NCBI GenBank assembly: GCA_030390025.1
Contig: CM059441.1
Coordinates: 41,788,001-41,852,000, forward strand
Reading direction: 5' to 3'
DNA from: Squalus acanthias
Lineage: Eukaryota
DNA: 64,000 bases
The translations under genes and the position numbers were made by a program. Below the pieces are notes generated by a model. The model was not told where the DNA came from. It did not search any database and worked only from the letters and a program-made list of their open reading frames with translations. Below are positions 1 to 64,000 of the stretch, piece by piece (within the stretch, counting starts at the first letter, position 1; every line of letters starts with the position of its first letter).

Positions 1-1164
1 TAAAGATATGTCTAAACCCCCCCCCGCCCCCCTTCTCCTCCCAAATAAGTTTGCAGTGCTGTTGCTTTGTACAGAAATCTGCGCTTTCATCTGAAAGTGA
101 GGGGAATGGGAGAAGGAAAGGACATTGAAGCATTCTAACCGTGAAGAGAATTTGTTCCCAAATCTTGTTTACACAGACCAGAGTTAAGATGTAATCTTGT
201 AAGATTTAATTCTATTCTGAGGTTAAATTCTCTGAGCTATTGGGGGAGGGAAAATAACTCCCAATACTTTTTCCTTGTAAAATGTTTATTCGTTGCACTT
301 TTTTGGGGCACCACTATTGCAGATTAGATTATTTTTGAGATGACTCTTCAGTGCGTACAAATGTGAATTAAAAAACTTAAATTCAAAACCAGCATTTGCA
401 TGTATTCTATTCACTTAAGTGGAATAGGTTGCGTGTTTGTGAAGGATTAAGCTGTTCAACCGACGCATTTTATCAGGATTATAGACCAATTGCAGTCATT
501 GTGTGATTTCTATTTCAAAAATGTACTAAGTTGCAGCAAGTTCAAGATAATAGCCTGAAGTGTACAATGTGTTCACTGGTTCATGTTACAAACAGGGAAG
601 CTGAAGTGAAGGAAAATACTTGGTGCCTCAAACTGTACTTGCCCATGTTCACACAACTGACATTCTTTCCTTCCCCCAGCATAATTGAGGAAAATTAGTG
701 TGTGGCGCTCGAGACTCGACTGCACATGGCATTTATGTATATATGTTATTTGACTACATTTAGGGGGCGTTTTGTTCGTTTTTGCTCTCCATTGCGTTCA
801 CATAACTATTTATCTGGGGAGCATTTTGTTCCTTAGTTCTTTTCTGCCAAGCATTTGCATTGATCATTTTATCCCACAATGTAAAGTTAAACTTCCAAAT
901 GTTGTGGGGTTCAAACCTCTGTGAACCAAATATACCGCGATACTCAGTCCAGTAAAGAGAAGTTGCTGCTTATTTTTTTTTAAATAAAGCTTGATAAAAA
1001 TGCCTAACCTGGATGCATTCATTGCTGAATGCTGTATACTAAACTCCGAAATAAAATAAAAAATTGGATATCGGTTGTGATAATCATTGACTATTGTGAT
1101 TTGATTAAAATGTAGTGACTTGTAATGTGGCGCCTTACTTCCTCATATTATCCCTTATTTATTT

Positions 1165-1685
1165 TGGTAGGAAGGATATCTAAGCTTTAGAGAGGGTACA
1201 ACGCAAACTCACCAGGATGTTGCCTGGTACGAGGAAATTCAATACAAAGACTCAAAGTTGATCTCTTTTGTTATAACAATGCAGATTGCAGGGAGATGTA
1301 ATAGAAGTTTTTAAATTATGAAAGGCTGGCGCAGGGTAGATAGAAGCATGCCTATTTATCTATTGTTTCCAGTAGTTGAGGGGTCAAGAACAAGGAGCCA
1401 TAGAATCAAGCTTAAATGTGTTAGATTTAAAACCGAGGGCAGAAGAAACTTCTTCACATGGAGTTGTAAAACTGCAGAATTCACTTCCAAGGTTAGTGGT
1501 TGGGGCAGAAACTATGTCAGCATTGAAGATTAGATTGGATAGGTGAATGAAGGAAAAGTGGTTAACTGATATGGAAACAGGGTGGGTAAACCTGATTAGA
1601 ACTATTTGCTCGCATGGAGGGTAAACGTCGACACGGACTGGTTGTGCTGAATAGACTGTTTCCACGCTGTAATTTCTATGTATGC
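1165..1685 (+). mobile_element. CR1 LINE 3' fragment (degenerate)
   Basis: ALERVQR...LFPVVEGSRTRSH...RRNFFT coding remnants. Tail ...ctgtaatttctatg. Confidence 0.8.
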
Positions 1686-2697
1686 CTGAAGAACCAAGTA
1701 AAATGGAGAGTTTCAGGGCTAACCTTGTGGCTGAGTTGGTAAATGGCCTGTAATACTTGACCATTTAAGAAAAACAAAGGTCAAAGACTTGATCCATGAT
1801 CTGTGCTAACTTATCTAAGCAAGGTGGTGGCATAGTACTACAAATAGTCTTGATGTCTTAATTTTGCCAGTCACAATCCAGTGATGCCCTCCCCTCCCCC
1901 GGCTCAAACTTCTGCTGGAAAAGACACGTTTAGATGTTTGGCTGGGACAAGAATAAACTGGATAGTACTCCTCACAGGTGGACAGCGAGCTGATAAAGAA
2001 TGATTTACTGAAATGAGCGACACAAAGTTGTGCTTGTGAATCAGTAGTGTCATGAATCAACAACAGGAGAACGTGTCTTGCGGAGTTTCTAATTAATGTG
2101 TAAATTCCAAATTTGGTAAATGTCAAATCTCTCAACGTGGCCCTAAATATCAAGGAGCCGACGAGTGTTGCTACCTTTTACGTTGCAAGAGTTGTCTAAG
2201 GCAGTGAATATCTTCTGCTAATGGTCTGCCATTTTCCATCTGACTGTAGCCATCCGTATGCTTTTAGAATTGCTAGCCTGTACAGATCTTTTCTGACACT
2301 GGGGAAGATCCTGACTATATTCAGTCACAATCACAACTTTGCACAAACTGCATCATTTAGATATGTTTAATGGCAAAATCACATTTGCAATTTTGGAGTA
2401 ACTGTATATGTGCAGTGTTCCTATTGCCACGTGTGCCTCACAGCATGCACAGGGTCTATTGGCACCAATGGGAGCTTGTGCAATACTGAACCATTGCAAT
2501 ATTGAGGTGCATGAGTGGCCTCATTTCTGAATATTTACATTTAGCTAGACATCTGCCTACAGAGTGAAAAATAAAAATACTTGCGTTTATGATGCTTCCG
2601 ATCCTGTCAATGTCTCAAGTATCTAACGCATTATTTTTATGATATTTAGTGATTATTGTTACATAGGCAAATGTGCCAGTGTTTTCTAGTCGGCTGA

Positions 2698-3160
2698 GTG
2701 TCAGCTTGGCCCAGGTGGTAATATTCCTGCCTTTGAGTCAGAAGGTTTATGTTCAAATCCTACTCCTGGATTTAAGCACTTAATCTAGGCTGAGATTCCA
2801 GTATGGTACTGAGGGAGTGCTGCATTGTCGGAGGTAATGCCCTTCAGTTGAAATGGTAAACCATTGCTTGTTGTAGTTTTGGTTGGCTTAAAAGATCCCA
2901 TGTCACTTTTCAAAGAAAAAAACAGGAGTACTGTTTGCATTTAGATTAGTGTTCCTCCCTCAGTCAATGCCATTTAATTAAAAAAAAAAACACCCCGATT
3001 AACTGGTTATTCATCCTGCTTTTTGTGGAATTTGGAATGTCCAAAATGGTAGCTTTGTTTACATAAGCAGTCATTTTCCCTTTAAAAGTAATTGTCTTTT
3101 GATGTACTTTGGGTTGTTTCTGAATAAATGTGATAAGACTATAGGTATCTGCAGGTCTCT
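2698..3160 (+). mobile_element. Degenerate DeuSINE copy
   Basis: gagtcagaagg...ttcaaatcc...ctgagggagtgctgcattgtcggagg shared with the 9168 and 30822 copies. Confidence 0.7.
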
Positions 3161-4759
3161 CCTAAATACGCAATTAATTTGTAATCTTTCTTGTTGACGC
3201 AATTGTTCAAATTTTAACTGAAAATGTATGGAGTTAAAGGTTAATGGTTCTCAGTATTTTCTAGGTTACACTGTAATAAAACAGACATTTTGTGGTTCTT
3301 GCTCTTGTTGGGATTTTTTTTGCTGTTGGTTTTTATGATTCTCTATGTACAGCGCTTGCATTCAGACTTTCTAACCTATAACTAGGTATTAAAATGCATA
3401 CGAGTGGCCTACTTGTAACCCAAGGCGAGCAATTACAGATGTGTTCAATTTGCAGGGTGTTTTTTTTGAGCATATGACCAATCTGCTTATGACTGGAAAT
3501 GAAGCTCGCACTTCTGACTCATGCAGGAAAGTGTGTTTTTGCAACACTTCATCCTGTATACAGTGTATGGTTTGAGCAAGAATGCTTTGAGGTCACAGTT
3601 TTGAGTGGTCTTGTACTTTCCATTACACTGCATTATTGTACAGCCACCTCGTTCTTGTAACATTAAAACCTTGAAAAAGTTTTTTTTTTTTTTTTTTAGA
3701 GAAGTACAGGGTTGTGCATTTAAAAACCAGATCCATTTAAATAGAACGTGAGAAAACTGTAAGCGTGTGTTGATTGGTTGATTTTCCTCCCCATTTCCCT
3801 TTTTCTGATCCTTTTCAGAAGAACACACATCCAGAAGTGCTACACTTTTCCAAAAAGTGGATGGGGGGAATATTCTAACATATCTGGAGTGTAGGTTTAT
3901 CTGTGCTTTGCGAGTAACTGACTTTTTGCAAATTATTAAATAAAAGTCATAAAAACCTAAAGTTCTTGTTTACAGTTTGCAAAATGCAGGTAATCTCTTA
4001 ACTTACTTTCCCTTGTGATTTCTAACTGAGTGGAAAAATGTGCCAAAGTATTGCACAAAAATGTTCGTCTAATCTGAACAACTGCCTAATGGCTGAGGCA
4101 CAGAACAATTTCATAATTTTTGAGAAGAGGCGAGAATGATAAAGACCAGCAAAAAATTGCTACTAGCGGTAATTGATTCAAATATTAGTATTGCATTAGG
4201 TACAGTACAACTCAACTGTTGGCTAAAGAAACACCCAAGTTGGCAGGCTCCCAGCTTGAACCTCTGCCTACAATTTCTAGAATTTGATATGATTGACACA
4301 AAGATTAGCCATTCACAGAGCATGCCAGGAATTGCCATTTGTAAGTCCTGTCCCTTTTAATAGAAAATTACTGAATGAAAACCCCAGGCAAACCATTTTG
4401 AGTAACTGTAATTTTATTTGTACAAAACACCAGAGCAAGGTAAAGCATGAAATCAACTTTTCTAAGGTAATTTTGAAAGTAAAAACGTGTGTAATATATA
4501 TTACCAGATGCGTTGATAGTCCAGAAAAAGCTGAACATTAATACAGTTGAGGAGAAAACTGGCAAGCGGGAAAGGACTCTGAGCAGGATCCTTATTTTTT
4601 GCAATGTATTCTAAATCGTTACATTGTTTTATTTAGTTTTTTTGAACAGTGATTTTGGAAGGACTGCAACATTAATCAAGATTGGAAGGTGATTCTCAAT
4701 GCAAGTTCTGAATTTAAATGTTTACATTTATCTTTACAAGTTATTCTAAATGTTTAGTG

Positions 4760-6620
4760 CTTTTCTAATAGAAAACCATTACAAGGTACTTCACAGAGGC
4801 ATAATCTGACAAAGATGGACCCTGAGGCAAAGAAGGAGACATTAGTAGGGGTGACCAAATGCTTGATCAAAAAGATGGGTTTTAGGGACAGTCTTAAAGG
4901 AGAGGGAAGTGAGGAGGTGGAGGGAAATCAGAGGATGGGCCTAGATGGCTGAACAGTGGTGAAGTGAAGCGAGGGAACGATGCACGAGGCCAGAGTTCTT
5001 GGGTGGAGGTGGAGGCATGTGGGTGTAGAGCTGGAGTAAGGAGAGGTAAAGCTATGAAGGGATTTAAACACTGGGATGAAAATTTTAAACTGGAGGGTAG
5101 GGAGCCAATGTAGGTCAGCAAAGACAGGAGTGATGGGACTTGGTACGGGATAGAATACAGACAGCAGAATTCTGGATACGTTTATGTTTATGGAGGATAG
5201 GAGTATGGTCAGGAGGGCATTGAAATAGTCGAGTCTGAAGGTGACAAAGGGATGGATGAGAATTTCAGCAGCAGATGGGCTGAAGCAGGCACTGTTACAT
5301 AGTATGGAAGTAGGTGATCTTTGTGATGGCGAGACCATTATGAACAGTCTGGCTCAACTTGAGAGACAGTGACCAAGCAGGGGTATGGAATAAATCATGG
5401 GTGCAGAGTTCGTGGGGGGGGCCTAAGACAATAGCTTTGGTTTTCACAATATTTAACTGCAGATAATTGTGGCTCATCCAAGACTGAATGTTGGGCAAAC
5501 GGTCCAACAACAGAGGCCGTGGTCGTGAGAGGTGGTGGAGTGGTAGAGCTCGATGTCTCCAGCATGCATGCGGAAGCTAGCCCCATGTCTTCAAATGATG
5601 TTGCCAAAGGGACAACATGTAGCTGAGGGGAGGCAAGGGTAGATCCTCGGGGGACTCTGAGATAAGGATGCGGAGGCATGAAATGGAGGCATTGCTGGAG
5701 ATGCTCTGACTGCAATTTTATAGGTGAGAGTAGAACCAAGTGAGGCCAGTGCATTGAGCTGGACAATTGAGGTGAGGCATTAGAGGAGACTGGCGTTGTC
5801 TACCATGTCAAAGGTTGCAGAGAGGTTGAGGGCAAGGAGGAAAAATGCACCGCGTGACTTTGATTAGTATTGTTTCAGTGCTGAGCCGGGGCGGAAACCA
5901 GATCGGTGCGATTCAAGCATGGTGTTGCAAGAAGGATGGGCACTGAATTGAGCGGCAACATGTTCAAGAACTTTGGAGAGGAAAAGGAGGTTGGAGATGG
6001 GGGTGGGGGGTAATTTGCAAGAACAGAGGGGGTAAGGGTGGGTTTTTTGAGGGGTGGTGATTGTTTTGAAAAAGAGGGAGACAGTTTCTAGAGTGGGAAC
6101 CATTTAGAATGTCAGCTAGCATGGCGGCCAGGAAGGGAAGTTGGGTGGTCAGCAGTTTAGTGGAGTGAGGTCAATGGAGGTGGGTCTCGTGGACAAGATG
6201 AGCTCGCAGGACGGGAGGTGGAGAAACTAAGGAAGGATATGGGATCAGTGGTAGGGTTGGGGGGAGGTCTGGCTTGGTGGATAAGGGGCAGAGGCAGTAT
6301 AACTGATGGTCTCAATCTTAGTGACATAGGAGTCCATGAGCTTCTCGCTCTTGTTGGAAGTAAGAATCGAGAGGGGTTTAAGGAAATGGTTGGCAATGGA
6401 TAAAAGAAGCGGGGTTTTATCTTTGCTCTCCAGGAGAATCCTGGAGTAATTGGTAGTTTTGATAGTGCTCGATGTGGTCCAGCCAGGTTGGATGGCGAGC
6501 AAGTTGTGCACCAGATACACTCAAGTCTGAGTCCCTTGGACTTGAGGAAGAGAAGATGGAGGCTATACTAAGGGGAAATGACCAGGATGGGAGAGTTTTT
6601 AGTGGACAAGGGCATCAAAG
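4760..6620 (-). mobile_element. Degenerate L2-clade LINE fragment
   Basis: Frameshifted ORF pieces PISNLLFLSKVLEHV..SGFRP, WMSHNYLQLNIVKTKAI and AEILIHPFVTFRLDYFNALL. Confidence 0.85.
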
Positions 6621-8502
6621 GTGGAGGTGAGGGAGTGGTTCTGACTGTTCTTTGAATGCTATTAAGAACAGGAGTGTAGTTCTGCATTGATGCCTTGTTT
6701 TCCCTCTCAACCAGTAATTCATACTTTTAAAAAAAAAACTTTCGAGTGTGTTACTCCTTGCAGCTGACCAGGTGGATGGTAACTTAATCTTGATCTCTGC
6801 CAGTATCTCGTGGGAGGTGTTGGGGAGGAGCTCTAGAGTAACTGCATTTATCCTATCCTGAGACAAATCATCTAACCTTTGCTCAAAGCCTTGCCAAACC
6901 AAAGTGGTTGAGAGCAAGAACTTGGTGACATTCGATCAGATCTGAATTCCACCACCCCATGGGTCTATATGTGATGGTGTTCAAGTGCAAAACTCAAATC
7001 TGTTAATATTTCTTGTAGGATCAAGCAGTTTGACAAAATTGTGACATTATTAAATGTTGTAAAATCTACGTTCTTCATTTTGTATGCTAATCGTCAATAT
7101 GTTTTGCATAATTACTTAAAGAAAATTGGCAGAGTGCAGGTGAAATTGTTTTGCAGTATAAATGGAGTGGTTTCGCAAAGATATATCTTTTGAATACTTA
7201 GAGCCACATCCTGAATATAACTGAGCATAAACAAACTGCAAGTAGGTTAGATTGCATTTACCTTACTAGGATATTGAATTTAGCTAAAGTAATACAGTAT
7301 TATTGATGAAGAAACAACTTTTTTTTTAATCTTGGTTAATATTCACCTCTGAATTCCCTAGACCAAACTATTTGACTTGTTCTCAGGCCTCTGCCAATGC
7401 TGCTTTTGAGCTAACTTGGGATGTGCATAGTCCACTTCTTCTGAGCACCATACCCCAATTTGAGATAAGCTTGCTGTGTGAAATCATCCTGTGGTGCATT
7501 AATGCCCTGTTGCACCACACTGGTATGTGCAAAGATTGCCTTCACGTTCATATGTTTCAATATGTAGAAAAACTGTCTTTTCTGGTACGTTATAAATATT
7601 CACTTGAGTGTAATGCTTGTTTTTGCTCTCTATGCTGCTGCCATGAGGACTCTGAATTAAAGCTGCAGGACCAGTAGCTGGCTGACCAAATTACTACCGT
7701 CATTTAAACTAAACAGGTGGCCTAGAGGCAGTTTGTCTAAAGCCTCCGCAAAAGAGTCTTGTTTTATACAACATTGTGGCTGCTTCAGCGACGTTGCCGC
7801 CATAGTACCAAATTCCAGCAGTCTCTGTGCTATGGATTCATGCTCACTAGAAACTAGGTTGAGACTCATGATTTAGGATCCTTAGAGAGCCGATGCAGAT
7901 ACTGCTTGGATTCCAACCTTCATTAAGGTGAAAGGTGCACTAAAATTCCCTACGCCACCTAGTCCTTTTTATTTAAAAAAAAAATACAGGTCCCTCAGTA
8001 GTTCACTGGATAAAGCCAACATGTAACTAAGCCATACAGACCAGAGGGTCCCAGGTCAATTTCCTGCTCGCTACTAACTTAGCTGATCTCCGCACAGCGG
8101 CAGTAAAGATTCTACAACTGAACTCAATAACCCTGGGTGGGGGGGGGAAATTGGTTAAGATTCCAATTCCTGATCGCATCCAAATGATCTCTGCTAGGAA
8201 GTGCGCATGTGGTCCTCGGGTGAGCACAGGATTGGGCCGGCTTTGATATCCTGCAAACGCTCACTCTGTCTTGGGTTCCAAAGGACATGCAGCAACTGTG
8301 GATACGCGCAGTCCACATCTTGAAAGGAGGAGGGAGGGGGAATATAGAAAGTCTGATTTGAGTTTGTGAATTTACGTAATGCCTAGTCAAGTATGGTCAC
8401 ATTACACTTTCAATCCAGGATTCAGGTATGCAGCACACAGTTTAAAAAGGCACACCAAGATCAGTGATGCATTACAATATCGGCTCCATTCGATGCATGT
8501 GC

Positions 8503-8612
8503 ATATTTTTTTTTCATTCACGGGATGTGGGCGTTGCTGGCAAGGCCAGCATTTATTGCCCATCCCTAATTGCCCTCCAGAAGGTGGTGGTGAGCCGCCT
8601 ACCTGAACCGCT
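8503..8612 (-). mobile_element. Short 3' tail of LINE family A
   Basis: ttcattcacgggatgtgggcgttgctggcaaggccagcatttattgcccatccc, nearly the same as 25612-25710. Confidence 0.8.
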
Positions 8613-9167
8613 AGCATATCCAGATTACCTGGAATTCTGCAGCCAAGACCAACTTCTGTCAGAAGCCCAACCAAATTCTGTAACTCAAAAATGTATGTCA
8701 CAGATGTCCAAATTTCAATATTTGTCAACATCCCAATTTCAGTATATCGTATTTTTAAAATGCAGTATAAAACATTGCTAAACTGGTGGCCTTGTTTTAA
8801 AAAAAAAAAAATCAGGCACTTTAAACTGTTTAAAAACAGTTGAATTGTGATTAGCTATTGAGTCCTTGTGGTACATAGCTGTTCACAATAAAATAAGCTC
8901 TTACTACCTGGCTGTGTCTAGAAGACCCTCCTTAAAACCCACATCCTTGACCAACTTTGGCTTGGCATCTATATTCTTCACGTCTCTGAAGCATCTTGCA
9001 GTGTTTACTACTTTAAAAGTAATATATAAATGCAAGTTGTTTGTTGTCTGGTGTTCGTGCTGTTTCCCGCATCCTGTTCAACAGTTAAGACCTGTTCACC
9101 TATCACTCTATCTTCGCAGAATTATATTGGCCGTTTGTCCCCCAAGGCATTGAATTTAAAGCCCTCT

Positions 9168-9618
9168 TCCAGTAGCTCAGTGGTTAGTACTCTCACCTCT
9201 GAATCAGAAGGTTGTGGGTTCAAGTCCCACTTGAGCACAAAAAATCGAGGCTGACACTCCAGTGCAGTGCTGAGGGAATGCTGTACTGTCGGAGGTGCTG
9301 TCTTTCGGATGAGACGTTAAACCGAGGCCCCGTCTGTGCTCTCAGGTGGACGTAAAAGGTCCCATGGCACTATTTCGAAGAAGAGCAGGGAAGTTATCCC
9401 TGGTGTCCTGGCCAATATTTATCCCTCAATCAGCTTCACTGAAACATTATCTGGTCATTATCACATTGCTGTTTGTGGGAGCTTTCTGTGCGCAAATTGG
9501 CTGCCACGTTTCCTACATTACAACAGTGACTACACTTCAAAAAGTACTTCATTGGCTGTAAAGTGCTTTGAGATGTTGTGAAAGGCGCTATATAAATGCA
9601 AGTCTTTCTTTCCTTTCT
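9168..9618 (+). mobile_element. DeuSINE (SacSINE1-like) tRNA-derived SINE, near full length
   Basis: tRNA-like head with A box (tagctcagtgg) and B box (ggttcaagtcc). Deu-domain-like core (...ggtgtcctggccaatatttatccctc...). L2-like tail gcgctatataaatgcaag followed by (cttt)n. Confidence 0.85.
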
Positions 9619-9619
9619 A

Positions 9620-9900
9620 GCTTTCATCGCTCTCTATGACCTTGCCACGCCCTATCTCTGCATCCTCCTCTCACAATCCTTTGCCACCCATCTCTGGCCT
9701 TCTGTGCATCATCGTTCCCTTCTTTACCCCCCCACCCCCCCAACCACCCCCGACTTCCTAGTCCTACCACTGCTGGCAGAGCCTTCAAACCTAATCTCTG
9801 GAAAACCCTCCCTAAACCCCTACGCCACTTTACTTCAATACTCACCGTAAACCTATTCTTAAAATTCATCTTTTCAGCCAAGCTTTGCAACAACTTCTTA
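9620..9900 (+). mobile_element. L2 3' fragment adjacent to the SINE
   Basis: Similar to the L2 3' region at 43560-43930. Confidence 0.6.
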
Positions 9901-12900
9901 CACTCATAATTCAGCTCATTGTCTGCTCCATTTATTCTGTTTTATATTTTATTCTCCTCCCCCACCCCATCCCATCTTTATCAACATGATAAAGAAAGGT
10001 TTACTCTTCTGGTGTTGACTGTTGTTCAGAGCTTGAAATTGAAAGACGTGAGCCCATCTTACCCTTTTTGCTTTGTTCTGTTCAGTTCCACTAATTTTCC
10101 AGCTCTAACAGAGTTCACATCCACAATATTAACCTGTCGTTTGTCTTTACCAGTGCTGTGTATTTCTCGTGTTTTCTGGATTAAAGCCAGTTCCTGCACC
10201 AGGCTACCATTTGGTCTTTCTTTGCATATTTAAAAAAAAAATTGCTGGCTGTCCCGTATTGTTTCACCAGCTGCTGTTCTTTTGTCTGCCAGTAGAACAT
10301 TTCATACCCAATTTAAACTTGATATGTATTTGTGTGTGTTTATGTCTGTAACCATCCACAGAGAGACGTGTCTTCAAGCTAATAGTTGGGGAGGGTAATT
10401 TTGTAGATTTCTGAAAAATCCAGGTGCGCAGTGAAATGCAGTTGCTTTGTAAACTGAAGTTGCTGACTTTGTAAAATGATAGTGCTGGCATGTATTGATC
10501 CTCTAATATATCAAGACTTGATGCTGGCCTGTTAGATGAGCAGCAGCAGTCTTGAACCAGGGCTGGGACAATCTGAAGTGACTGGTCTATTTGCCCAATG
10601 TTTTTCCTGTTTGCAGCTGAGGCGTTTTATAAATCATGTGGAATCTTCTCCAATAAAAATTTGTGCAGCATTTTGGACTGCTGCTGTTTGATGTGGAGGG
10701 CAGAGGTTTGGCCTCTTACCTGCTTCATCCCACCTTGGCCGCACTTTTACAGGAAGACCAGTTGATGTAGTGAGGAGGCATACTGGAAGGGAAGTTGTCT
10801 CCAGCCTGTGCTGTCACACCTTCTAACAGCTAGCTAAGAGCAGCATTGGCGCAGGCCTGGGAGTAGGACTTGGGTGGTATGAAGAGCCTGGGAAGAAACT
10901 TGCAGTGTTGGCAATTTTGCTTCCTTTCATCGCAGAGATGTTGTTTACTTGATCTGTGAGTAGTGGTACACTGGGATTGCTAATTTCAGTAAATACCACC
11001 TCCTAACACCAGGTGTGAAGTCTGCAGTTTCTTGAATTCTACATCACACAAAATTACTTTGATGTACTGCGTGAAAACTTCCTACAGAAGTCGCTGCAAT
11101 TCCATTTTGTCTGTTGTCTCTTAAATTAGCCATTAGATAGAGCTAATGCCTTGCTATCAATCCACAACCTCACGTTGAAGCATTATTGGTGCATCAAATT
11201 TTACTTCACATGGACTCAAATCCATTGTTGAACATCAGTTGACTGCTAGTAATACTAAATAAATTTGTGCTGATCACAATGATAGATGCTAAGGAATGGA
11301 ATACTTTACCCAGTGTTATCGTCCATTCTGACACCGGTTAGATGCAGTACCTTTACCCCAGTCTCCAGAGCAGATCTTCTCCTCAGTTCCTTATATATGC
11401 AGTTTTAATTATGCATGTGGACATAGGACTTTATAACGGAGAAGGATGACAGGAAATGTGTGAAGATGTAAGATTTTTAATATATTGTAGAAGTGGTTTA
11501 GGTCCTTACTGTTGAAGTGATTTTCCTGCATTTCTGCAAATTCCCTGAAGTATTTCTGCATGGGAGTATTGATTGTCTGTGGATCAGCGAAATTGCATTT
11601 CTGGTCGTGGAATCTTGGAAATTTTACCAATGAAAGAAGCCATTTGGTCAAATGTGCTGTGCCAGTAACACAATGATGAGAAAACTCACTATTCCACATT
11701 CCGAGTGCACATTTAGTTGAGATTTCAGGTATGTGAACTATACCTGTTGCTTCAAGTTCTAATGCTGAAGCAGAAACTATCTTGGCTTTTTGGGGGAAAA
11801 AAAGTCTAATTTATTTTTAGTTCTCTTGCTAATCCTTTATTAGAAAATATTAAGTAATTTTAAGGATGAACAAATCAACCATGTCCTTGTGCACCATTCC
11901 TCGGAAGAATAGGATAGGATTCACCACTGTTGTAACTGTGTCTATTAAGAGATACATGAGCATAATTAAAAATGTTTTTGATTTCCATCATAAATTACCT
12001 TTTTTTCCAGGTGTATTGGGATTTCTTCCCGAATTCTTTTTCCATTGCTAGATTTGAACAACATTTAAGAGTACAAATTAAAAATGTACATTTCTAGAGA
12101 TATTCTTTCCAATACTTGGTATTTTTCTCTCTCATACTCTTGATATATCCTGCTCTCTCGCTGGCTGTCTCTGCATTTTTCTGTCTCCCTGTCTCCTTCC
12201 CTCTGTTCCCTTTTCTCTTTCCCTTTATTTCCTCGTTTTCACTTTTTTTCTCTCCTTCCCTTTTGCCTTGTTCATGCTCTCTCACCTCAGACGTGCACTC
12301 TCTCGCCTCGCATGCTTTTACTCTCGTTTTCCTTCCCCATCACATATATTCAAAAAAAATGCGTTTTTAGTTTAGCTTTTCTTGTTTTCTTTTGCTTGTT
12401 TCCTTGAATTTTAACAATGTTTCAAATATTTTTGCTGAATGTACTATTTTTTTCTCCCATTTTTGATTGGTAGTTAAAAACCATCATTATGATAAATGAG
12501 ACTGGATTGACTTTTTAAATTCTCTTTTCCCATGTACAAGTGTCTAATTTTCATATAGCGTCTGCCTGAGCTTACAACATTAGGAACTATAGTGTGAACC
12601 CATAATGCTGTAACTCCATGGCCAGCTCATCACAATAGCGATGTGCTGTGCCATCAGGCAATTACTAATGGTCACTAGATTTGATGTTGGACAAATGCAT
12701 TCTGGATTAAACTGTCAGGTGATGCTGTATCCCAGACTAAATGATGATCTCAATAGAAATTGACACTTTAAGTAAACTCTACATCCAGTTTGATGCTTAA
12801 AATGGGGAAATGCAAAAAGTTTGTTTTATATATCACTAGATGAAAAACCTTTACTTCAAAGGATTACAGTCCTCTAGAATCTTTATAGATGTGGCGTTAA

Positions 12901-13117
12901 TGTGAAAAGTAGGACTGTAACAAACTTTGGTGTTAAAAGCTTTTCAGTAACTTGCTTTTATATATTGTGTTCATAGCTGTGTTACCAGTCCTGACTCATG
13001 TTCCTATGGAGGCACTTCCCTGCTGCAGTTTTTACTTTGTGTACTCTAAGCACACAGATTGCAAAGTTCTGAAGGTTCAGTGTGTAGTTCATCCAAAGGG
13101 GGATGCATCATAAGATC

Positions 13118-14005
13118 AAAAGTGGGGATGTTCGCTGATGATTGCAGTGTTCAGTTCCATTTGCAACTCCTCAGATAATGAAGCAGTCCGTGCCCATTCA
13201 GGCTGGGGCTGATCAGTGGCAAGTAACGTTCGTACCACACAAGTGCCAGGCAATGGCTATCTCCAACAAGAGAGAGTCTAGCCATTTCATTCAATGACAT
13301 TCAATGGGATTACCATCGCCGAATCCCCCCACCATCAACATCTGGGGGTCACAATTGACCAGGAACTTAACTGGACCAACCACATAAATACTGTGGCTAC
13401 AAGAGCAGGTCAGAGGCTAGGTATTCTGTGGCGAGTGACTCCCCAAAGCCTTTCCACCATCTACAAGGCAGAAGTCAGGAATGTGTGATGGAATAGCCTC
13501 CACGTGCTTAGAGGAGTGCAGCTCGAACAACACTCAAGCAACTTGACACCATCCAGAACCAACCAGCCCACTTGATTTGCACCCCATCCTTCACCACCTT
13601 AAACATTCACTCTCTCCGCCACCGGCGCACCGTGTCTGCAGTGTGTACAACCTAGAAGATACACTGCAGCAACTCGCCAATGCTTCTTCAACAGCACCTC
13701 CCAATCCCGCGACTCTACCCCATGAAGGACAAGGGCAGCAGGCGCATGGGAGTACCACCACCTGCAAGTTCCCCTCCAAGTCACACACCATCCTGACTTG
13801 GAAATATATCGCTGTTCCTTCATCGTCGCCAGGTCAAAATCCTGGAACTCCCTCCCTAACAGCACTGTAGGAGTACCTTCACCACACGGAATGCAGCGGT
13901 TCAAGAAGGCGGCTCACCACCACCTTCTCGAGGGCAATTAGGGATGGGCAATAAATGCTGGCCTTCCCAGCGACATCCACATCCCATGAATGAATTAAAA
14001 AAAAA
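13118..14005 (+). mobile_element. LINE 3' fragment (CR1/L2-group family A)
   Basis: RT C-terminal pieces (MFADD; LGVTIDQELNWTNHINTVATRAGQRLGILWR). 3' end ...agggcaattagggatgggcaataaatgctggcc...atgaatgaattaaaaaa. Confidence 0.85.
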
Positions 14006-16014
14006 TGCTCCCTTTCCTTTCAAAACTTCAGTTGGTCAGATAAGTTTCACAAAGCATGGAAGAGATATTGGGAAGTGGTCAGTGCATTTTTATATCTCAT
14101 CAGTTGCCTCTATTATGCCATACCTAGAACAGAGCCAATACCTTGTTTATAGTGGGGAAAATACAGCCAAGTTGACCTGCACCTTGAAGGATTGACTCTT
14201 ATTAATACAGTATAAACGGTAACATTGGAAAAGTAGGACTAAAACAACATCTTTTTAATTGATTACGTCTATGTTGAACTGTTTTAAGAGTTCCAGGAGC
14301 TATGCTGATGACTCTGCACAGAGCATGGCCATTGGCAGTCCTGCTTCTTTCTGTTCTGGTTGCAGGTAGTTTTCTGTGGATATGGCTCCTCTATGGCTCT
14401 AAGAAGGAGTGCAGTGTAAAAAAAACAACGTTTCATGCACACTGTCTTGTTTGATCACAATCTGTACAGACAAAGCCTTGTCCATTTTTCCTGTGAACTG
14501 ATGTAGCTGTGATATGTCGAGATGGAAGGTTTGTTTATAGGTCACATGGCTTTCACTGCCATCATCTCTCATTGCCTGTTGAATGCAGTGCTTCAAAAAA
14601 CATTTTGCACACCCATAATTGTCTAAATTGTAAACCCGTTTCATTAAGGATTGTTTTTGTAACAAAATTTAGTTATTTCAATTATTTTGAATTAGTCTTG
14701 TATTTCTTCTTACAAATAGGGTTTTAATCAAACATTTTTAATGCTGATTGTAGCATTTGTTGTATTAAGGTGGGACGTGTACCTTTGCTAATCAAGTGGT
14801 ATCTACTTTTTGGTCAGCTGAAAAAGACAAACAATTTGTTAGCTTGTAAATAGCTTTGACACCATCTTGCCATTTGTAGTATTTTTGCTATCATTCTGTT
14901 CTGCCCTGTCCCAAGTCTTCCCTACACTTTAATGATTAGCCCCTACTTCAAGCAGTGGTGCATTCTTTTTTCTGCTTAAAATGCAAGTAATTTGTTTGAG
15001 TAAATTTACTTCAGTTGCAGCCAAAAGCAGCTGTCATTACCAGATACAAGTCACTTCCAGAAAGAGTTAACACAATTGAAGTAGTTTCCTTATTTATCTA
15101 TCTGCTTTTTACTGGGAGCCTGGACTGCTTCAAATTAGCCTGAATGACAGATGCAGGTTTTATTAATATTGTGCAACGGATGTTGTTATGAAGCTAAAGA
15201 GGAACAAAGTTAATAAAGAGATGGCTGAACAGAATAGCTCATTCTTGACGCACAGACAGCAATTAATACTTTGTCACTGTTAACATGAGGCATGCTAGGA
15301 TTAGAAATTTGGGAGCTTGTCTCAACATGGTATGTGCTTAAGTGAGCATGACGCCCAGCAAGTGTTGTTTCGAGGTCGCTTGAAAATGCTTAGTGGCAGA
15401 TGCAGTAAATCTTGAAGTCACATCCACAAATTAGGTCGAAGTATAAAACAGGAATCATTTTACATTGGAATTTGAGGTAGATTCTGATTAACAGGCAGTA
15501 CTTTCTGGTTACACGGGACAGCAGGCATCGAAGGAGACTGAGATTCTTCTCCTCCGCCCACCCCTCCAAAAAGTGCCTTAAACCATTACCAATGAGATAA
15601 TGGGTACATAGGCTTCTAAGCCACTGCTATGCCACTCTTAATTCAGCAAGTAGGAGATGTGCAAGAGAGGCTCAGGGTGACTTTGCTTAACTTCATTCTG
15701 TCTGGATAAGTGACAGGCCTCTGCTTGGCATCTGCCCGGAAGGTATTGAAATCAGGAACTTCCAGTACAGTATGCCCGAACATGTATACATGCTGCCAGT
15801 GGTTTAGCATTGTTTTTCTCACCATTTTACCCCTCTCCTGAAATGCCGATTACTGCTTTGGTGAGGTACATTAACCAAGTGTCTGTTCATGTATGGGGAT
15901 AGATGGTGAGTTTTAGCAGTTTTTATTATCACAGCTGAAGCCAGCCTGCCCTTAATTGACATTTACACACCTGCACATTCCAGCAGGGATTACTGAATAG
16001 CAATCGGACAATTC

Positions 16015-16084
16015 TTTCTTCCTCCTCTCCCCCTCCTCCTCTCTCCCTCCTCCTCCCCCCTCCTCCCTCCTCCTCCTCCTCCTC
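16015..16084. repeat. Imperfect (CCT)n pyrimidine microsatellite
   Basis: cctcctctccccctcctcctctctccctcctcctccccctcctccctcctcctcctcctcctcc. Confidence 0.9.
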
Positions 16085-18589
16085 CAAGTCTAGGAGTGTT
16101 GATACCAAGTAGCCAATCACCAAATTGACGGAGATCAGCTAACTCAGCAGTCTGGGAATCAAACCAACGATCTTCTGATCTGGATAGCCTAGTGTTACTC
16201 TGGGTGGCCAGTCCAACACCGGCATCTCCGCATCATGGTGCCTTTTACCCATAGGTATTGAGATCTGAATTGTGTTTAGTGTTTACAACTGCAGTAAGGC
16301 CCCAGTTGAAGGAATAACCTATTTAACTTCTGATTAATTTGAATTGGTAATTTCAGATGTAGTCCATATCTTGGTTATAATCTTGAATTTACGATGTTCT
16401 GATTTATATACCAGTTTTCAGAATTTAGATCATAACCTTTTTTCCCCCCATTCAGGATCCATTGCAAGGCATAATGAGCATGCTGCTAACCAAGATGGTT
16501 TGAAAGCTAATACTAAGCAGCCTTTTTATTGAGGAATTACATTGGAAACGTTACAGAAAGTTTCAAACTGAACTTGAAAATTGGCTTGTGTTTCTTCAAG
16601 AAAATGCGGTAGAATAAAATTGATCAAAGCGATCTTTCCACTCAGGATCTGTGGTTATGTAAACATGTGGACATACATTGAGAATTGTGGATTAGTCTCC
16701 TGATTGTATAAATGCCTGGATCTATTTACAGCAGATGATTGTTCTGTTTAAGCACTCTGAATACAATTACATAATCAAGGGCAGGATTACAGCGAATGTC
16801 GCATGAGGCCAAAAACTGGTTAGAATCACTTTTAAATTCATTTATTCTGTAATCCAAACTTTAGCTGGAATTTTAAATCCATACAGATTGCTGTAGCTAT
16901 TCTAAATTCGTTTTAATGTATAGATACAACTGCCCTATGAGCTGTTGCATCCATTGATCTATTTTGTGCTGCACACACTGTTGAGAATCAATACTTAAGT
17001 TATGCAATAATTTTCACCTTTGCTTCAATTTAAGCTCTGTATACATCCACTTGTACGTTCACGTTGTTTTCTGGGTTCTCTCAAGTGCTTGTCCATTTCA
17101 AAACTGATGTCATTGAGTCTTAAAAATGTTCTCCCTTTCTAGCTTTAGACTATTCTTAATCCTAGAATCTTACAAAGATTTCAGCAATTCAAAAATACCT
17201 GGTCTGTCTTGAGAACTTTAAGGGCTGGGAATTTGTAAATTGGCAAAGTAGTTCTTATCAGCAATTCTCCATAACCAGGATTAAGTTTGATTCAGGAAAT
17301 GGGTGAATGCAAGGACGACTATCTAATTAGAATGTAAAAGTTCGTCATTTACTTTTTATTTTGTTTATGGACTGGAGGTAAAATTTTTTTTTTTACCTTT
17401 TTCTTCCAGTGTATAATATTTTGGTAACGGAAGGGTGTTAGTAATACTGTCATATAGCCCCTGACGCTCTGCCTACGCGTCTTTAAGGCATCCAGTCGTA
17501 AATATTTCCCAAGAAAGTCATTTAAAATGTAATTTGTAGAATATGGATATACTGTAGATAGAATATAGATCCTTGCTGTTTGTGAGTGGCATTGTGGTTA
17601 TGGAAGATATAGTTGCAATGTTTTTGTCACATGCAGTTCAGTTGCTTGTATATTGGCACTGAGAGATTAGTAGTGTGCATGTTTATATTTAGCATTGAAA
17701 GAGAGTTGCTGCTATTGCTTGACATGTTAAGTGCCTGTGTTGATTTAATTACATTATTTTAAATGGTATCCGTTTAAAACCAAAACACTCCATACTCCTA
17801 AATGCTATCCCATTGAATTATAAATGGTCATTTTGTGCTATAGTAAATTAGCCTCATGGTGACCAAAGTACTGTATAAGACAGTTGAACTGATGAGCAAA
17901 TATTTTGGAACTGATTTGAGGTCGAGAAGGCTGAGGAGGGATAGTGCACCACGGTCACAGTTTATTTTATGAAAGCAGTTGTCAAATTCTTGAGCTTGCT
18001 ATTAGAAATACACATGTTCCAGCATTACTTTTCATATGCATGTTAATACTGTGCATATTGGAAGGCTCTGCCATCTTAATTGGTCCAGATGTTTTAAAAT
18101 TGCTTCAGGTAAGTAAATAAAGGGTCTTGAACTACATGGAATACTAACATTATACAGTAATGTTAAATATATTGTACCTCTTTTAGCACTCTAGCTTCGG
18201 TGCCACATTCATGTTTCTATGATTGTAAATGCAACGGTAATATTAGAATGCTCTTTACTGCACAAACAGAAGCAAGACCTCCATGCAGTAGTGTTGAAGA
18301 TGATTTGGATTTATATAGCACCATATCACATTAAAATGTTTCACACAATTAATTAAAGGCCAACATTGTGTTCCATGGGATCATTGTACATTAATATGTC
18401 AGTACATTAATATGTCAGTACTTTACCCTCTCTTGTTTATATACTGAAATGATGCTGTCTTTTACTGGATGTTTGCTCAGGGAGCATTGCCACAAGCTGC
18501 ATTGAACAAAATCATGAATGCATGTGTTACCTCTGTGGTGCTTCCAATTTGGAGAGAGTCAGACCAGTTGAGGGTGTGGCCTTTATAAT

Positions 18590-19140
18590 ACTACTTCCCC
18601 ATCCATGGCTTTCACTTCCAGACTCTTCTATTCCAGTGGTCTCCTGGCTGGCTTCTCATCCTTCACCCTCCCAAACAGCTCATGCAAACCTCAGTCCGTT
18701 TCCTATCCCACACTAAGTGCAGCTCACCTATCACCTCTCTCTTTGCTGACCTACATTCGTTCCCAGTGCCTCAAATTTAAAATTCTTATCCTCGTGTTTA
18801 TGTCCCTCCATGAGCTCGCACCTCCCTAATTCTGTAACTACCTCCGATCTTATAACTACCCAACATCTGTGTTCCTCCAATTATCATCTCTAGTTCATCC
18901 CCCTCTCTGCCCCAGCATTAGTGGCTGTGCCTTCAGCCGTCTCGACCTTATACTGTGGAATTCCCTCCCATAACTCTTCTGCCTCCCTCTCTTCCTTTTA
19001 AGACCCTCCTTAAAACCTACCTCTTTAATCAAACTTTTAGTCACCACCTAATATCACCTCCTTTGGGGCAGTGTCAATTTTTGTTTTATGCTTCTGTGAA
19101 GTGCTTTGGGACATTTTTTACATTAAAAGCGCTATAAAGA
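18590..19140 (+). mobile_element. L2 3' fragment
   Basis: LKFKILILVF and FKTLLKTYLF motifs. Tail aaagcgctata. Confidence 0.75.
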
Positions 19141-20275
19141 AAAAACTTGCATTTATATAGCGCCTTTTACAATCTCTGGACCAATGAAGTACTTTTTGAA
19201 GTGTAGGAAATGCAACAGCCAATTTACGCACAGCAATGATACATAAACAGCATCTGTTTTAGGTGTTGGTTGAGAGAGAAATGTTGGCCAGGACACGGAA
19301 AACTCCCCTGCTCTTCTTCGAATAGTGCCATTGGATCTTTTGGGCTGGATTTTCATTGACCCATGGAGGCGGGTTTGGAGGCGTGTGGGGGGGTTAAAAT
19401 TGCGAAAATTGGCGGGCGGGCACAAGTCCGCCTCCATCCCGCCTCCACGCAATTTTCATTAAATCGTGTCTGCTGGTCCCGACTCCGTCCTGCCTTTAAG
19501 AGGCGGGATAGGCTGTTAAGGCCCTTAACAAGCACTAAATTGGCTCTATAATGCCATTTTGAAAGGCCTTTGTGATTTTAACCCTTGATCTACGTGAAGC
19601 ACGCCTGTTCTGAACCACGATTGTGAAACCCGGCGGGAGCACATTTGGATAGCTGACTATCAGCTACAGGTCCACTATTACAACGGAGATGTACTGAGGG
19701 TAGTAGTAGTAGGTCTGAAAGTCGCCTCTGATGCTGCTGCATTGAAGGTCTTTGGACTCTCTCTGTCTGTCTCTCTCCAGACTTAGAACTGCTGCTCATT
19801 TGGCATCCAGGTCCTCTCACAGCAAAGGCCAGGCAGTCTCTGACCTTCAATGCAGCAGCAATGATGACATCATGAGAGGCGACTTTCAGACTGAAACCAC
19901 TAATTGGTTCATGGGTTCCCACATGCTGGAACTCAATTGCCCAATTAGGTGAAAATTGCATCAATCTCCCACATCCAATTGCAGTCGGGTGGATAACACG
20001 AAATGCGGATGACACGACCCCAACCCGCCCCAGTATCAAAATCCAGCCGTTTATGTCCACTTCCCCTGCTCTTCAAATAGTGAAGGGAGATCTTTTATGT
20101 CCATCTGAGAGGGCAGATGGGCTTCCGTTTAATGTCTCGCTGAAAAGACGGAACCTCCAACAATGCAGCACACCCTCAGTACTACAGCTACAGCCAGCTT
20201 CAATTAAATCTCTGGAGTGGGGCCCATGACCTTTTGACTCGGAGAAAAGTCTACCAGTGAGCCAAGGCTGACATC
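19141..20275 (-). mobile_element. DeuSINE copy (minus strand) interrupted by a MITE
   Basis: Reverse-complement tail at 19146 (cttgcatttatatagcgcc). The body resumes after 20049 and continues to the head at ~20275. Confidence 0.75.
19342..20049. mobile_element. Non-autonomous DNA transposon/MITE, PIF-Harbinger-like
   Basis: TIRs GGGCTGGATTTT ... AAAATCCAGCCG plus subterminal inverted similarity (ggcgggtt...cgtgt). The host SINE reads gatcTTTT[insert]TTTatgtccac, consistent with a 3-bp TTT TSD. Confidence 0.75.
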
Positions 20276-22109
20276 AAATGCAAATATAAAGGCAAGTTGT
20301 CATGCTATGGATTTATGTCAGATGATTTATGCCAGGACACTGTTGTGCTAGTAAGACAACATATAATTAGAGGCATTAGTAGGTAGGAAATGCGTGCTTT
20401 GCATTTAGATTAACACATTGTGTAGCATTGCTGAAAGTTTACCCACTGAGATAATGCAGATTGCAGGTTTTGCAAAGCCTTGACACGCACAACACAGTAC
20501 TTTGTTAGAATGTTACTTAAGGAAACTATCAAAATAATCTAAGAAGTAAAGGTGGTCTAGACTTTTAGTAAAGTGCTCATTAAATGGTTTACACCATAGT
20601 TCTAAGCACCAGTGATGTGAACTGTTCCTTCCTGTGATTAAGAATATAAAATGTATGTATTTGTCTAATCAGTTGGTGACTGCATTGTTTTCCCTGTGTT
20701 CCATTTTGTTGTTTGAAATCTACTGGGTCTATTACTGACTGGGACAGCGTGGCACTTATGAATATATGATTTAATAATTTTAGAACATGAATGATCAAAT
20801 GTATTGCCACACTAGCTCTTAAAGGAAGTGTGCATTCTTGAATTGTAAGATTTTAAATAAAGGTAATCCTTTTTCCCCCTCCACGATATATTCTAATATA
20901 TATTAAGTTGGAATGGCAATTAGAAGTATAAGTTACAGTTTCCTATTCCATTGTAAAATATTTGTTTCAAGCACCATATCCATTTAGGAGAAGCTTTTTT
21001 TTTGTGGCCAGTAGATTCGGAACTGAACGGCCTTGGATTTGTGTGCTGTTAACAATATTGTATTTCCAACATGTTTTAATTTACTTGGGGCTGAGCCTTT
21101 TGATCTTGTAAGAAGGAGACTTGCCTCAATGGGCATTTACTTTAGTGGGGAGAGGGCACTAATTGCAGAGGGTTAAACTTGCATTTGATACCCAATGTAA
21201 TGTGAATGGCCAGACTCCAACATGTATGAGCCGTGATAAATTAGCCTATAGCAACGTTACATCATGCTAACTGCAGTATCTGCATCAAAAGTGCACAAAT
21301 GATACCACTTCCTTTTTTTGCTGGAAATGGGACTAGGTTGTCACAGACCAGTGCACCCCGAATCTTTTGTGAGCGCTTATGTGTGTTGCGTGCTCAAAAC
21401 ATGATTGCTATGCTTTATTTGCATATACCTGAAACTTGGATTCAAATTTTCACCTCCTAGCTTAACCCTTACAATCTTGGAAACTAATTTTAGTTGGTAT
21501 GAAACCAGCTGGGTTCCAGTAAAACTTGCTGCTTAATAAGATTTTAGTGTGATGGCAGATGTGCTAAGACTGTACATAATGCAAGTAATAGTAGAGGTCA
21601 AGATAAAATATTTGTAAATGGTACATGTTTGTACCTATGGTGGCACCAATCCACTGGAAAAAAAAACACCTTTACTGTTGGAAATTTTGTGAAAATCACT
21701 TTCTAGTGGGTTTCTTTTGTGAATGTGCGAGAATGCACATTGGGAAATAATGGTTCGGAAAGACTGAAAGGCACCAACCGTAAGATGTAACAGTTGAGTT
21801 TTTATTTTGGATCGACCACCACTCTCTGCCATGATTTCTATATTTATAAAATACAGTACAGTATTCTTGAATTGAACACACTTAAAAATGGGTTTGCATT
21901 TTTATTTTAAAATATTGCTTGAATTGGTGGAAAATAGTGTGGATATAGTAAGAGAATGCACCGTGCTCTAGTTTCTCTTTGGATCATATAAATCTTTCGC
22001 CTTTTACTAAAGTTTCCTGTGGTTATGCTTGAAATGATATTGATACAAAGTGAGCATGTTTGAAGTTGAATGTTCATCTGGGCTAAGTGGTTCATGAAAA
22101 ATTGAATTG

Positions 22110-22885
22110 CTTAGAATCTTACAGCACAGAAGGAGGCCATTTGGCCCATCGTGCCTGTGCCATCTCTTTAGAAAGAGCTATCCAATTAGTCCCACTCCCC
22201 TGCTCTTTCCCCGTAGCCCTGCAAATTTTTCATTTTCAAGTATATGCTTAATTCCCTTTTGAAAGTTACTATTAAATCTGCTTCCACCACCCTTTCAAGC
22301 AGTGCATTCAGATCATAACTCGCTACTTTAAAAAAAATTCCTCTCATCTCCCCCTTGGTTCTTTTGCCAGTTATCAGATGTGTGCCCTCTGGTTATTGAC
22401 CCACCCACCAGCGGAAACAGTTTCACCTTATTTACTCTATCAAAACCCCTCGCAATTTTGAGTACCCTTAACCGTCTCTTTAGTTTATATTTCCACTCCT
22501 TATTCTTCCTCCCAGAATGCATACTTCACACTTCTCTGCATTAAATTTCATCTGCCATGTGTCTGCCCATTTCACCAGTCTGTCTGTCCTCCTATAGTCT
22601 GCTACTATCCTCATTGTTTACTACATTTTCAAGTTTTGTATCATTTGAAATTGTGCCCCCTATACCCAAGTGCAGGTTGTTAATGTATATCAAAAAGAGC
22701 AGTGGCCCAATACTGACCACTGAGGGACACCACTGTATACTTCCCTCCAGTGTGAAAAAACAAGCATTCACCACTACTCTCTGCTTTCTGTCTCTTAGCC
22801 AATATAGTATCCATGCTGCCACTGCCCCTTCAATCCCATGAGCTTCAATTTGGTAACAAGTCTGTTATGTGGCATGTTATCAAAC
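22110..22885 (-). mobile_element. CR1 LINE 3' fragment
   Basis: WLRDRKQRVVVN...GPLLFLIYIN and LFPLVGGSITRGH remnants. Confidence 0.85.
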
Positions 22886-25606
22886 TTCTGTCCTGACATT
22901 TTGGCTAAGTTTGGCTCTGTTAGTTAATTAAAAATATTTTCTGAAATGATAACACTGTTTTCCTTTGGGCAGCTGACACTGTCTTTTGAAAGTTACAGCA
23001 GAAAATTCCTGAGAGTATGTTGAAATTGAGATGGGGCCCCACAAAGAAAAGTTTGAAAACCACTGATTTAAGTTACATTCTAAAGGAAACAAGGACATAA
23101 TTCTTCATAAGATTTTGGCAGTGATCTGGTTGATATCTGATTCCTCCATTGCTGCATGGTTCACCCATCCATTTTATGTGGAAAAAAAAGTTCTGCATCT
23201 CTGCTCCTTGTATTTACATTCAGAGTGGGGGATGAGAGTTTACAGAATCAAACAAATGACAAATGCCACTTCACTGCCCTAGAAAATAAATGACTTAATT
23301 TTTACGTTCCTATCTAAATACAGGTAGCGCTAAAAATTCAGTAAATATACTGATCTTTCTCAAAAATGATATACAGTACATTGCATAGTATAGGGGTTTC
23401 TAGTGCTATGTTGATGAATGTTGTGTGGCACTGAGCTATACTGACCGCAAAGGTCTGAATTCAATCCCTGGCCTACTCGGCGGATTTAGCTAATGTCAGG
23501 TGGTTGGAAAGTTGGAGGTGGTATTTTTTGCTTCTCCATATTTATCCCTGCTGGAAGTGGGAACACTAGGTGAAGAACATTTCCTTTTGGGGCAGGCAGT
23601 GAAGCTTGCTGCAAAGGATCTTCCCTTCTAGTGGTGTATTCAGAAAATATCGCAGAACACCAAACCTTCCCCTTGTACTACATTCTCACCGCTTGGTTAT
23701 ATGGCTTTTTTTTTTGGTGACTCTTATTCTACCTGATATCTAATTTTTTGGCAAGTTTTGTGATATTTTCATGACATGGAAAATCTTGTACTCAGGGTCA
23801 CATTTTTCTGATGTAAGCAAATTCCTGGCAATATCTTAACTCCTGAACATTACCAAGTGGCTTTCTGCTCTGTTTATTATTAGGTTTGACTGTATGCAGC
23901 GGCTCCCAGTTTAATTAAATAGTTCAGTTAACAGCTACTTAATTGACTACGGCTACCAATTAGATATTAAAATCTGGTAATTCGGCCAGAATCTTGATGC
24001 ACAGCAGTGGCAGCACTGAAGCCTCAGTGAGAGTAGTGTGGCCCAATAGATACAAGACAAAATCAACTTACACTGGCGCTCGTTTAGGTGAGATTCTGGG
24101 AGAGCAGCACCCATGAGCTGGCTCCTTGTATTTACACTAAGTTCAGCTGCTTTATCCCAACAGCACAGTCAGAGACTTCGTTTTTTGTGGCAGCCAGATT
24201 TATGGTGTAAACATGAGGAGCCGGATAGTGGATTTCGATCTTCCAGAATCTCCACCAAACAAGTACATGTAAAACACCATTTATATCTCGCCTTTTAATT
24301 TAAAAAAAAGTGTTCCAAGGTTTTGGCAGAATGAAAACAGATGCCAAACAGGAAGGAAGATTGTTAGGAGCGGTTGAAGAAATGGGTTTTTGAGGAGGTT
24401 AGACTAACTTCTAATATTCCAGGACACTTGATACCACTGCCGGCATTGATCCACAGTCTCTGAATTATACTGAAATGGTGCACCCTGTCTATAAATGTTA
24501 CAGTACAAAATACCGATCGATACCTGCTCAACAGATTGTAGTTAAAATGGCAACCAAACTGACCAAGTGTATTTAGACAATACTTTGCCTTTTATTCATT
24601 TATTTTTCTGGTTTATTAACACGTGCTTTCTCCTCATCTGAAGTGGCTCGCGCATGTGAAGTACCTGCCCTAAGTGGCCATTTTTTCTGTGAGTGTCTGC
24701 AGACTATTTGGCCATTTGAAGGGGTCCACTTTTTGCCAAGCCTGATGAAGATTGAGCCTATGATCTTTTAAGCAGTATGCTTTAGGGCTACTGCATGTGA
24801 TGCCTCTACTGTAGTCATGGGAAGGGGAGGGAAAAGTATCTTTTTAATGGCCTGTTGTTTCTGTGAACTGCAGCCCTTTTACCCAAGTTTACATGCAACC
24901 AAATGGCCCATTTTGTAGGTATGTGTTTTACCTCTAATATTCTTAACTGTATAATTAGCCTATTTGCTTTAGAATCAGAATTAACAGCAGGGAAGGAGGT
25001 CATTTAGCTCATCATGGTGCTAGAGTTATTCACTCGAATCCAATTTCCCTGCCCTTTCCCCATATCTTCTGATATTCTTCGTTTTGAAATACTTATCCAA
25101 TTCCCTTTTCAGAGTTGATATCGTCTCTGCTCAAATAGCTTCTTATGGTATTTACTGTCAACCAGTGGAAGCAATTTTTATAATTTTAGAAACAGACTGG
25201 TTGGTTATTGATATTGGAAATACTACATCACAACTTTATACAGCACCTTTATTGTAGAAAATATCTTGAGGCACTTTACAGAGAGGGGAAGAAAATAAAT
25301 GGATAATGGAAATAAACGAATGGATGTCAGGCCATGGTGGGAGAGTTAGAAGAGATGATTGAAAGCTTGTTTCAAGGGTGAGTTTGGAGAAGGTTTTTAA
25401 AAGACGCAGAGAGTTGCAGTGAAGCAGAAGGGTTTAGGCATGGAATTTCAAAGAGTAGGGCCGAGGTGACTGAAGTGTCTGTCATGACGGGATGGGCAGG
25501 GGCTGGGGGATGCATAAAAAAGGCCACTATCTGAGAACTGGAGTGGGTGGGGTTTGAAAATAGGAGAATGTTACTGAGATGGGATGGGTAAGGCTGTGGA
25601 GGGATA

Positions 25607-26905
25607 TTTTTTATTCATTCATGGGATGTGGGTGTCGCTGGCAAGGCCAGCATTTATTGCCCATCCCCAATTGCCCTTGAGAAGGTGATGGTGAGCCGCC
25701 GCCTTGAACCGCTACAGTCCGTGGTGAAGGTAGTCCCACAGTGCTGTTAGGGAGGGAGATCCAAGATTTTGACCCAGCGACGATGAAGGATCGGCGATAT
25801 ATTTCCAGGTCAAGATGGTGTTTGACTTGGAGGGGAACTTGCAGGTGGTGGTGCTCCCATGCGCCTGCTGCCCTTGTCCTTCTAGATGGTAGAGATCACG
25901 GGTTTGGGAGGTGCTGTTGAAGCATTGGCGAGTTGCTGCAGTGCATCTTGTAGATGGTACACACTGCAGCCACGGTGCGCCAGTGGTGGAAGGAGTAATG
26001 TTTAAGGTGGTGGATGGGGTGCCAATTAAGCAGGCTGCTTTATCCTGCATGGTGATGAGCTTCTTGAGTGGTGTTGGAGCTGCACTCATCCAGGCACGTG
26101 GAAAGCATTCCATCACACTCCTGACTTGTGCCTTGTAGGTGTTGGAAAGGCTTTTGGGAGTCAGGAGGTGAGTCACTCACTGCAGAATACCTAGCCTCTG
26201 ACCTGCTCTTGTAGCCACAGTATTTATGTGGCTGGTCCAGTTAAGTTTCTGGTCAATGGTGACCCCCCAGGATGTTAATGGTGGGAGATTCAACGATAGT
26301 TATGACATTGAATGTCAAGGGGAGGTAGTTAGACTTTCTCTTGTTGGAGATGATCATTGCTTGGCACTTGTGTGGTGCGAATGTTTCTTGCCACTTATCA
26401 GCCCAAGCCTGAATGTTGTCAAGGTCTTGCTGCATGTGGGCACGGGCTGCTTAATTATCTGAGACTTGCGAATGGAACTGAACACTGCAATCATCAACAA
26501 ACATCCCCACTTCTGACCTTATGATGGAGGGAAGGTCATTGGTTAAGCAGCTGAAGATGGTTGAGCCTAGGACACTGCCTTCCAGGGGCTGAGCTGATTG
26601 GCCTCCAACAACCACAACCATCTTCTTTTGTGCTAGGTATGACTCCAGCCAGTGGAGCATTTTCCCCCTGATTCCCATTGACTTCAGTTTTACTAGGGCT
26701 CCTTGATGCCACACTCACTCAAATGCAGCCTTGATGTCAAGGGCAGTCACTCTCAGCTCACGTCTGAAATTCAACTCTTTTGACCATGTTTGGACCAAGG
26801 CTGTAATGAGGTCTGGAGCCAAGTGGTTCTGGTGGAACCCAAACTGCGCATCGGTGCGCAGGTTATTGGTGAGTAATTGCAGCTTGATAGCACTGTTGGC
26901 GACCA
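25607..26905 (-). mobile_element. LINE family A fragment (inverted relative to the 13118 copy), nested in L2 debris
   Basis: ORF pieces QFGFHQNH...ALDIKAAFE, LKSMGIRGKMLHWLESYL and MFVDD. Same 3' end as the 13118 copy. Confidence 0.87.
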
Positions 26906-27225
26906 ACAGCACAAAAGGTTGCCATTCAGCCCGCTGTGCCTGTGCTGGTTCTTAGAGTAGTCGTGCTTAGTCCCACATCCCCGTTTTTTTTGTCCGTAAC
27001 CCTTTAAGTTCCTCATCAACGACCCGTCCAACTCCCTTTTAAAATTATTTATGGAATCGGCTTCCACCACCTTTTAAGGTAGAGCGTTCCAGATCCCGAC
27101 AACTGAGTGGAAAAATTTCTCCTCATCTCCCCATTAGATCTTTTGCTAATAATTTTGACTCTGTGACCTCTGGTTATTGAGCCACTCGCCAGGGGTAATA
27201 GTTTTTCTTCATCTACTCTTATCAA
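26905..27225 (-). mobile_element. CR1 3' fragment
   Basis: RVDEEKLLPLASGSITRGHRVKI...RRNF remnant. Confidence 0.75.
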
Positions 27226-27890
27226 ATGTGACATCAACGTTTTGCACAGCCTGGTTTGGCCTGAGCAAGGGGCTGGGGAGGGGAATTGAATTGGTGACTC
27301 GGGAGTGGAGTTGATGATGGGGACTGAAAACAATTGCTTTGGTCTTCCTGATTTTCACTTGACTCAGACTTGGCGAGGTAGAGCTGTGTGTTAGCATAAA
27401 TATGTACAGTGACTGTGTGCCTGCAGATGATGTCGGCGAATGTTTTATCAATGTTTTGCGTATTAGGTGAATTTTGTTTTGAAGCATTTAATATTTTTAA
27501 TGAATGCCGAACTTCTTAGCTCCAGATTGGACAGCAACTCTTCAAAATAGGTGTTTGGGGAGTTCTGGCATAAACGTGGACAGTACTGACCTGCCAGCCC
27601 CATTCATTTCTTCATTAATTTTTGACTTTTAAAGTTGTACAGACATTTATTGCCTCGACTTTGAATTATCTTTTAAAAATTTACGGGTGTTCATCTGTTT
27701 CAATGTTTGATTTTTTGCCACTGTACATTCGTTCACACCTGCACCTTATGTAATGGCAGTAGAAATTTTAGTGGGAAGTTTCAAATGTTTAATGGCATGC
27801 TTCGTAACTAGTTGTTTAAATTTAGAATGCTGGTTTTAATCTCTTACTATAGTAATGCAAATCAATCTTGTATGAGTGGTAGTGCAATAA

Positions 27891-28046
<156 letters not shown>

Positions 28047-28589
28047 TGAGAGAAAATCTGTAAAATGTTAAATTTTAAATATTTGTGCATGTTATTGCTG
28101 ATAATATATCACCTTAAGAGAAGATAACTTCAGTAAATAGCTTTGTTTCTTAATCAATAGGAGGACTTTATTATGCTGAGACTATTAATTGTAATTGGGA
28201 TCTGCTTTAGAACACATCGGGCTGTTGGTCTTGAATACTTTCCTGATTTGTGTGGTAAAGTGGTAATCCCAGCTGTAAGACTGCCCATATTCAACTTGCA
28301 TGTTTGTAAGATAAAAGGCACTTCAATATTTCTTTTAAAAATGCCCAGTTTTCTATGTTCTAGTGGAGATTCACTTCTCTAATTTTAGAAGCTGTTGCCA
28401 GACTTACTGACTCTGCTTCTGCCCTGCACAAGATAGAAATGTTAACAGGGAGATATTGCCGGGAACCAATATAGAGTCACTCTCCCAAAATCAGCACTGC
28501 AGTGTAAAACCACTTGAGTGTCCGTCATCTGCAGGAGACCTAATCCAAAGATAAATTGATATTGCAGTTTCAAATGGGTGGTCACCAAG

Positions 28590-29060
28590 AAAATTAACAT
28601 TGGGAAGACTAAAGCCATTGTCTTCAGCTCCTACCACAATCTCTGCTCCCTTGCCACCGATTCTATGCCCCTCTCTAGCCACTGTCTCTAGCTGAACCAG
28701 ACTGTACGCAACCTCCAATTTGACCCTAAGTTGAGCTTCCGACCACATATCCTCTCCATCACAAAGACCACCTACTTCCAACTCTAACAAAGCCCATCTC
28801 TCTCCCCCCCCCCCCCCCCCCCCCGCTGACTCAGTTTATATGCCGCTGAAACCCTCCTTCATGCTTTTACGCGACTATTTCAGTGCTCTCCTGGCCGGCC
28901 TTCCATCTTCATAAACTTGAGCTCATCTAAGACTCTGCTTCCTGTATCCTAAGTCGCACCAAATCCCATTCTCGTTAACCTACATTGGCTTCCGATCCAC
29001 GAACATCATGATTTATGAAATTCTCATCCTCGTGTACAAATTTCTACATGGCTTCGCCCC
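28590..29060 (+). mobile_element. L2 fragment containing a poly-C tract
   Basis: aacattgggaagactaaagccattgtcttc...ctgagcttccgaccacatatc similarity to other L2 copies. Confidence 0.7.
28803..28824. repeat. Poly-C tract (~21 nt)
   Basis: Direct read. Confidence 0.9.
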
Positions 29061-30821
29061 TCCCTAACATCTCGTGATGGCGTGAGCATGAGGTGCGGGG
29101 AAGAGGAGAGGGGACGGGGAATGAGGAGGGGTGGGGAACTGGGGACAGGCTTAGAGGGCGAGGACTGGGGAGCAGGCGGGCGGAGGTGGGGAGAGGTGAG
29201 GGGAATGGTGGTGGTGCGTGAAGTGAAGTGAAGGCAGAAGGAAGGGGAGAGAAGGAGGGGAAGGGGAGGGAAATGACAAGCAGGACTTTGCCTCAGCAAG
29301 TGGAGGGGAGTTCCAGGCAACTAATTTTGCTTCCAAGCGGGGTAGGTCGTACGAGTCATGATGTGACTTTTTTTTACTCCGTGGGAGGGTGGAGTGTTGA
29401 TGCTATTTGTGTCAGTTGTGAGAGTTGTTGCGGGGGCGGGGGGGGGGGGTAAGGGGTGGAGTTGTATCATACTGAGAACTTTGCTTCAAGGGGGGAGAGG
29501 GGCAGCATCCAAGTATTTCCTGGGGATGGGAGGGGATCATTTGGTTCATTGCCTGATTTTTGACTTCTTGAATTCACCTTTGTGGTTGAGTAATTTTTCT
29601 GCTTGCCAATCACGTGGTGGGGAATCTGCAATCTCTTAAATGACTTAAGAGCCATAAATTAGTTTTAAACGTAATGTTTTTGGTTACTCGCCTGTTCTAT
29701 TTTGCATTTAGGAGGGCTATCTTTCTGTAGTCCGTACTTGGCTGCAGGTGCCTTTCAGTTCTTTCTTTGAGGTCTAGCATTTTGTAGTTTCTTTTTTAAG
29801 GCGGTCTGTTTCTAATGCACATTTTACAATTTTTTTTCTCCTTTAATGGTTCCAAAGATGAATTACTAATTTTTCCTTTAGGTGGCCCTGTCACTTAACA
29901 TTGACATGAGTCTCAGCACCACCTACAGGTGGAATACCTTTGGAATGTTGTGACCACATGGTGTTTATATTTATAAATATTTTTTATGAAACATTCTTAA
30001 ATGAGAGACATTTTTACATAGTTAACTTGAGGAAAAAAATGTATAATTTTTTTTCAAATTTCCCAGTCATCCCTCAGCACTGACCTGCTTCACTTTGAGA
30101 AGCATAACATTTAATGGTGCACATTTTGAGGTTGCTGCCCTTGTGACCATCTTTGCTGCATTTCTGAGGCTAAATGCAGAAACAAAACATGTCTTTAACC
30201 AGCTTTGACTTCTAACACTTCCTGCTGTATTTTCCATGTGAATGCCACCGGATAATGCCAGTTTGTGTATATCCTAGCATATTTGTCATGCACTTTGCAT
30301 GCATAACAGTAACAGAAGTTTTGAAGATATTTGTACTAGCTAGTAAGAGTAAGCTATCTAACTGTGGAAGCTACTATATCTTTTTTTAAACTCCTTCAAT
30401 GTTTAATACTTTTTTCCACATCAACTACCTATTTGTAGAGTGTGCTCATGATGGTGTATTCCATCCACTCTAGTGCTGTCTTTGCAGTCACTGTTGTTTC
30501 AGCATTTGGTGTGGTATTGCCAACGAGCATAGTTTTTCAACCATGCTTCCCCCATCTCTGAACCAGTGAGTGGATAACATATTAATGGTTTAGAAATTTG
30601 TGGTTGGGAACATATGTGTACACACAGGAGAATGCTAAGTAGAGCAATAAAATATGCTCATTTGACATTGTATCTAGTGATGCTGTTTCTCAGGTATTGT
30701 GCAGTTAAATGTAAAAGTTTCTGAACAGAGAATTTGGCAGTGTCAGTGTATGCATTCAAAAGAGCACTAAAATAGACTGTCAAGGTGCACACTGTGCATC
30801 AGTGGTTTCCAACATGTGTGT

Positions 30822-31255
30822 CAGCTGTAGCTCAGTTGGTAACACCCTCACCTCTGAGTCAGAAGGTTGTGGGTTCAAGTCCCACTCCAGAGACTTGAGC
30901 ACAAAAATCTAGGCTGACACTCCAGTGCAGTACTGAGGGAGTGCTGCACTATTGGAGGTGCCATCTTTCAGATGAGACGTTAAACTGAGATGGATGTAAA
31001 AGATCCTATTTCGAAGAAGAGCAGGTGAGTTATCCCTGGTGTCCTGGCCAATATTTATCCCTCAATCAACATCACTAAAACAGATTATCTAGTCAACATC
31101 ACATTGCTGTTTGTAGGAGCTTGCTGTGCTCAAATTGGCTGCCGCGTTTCCTACATTACAACAGTGACTACACTTCATAAAGTACTTCATTGGCTGTAAA
31201 GTGCTTTGGGACGTCTGGTGGTCGTGAAAAGCGCTATAGAAATTTAAGTCTCTAT
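30822..31255 (+). mobile_element. DeuSINE (SacSINE1-like), near full length
   Basis: High similarity to 9168-9618, with A/B boxes and tail. Confidence 0.85.
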
Positions 31256-33169
31256 TTTTACATTCCACTGTTTTTAGAACTGTATGACTGACCCCTCTAC
31301 CAAAACTTGGCATCATTTACTTTATTACTAGTAAGTGTTGTGCACCCTTGACTCCCGTTTAAATACCAGTGTGTCTTTCACAGAGTGCACTCGACATTGT
31401 GTACCAGCCTAAGAATAGACTAATTAGCTCTTGTACTTGTGAGTTTGAGTTATATCGCTCGCAGGTAAAGATATTGGTAGCGGTTGTACTGCAGTAGCTA
31501 TGTGATGCCATTCGTGAAGTCACCACATCCAGGGGAGCCCCATTGTTGGGATAGTTTTTGAAAACACCAGGAAATACTAACTCTGCCTATTACACTGGTA
31601 TGGCACAAAAGAAAGTGGCACAAAAGATGAAAACAAGGTCCGCTTTAAAAACAACTTTTATTTTGTAACATTTAATGAATTAGTGTGCAATATGTGGCAC
31701 GTTATAAGTTTGGGACTTTGGACATTTAGGTTTGAGTATCTGTATACATACCAGCCCAAAACCTACTTGGGTTACTGTTGAGGAAATTCATGTTGGAGCT
31801 GAAGATTGGAATTACCAGTGCCAACATTTTCTCAGGAAAGCGGATAGATTTGAGATGGATAGGGAGTTCACGTTTCACTGTCATAAACTAGTTTGCTCAT
31901 CTGAGTAATCATGGGCCATTCGTGCATTTATATGTTGAAGATCCTCTTTTTAGGTTTTGGTCAGACTTCTAAGCCTGGACTTTTGTTTGGCTGAATCACG
32001 GCTTTTAAAGCTGTTTTCTCCGGTAACAAAAAGCCAGTGTTTCTAAATGGGATCTTGCCTCCAAACTGGGCAGCAGGAAATAAAAGTTTAAGTGAAAAAG
32101 TGTTTCCTCTCATTAGCATAGGGATGTTCGGGCCACTTGTAGCATTGCTACTTGTACCCCAGCTGAGATCAGTTGACTCGGCACAGACAGGGAATTGAAA
32201 ATGGGACCTTCTGGCCTCTTGAACTTGATCATTACCAATTGAGTTAAAGAAGAAGCTAAATTGTATTGTTTTTAGTTGTGTCTTAAGCTGCTTGGTTCCA
32301 TAGCATTAAGTAATGTTATTACTGCAATATTGATGCGTAATCAATATCATTGTGTTTGAGCTTAAAACTTAGAAAGCCACCTAGCTTGTGGAAATTGTGG
32401 ACCTGCTGGAGGTCTAATGGTTAAAGTTTTGTTCTTCAGTTTTTACAGTTTTTCAGTGGCTGTGCACGTGAATGCAGCTATTGGTGCACTTCAATCCATA
32501 ATACTTGCAAGATATCACACTAGGATTAATGATTGTGCTGCTGTTTCTTCTAGGCTCATTGAGAAAATGAGAGTTCATTACTTGAAAATTCTGATCCAGA
32601 GTGTTTTTTTTAATTAAAAAGGCAGGCATGAAATGCTGAGCTTTAATTCTGGTCCCATTGTTTTGTATCTTTCTCCAAAGATCACTTTTACCATCTATAT
32701 TTCTGTGTCTATGAAATGAATTGCATAGTAACCTAGTGCCTGAAAGTGAGATAAGGTATGTTTATTGTACTTGGCGCTTTCATTTCTGGGAAGTTAGGCC
32801 CTAGTAAGTGGGTGTGGATATTGCAACAGACTTGTTTTTGTCCCAGTTGAATGCGAGAAAGCTGGCGTGTGCGTAAAGCAACAGGTGACTACAATTATTG
32901 GCATCAGCCTATCTGCTGTGAAGTGTGATAACATTAACTGCAGTACATTACAGTTAATAGTAAATGTTTCCAAATAATGTGCTATTGTAAATTGTTACAG
33001 TTAAATGAAACAAATGTAAGAAATTAAGGCAATATTTTGAAAGTTCCTTCACTATTACTCTCTCTCTTTCCCCCCCCTCCCCCCTCCCCCATCACCCCAT
33101 TAAATACATTTCTTGCACATGCCATTCCAACTAAGGTAGGCAAGTGACTAGCATTTTCCACCATAGCCG

Positions 33170-34290
33170 TTGATTTGCGCAATCAAACCCTTACCTCCAT
33201 CCTTGATGCCTTTGTAACCAGCAAAACCTTCACTGGCTCCCATCCCCATGGCATCTTTGTTCCCTCAAGTCCAAGAGGTGCAAACTTGAGTACTTTGTGC
33301 ACAATTTGCTTAGCCATCCATAGTCAGATGTGGCTGGACCACATCAAGCTGTACTAAAACTATCCACTACTGCAGGATCATCGTGGAGGGCAAAGATAAC
33401 TACAGGCTCCTTTTCGCCACGACCAACCGTCTCTTTAAACTCCTCTCCCATGCTCCTTTCACACTCACTTCTAACAACAAGTGCGAGGAGCTCAAGGAAT
33501 TATTGTCACAAAAGTAGACCCATTCAGTTTCCTCTGCTAATTCCCTTCCCCTCCTACCTCCCTACTAAGTCAAACCTGCCTGCACCCTTCCTTAGCTACA
33601 TGCTAGTCCTTGATGACATCATCCACAAACATGGGATCAGCTTTCACATGCATGCTGATGATACTTGGCTCTACCTCTTTGCTACCTCTTGACCCCACCA
33701 CTGCTTTTATGCTGTCAGACCTCTTGTCCAACATATACTCTTAGATGAGTCGTAATTTTCTCCAAATTAACATTGGAAAGACCGAAGCTATCGTCTTTGG
33801 CCTCCACGATAAATGTTGCTCTTTCACCAACAACTCTCTTCCCCTCCCAATCCATACCTTGAGATAAACCGGACTGTTTGCAACTGTGGCATTCTATTGA
33901 CTCTGAGCTAAGCTTCTGACCCAGTATCCTTTCCATTTGAAAGACTACCTACTTTCAGTTCCATGACATCGCCTGTATCTGCCTTCATCTCAGCCTATCT
34001 GCTGCTGAAACCCTCGTACATGGCTTTACCACCTCTATACTTTATTATTCTTATGCTCTCCTGGCTAGTCTCCTATCCTTCACGCTGTGTAACCGTCCTC
34101 TCATCCAAAACTCTGCTGCTCGTATTCTATCGTACCAAGTCCCACGCTCACCTATCACTGCTGTCCTCACTGACTTCCATTGGCTCCTGGTCCCCTAGCG
34201 CCTCAAATTTAACATTCTCATGCTTTTGTTTAAATGCATACATGGCCATGCCCCTCTCTAACTCTGTAACCTCCTTCAGCCCTACAACCT
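33170..34290 (+). mobile_element. L2 fragment
   Basis: ORF piece DIIHKHGISFHMHADDTWLYL (YADD-like RT motif), followed by the L2 C-terminal region. Confidence 0.8.
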
Positions 34291-34297
34291 GCCCCTG

Positions 34298-35810
34298 CCT
34301 TGAGTGTTGTTGGAGCTGCACTCATCCAGGCAAGTGGAGTGTATTCCACCACACTCCTGACTTATGCTTTGTAGGTGATGGAAAGGCTTTGGGGAGTCAC
34401 TCGCCACAAAATACCCAGCCTCTGACCTCTTGTAGCCACAGTATTTATGTGGCTGGTCCAGTTAAGTTTCTGGTCAATGGTGACTCAAAGGATGTTGATG
34501 GTGGGGGATTCGACAATGGTACTGTCATTGAATGTCAAAGGGAGGTGGTTAGACTCTCTTACTGGAGATGGCCATTGCCTGGCACTTATATAGCGTGAAT
34601 ATTACTTGCCACTAATCAGCCCAAGCCTGGATGTTATCCAAGTCTTTCTGCATGCGGGTACAGACTGCTTCATTAACTTAGGAGTTGAGAATGGAACTGA
34701 ACACTGCAATCATCAACAAACGTCCAACTTCTGACCTTTTATGATGGAAGGAAGGTCATTGTTGAAGATGGCTGGGCTTCAGACACTGCCCCGAGGAACT
34801 CCTGCAGTGTTGTCCTCGGGCTAGCCTCCAAAAACCACCACCATCTTCCTTTGCTAGTATGACTCCAGCCAGTGTAGAGTTTTCCCCCTGATCCCCATTG
34901 ACTGCAGTTTTAATAGCGCTCCTTGGTGCCATATTCTGTCAAATGTTTCCTTGATATCAAGGGCGGTCACTCTCCCCTCACCGGAATTCAGCTCTTTTGT
35001 TCATGTTTAGACCAAGGCTTAATGAGGTCTGGAGCTGAGTGGTCCTGGCGGAACCCAAACTGAGCATCGGCAAGCAGGTTATTGGTGAACACGTGCCTCT
35101 TGATAGCACTGTTGATGACCATCACTTCGCTGATGATTGAGAGTAGGCTGATGGGGATTGGCCGGATTGTATTTGTCCTTTTTGAGGTTTTTCCCCTCGT
35201 GTTGGTTCTCTTGCCACCTGCCGCAGGCCCAGTCTAGCAGCTATGTCCTTCAGGACTCGGTCAGCAGTGGTGCCACCGAGCCACTCTTGGTGATGGACAT
35301 TGAAGTCCCCCATCCAGAGTAAATTCTATGCTCTTGATACCCTCAGTGCTTCATCCAAGTGGTGTTCAACATGGAGGAGTACTGATTCATCAGCGGAAGG
35401 AGGGTGATAGGTGTTAATCAACAGTAGGTTTCTGTGCCCATGTTTGACCTGATGCCATGAGACTTGCTCTGGGGCCTGGAGTCAATGTTGAGGACTCTCA
35501 GGACCACTCCCTCCCAACTGTGTACTACTGTGCCGCCACCTCTGGTAGGTTTGTCCTGCCGGTGGGACAGGGCATACCCAGGGATGGTAATGGAGGAATC
35601 TGGGACATTGCCTAATAAGTTTGATTCTGTGAGTATGACTATGTCAAGCTGCTGCGTGACTAGTCTGTGGGATAGCTCTCCCAGTTTTGGCAAAAGTCCC
35701 CAGATGTTCGTGAGGAGGACTTTACAGGGTCGACTGGGCTGGGTGTGCCATTGTTGTGTCCGAATCCGATGCCTAGGTTGAAGCCAAGTGGTCCGTCCGG
35801 TTATATTCTT
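34298..35810 (-). mobile_element. LINE family A fragment with APE endonuclease remnants
   Basis: ORF pieces KLGELSHRLVTQQLDIVILTES...IPGY...RQDKPTRGGG and MGDFNVHHQEWLG. RT region homologous to 25607-26905, with an internal deletion. Confidence 0.85.
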
Positions 35811-35819
35811 AAAAAGGTG

Positions 35820-36030
35820 TACATATAAGATTCCGTGCCACTATTTGAAGAAGAGCAGGAGAGCTCTCCTGGTGTCCTCTACATCATTTATCACTTGCCC
35901 AATATTAAACATAATCTGGTCATTTCTCATTGCTGTTTGTTGGACCTTGTGCACAAATTACTTCAATGACTGTGAAATGCTTTGGAATGCCCTGAGCATG
36001 CGATAGCTGCTATATAAATGCAAGTTTATT
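35820..36030 (+). mobile_element. Partial DeuSINE 3' half
   Basis: cactatttgaagaagagcaggagagctctcctggtgtcct...gctatataaatgcaag. Confidence 0.7.
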
Positions 36031-36565
36031 TTTCTGGTATTTAGTTTCCTAGTCATTTTTTCTTTTCACTGCAGTTCAGCTTTAAATGCCATAATTTTTT
36101 TAAAGTGCTGCTGCTCTGCAGTTCTGTCTGCTCAAGTGTAAAGGAAGTTTCCAACTGGTTACTCTAACAGCTGCTCGTTCAGTTGGTGTGTGCTCAACTC
36201 ACTAGTGCTGTTTAAAATTGAAGTGGCAGAGAGAGGAGCTGATGGTACGCACAGCTGTTGAACAACCACCTGGAAACTCCCTTCATTCTTGGGTGGACTG
36301 AGAGGCAGGACAGTGGACTGGCAGTTTAAAGCCTGTTGCTGAATTGAATGAAGAGGCAGTGAATAGAGAAACTGGTAGCCAATAGGGTGAAAATCAGAGG
36401 GTCTGTTGTAGGATGTTGACATTATGACAAATTACTTTGCCTGGTTATCAAGCATAACATGGTGTTGCATTGCACAGCAACAGTCTGCAGACTGAATAGT
36501 AGTTCATCAATAAACTTCACTTTGTGTGTGGGGTGGGGGGGGGGGGAGATTTCTGCATCATGTAG

Positions 36566-36826
<261 letters not shown>

Positions 36827-37740
36827 TAGACTTGCATGTTTAAAAACTGAAAGCTGGGTATTTTTTTCCAAGCATCCCTATTCTGCACTTACAATCAATT
36901 AAAAAGGCAGCTTTCAGCTGCTGAGTTTTTAACTTGCTCCTCATTATCTTCAATATACTCTTATCTGGCTATTTCTCTCTCTCTTCCTACACCAACCACA
37001 AGTGTAAACTGCATCGGTTGCAGTTTTGGAAACGGAATTGTTACATATAGGTGTAGTCTGAACTGCTTGATGGCTAACCAGATGCATGTTTAAACAATGT
37101 GGGAAGGGATACCAGATGTAGACGTAACTGGCAAACTCTTTTCCTTTCCCCTGAGAAGCTTTGGTGTGAATGTCAGACTGAAATTCAGCCTTGGGTGTTC
37201 CAGTTGGGAGAATTTCTAGCATTGCACCTGCTGAGCTCTCGGCTTTTAAACGTCTGGTGCATCCCTGCAGTTGGTAAAAGTGGTTAACCAGTTATCTAAC
37301 TTTCATGTTTGTGAGTAGTGGTATATAGCTTAATGGAGCTTGTTCTCCTCTGAGTAGTTCTGGTCAGCCATAATGTTAATCCCAATTCACATTAATTCCA
37401 TGCTGTTCTGATTCTTGTATAGACTGCACTGTGAAGTAACTATTGTAGTGTCTGTTGCCTGCAAAATCCACCTACTCTCCAATGTAATCTTTACACAGCA
37501 AGAGAAGAAAGTCTCTTTTCAATCAATGTCACACAGCTGCAGGCGTACTGTCTGCTCCCTCCCAGCTATTCCGTAAGAAGCTTTGTACAGCCTCCTGTTT
37601 CCCTGTTTTAGGATTTTCCTCCTGTTTCCCTGTTTCAGAGTTTTCAAATTATTTGTATGTTGCTCTCGATAAGGGATGACTTAGTTGCCAGATAGTTTGT
37701 TGGCCAACTGCAGTGCCAAAAACACATTTTAATTACTTCA

Positions 37741-37990
37741 ACAAAAGCAAAATACTGCGGATGCTGGAAATCTGAAATAAAAACAGAAAATACTGGAAAT
37801 GCTCAGCAGGTCCGGCAGCATCTGTGGGAAGAGAAACAGAGTTAACGTTTCAGGTTGATGATCTTTTATCAGGATTGAAACTTTCACCATGAAAGGTCAT
37901 CGACTTGAAACGCTAACTTTGTTTCTCTCTCCACAGATGCTGCCTGACCTGACCTGAGTATTTCCAGCATTTTCTGTTTTAATTTTAAAT
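37741..37990. mobile_element. Palindromic PLE-derived element (two inverted 3'-tail copies with degenerate hammerheads)
   Basis: Left arm 37781-37867 is the imperfect reverse complement of right arm 37889-37980. Both arms are homologous to the PLE terminus at 45358-45455. Confidence 0.85.
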
Positions 37991-38850
37991 ACTTCAGATT
38001 GTATAATCTGAATTTGGTTAACAGTCTCTTCTTTCTTTCTTTCCCCTGCCTTAAAATAAAAAAATTTTGAGGGCAAGTAATAGAAATTTGGAATTGACAT
38101 TACCTTTAACAAAATATATTAAATGTTGGAAGGCACCTAATGTTGCTGTTAGTTCTATATGAACTGTGACCAGTTGCTATGCATGAAGGAATCTGTACAG
38201 TCGGCACCAATGTAACTGCAATAGTATTGAGAATTGAGGCTTAGTTAATCTTCTTGCACAAAGGGAATATTTAATAGTGTAATGTTATTCTTGCCAAAAT
38301 TCCTTTATAAACCTATCAAAAATAAGATGCTCTAATTAAACAAATAATTTGCTGAGAAAGATTCCCCCCCTCCCTCCCGTGGTATAGGGCTATTTAATCC
38401 TGTTAATTTGAAACTCCGTAGAGTTGCCATAACCATCTTTTACATTTTAAAGAAATAGATTAATTATATTTGGAATTAAAAACCTAATCCTAGTTATTCT
38501 ATTCTGAAGATTGACTTCCACATCACTTACGTGATGTTCTAAAATGGAGTCAGAAAAATAATCTGGCCATTGGCAAGTTAAAAGTATGGGCTGAAGAAAT
38601 CTAGTGTTCAGCTTTTTTTTTTGTGCAGTTGCTAGTAGTTGTGGTCTGTGCAGTTTTTATGTAAGTTTTTCAGTGTTGGAAAACAAACTATTATTGGATC
38701 AACATAACTGGCCATATTCTCTGTACAATCCAAAGTACACACAATTAATAGATTGTATGTTTCTATTTCAGTGTTGCTGTGCTGTCATAAACTTTCACAA
38801 TAGCTTGTGAGTGTGTTTTTGTTTGGAGAGTCATTTCTTTTCCTATTTAG

Positions 38851-39000
<150 letters not shown>

Positions 39001-39367
39001 TAATTGAAAATGAATATATTAATTAGATTTTCCGATTCCAGTTCTTCATATAAACCCCTTGTATATTTTTTTTAGCCATGAGGGCTGCCAGTCCCACTTC
39101 CTTCAGCCTGTAGCTCTGATCATCTGATCACAAAGCGCATTTGAGCAACACCAGGAATTATCACCCTGGTATTCTTTCTCTTCTTTGCTCTTCTCCACAA
39201 CAGACTTAAGTATTTTTTGTTGATAACAAACCTGACCATATACAAGACTGGTACTTTTTGAGTGTTATGGACCTTAGAGCCTAAAATCTTTGACCTGGGT
39301 TTGCAGTAAACAGTTTCACCAAGCCCACCAGATTCACTTAGGCACCTGTTTTTAACCACTTGTAAAT

Positions 39368-40243
39368 ATAGAAACATAGAAGATAGGAGCAGGAGTAGGC
39401 CATTCGGCCCCTCGAGCCTGCTCTGCCATTTAATGAGATCATGGCTGATCATCCAAATTCAGTACCCTGTCCCTGCTTTCTCCCCATATCCCTTGATCCC
39501 TTTAGCCTTAAGAAATATATCTATCATCTCCTTGAATATATTTAATGAATTGACCTCAACTGCCTTCTGTGGTAGAGAATTCCACAGGTTCACCACTCTC
39601 TGGGTGAAGAAATCCCTCCTCATCTCTGTCCTAAATGGCTTACCCCTTATCCTTTAGACTGTGACCCCTGGTTCTGGACTCCCCCGCCATCGGGAACATC
39701 CTTCCTGCATCTAGTCTGTCTAGTCCTGTTAGAATTTTATAAGTTTCAATGAGATCCCCCCTCATTCTTCTAAACTCTAGCGAATATAAGCCCAATCGAC
39801 CCAATCTCTCTTCATACGTCATTCCTGCCATCCCAGGTATCAGTCTGGTGAATCTTCACTGCACTCCCTCCATGGCAAGAACATCCTTCCTCAGATAAGG
39901 CGACCAAAACTGCACACAATACTCAAGGTGTGGTCTCACCAAGGCCCTGTACAACTGCAGCAAGACATCCTTGCTCCTGTACTCGAATCCTCTCGCTATG
40001 AAGGCCAACATACCATTTGCCTTCTTAACCGCCTGCTGCACCTGCTTGATTACCTTCAGCGACTGGTGCACAAGGACACCCAGATCTCGTTGCACTTCCC
40101 CTTCTCCCAATCTATTGCCGTTCAGATAATAATCTGCCTTCCTGTTTTTGCCACCAAAGTGGATAACCTCGCATTTATCCACATTATACTGCATCTGCCA
40201 TGCATCTGCCCAATCACCCAACCTGTCCAAATCATACTGGAGC
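39368..40243 (-). mobile_element. Young CR1 LINE 3' fragment
   Basis: ORFs 39856..40230 and 39640..39831 are in the same frame, split by one stop: WQMQYNVDKCEVIHFG...LYRALVRPHLEYCVQFWSPY...YEERLGRLGLYSLE. Confidence 0.92.
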
Positions 40244-43005
40244 TGAAATGGTGCTGTTTCATCAGGATCTTTAAAAATTGATATTGTGCAGTTAGCAGAA
40301 ATTTAATATATGTTGGTCAAGTCTGGATCATTCAGTCTTGTACATCTGGAAAGCATTGTTTTGTTTGTCAGGTCTACATAGTTGACTAAATAGTTCTTTA
40401 GTTCTTATAGAGAACTGTTAGCTTTGTTCTATAATGTGATATACAGATGCTTTATTATCTAATTTGTATAAAAGTGATGGCGTTTTGTAGTTCAGACAGA
40501 AATGTGTGAACTAATCCTTCTGAATAGTTTCTTATGTGGCTTTTTAGTCCCATTTATGAAAAATCCGCACAAAGCTCCCAGGTGGGTTAGCGGATAAATG
40601 CAGTCCTTGGTTTTGCATTGAAATAAAGACTTGGTTTAATCTGTAGTTTGTGCTAACTTAACTGATCTCTGATGGAGTGGCAGTGGGATTGCAAAAGTTG
40701 GTCCCATGGTTAAAGATGCAGCAAGTGATATTTTGTCATGAAGGGTATCACCGCCAAGTCTGACACCCACATATGCAAATTTTCCTCACGGGGGTGGGGG
40801 TGTGGAGGAGGGGGGGGGGACAGAGAGAGCACAGGATAGCACTCAGCAGCTGGAATGACTTCATTCCCCTCCCCTAGCAATGAGCTTAAGATCAGTGACT
40901 CCACAAAGACTAGGAATTAAATTCAGATCTTTCTGGATTTTATTGCTGAGTTCCACATTGGACAAAGCAGCTCACAGATACAATCTTAATGCAATGTTAA
41001 AGCATATGGGCACAGAAATTCTGAGGGAGTTAGTTGATGAATGGCAGGGCAGAACTTCCACCCATCCACCTTGGAGGACCCTGACCAAATTGGAAATCCC
41101 AGGGTCAGACAACTTAACATATCTCTGGTGGGTGCCAGACAGTTTTCAGCGCAGCTAGTGCACCTACCTGGGAGGAATCTTGCTGTGATACTTTGCCACA
41201 GCAACAGTAGGCTATGGTGAGACTCGTTTTTTAAAAATCCAAAATATGGCTCCTCTGTGTAGGGAATGCGATCAATCATTCTGCGATCAATTGCATTGCA
41301 AAACTGGCCTGGGAATTCCGGAATTTCCCCCTTCTCTTTCTCCACCCAGCACATGGCCTCAGCAATGCTGTGGGTTAGTCATAGATATTCCTGACATCCA
41401 GTGCTACTAAAGGCATAAATGAGGGAAGTACATTGTATGATCCCCTCAGTAGATATTGCACCCTACCCCCAACCCCTTTCGTTTTTCTCCATGTTCATTT
41501 TGATCTGTTGAATTAGGCTCCTCCGTTAATTCTGGAGCTGGTGTGTTAGAATGGATTCTGCTAAATTATGGAGTTTTTAATCAAAGAATGAAACCAGATC
41601 CGATGTATTTTATGTTGTTGTCTTAAGTAGTTGGACTCAGATTGGTTATACCAGTGATTGAAACAACCTATGCCAACTTTGATAGGACATAGTAGACTGC
41701 TTTTAACTGCAGTTTCAATGAATCTTCCAAGAATTTCTTGAATTTAACTACTTGGATTTTGATACGAAGTATTATTAAGCATATAATACCATTATTTGCA
41801 ATTCTACTTTCAGATAAATTCTGTATTGGGAATTAAGATTCTATAACTTGTTTCAACGTTAGAACTTGATGGCTCTTCATCAGAATATTTTTTCTGCTGC
41901 ACTTTGCCCTCCTCTCCTGAAGGCAGTGACTTATGCTGGTGTATCATTCCATATTATTTGTCCCCCAGTGCCTTGTCCAAGTGGCCATTCTCTATGCGCA
42001 AGTCTAGAAAGTGAGTGTTGGAAGACTGCTTAATGACGAGCCTGATCATTTCCTCATCCAGTACTCAAAGGGGAACTTTCCAGTCTCCAGAGATCAGGAG
42101 AGGGAACTCTGGTTTATAATTTTCCTGTCTTCCCTTCTCTTTCCCTTCCCCCCGCCGCCCCCCCGCCATCATTGCTCAGCAGTACTGAGACCAATTGTAT
42201 TGCTCCAACTGTAACCACAACTAGAATTTGGTACAGACTAGGAATCTAACCCAGAATCCTCTAGCTATACGGCTGTTGCATCCCGTATTTACAAACTTAA
42301 CCATTGGGGGAGCTTTGAGTTTTTTTTAAAGAATGTTTATGGAATGAGGACATATCTAAGAAACCTGTATTAGTTTAATGATGTTGTTTGGCCATGTATA
42401 GCTTTACTTTGCAGACTGATGGGTTTGCTGGCTTCACCGGTTAATAAGTGGCTCGTGCGTAACAAGATTAGTTACTACGCAAGGCATAACTGAGTACTTA
42501 ATCCGCAAGTGTATTAATCAGTAGAGGATTATTATTGTATGTTGTACTTCTCAAGCCCTGCTGATGAAAGGTTCTATATTACCAGTTTCTGGAGAAAACA
42601 GTTAATCTTCACCCATGTTACATAAAAAGGACTTGAAGAATGAGAAGTGCTCAAAGCAGTGATGATTGCCGAAATTTGCTAAATGCATACATTCATCTCT
42701 TAAACATTCTGATGGTACAGCACACTAGTTTTTCATTGGTTGATAGAACCTGCAGTGAGAGGGACTCGCCCAACCCCTGCCCGGTTTTCATTTTCCAGTT
42801 CATCCTCAGAAAACCTAGCTGCAACATGTAAACTGTACACTTGTCACGTAAGATGGTACTCAAACTTGGGTCTCATTTGAGATTCCAGTGTTATAGCTAC
42901 CTTAAAAACAAGTTCAGTATTTAGGAGTTCAGTATCTTAAAACAGTTAATAACAAACCCAGTATCACATTGTGCCTCTTTACTGATGTGCATTTATATTG
43001 CTTAA

Positions 43006-43209
<204 letters not shown>

Positions 43210-43294
43210 TAAGCTTTTTAAAATACATAAATAAAAATTATTTGTGCGACAAAGCTCTTTGGAACTAGGTTTGGAAATTGTACTGTTGGACCTT

Positions 43295-44015
43295 AAGGTT
43301 TCCACCTCCGTAACATTGCCCCTGCCTCAGCTCATCTATGCTGAAACTCTCATCCTTGCCTTTGTTACCTTTAGACTTGACTATTCCAACACACCCCTGG
43401 CCAGCCTCCCATCTTCCACCCCCCATAAACTCATTCAAAATTCTGCTGCTCGTATCCCAACTCTCACCAAGTCCCGTTCACCCATCACCCCTGTGCTCGT
43501 TGACCTAAAATGGCTCCCGGTAAAGCAACGCCTTGATTTTAAAATTCTCATCCTTGTTTTCAAATCCCTCCCATGGCCTCATCCTTCCCTATCTCTGTAA
43601 CCTCCTGCAGCCCTACAACCAATGTTCCATGTAGGCTGCGCAGCGCTCCAGGGAACCTGCATAGCCGGCTTGCCGGCTCTTCAATACAAAAACCGCGCAG
43701 GGACAAATAAAATTAGAGGGAACATTGCCTACAACCCTCCGAGATCTCTGCGCTCCTCCAATTCTGGCCTCTTGCGCATCCCCGATTTTAATCGCTCCAC
43801 CATTGGTGGCCGTGCCTTCAACTGCTGAGGCCCTTAGCTCTGGAATTCCCTCCCTAAACCTCTCCACCTCTCTTTCCTCCTTAACCTTAAAACCAACCTC
43901 TTTGACCAAGCTTTTGGTCATCTGCCCTAATATCCCCTTATGTGACTCGAACACTCCTGTGTAGTGCCGTGGGACATTTTACTACATTAAAGGTGCTATA
44001 TAAATGCAAGTTGTT
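43295..44015 (+). mobile_element. L2-clade LINE 3' fragment
   Basis: ORF piece AETLILAFVTFRLDYSN...IQNSAARI...ITPVLVDLKWLPVKQRLDFKIL, typical of the L2 ORF2 C-terminus. Tail gctatataaatgcaag. Confidence 0.85.
43620..43727. mobile_element. 108-bp hAT-type MITE nested in an L2 fragment
   Basis: TIRs CAATGTTCCATGTA / TAGAGGGAACATTG. Perfect 8-bp TSD CCTACAAC at 43612-43619 and 43728-43735. Confidence 0.88.
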
Positions 44016-44632
44016 GGTGGTGGTTCCTAATTGGGACATTATTTTAAGCTACTTTTATGCTATGTAAGAGCTGTGCTAGCACTTCCGGTTCCCAACATAT
44101 GGTACAATTTCCGAATACTTGCATAAAATAGGCATGCTGGTTGCTGTTCATGTGTGTTCCATTGATAGAAGGAAACTCTATCCCATACTTTGTGTGATGA
44201 GGAGAGATCAGACATGAGGAGTAAAAAACCTTTAGCTGGGAAAAGAAACTAAATGCCACAGATCCTAGGGATACATACGTTAGAATGGGAGAGCATGTGC
44301 AGCACTTGTCTGTAATATCATGATATCTTCATATGTGCCCAGCGCATGGCTTCCCCATAACCTATCAAGCCAGGCTATACTCTTACAGGGTGAATGAGTA
44401 TTTATGAAAAGTATTTGTATGTAAACCTAACTTTTTTCTGGTAGGCTATGCAAGGGGAGTGGGAAGTTTTTCACTGACTCATTGTGCATCTTTTGCTCCT
44501 CCTTTGCAAAAAATATGATTGCAGCAGATGTGTGACTGCGCACAGCAGTAAGTGGAAATAAGTGCACTGCTACGTGTATATTTAAATCTGCTTATTCCAT
44601 TCATAAAATAAACATATTTAAATTTCTTGCAG

Positions 44633-44795
44633 TGTGAAATCCTGCTTTCAGAATATGGAGATCTGCAAACGGCGAGTCAACAACTATGAAACGGTAAACC
44701 AGAATAAAAGCCCATTTATTGCACACGTTGCGCCGAACACGAGCACAAACTTGACGATGGCCTTCAATAACCAACTCAACACCATGCACAATCAG
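44633..44795 (+). CDS. HIPK1: HIPK1 coding exon (exon 7 equivalent)
   Basis: tttcttgcAG| ... |GTatga, 163 nt, phase 2-0. (H)[54 protein letters not shown]. Confidence 0.96.
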
Positions 44796-44834
44796 GTATG
44801 AGCCACAAAGTCTGTTGTACATAAAAATGTCTAT

Positions 44835-45205
44835 TTAAACCCAGTTTAGACTGATGGGATAAAAGTCTCCTCCTTCTGCTAGCTATAAGAATCCCATGTG
44901 AAATGAGTTTGGGCAGTCCTAATGCAGTTTCTAGTGGACATGGATTCACGACACACGCATATTTCTAATTTGGCATAGAATTATCAATCTCATGCAGAGT
45001 CCACAGGGTGATTGATGTGGGGAAATAGGGAGAAACAGCGCATTGGTACAGTAGGGGGCTGCTTTTCCAACTTTAAGCTGAGAAACACTGTTTGAACAGA
45101 GTAGAGGGAATGCCAGATACTGACACTGCATCCCAAAAATAGAGAATGCTCCAATCCCCAGCAGTGAAATTACCCACTTTGATGAGCACAATATTGACAA
45201 AAAAG
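44835..45205 (+). mobile_element. LF-SINE-like element
   Basis: atgtgaaatgagtttgggcagtc...cagtttctagtggaca and the 3' end cactttgatgagcacaatattgac+A-run resemble the LF-SINE consensus as I recall it. Confidence 0.55.
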
Positions 45206-45420
45206 CATCCCAAATATGTTTTCTTTTTATATAAAAAAAAATTGAATTGGCAAAGTGCTTCATTAATTTGTAAATTGATGCTCACTCTGCAATTGCAGTG
45301 TGGATCTCCAGTTATTTTATTGCAGTCATATTCTGGAGTTGAACTTTAACCTGCTTAATAACAACAGAAAACGCTGGAAAAACTCAGCAGGCCAGGCAGC
45401 ATCCGTGGAGAGAGAAAGAG

Positions 45421-45457
45421 AGTTGACGTTTCAGGTCGATGACCTTTCATCAGAACT
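45421..45457 (-). ncRNA. Minimal type I hammerhead ribozyme of the PLE
   Basis: Minus strand reads AGTT-CTGATGA-A-AGGTC-ATC-GACCT-GAAAC-GTC-AACT. Intact CUGANGA and GAAA cores, stem II AGGUC/GACCU, stem I AGUU/AACU, GUC triplet, palindromic ACGU stem III as in PLE minimal hammerheads. Confidence 0.85.
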
Positions 45458-45733
45458 GGGAAGAGCTGGAAATCAAATAGATTTAAGGCCAGGGTAAAGC
45501 TGGGAAAAGGGGGAGGGGATAAAGGAACAAAGGAGGAGATGAAGAGACATTAAGAGACATTAAGAGATATGCAAGGCTAGAGGTGGTGTTAATGTGACAG
45601 ATTAAGGCTGAATGAAGTGTGAAATCTACTGGCAGAATGAAGGACAGCTGCCAGCTTCTAGGAGGAAAAAAAAGGTGGGGGGGACAAATAAAAGGGTAGA
45701 TAAAATAAAATATAAATGTGATTGGAGCTGAGG

Positions 45734-47131
45734 TTATGATCTAAAATTGTTGAACTCGATATTGAGTCCAGAGGGCTGTAGCGTGCCTAAACGAAAGATG
45801 AGGTGCTGTTCCTCGAGCTTACGCTGAGCTTCCGTGGAACAGTGTATTAGGCCGAGGACGGTGAGGTCAGAGTGGGAGTGAAGCGGTGAATTAAAGTGAC
45901 AGGCCACCTGGAGCTCGGGGTCCCCCTTACGGACTGAACGGAGGTGTTCCGCAAAGCGGTCACCCAATCTGCGTTTGGTCTCCCCAATGTAGAGGAGTCC
46001 ACATCGTGAGCAGCGAATACAGTATACTAAGTTGCAGGAAGTACAAGTAAATCGCTGTTTCACCTGGAAGGGGTGTTTGGGGCCCTGGACAGTGGGAAGA
46101 GGGGAGGTATAAGGGCATGTGTTGCATCTCCTGCGCGTGCACGGGAAGGTGCCAGGCGAAGGGGAAGGGGTGCTGGGGGTGGTAGAGGAGTGGACTAGGG
46201 TGTCGCGGAGGGAGCGGTCCCTGCGGAATGCTGAAAGGGGAGGTGAGGGGAAGATGTGTTTGATGGTGGGATCACGCTGGAGGTGGCGGAAATGGCGGAG
46301 GATGATCCGTTGAATGTGGAGGCTGGTGGGGTGAAAGGTGAGGACAAGGGGAACCCTATCGTGGTTCCGGGAGGGAGGGGCAGGGGTGAGGGCGGATGTG
46401 CGGGAGATAGAACGGACACGGTCGAGGGCCGTGTCGACCACGGTAGAGGGGAATCCTCGGTTGAGGAAAAAGGAAGACATGTCGGAAGCACTGGTATGGA
46501 AGGTGGCATCATCAGAGCAGATGCGGCGGAGACGGAGAAACTGGGAGAATGGAATAGAGTCCTTACAGGAGGCGGGGTGGGAGGAAGTGTAGTCCAGGTA
46601 GCTGTGGGAGTCGGTGGGCTTGTAGTGAATGTTAGTCAATAACCTATCCCCAGAGATGGAGATGGAGAAGTCGAGGAAGGGAAGAGAAGAGTCGGAGATG
46701 GACCATGTGAAGGTGAGGGAAGGGTGGAAATTGGAAGCATAGTGAATGAAATGTTCTAGTTCAGGGCGAGAGCAGGAGACGGCACCGATACAGTCATCAA
46801 TGTACCGGAAAAAGAGGTGAGGGAGGGGACCCGAGTAGGACTGGAACAAAGAGTGTTCCACATATCCCACGAAAAGGCAGGCATAGCTAGGACCCATGCG
46901 GGTACCCATAGCAACACCTTTAATTTGGTGAGGGAGGGGACCCGAGTAGGACTGGAACAAAGAGTGTTCCACATATCCCACGAAAAGGCAGGCATAGCTA
47001 GGACCCATGCGGGTACCCATAGCAACACCTTTAATTTGGTGAGGGAGGGGACCCGAGTAGGACTGGAACAAAGAGTGTTCCACATATCCCACGAAAAGGC
47101 AGGCATAGCTAGGACCCATGCGGGTACCCAT
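45734..47131 (-). CDS. PLE ORF remnant: RT C-terminal half (QIKGVAMG, FRYIDD), Cys-rich linker and GIY-YIG endonuclease
   Basis: 465-aa ORF with no stops. YIDD catalytic motif, CxxxRCxTC linker, VYCIRCSRCGLLYIGETKRRLGDRFAEH...ACHF...GLN endonuclease. The RT N-terminal motifs are missing, so expression is doubtful. Confidence 0.9.
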   Translation of the reverse strand: MGTRMGPSYACLFVGYVEHSLFQSYSGPLPHQIKGVAMGTRMGPSYACLFVGYVEHSLFQSYSGPLPHQIKGVAMGTRMGPSYACLFVGYVEHSLFQSYSGPLPHLFFRYIDDCIGAVSCSRPELEHFIHYASNFHPSLTFTWSISDSSLPFLDFSISISGDRLLTNIHYKPTDSHSYLDYTSSHPASCKDSIPFSQFLRLRRICSDDATFHTSASDMSSFFLNRGFPSTVVDTALDRVRSISRTSALTPAPPSRNHDRVPLVLTFHPTSLHIQRIILRHFRHLQRDPTIKHIFPSPPLSAFRRDRSLRDTLVHSSTTPSTPSPSPGTFPCTRRRCNTCPYTSPLPTVQGPKHPFQVKQRFTCTSCNLVYCIRCSRCGLLYIGETKRRLGDRFAEHLRSVRKGDPELQVACHFNSPLHSHSDLTVLGLIHCSTEAQRKLEEQHLIFRLGTLQPSGLNIEFNNFRS

Positions 47132-47143
47132 AGCAACACCTTT
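46816..47143 (-). repeat. Perfect tandem repeat, ~3 x 111 bp (37 codons), at the PLE 5' end
   Basis: Units start at 46816, 46927 and 47038 on + (ggtgagggaggggacccgagtagg...). The peptide MGTRMGPSYACLFVGYVEHSLFQSYSGPLPH appears three times. Confidence 0.97.
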
Positions 47144-47348
47144 TAACCTGCTTAGTTGCTTGGACTGTGAAGTGAAAAATCAGCACATGTGTTGTGCTGA
47201 TAATCTAATACCATTTACCATATGAACTGAATCTGATCAGCCCAGTGTGTAAATTGAGATTACATTTCAGGTCTTCCTTGTGTGGCCATAATGTGACCCC
47301 TATAGGAGCTGCAGTATCAATGGGGTGAAGGAGACCTCTTTTATTATT

Positions 47349-47366
47349 TTATATATATATATATAT
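47349..47366. repeat. (TA)n microsatellite
   Basis: Direct read. Confidence 0.85.
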
Positions 47367-48592
47367 CTCCTTTTAATTTCAGCATATCAGCTATTTTGTA
47401 TGAACGTATACAGATAAAGACTTGGATTTTACTTGGCGTTCTATTAATGTAATAATGCTTTATAGTTCTGAGGTATATCCAATGTATCCGCTAAATTTCA
47501 AATTGAAATGGAAGAGAAGGAAAGTAATGAAGGGAGTGAGGAACAGTAAGCAGTAAGAGGAACAAATATTGCATGAGAGAAATGGGTGCAATGGAATATA
47601 CACTGGAAGGAATTGTGACTCCTAGCTATGTGCACTCCGTTCAAAATATAAATGGGCAAGGATCCCTCGGGCTTTAAAAAAAAAATCTTGTAGGTGATGA
47701 TGTAGGTTTAAGTGAGGTTGATGTAACTGAGGAAATTATAACCAATTCTGTCATGGCTAAGGTGTAATAGTATAAAGGTTGTATGTGTAACAGAGGGCAT
47801 AGCTGATTGTTTAATTAGCATGATTTCCTTTCCAGATTAGAAACTAGCATTCTTATTCTATAGCCCATGAAGTAGGGTGGGAGCCCGTTTATGAACCTGT
47901 GCATGAAATAATTTGGCCTTCAATTCAATCAGATTTGATGATGCTATTCCTTTTGTTGAGCCTTACTATGTCTGGAATTCTGTTAGCTTTGATAACTTCT
48001 ATAGTTTATGGTTTTAAAATTGCGTATCATGATTTCGTAGCCAAAAGCAAATATGGAAAAAAAATTAGCAGTAGTGGATATAAACTGCAAACTCGTGAAC
48101 AAAAATGAGGAGAGACAAATCATTCTTGCTTTTTACTCTTGTGGTTTGCCATTGCCTGAACCCATTGAATTTATAAAAGCCTTGTGAAAAGAAGATTGAG
48201 AACCTTGTGCAAGTTTTTCTTCTGCAGTACTCAAGGTTTCGTGTGTCTTCACATAAAGGCATCAGGAAGAATTTGAAGTATATCCAGCTTTATTTTGAAT
48301 TACTTATGCCAAATAACAATAGTGAAAAGGTGAAGTCTTAAGAGCTGTATTGGGAGAATTGATTTTGTGCAATATTCCTTTTAATCTTTGAAGAAAAGAC
48401 TATATGTGAGGTACCCACGCCTGTTCTTTAGATATATTGTAATTGTTACATTGATTATAGATATAATCTTTGTGCTTTTTTAACTGAACCAATCTACTTG
48501 TATTTTATTAGATTTTTAAAAATCCCAAGCAAGTGTGGCACATTTTATTCTATTGTTATACCTATAATTTGATAATTGAATTCTCTCTTTAG

Positions 48593-48812
48593 GCCAACAC
48601 CCTGGCTTCTACCTCCACAGCTGCAACCCTTTCACTGTCCAGTGCCGATGTATCTCTGCTTAATTATCAATCTGCACTCTACCAGCCTACAGCGGCACCT
48701 GTAGCAGGCGTTGCACAAGCAAGCATGCCTCTGCAGGCTGGAACAACGCAGCTGTGTGCACAGGCTGACCCCTTCCAGCAAGCCCTCATTGTGTGTCCAC
48801 CAGCATTTCAAG
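48593..48812 (+). CDS. HIPK1: HIPK1 coding exon (exon 8 equivalent), homeodomain-interaction region
   Basis: ctctctttAG| ... |GTaagt, 220 nt. [73 protein letters not shown](G). Confidence 0.95.
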
Positions 48813-50121
48813 GTAAGTGACTTCTCTCTCTCTTGTAGAAATGACAGAGTCTTGGGCCTCCTGTGAAATCTGAATGCCTTCCCATTTCCCTTTGTGCTTT
48901 TCACACATTCAGAGTGCCAAGTTCATAGGATAACATTAGTCTAATGGTTTTTAAACAAGTGTGTGTCTGTGGACTGTTCTTTGTTTGGATTCCCATTTCC
49001 TTTTGTCGGCCCAGGTAAATCCCTTTTCTAGGAAGCCTTCTGTTTGGCTCAGTTTGGGAATGCCTCAGCCCTGTGATCAGTAGTGGACTGTACTTCTACG
49101 AGCGATTATTGGTATCCATTGTGTTTGTTAGCTGCTTTTCAAATTGGTTTACATGATGTAATATAACAGCAATTTTGGATTTGCTAATCTGACTGGAAAA
49201 TATTTTAATCTAGCAGCTGACTAAAATTAACAATTTTGGTCCACTACTGGCACCTTACCGCTTGAATTTCTTTTGACTAGGTTCAGCTAGATATCGAATC
49301 CTTTGCGTAGTTTCCGTGTAGGCACTGTGATTTATGAGCCTCTAGGTTGAGCGCAAAGGTTGAGGAATGTTGAAGTAAAGTAGAGAAAAGGCATTAAAGG
49401 GGAGAGAGAGAAAGAGTTGATGGAATTTGCGGAGAGCTGCAAAGAAGCACCAAGAACAGTTGGGGAATAATCAAGGTAGAGAAAAACTAGTAATTGTAGA
49501 ATAAACTCCTTTTGTATCTATGGATTGAAACTACTTAGTGAGCTTGAAGCATAACCGTATAGGTGAGGCTTGGTAGTATGCGGCAGCGTCTGAATCCACT
49601 GTTAGGATATTTAAATTCACTTTTTCTGTTACTGTTTGGGGAGCTTAAGTAGAAAATTAAGTGAGATAATGTTTAAGTTTATAAATTTCTGACTAAAATG
49701 GGAGGGTCCTACAACCTTAATAATTACTGTTGGTTTTTTCCCTTCCCCCCCCCCCCCCCTCCATCCAAACAACAAAAAAAATATCTCTGGTCAGGAGAAC
49801 GGGCACTAAACTGTTCCCAAGCTTCAGTATTGACTTTTGGACTGGCCATTTGATAGTGTGTAATAATCATCTATGAGGACTGGATTTGCACCTTTCATTT
49901 GGCTGAGATCAAGGATTGCTGTGTGGGTGGAAAATCAGCATCCAACCACCATTCTGCTACCCTGTTATGCTACACGGCTTACAACCTTGATGAAATATTC
50001 CTGCTTGCACTTTTAAAATAAAAGCGTTTAACCTTTACAGTTCCTTTCGAGAATTTCTTTTCCACAAGCCAACTTTTGAAATGACCTAAAAACATGTTCT
50101 GCTGTATGCTTTTATTGACAG

Positions 50122-50240
50122 GGCTGCAAGCAACTGCAAAACATTCTGGCTTTTCTGTTAGAGTGGAGAATGCAGTGCCCATTGTACCACAGGCACCAGC
50201 TGCACAGTCAATTCAGATTCAGCCCGGTGTTCTCGCTCAG
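50122..50240 (+). CDS. HIPK1: HIPK1 coding exon (exon 9 equivalent)
   Basis: tttattgacAG| ... |GTaagt, 119 nt, phase 1-0. (G)[39 protein letters not shown]. Confidence 0.95.
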
Positions 50241-53169
50241 GTAAGTGGCTGACCAGTCTATTTTAAATTGAGTTTTGTTTCTTGTGCTTCAAATCCTGAA
50301 GTTAGTAACTCTTGCTGGGCTCCTCCAGGGGCTGGCATCTCCCTTGCCTCAGTAGTCATACTTCATAAGGGTTGAGTGTCAGCAGCAGTCATAAACAATA
50401 ATCAGGAGTGGAGACCCTAGGTAATTTTCCACCCCTACGCAACACTCTTTCATTTGTCTCCCAACCAAGGGACGTGGAGACTAATCTCGATGCCTTGTTT
50501 AAAACCGCAGATTTAACCCTTTCAAATCTGCAATTTTTTGTAAAAATTGCCTATGTGGTAGCTGCATTAATGAAGATCAGGGTTGCTTAAAACATCTGAT
50601 TTACATTTCAGCAGAAATGCCACTTATCCAAAGATAGTTGAGAATGTTAAGTACATTTTACAGGTGAAAGTAACTGCAGAGGTCTTGTTTTTTTTTTCTA
50701 CTCTTCTCCCCAAAACATTGGCTTTTTACTGGACTACAATTTCACCAATGCAGTACTTTGCCCAAGTGGCCTTTATTCGTGGTTGAGCTTTGACATATAG
50801 TGTCAAGCAAGCTATTCGACCACTGGGGCTGTCGTAGCCAGGCCCTATTCTGTCCGGCAGGAGAACAGAGGGAGCCGTGGTAGATTCTCGAGGGGCACTG
50901 AGGCCAGTAGTAGCACCCTACCACTGTCTTGCTAAAATCAGTTAACTCGAGATTGAAACTGGGACCATATGGTTTGCATTCATCAGAGCATTCCCTGGTT
51001 AAATTTGTTGAGCCATCGAGGGAATGCAGGTGTCAAATGTTTTTCTCATATTGATATTGTGGTGTTGACGTTTGCATAGATTGATATGTTGTTGAAAAGA
51101 GAATGTTTAGATAATCCTTAAATCTCTCAAATTACAGAACAAATTTTTGTTGATGTGAAGATTGTGGCAGCTATATAAACCTTTTTACCAATCTTAAAAT
51201 TCTACTGACTTGGCAGAAACAAATCAAATCATTGCAATGCCAGCTGCAACTTTGATTTTATATTGTTGGGTGTTTACACCAATAAGTGAAAGATAAGTTG
51301 AAATGGCTCCAAAACTTTAAAAAATAAATGACTTGTATCAAATGTGTTAAGTGAAAAGATGCAGATGAGAGTATGCTAACTGCAGAGGCAAGGAGAGAAC
51401 GCAGACAATAATTTAAACAAAAGCTAAACTTAATTTTGAGGATTCTTTTGGATGTGAATAACTTTTAGGGTAGAGAAAATTTAAAAAAATTATTTTTGCA
51501 AAAGTAGCTTGAAAGCTCCAAAACCGATAACTGCATTCCATATAACCTACAAATACTTTCATTTACATAGTGTCTTACCATGCTAAATCATTTCGGAGCA
51601 CTTCATACAGTGAATTACGTTAGAGTACAGTAGTGACTGCTGTTTTTATGCCCAAGATTTCCATTTTAATTCACTTACTGGTGCAAAAACATTTTGCTAA
51701 AAACTCTGGTGTGTTTTCACTACGGCCTAATTTCTGTCTGTTCATATGTGACTTAAAGGCGGTTTTAAATCAGTAGGTGTAAGTAAAGTAAAAAATCATT
51801 TGGTATGACAACAGTTTTATTAAACTTGTCCACATAGAGCCAACAATGAGCACTTTTTGCATCAAGTGTAGCTGTTGTTAAAAACCAACTAAAACCACAG
51901 AGCTACTTTCCTTGAATCACTGTATAAGTATCTAATTGTCCAAGCTAGTAGCCTTAACTTGAAACTGTATCTATAATCGTCAAAGCATATAGCTGTGCCA
52001 CTGGTGTTGCGTTGGGGTTTAGGGTTGGGTTGCTGAAGTTGTTCACAGTTGAGGCATCTTTTTACCCATACTATTTATTTCAGATTTTTGCATCTGATTT
52101 ACATATTGCCTCAGTGGAAACGTGCTGTGGAAATTCTGAGAAAAATCGCCACCCATTTTTGAATCCCTGTTCAGTCTCTATGTAAACAGTAATGCAACCT
52201 TGCTTGGCTCCATGTGGACACAATTCTGCAATTTGAGATTGATCTGTAGTGCAGTGATTCAGTACCATCCAGAGCAGGGACCCATATAATGAAACCTGGT
52301 AACAAAAGTTTTGGCCACAAATGATTGTAATCAATCAGGGAATGTCTTGCTAGCTACTAATTCTCTTTCTTTTCACTCTAGGATTGTTGGAATTTGGAAT
52401 AAATAACACTTTTTTTTTACAGTGTTGGAAAATGTAATTTTGTAATTGTCGAGTGAACTCTTCATAGCTTTGAAAGCCTTATTGCTAAAGGATTAAAGGA
52501 TAAACATTTCTGTCCAAGATTTTGAGACCTGCCTTACAGCAGTGCTGTCCTGGTTTCATAATTTTGTTGGGGGGGGAAATATAAAACTTAAAAAAAAAAA
52601 GCAGAAGCAAGAGTGTTTCTGTTCGCAGTAATGTAGATACAACCTTAGCTGTTGCTTTTTAAAGCTATGATGGGGATCCTTTTTTCTTTTACTTGCAGTT
52701 GGCAGTGTCCCTTTTTGTATGCCTGACTAGAATGTGTATCAAACCCACTTTAACATCAAATCTAATATTGATGCTAGTCACAGTTATTTGTATTTGTTTC
52801 TAAAATAAATGAGGGTATAGCTTTTCAATGCGTTTTGTCAAATTCAGTGGGCTAGGTGGCTGTGTACTAGTATTTGTCTCTCCTTCCCCCCCCACCCCAC
52901 CCCCAACATTTTGGGGCCGAGACTTAAATCTGACCAAAGACAAATGGGGTAAGAGATGGAATGTTGGAAGAGGCTTCAGTAAAACAAGTCTGAGTAATCT
53001 GAACTTCATTCCTGATTCACTTGACATGCACAGTACTGCCTCTGTTAAATTTCATTTTGCCAAAAGACGAAACCTGATTTTTTTTCATGCTATTCAGGGC
53101 ATCAAAAAGGGACGCTGCAGATTTGAGAACTAATGTACCATATAACTGACTCCCACCCCCCCATTACAG

Positions 53170-53304
53170 GGCAGCTGCACACCGCTGATGGTGGCCACTC
53201 TACATCCTCACGTTGCCACTGTTGCTCCGCAGTATGCGGTCCCTTTTACCCTGAACTGCGCAGCCGGCCGGCCTGCGCTGGTCGATCAGACGACCACAGT
53301 ACTG
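53170..53304 (+). CDS. HIPK1: HIPK1 coding exon (exon 10 equivalent), symmetric 135-nt exon
   Basis: cccccattacAG| ... |GTaaat, phase 0-0. [45 protein letters not shown], matching the HIPK1 [15 protein letters not shown]...[10 protein letters not shown] segment that I recall is absent from HIPK2. Confidence 0.94.
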
Positions 53305-53959
53305 GTAAATGCTCCCACTTGGTGTGATTCTGTGCACTAACAGATGCTCCTCTGAGGCTGCTGCAGAGGAACGGAAGCATGTATCATTGTGTGCCTTCTT
53401 ATATATTTTCCACGTCATTGGACGTCTCCTCTGTCTTACTCTTTTGAACAATCTGGATGATGGAACAAGTTATACTTGAGAACAAAACACTCAACATTTC
53501 TAAAAGGCTCAAATTCTAGTGACATGGTTGGGGATGAAGGGAGTGGAAAGTAACTTTCACTACCAATTGACTATTTACGTTTCATTCATGGTTCATCAAC
53601 CAGACAAATGTAAAACTGTTTGAGGACTGATATGGTGGCATATAAATACAATTGTGCCTAACTGTATCTATGTCCCCTAGGGAAATCATGTGAAAGGTTA
53701 ACAGCAGCTGCCAGATCTTTTCACCTACTTCAAACCAGATTGAGTTAATCTATGTCCAGAAATAAGGTGGAAGAGAGGGAGGGAATGATTCAGTCCACAG
53801 AATAGTATTATAGTTTTCCTTGATGACACATAGAGCATTTCAGGGAACATTAGTACCGTTATGTGGATTCTGCTAGATAGAGCTAAGCAATTTTAACAGT
53901 AGATCAGGAGTTATTGGCATCTCTTGCCTTCTTCCCCCGTCTCCACAGTGTTCAAAGCC

Positions 53960-54120
53960 TGTGGGGAAGCTAGATAAGCACATGAGGGAGAAAGGAATAG
54001 AAGGATATGCTGATGGGGTTGGATGAAAAGAGGTGGGAGGAGGCTCCTGTGGAGCATAAATGTCGGCATAGACCAGTTGGGCCGAATGGCCTGTTTCTGT
54101 GCTGTAAATTCTATGTAATT
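53960..54120 (+). mobile_element. CR1 3' tail
   Basis: gaccagttgggccgaatggcctgtttctgtgctgtaaattctatg. Confidence 0.75.
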
Positions 54121-54534
54121 TTTCCCCCTTTGTTTTTCTGCTCTTCGTTAGAGCCATTCTTGCTATACACCATTTTGTGAGCAGGCACACAGCCTGCTGG
54201 AAGCCTCTGCTAGTGCTACCCTAACCAGCTACCGGGAGACTTGAGAGTACCAGTAGACCTGTTACTTTCAATTATATATTTTTTAAAAATTGAATGTTGT
54301 GCTAAATATCTAAAACAATAGAGTACAAGTCTTCAGAGGTTAAGTTTTATAATACATTGGTCAGGACACACTTTGGGTGCTGTGTATAGTTTAGTCATGC
54401 TACTTTGAGAGGTATGTATGATTAGAGAGGATAAAGAGATGTGTAAAGAGGATGAGTTATGACTATACTAGGTAAGGTGGTAATCAGAGATGCAGTTGGA
54501 TGCTAGGCTGCGTGATGGCTTGCACTATAAGTAC

Positions 54535-55150
54535 TACTTGCATTTACGTAGCAGTAGTAAAATGTCTTGAGGTAAGTCACAGAAGTGAAAACTGAAAGGG
54601 TGCAGGTGGGGGAGCTTAGGGTGAGCTGGAGTTTATGTAAGGTGGACCTCAGAAGGCGGCCGAAGAGGATGTTTCAGAAGTAGAACCTGGAGGTATCCGA
54701 AGTGGGGATGAGAATTTCAGCAGCCCATGGGGCTGAGGTAAGCATGGAGGCAGACTATGTTGTGGAAGTGGAACTGGTGAACGTGGAGTGGCAGAGAGAT
54801 TGAATTGGGTGTCGTCATACAATGAGGGGAAAGAGGGGACCAAGGATGGAACCTTGGGATATTCATAAAATGGCAATGTATGGGTAGAAGGAGATGCACT
54901 GGCTTTTTTGGAACAAGTAGGAGTAGAACCAAGAGAGCATGCTTCCATGGAAGTGACTTGTGGAGGGAGGAAAAAGTCTAGGAAGATGAGAACGTACCAT
55001 GATCACAATCGCAGTATTGGTGACTTGAAGCAGGCAATATTGGTACTGAGGGCAGGCTGAAAAGCGGACTAATGGTATTCTGACAGGAAGTGGTAGGAAA
55101 ATGTGGTGACAATGTGTTCAAGGACCTTGGAGAGGAAAGGAAGGCTAGAG
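54535..55150 (-). mobile_element. Highly degenerate L2 fragment
   Basis: Reverse tail cttgcatttacgtagc. tgttcaaggaccttggagaggaaaggaagg is shared with the 5960-6000 region. Confidence 0.55.
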
Positions 55151-58100
55151 ATGAATTTCCTAGAAGGTTAGATTCCTAACTTTTGTTTCAATATCTTGGT
55201 TGAGATGGTGACCTTGGTGGCCATCTGATTACTTTCAATTGGTAAACAGATCATGGACCCTTGTTTAGCTTCCACTTTAGTGGCATTCATTTTACCAACT
55301 TTGGAAGGTAGAGTGGGAGTCAAACTTCTCGCCATTTGACTACAAACTGAGCACTTTACTTACAGACCTCCAACATAATTCCTTCAGGTGACTGATAGCT
55401 GAATTTGCACATCACCCTCATTTATGGGCAGTATAGCAATATTTTCAGAGACATAAACCTAAAATGGGAATCAAATATCAGAACCTGAACATATACCCTC
55501 AGAATTGGTACCAGAAGCAAAAACCCACCAGACTCCATTGTAGGTAGCTATTGGATATTGATTCTGGCACATGACTGTCTAAACTGGCAGTGATGTTGCA
55601 ACAAAATACTCTGTTCTGGCCACTACATCCCGCTGTGTCCTCTCACTGTTTAGTACCACACCTTGACATTAGTGTTAAGTTGGCAGAGCTGAGCTTGCAC
55701 TGTGGCAGTGTTTCAGCATATAAGCTGTAGGGTGAGCGGCTGTTCTCTAATTCAGAGGCTACAGTGTGCCGTTCATTTACAGAACCATAGTGCACCATTT
55801 TTCTTACCTTGCTGCTGAGGATTTGATTTATAGTTCTTCCATACTTGAGCTTTCTCAAACACTGAATTCTGCTGTACAGTAAGCAGCCAGTTCAGAGCCT
55901 TTTAGTAATGCTGAGTCCATTGGATTTAAATTGATATTTTTCAATAAGCAGTTAATGACTGGTGACGTGGTCAGATTGATAATCCGAATCAAAACCTGAA
56001 CTGATATTTTAACATTCGAACAAATTTATAGTGAAGACTGCAAAAATGAATTAGCATTTTTCTTTTCCTTAGAACTTATAGCAATATAATAGATAAAATG
56101 ATGGATTTGAAGTGGGATTGCAGGGATGAGAGTGAGCAAACTGTCCTCTGTATTGATACATTTTATCTTAAATGAGGAGGTCAGTAACTTGCATCCTGCC
56201 TAACTGCTGCTTCAAATAGCCTTTTATTACAGGGCAAAACCAGTTATCTCAGCTGACTGACAGATGCTGTTAATATGCTCAGACTAGGATATAATTTCCT
56301 TTAAAACAGGATGTAAGCTTCCCCTATAACTCCACTGCTTAAGGTAGTCGACATGTAAGCCATGTAAATGAGGACTATCCGAGATTCGATCCATGCTCTG
56401 TGCTGAATTAGCTGATCTCAGCTGGAGCAATATTGGGGAGTGAGAAATTGGCCAGGATTTCCCACCCTGATCGCTATCCAGTGATCCCTGCTCAAAACCA
56501 ACATATGTGAACACCAGGTGAGAACAGGATCAAGCTCAGCATCGATTTAAATTAACATAATCTCATTTCTTTTTCTCTCAGTAAAATAAAAAAAAACTTT
56601 TAAAAAGATATAATGTACTAAAATGTGCTCAATTGCACTATTTTGGCTGAAGAGTGAGAACAGCCATGTTGATTTTTGATGGGTTTTGTAATGTCATATG
56701 ACATTAATTGAATCCCAAGAATTTGGAGAAAGACAAAAAAAAGTTGCAATACCTTTTTCCACAAAGACACTGCCTTTACTATATCTAAGCATGTATATTC
56801 CTGTAGTATTTGGAAAGTATTTCTCAAAATTCTCACTCATATCTTTCATAATTATAGCAATTTAAATTGAGGTGCTATAATTAGCTTTGGAACAAGACTA
56901 AATAAATTGAAAATAGCCCCAATATAGGGTTGCTAGTAGCTTATCATGTTTTGTAAACCGGATCCTATAAACCTTGCCTAAAGAGATAGCTGTACCTTGC
57001 CTTTATGGCAGGCATCAAGTATATGACCAGTGCTTGTAAATTGTGGAACAACAGTCTTTTAACATGACCTTTGAAAGACCCATTTGACACCAAAACTAAT
57101 TGGCTATCAGGGTGTCTCATAAGAGTATCTTTTTTAAAGAACACACCACAGCTGTTAACCACAGTTGTTTGAAATTAATCTATTACTATTTAGCTCTGTA
57201 AAAACCTTTTGCTTAAATGCCACATGCTAATAACCTAATAATGTGGGAGCTGGATGGGAAGAGTTATGGAGCATGATGTAAGGATCCAAATCACCAAAGT
57301 CATTGACCTGGGGTGCTGTAGCAGTTGGGTGCCCACATTCCTTCCTATTCACTGAGTTAAATAGTTTTTCTATGTATGTTTCTCTGATCTAATCTGAAAT
57401 GTGTAAAGTAGTATTTAAGTCAGAAGGTCAGGAAAAACATATACTGTGTAACTGATATCTAAAATTGTCCCTGATGGCAGCATACTTATCCATAAAGTCT
57501 TGCATATAGCGTGCACTTCCTGTAAGTGTCAGAATTACCTCCTGTAACACTTTTAATATCACATTTTGTCGATAATGCCCCTATTGTTAGAAAACCGTAT
57601 ATCCTACGATTCACTGTGCACAACAGCATGGGAGAACTGCTAGTATATTAAAAATTAATTATGTAGGCTACTCCAACATTTAATGAAACATTCTTAGGTG
57701 ATTGGAAGATTGCTAATTAGCTTTTGTGGTCTTGAATTAAATCTTAGTAGCATGTTTAAATGGATCATGCAACTTCTGCAGTCGCTTCCAGTGACCACGT
57801 GCATTTTGCTTTCTCAGATCAAAGGTTGGTTAGAATGTTCCCTCCCTTTTCCCCCTTGCTGCTTGGCATGAGCCTGCTTAGAAGAGATTGCTGTGTCTGT
57901 GTGTTTGTATTCCTGCAGAATGGCTCGTCGCACAGAATATCCAAATGTATGTTTCTGCTTCAGAGCTGCGAGATATTGGATATACTCACTTTCTCTTTCT
58001 CTCATTAAACTGTAATGCCTTGTCCTGTGCAGGTATTAGCTTTGGAGGGAGGCGTTGTGTAAATCTAACATCACAAATCTTTGTTTTACCATTGTGCTTC

Positions 58101-58217
58101 TCTTGCCAGCTGTGTGCGGTCTTCAGCTAGATGCTTTGTGTTCTTTTCGGGTGTCTGCAAACTTTTGGGGTAGTGTCCCACGCAGTGGCAATCTTGACAA
58201 TCTGTCTTTGTTTGCAG

Positions 58218-58360
58218 CAGGCGTGGCCTGGAGGAACCCAGCAAATCCTGCTGCCGTCAACTTGGCAGCAGCTGCCTGGAGTGGCTGTCCACAACTCAGT
58301 CCCACATGCTACTGTGATACCAGAAGCTATGACTAGTACCCAGCAAATAACAGACTGGAG
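58218..58360 (+). CDS. HIPK1: HIPK1 coding exon (exon 11 equivalent), NAGNAG acceptor and GC donor
   Basis: tttgCAG|CAG acceptor, 143 nt. [47 protein letters not shown](R). The donor AG|GCAAGT is needed to keep phase with the next exon. Confidence 0.93.
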
Positions 58361-58797
58361 GCAAGTATGCTTTTAATAAAATGAACTGCTTCTGTTTTAA
58401 CTCTTAACTTTGACCAAACTCTGCATTTTCATCCCTTTAAAAGGAAGGGAAGTACTGGGATGGGCCAATACTTAAAGAAGAGTTTACCAATAGTACTATT
58501 ATCACTATAATATGACTGAAATTGTGCTGCTTATTTCCACAATTTCTGCCTGCAGAATACAACAAAATTCTCCACTTTTCTTAAATAAAATTATCTTCCT
58601 CTTATGGTAACTTACAATAAATTGAATGTTTTCATAGTTTTCGCCATTACATCCCTTATAAATCATGCCGAAGAAATAGTACATTTGGCCAATAAAAACA
58701 AGTTGTACATTTGTTGAGCTTTGGTGCAGTTGGATGGTTTGGGTATGAAGTAAGGCTGAGTTCTAATGCCTCAATTACTTGCATTTGTAATTTAGAG

Positions 58798-59695
58798 CAT
58801 AGAATCATAGAATGGTTACAGCATAAGGAGGTCATTCGGCCCGTCAAGCCCGTGCCGGCTCTCTGCAAGAGCACTTCGGCTAGTCCCACTTCCCCGCCCG
58901 TTCCCTGTAGCCATGCAATTTTTTTCCTTCAGGTACTTATCCAATTCCCTGTTGAAAGCCACGATTGAGTCTGCCTCCACCACCCTTTCAGGCAGTGCAT
59001 TCCAGATCATAACCACTCGCTGTGTAAAAAAGTTTTTCCTCATGTTGCCTTTGGTTCTTTTGCCAATCACCTTAAATCTGTGTCCTCTGGTTCTCGACCC
59101 TTCCGCCAATGGGAACAGTTTCTCTCTATTTATTCTGTCTAGACCCCTCATGATTTTGAACACCTCTATCAAATCTCCTCTCAACCTTCTCTGCTCTAAG
59201 GAGAATAACCCCAGCTTCTCTAGTCTATCCACGTAACTGAAGTCCCTCATCCCTGGAACCATTCTCGTAAATCTTTTCTGAACCCTCTCTAAAGCCTTGA
59301 CATCCTTCCTAAAGTGTGGTGCCCAGAATTGGACACAATACTCCAGTTGAGGCCGAACCAGTGTTTTATAAAGGTGGTTCATAACTTCCTTGCTTTTGTA
59401 CTCTATGCCTCTATTTATAAAGCCCAGGATCCCATATGCTTTTTTAACCGCTTTCTCAACCTGCCTTGCCATTTTCAACTATTTGTGCACATATACCCCA
59501 TGGTCTCTCTGTTCATGCACCCCCTTTAGTTTATATTGCGCCTCCTCGTTCTTCCTACCAAAATGTATCACTTCGCACTTTTCTGCGTTTAAATTTTAGC
59601 TGTCACATGTCCGCCCATTCCACCAGCCTGTCTGTCTGTCTTGAAGTCTATCACTATACTTCCAATTTTTGTGTCATCTGCAAATTTTGAAATTT
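58798..59695 (-). mobile_element. Young CR1 LINE 3' fragment
   Basis: 220-aa open RT C-terminal ORF (LYKTLVRPQLEYCVQFWAPH...LEQRRLRGDLIEVFKI) and an (ATTCTATG)2 CR1 tail. Confidence 0.93.
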
Positions 59696-60206
59696 CATTC
59701 TGGTGCACTCTGGTTTGTAGTTCATAAAAACGGAGACAACCCTGGAGTGGATTTTCCTAGACTTAGACTGCAGAGTATGCTGTAGAGTTAATCAGCGTCC
59801 TTTTGGATCCCTGCTACTAAGAAATAATATAAAACAGCAATTGTGTAAACCCTATTACTGTACATCTTTATAATAGTTTTAGGTTGAGTATTGGGTTGGG
59901 GGAAGTTAATATAATTTCCAGTTCAGTCTGTAGTATAGCATAAAAACTTAAAGTTGAGCAAAATCATGTATCTTACTGAGTTTTGCAATAGTACTTTGTA
60001 GCTTAATTGGGTCCCTTTTAAGCGTCATGGCAGTCTTAAAAAAAAAAAAAATACCACAACAAAGCATGTCAGGATTTTATTAGTAATTTTCACCTGTGTC
60101 TCTCTCAGACCAAGCTTTGGGTAACGAGTTCAGTTATCCTTGTTTCTTTAATGTTGGATGTCTGCTTGCTGTTTTCACTTAAATTAATTTTCCTCTTTGT
60201 TCACAG

Positions 60207-60380
60207 AAATGCACATTCCCATGGAGGCCAGTATAATGCCATTGTGCAGCAGCCATCTTTGTTGGCTGGTCATGTGACCTTAGCTGCACAGCCCCTGAAT
60301 GTTGGTGTTGCCCATGTGGTCCGCCAGCAGCAAAACTCCAGGACTTCCTCCAAAAGGAACAAACCGCTTCACAACACAAG
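60207..60380 (+). CDS. HIPK1: HIPK1 coding exon (exon 12 equivalent)
   Basis: tttgttcacAG| ... |GTaaaa, 174 nt, phase 2-2. (R)[57 protein letters not shown](R), including a basic KRNK patch (NLS-like). Confidence 0.95.
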
Positions 60381-62229
60381 GTAAAATGTCTGCACGTAGC
60401 ACATTAAAAATGTAATCCAGTCGTGTATCAAATTGATTGTGCTTAAAGTGGCCGAGTTCAGATACACTACCTGTTCAGGTATAATACCTGGCGCTAAGAA
60501 AGTACACTGCCTTTTGTGGAATTGATCCCTAGAGACCAGAAAGGTTCCAGATTGGTTCCCTAGTTTGTGCTGAGCTAGCCTCAGCAAACCTGGGTTATGG
60601 AAGGGAGGTATCAGCTAGGTTTTCTGCATTAGATTGCAAGTGTGTTTCTACATAATGGATGAGTACCAGATAGAGCTTAACAATAATGTCTTACTACTTC
60701 ACTACCCTCCCCACATCCTCAGTTGAAAAACAAGTGACAATTAATGTCCAGATTCGCATGGAAAATTAAGTACGCGGACCTATGGATCCAGGCCCAGAAC
60801 ATGTCCGTACCTTTAGGAGCAATTTGCGTCTCTGTTCTGCTCTCAGCTGGGGGAAGTGGGGGTGGTTGGCAGGAGTGCCGTAGCATTTGGGCTCTGAGGG
60901 GGAAAACGGGCCAACATCAATATCAAGTGATCCTCTTGTTGGAAATGCCTGTTTGGATCTTGTGTGCAAACAGGTTCTAGGTCAGCTGTGATGCCCCAGA
61001 ACAATGAACTCACCAACACTTGCTTTCAAAACTTACACATGAATAAGGGCCATTGGAGGAAGGTGCAGAGGGCAACTGCACCTGAGGAAATGTGTCCCAA
61101 CAAGCATTAATTACCTTTGGGGTGGGTGGTGGGTAAAAAAACAGTTGCAACAAAAAAAAAAACAATTCAAACATGCAAAATTTACCAATACATTAAAGAA
61201 AAATCCAAAAACAAAATTCTCATTTCAATACAAATTACTAAATTCTGAAGTATCCTTATGTCTAATTGTATAACCGAATTTAAATCCTAAATCACAAGGA
61301 GGGCAGAATAATAGATCTCAATGCAGTTGTGGGCTACAGATTATTTTGAATGACAGAATTTATATTAAACTCTTGGAGAACAGTTTGCAGGGGAAATGTG
61401 GTAGAATTTGTAGGTCACTGTGAAGACATAGGTACTGGAAGTGGTTTCTTTTGCAAAGCCTAATTAATGTGTAAGTTTCTGGCAAAAAGTGCACATACAG
61501 TAAACACACACTGAGTAATTAAAAGATTACGATCAAGTATCCATTTTCTGTGCATGCGAGGAATGTTCCCGCTGCACGGTTTTATGATGTGTAGTGTTCT
61601 GTTTCAGGAATGCATTCAATCTTCTAATATGCTATGGGGAACTTTAAAATATTTTTCCTCTCGGAATATCGACTTTCTTAGGCAGAGGTGGTGGGTTGAT
61701 GGATTGGAAAGTTATTTTTATTGCATAGTATTAATTAGTGGATAGTGAAGTGGATAAAACTGTTTCTGTGGAATAAACAATTACTTTTTTTGCACTTTTT
61801 AAAAATTAGAAACAATGAAGGAATTGTTTCTAATTTAATACATTTTTAAAATGCCTTTTGTAGGAACAATTGGACTTGGTAACTTAAAATATTTCCTAAA
61901 CGTTATACCAAAAATAAATTCTGCTTTGAAAGAGTTGAGTAGAAATCAAAGATCTAGAAAGTGTGCAAAAGTAAGAATTTGGAAACTCAATGTAAATAAA
62001 TTTAGAAATTGAAGTCATAAATTTTTGTGCAACATCTCCAGACTGATTGCTTTGTTAAATATTCTGCCTTGCTAATAATGTTCTCTGCTTATACTAAAGT
62101 AAATGGTTAAAATATCGATAAAGGTGCCATCTGCAGGTAGATGTTGCACTGAAAACTTGCACATTATATAAATGAAGCCAATACATGACTTTAATTTCTA
62201 ATATGTAGGCTATTCATGCACAAAAAATC

Positions 62230-62665
62230 CCAGCTCCTCAGTGGTTGAGTTGGCAGCATGTAGCTGATCCATATAAACCAGGTCACTGGTTCCATTTCTG
62301 GTCTATGCTGTGTTGGCTGATTTCCACTGGGGAGGGGATGGGTGGGGGGGCAAGTAGGGACGGTCCAGTTGGCCTCACTGCCCCTGCATTAGGGAGGGAG
62401 AAATCAGCCAAGGTTCTTGCTCCTTACCACTATCCAGTGCCCTTTGTTGGTAAGTCCATGTGTGCATACATTGGGTGAAGACAGGTTCAGGCTTGGCTGT
62501 GGTGTCCCTGTGGTTGAACAGTCTGACTAGTCTCACATATGAAGAATGGCTGCTTAGACCCAGTTCTGGTGGACGCTCAGCACCTGTGGAACTGTACCCA
62601 GCAGGAATCAGCCTCTTCAAGAAAAGGGGAGAGCAGAAAAGGAATGAAATAAACAAAAAAAATAC
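62230..62665 (+). mobile_element. Best copy of an old tRNA-like SINE family (family B, unnamed), many degenerate copies in the window
   Basis: Shared blocks (...gacca.aaggt.cc.ggtt..at.cctggtctgtgctga.ttagctgatct...; tgatc.ctatccagtga.ccctg; ggtga.gacagg) recur at ~1720, 7990, 23420, 40575, 56320 and 60480 (+) and at ~15770, 32110, 40740, 41890 and 50695 (-). A-rich tail. Confidence 0.65.
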
Positions 62666-63202
62666 TCTTACAAAATAGTTTATTTTATAAGGAGTGGTAT
62701 TTGATACTCTATTTGAATTTGAAACTGCAGATAATGAGCCTCTGGAGTTAAATAACATCTAAACCGTGTGCATTGTGCATTCACCATTTTCTATATGAAG
62801 TGCAGCAGATGTATGGTGAGTTATTGTAGATGGTCCCTTTTCAGTTATGTTGTCAAAAGCAATTGGAAAATCCCTGAAACTTGCCTCGTACTCTAGACAT
62901 GATGAATTGCCAACACTAATTTTAAAGCCAGTTGCAACCAAATGACCACGTATAAAGGAATGTATGGACTTGCATTGTTAACTTTTGGTGCAGTGCACTA
63001 ACAGGGTATGTTTAGTGTCAATGTACAGTGAGCTCAGTGTAGCCTCTTACAAAATTATACTTTTGTGTAAAATTGAAACTAGTTTGTTAATGACTTTTCT
63101 TGAACGGGGCTTGGGCAACAAATTCAGCTGATAATTTTAAACTTTAAAACTTTTTTCCCTGGTTTCCACGATAAATTTGACTGTTACTTAATCCTCTACC
63201 AG

Positions 63203-63412
63203 AAATGTTCCTGTGTTGGATGTCACTCCCTCCCAAACGTACATGGTGGTTCAGAACAGTCCTGCAAGTGCACCCTCCCCATACTGCGGCACAACGCTTG
63301 ATCATCAGCGACAGACCATTGTGATTCCTGACACACCCAGTCCTGCTGTCAGCGTTATCACCATCCGCAGTGACACAGATGAAGAGGAAGAAACTAAACA
63401 GAAACTTGGGAG
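63203..63412 (+). CDS. HIPK1: HIPK1 coding exon (exon 13 equivalent), PEST/speckle-retention region with SUMO-interacting motif
   Basis: ctctaccAG| ... |GTaggt, 210 nt. (R)[69 protein letters not shown]. [23 protein letters not shown] is the conserved HIPK SIM. Confidence 0.94.
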
Positions 63413-63927
63413 GTAGGTGGATCTCTGTACAGTCATGAACAATTGCAGGAGATGGATAGAAGTCATCCTATTGTAGCAAGTTAGAACACTGCCCACACTA
63501 CTTCCAAGTGCAACCCAAGTAGAGAAAGCTCGCTTGATTTTGGAGGGAAGGGGGTAAGCACATTTGAGTGTGTTCTGTGGTTCGTCAGAACATGGTTCAT
63601 TCACCTTGGAACCTGCCTTTAGGTTGACTTGTTAGTATTTTACCTGTGGATCCTGGCTGCAATCAAGTCCAATACAAAGATTCTTTGTTGTTTTTCTGTA
63701 AATGTCACTGCAAATGTAAATACTTCACATTGGTAATAAAATAAGTTTTAGAATATTAGAGTCGACAAATTCAAATCTCCCAAGATTCGACCGTAATGTG
63801 AGTGACAGATAGTGGTACTTTTAACTACTTTTGTCCAGTTTCTTTGCTTTTCCCCTAGCTTGAAGTGGTGACTCCTGCTGGAGTGTGATCTACAAGTGGC
63901 ACCCACCCTGTGATACTTCAACCAGCT

Positions 63928-64000
63928 AGCATAGAAGATAGGAGCAGGAGTAGGCCATTCGGCCCCTCGAGCCTGCTCCGCCATTTAATGAGATCATGGC
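63928..64000 (-). mobile_element. CR1 3' end running off the window
   Basis: catagaagataggagcaggagtaggccattcggcccctcgagcctgctc is nearly identical to 39375-39445. Confidence 0.88.

What the first reader, a model, noticed from the sequence alone, without database searches (positions are those of the whole stretch)
46816..47154. Perfect in-frame 111-bp triplication exactly at the 5' truncation point of a Penelope-like element
Seen: three identical units 111 bp apart. The internal units restart at caaattaaaggtgttgctatg (- strand), within a few nt of where the whole insertion is truncated (ttaaaaggtgttgctatg, sharing TTAAA with the TSD). The frame is preserved, so the RT motif-B region is triplicated ahead of YIDD in a 465-aa ORF. 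Inference: the RT stalled repeatedly at the same template position and re-primed 111 nt back. That would be a fossil of iterative template jumping in a clade related to telomerase RT. Post-insertion tandem duplication or an assembly artefact are alternatives.
Basis: partly seen in the sequence, partly recalled or inferred. Interest (0 to 1): 0.7.

Follow-up and report, generated by a model that had tools for sequence, protein, structure and literature searches.

The report
Penelope retroelement stutters out minisatellites
A very young jumping gene ends, at its cut-off front end, in three copies of a 111-base piece of itself, and twelve other copies in this genome end the same way with up to about 59 repeats, likely because its copying enzyme loops over a broken piece of its own RNA while inserting, which would create a minisatellite in one step.

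Summary
The triplication is in the assembly: two full 111-bp units and a 5'-most unit of 104-106 bp, at the 5' end of a 1.8-kb Penelope-like (PLE) insertion with a 13-bp target duplication. Its junction occurs nowhere else in the genome. The empty site is seen in read contigs of two samples; reads did not show the filled allele. It is not a one-off. Probing 21 sites of the element gave 14 arrays in 13 insertions (period 35-115 bp, 2-58 identical junctions). All 14 sit at the 5' end of an arm, none keeps sequence upstream of its unit, and junction microhomology is enriched (p=0.01). About 1-3% of roughly 1,000 young copies carry one. The seed is best read as a back-jump of the reverse transcriptase on broken RNA. 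The later rounds are either the enzyme rolling on that RNA piece (0.42) or DNA-level slippage during 5' joining (0.33). Frame preservation is chance, there is no blocking hairpin, and ordinary truncations do not cluster here. The scan earlier noted rolling-circle retrozymes and junction minisatellites on other DNA, but not this class in my look-ups.

The parts
45357..47143 (-). 5'-truncated young Penelope-like insertion (family positions 1633-3198 plus two extra units)
   Evidence: Maps to a natural 3199-bp monomer cut from locus L048; body 1567 of 1573 columns identical
47142..47154 (-). Upstream copy of the 13-bp target-site duplication; its last 2 bases overlap the element start
   Evidence: Sequence; empty-site contigs join 45344 to 47142
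45345..45357 (-). Downstream copy of the target-site duplication
   Evidence: Sequence
47038..47143 (-). 5'-most, partial unit (104-106 of 111 bp), inferred to be the last round copied
46927..47037 (-). Middle full unit, identical to the body unit
46816..46926 (-). Body unit (family positions 1628-1738), continuous with the rest of the element; encodes the RT stretch just before the YIDD motif
45734..47131 (-). 465-aa open frame; lacks the N-terminal ~545 aa of the 939-aa family frame, including the first RT motifs, so not expected to be an active RT
45827..46033 (-). GIY-YIG endonuclease domain
   Evidence: Pfam PF01541, E 2.4e-4, 21.8 bits against a cut-off of 22.6
45421..45460 (-). Minimal hammerhead-like motif in the terminal repeat
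   Evidence: Read by eye against the recalled core consensus; Rfam gave no match; activity not tested

Best explanation
The triplication is one of a family-wide class of perfect arrays at the 5' ends of young Penelope-like insertions, likely written during insertion by the element's reverse transcriptase looping over a broken piece of its own RNA. Shown: position at the 5' end, private junctions, short microhomology, nothing kept upstream of the unit. Inferred steps: (1) target-primed reverse transcription runs from the 3' end to a break in the RNA (here 1626-1628). (2) The cDNA end re-pairs 35-115 bases back through 0-4 bases of microhomology. (3) The RNA piece then behaves as a ring, its ends held in register by the enzyme or by the previous round's cDNA, so the same junction is crossed again and again with strand displacement. 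(4) The last round stops part-way and is joined to the target end, here through a short A/T match, leaving a 13-bp duplication. Some arrays likely change copy number later at the DNA level.
For: 14 of 14 arrays with 2 or more junctions lie at the 5' end of an arm. The chance of this under random placement was 2e-17 for the first 11. None keeps sequence upstream of its unit, whereas 4 duplications that do continue upstream have only 2 units (L092, L094, L192, L196). Microhomology averages 1.7 against 0.85 expected (p 0.01, n=14). In L044 both arms of a twin-primed insertion end in their own arrays (4 and 9 junctions), joined partial unit to partial unit; this needs at least one RNA-templated back-jump and is simplest if all rounds are first-strand. 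Shorter units repeat more often (Spearman -0.56, p 0.04), as for length-limited rolling. L043 has 22 junctions and 0 private changes in 1102 body bases. Units carry about as many private substitutions as their bodies predict (6 seen, about 7.6 expected; L062 left out), and 7 of 7 such substitutions are confined to one unit. Deletions of 4 or more bases are enriched in units (3 in 7,140 against 1 in 135,460 bases). Target-derived repeats at 5' junctions, which must be DNA-templated, stay at 1-2 extra copies. One odd junction occurs exactly twice in the genome, each time as a single unit inside a different terminal-repeat array.
Against: L189 repeats a two-piece unit (531-591 plus 701-718) 8 times although the body has no such skip and the RNA has no strong hairpin there. 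In L193 four identical units share a base absent from the body and from the other loci of 152 compared. L061 alternates 62/68/62/68/68 like a duplicated dimer. All three are easier to explain if a first-round DNA product was the template. DNA-templated stutters do occur at this family's 5' junctions. No RNA or raw-read evidence was obtained. The junction was not seen in read contigs (tables cut). The ring is inferred, not observed.
Confidence: 0.42

Rival explanations
1. Two stages in one insertion event. The RT makes one back-jump. Then, during second-strand fill-in or 5' joining, the growing DNA strand (made by the RT or a host polymerase such as theta) stalls in the body unit, slips back one unit by full-length homology and repeats.
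For: Explains identical junctions despite 0-4 bases of microhomology, and explains features shared by all units but absent from the body (L189, L193) and the 62/68 pattern (L061). Target-templated reiterations and an element/target alternation are seen at 5' junctions (L153, L133, L017, L166). Here the 5'-most piece is 104 bases, ample for a slip.
Against: L044 would need loops on both strands to be kept. L065 needs 57 successive slips seeded by an 8-10-base piece. Target-derived seeds are never amplified beyond 1-2 extra copies. It does not predict that arrays never keep upstream sequence.
Confidence: 0.33
2. Only the first duplication arises at insertion; arrays then grow over generations by slippage or unequal exchange, as proposed for human TE-derived minisatellites.
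For: L193 (older, 0.8% private body changes) has four identical units sharing a derived base. L061 looks like a dimer duplication. L065 has 0 variants in 1,995 unit bases where about 1.8 were expected. PMC3389668 proposes this route.
Against: Older body-internal duplications stay at 2 units. The youngest hosts carry long arrays (L043, L065). Single-unit substitutions never spread (7 of 7). This insertion is still polymorphic. PMC3389668 reports no array above 3 units in the newest Alu subfamilies.
Confidence: 0.14
3. The array was copied from an unsampled parent copy, or from a pre-existing small circular RNA, that already had the junction.
For: Terminal-repeat arrays L071 and L118 have the same junction in both arms, so templates with a ready-made junction exist for that class. 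PLE-linked retrozymes form RNA circles (PMC7229834).
Against: The junction is private to this locus. Each internal array seen has its own junction. The unit has no ribozyme. Microhomology enrichment is not expected from RNA ligation.
Confidence: 0.06
4. Assembly or consensus artefact: the true allele has fewer units.
For: No read evidence of the filled allele or the junction was shown.
Against: Clean target duplication, matching empty allele, 13 like loci on many contigs, single-unit variants inside sister arrays, and strict 5'-end position.
Confidence: 0.04

Closest known systems
Endonuclease-bearing Penelope-like elements (PAc, PMC11167929, first two of four parts read; Neptune/Poseidon architecture, PMC8557442, passages read)
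   Same: RT plus C-terminal GIY-YIG in one frame, partial tandems, inverted 5' arms, two 3' ends about 30-37 bases apart (the tail), 5' truncation, target duplications
   Different: The passages read describe whole-element or terminal-repeat tandems, not short perfect arrays of ORF-internal pieces at the 5' end
Animal non-LTR retrozymes (PMC7229834, passages; bioRxiv 10.64898/2026.07.22.740005, part 1 and passages)
   Same: Head-to-tail arrays linked to PLEs, with rolling-circle copying proposed; this family also makes ribozyme-bearing 230-300-bp arrays (L067-L074)
   Different: The internal arrays have no ribozyme, have private junctions, are not a propagating family, and stay attached to the element's body
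DRT2 concatemer synthesis and telomerase repeat addition (PMC12039810, passages)
   Same: Repeated copying of one RNA segment, realigned by a few shared bases; 111 bases here against 120 in DRT2
   Different: There the template is programmed and fixed. Here the boundaries differ between events, only weakly preferred, and the product looks accidental. RT-made repeats are inferred here, not shown.
TE-derived minisatellites of the human genome (Ahmed and Liang 2012, PMC3389668, passages)
   Same: Repeats made from TE pieces, more common in young elements, some at 5' ends; initiation at retrotransposition suggested
   Different: There most have 2 units and are said to grow slowly. Here the youngest copies have a median of 5.5 junctions and up to 58.
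R2/R1 5'-junction duplications (PMC3774820 and PMC2718515, passages)
   Same: Direct duplications at 5' junctions tied to the RNA's 5' end; one listed R2 junction repeats a short stretch three times
   Different: Those duplicate short target (28S) sequence; here element-internal units of 35-115 bp are repeated many times

Membership tests
EN+ Penelope-like element | One ORF with RT followed by C-terminal GIY-YIG | tested here: met
   939-aa frame of the L048 monomer: RVT_1 E 2.3e-5 and GIY-YIG E 3.8e-4, both under Pfam's cut-offs
EN+ Penelope-like element | Partial tandems and inverted 5' arms | tested here: met
   3199-bp period in L048-L050 and L057; many inverted arms
EN+ Penelope-like element | Two 3' ends about 30-40 bases apart (tail) | tested here: met
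   Copies end at 3196-3199 or at 27-37 of the next unit
EN+ Penelope-like element | Minimal hammerhead in the terminal repeat | tested here: inconclusive
   Core motif seen by eye against the recalled consensus; Rfam no match
EN+ Penelope-like element | RT groups with PLE clades (Neptune or Poseidon) in a tree | not tested
   No tree built; the cysteine-rich linker suggests Neptune, from recall only
Non-LTR retrozyme | Hammerhead in every repeat unit | tested here: not met
   The unit is RT-coding sequence at family positions 1628-1738; the motif lies 1.4 kb away
Non-LTR retrozyme | Same unit at many loci | tested here: not met
   Junction found 2 times, both here
Telomerase/DRT2-type repeat addition | RT itself adds repeats processively from one RNA template | not testable with these tools
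   Only genomic footprints; L044 favours it, L189 and L193 do not
Telomerase/DRT2-type repeat addition | Fixed, programmed template boundaries | tested here: not met
   14 different junctions; restart clustering p 0.026 pooled, 0.32 in the independent set
Telomerase/DRT2-type repeat addition | Short alignment match at the realignment point | tested here: met
   Mean 1.7 against 0.85 bases, p 0.01; 2 of 14 have none

The most novel reading that the evidence does not exclude
The reverse transcriptase of Penelope-like elements, the closest mobile relative of telomerase, has latent repeat-addition processivity. On any broken piece of its RNA it realigns by a few bases and adds up to about 60 perfect repeats to a chromosome end during insertion. 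This would create minisatellites, and ribozyme-bearing retrozyme seeds, in a single step.
Probability: 0.38. Interest if true: 0.85.

Novelty: new variant of a known kind. Interest (0 to 1): 0.62.

Why it matters
How minisatellites start is open: PMC3389668 says known models explain 6% of human TE-derived repeats. Here a still-polymorphic element gives dated examples of long perfect arrays tied to the 5' end of insertion. If the RT makes them, repeat addition is a property shared with telomerase's nearest mobile relatives, and the published in vitro PLE system (PMC11167929) can test it directly. The same process acting on the terminal repeat would explain how retrozymes are born. If a host polymerase makes them, it is still a one-event route to minisatellites.

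Tried and rejected
Rfam on 45200-47400 gave no match. A PDB sequence search with the 939-aa frame gave none. Read contigs of 6 runs were laid (X1, X3, X5, X6; X1, X5, X19, X20); neither the filled 5' junction nor the unit junction was listed, but the tables were cut, so this is no evidence of absence. The probe at 1270 found no array. Hairpin stall: rejected, no consistent structure upstream of the restart points or in the units (this unit is in the top 2% for stability, others range up to unstructured). Truncation hotspot: rejected. Selection for frame: rejected. Spliceosomal lariat: restart points lack a shared GT start and unit ends lack a shared A (read by eye). Ligated RNA circle as the seed: disfavoured by microhomology enrichment. 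Most single-row hits of the multiplexed probes were inversions, deletions or nested insertions joining two different probe sites, not duplications. Three further probe sites (267, 1141, 2123) were not searched, so those stretches are unsampled. Ten paper searches listed no paper whose title or abstract start describes such arrays. The library lacks most subscription journals and Repbase entries, and no supplements were read (those of the bioRxiv preprint are closed), so a prior description may exist.

Full report
OBSERVATION. TRF finds one 111-bp array at 46816-47143 with 100% matches. On the minus strand it is the 5' end of an insertion running to 45357 between two copies of a 13-bp target duplication. 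Two units are full; the 5'-most is 104-106 bases. The frame stays open for 465 aa from the first Met and ends in a GIY-YIG domain. It lacks the first ~545 aa of the family's 939-aa frame, so it is not expected to be an active RT.

THE FAMILY. A 327-base query gave 933 candidates; all 40 scored were 100% identical, and all 30 fetched have a single unit. A 26-base word specific to young copies occurs 1,056 times. I used one natural monomer (L048, 3199 bp) as the ruler; the window's body matches it at 1567 of 1573 columns. Copies show partial tandems, inverted arms, two 3' ends about 30-37 bases apart and, in 74 of 91, a target duplication. This is the architecture described for endonuclease-bearing PLEs (PMC11167929, parts 1-2 of 4 read; PMC8557442, passages). 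Contigs from two samples join 45344 to 47142, the empty site, so the insertion is polymorphic. The filled allele was not shown in read contigs.

NOT A ONE-OFF. The unit junction occurs only here (2 matches). I searched for any short word of the element repeated within 250-400 bases, at 21 sites (two lists were cut at 100 of 140 and 100 of 145 rows). I fetched 73 probe-derived loci chosen by eye as element-related (one, L110, proved unrelated); unrelated satellites and several mixed-probe rows were not fetched. With one array from the census this gave 14 ORF-internal arrays of 2 or more junctions in 13 insertions. As period x junctions: window 111x2, L043 84x22, L044 47x9 and 115x4, L059 47x8, L060 42x9, L061 68x6, L062 81x5, L063 55x4, L064 60x2, L065 35x58, L189 75x8, L190 109x2, L193 54x4. 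Two older ones (L080, L086) and five single 5'-terminal back-jumps (L081, L093, L109, L191, L197) were seen but left out of the statistics. In a census of 92 loci on two chromosomes, picked without regard to arrays, 1 has an array (L065; 95% interval 0.03-6%). A rough probe-based estimate is about 32 arrays genome-wide.

ANATOMY. All 14 arrays lie at the 5' end of an arm, and none keeps sequence upstream of its unit. Random placement was excluded at 2e-17 for the first 11. Four duplications that do continue upstream have only 2 units (L092, L094, L192, L196). Junction microhomology is 0-4 bases, mean 1.7 against 0.85 (p 0.01). The last round ends anywhere in the unit, with some excess near the restart point (7 of 14 at 80% or more, p 0.01; KS p 0.07; very short partial units are invisible and inflate this). 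Restart points recur at 1622-1626 (3 arrays), 649/654, 1388/1389 and 561. The test gave p 0.003 in the discovery set, 0.32 in the independent set and 0.026 pooled. Ordinary 5' ends (108) do not cluster and none lies at 1610-1645. No hairpin marks the restart points. Periods divisible by 3 are not in excess (7 of 14).

WHEN. L043 has 22 junctions and no private change in 1102 body bases. Units carry 6 private substitutions where body rates predict about 7.6 (L062 left out; the expectation was summed by hand), and all 7 single-unit substitutions, L062 included, stay in one unit. So most arrays are as old as their insertions. L193 and L061 point to some later change.

WHICH STRAND. In L044 each arm starts at the element's 3' end and ends in its own array, and the arms meet partial unit to partial unit. 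Units contain sequence beyond that joint on both sides, so second-strand synthesis alone cannot make both; at least one back-jump was templated by RNA (inference). All-first-strand synthesis also fits the inverse relation of period and count, the absence of upstream sequence, and the failure of target-derived seeds to amplify (1-2 extra copies in L017, L026, L133, L153, L169, L205, L048). It also fits an odd junction that occurs exactly twice genome-wide, each time as one unit inside a different terminal-repeat array. Against it: L189 repeats a two-piece unit 8 times though its body has no such skip; L193's four units share a base found in no other of 152 loci; L061 alternates 62 and 68. These fit amplification of a first-round DNA product better. 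DNA-templated stutters plainly occur at these junctions. The two models are close: I give RT rolling on an RNA piece 0.42, DNA slippage in the same event 0.33 and later growth 0.14. The shared claim, seeding by an RT back-jump during insertion, I put near 0.85.

COMPARISON. It works like DRT2 or telomerase repeat addition (PMC12039810, passages) but has no programmed template, so it is not filed there. It is not a retrozyme (no ribozyme in the unit, private junction; PMC7229834, passages; bioRxiv 10.64898/2026.07.22.740005, part 1 and passages), though the family also makes ribozyme-bearing arrays. Human TE-derived minisatellites are mostly 2 units, with none above 3 in the newest Alus (PMC3389668, passages). 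R2 shows short 5'-junction duplications (PMC3774820 and PMC2718515, passages). L1 template switches are described in PMC11702581 (passages), without such arrays in what I saw. Ten searches listed no description of this class; the library is incomplete and no supplements were read. Earlier scan notes (two searches showed nothing) were used as leads only. The shark-like identity of the genome comes from those notes and from recall, and was not tested.

VERDICT. A real assembly feature and the entry point to a family-wide, insertion-linked route to perfect minisatellites. New variant of a known kind; interest 0.62. The enzyme behind the later rounds is open and directly testable.

Noticed in passing
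L067-L074, L111-L118: Arrays and short tandems of about 210-300 bp spanning the ribozyme-bearing terminal repeat (up to 10 junctions), mostly with private junctions: retrozyme-like seeds. L071 and L118 carry the same junction in both arms.
   Followed up: partly
L068 and L069: One odd junction (123 to 3067) occurs exactly twice in the genome, each time as a single unit in the middle of a different array.
   Followed up: yes
L153, L133, L017, L026, L169, L205, L048, L166 (5' junctions): Target-derived repeats of about 7-12 bases (1-2 extra copies), one 248-base flank duplication, and one junction alternating element and target sequence.
   Followed up: partly
window 46549 to 46502, run X5 (table 5c): A go-back joint at depth 294 against about 15 for the flank, in the second sample: possibly an array of about 58 bp near family positions 2005-2065, or a junction shared by older copies.
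   Followed up: no
L043 with L066: The 84-bp array sits on a body of 1.5 monomers (about 4.8 kb), so reiteration began after the enzyme had passed the same site's downstream copy without stopping.
   Followed up: partly
L059, L097, L098: Young copies inserted inside older copies of the same family.
   Followed up: no
L110 (G000:C4 near 107.205 Mb): A near-perfect 25-bp array of over 30 units with no match to this element.
   Followed up: no
window 46700-47154, runs X19, X20, X6: Three other organisms hold the element part of the stretch near-identically (share 0.25 of words; X6, X19 and X20 laid), so the family is young in them too.
   Followed up: partly
window 10445-10487, 12180-12224, 16020-16085, 18386-18425, 37591-37645: Other short tandem repeats listed by TRF; not examined.
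   Followed up: no
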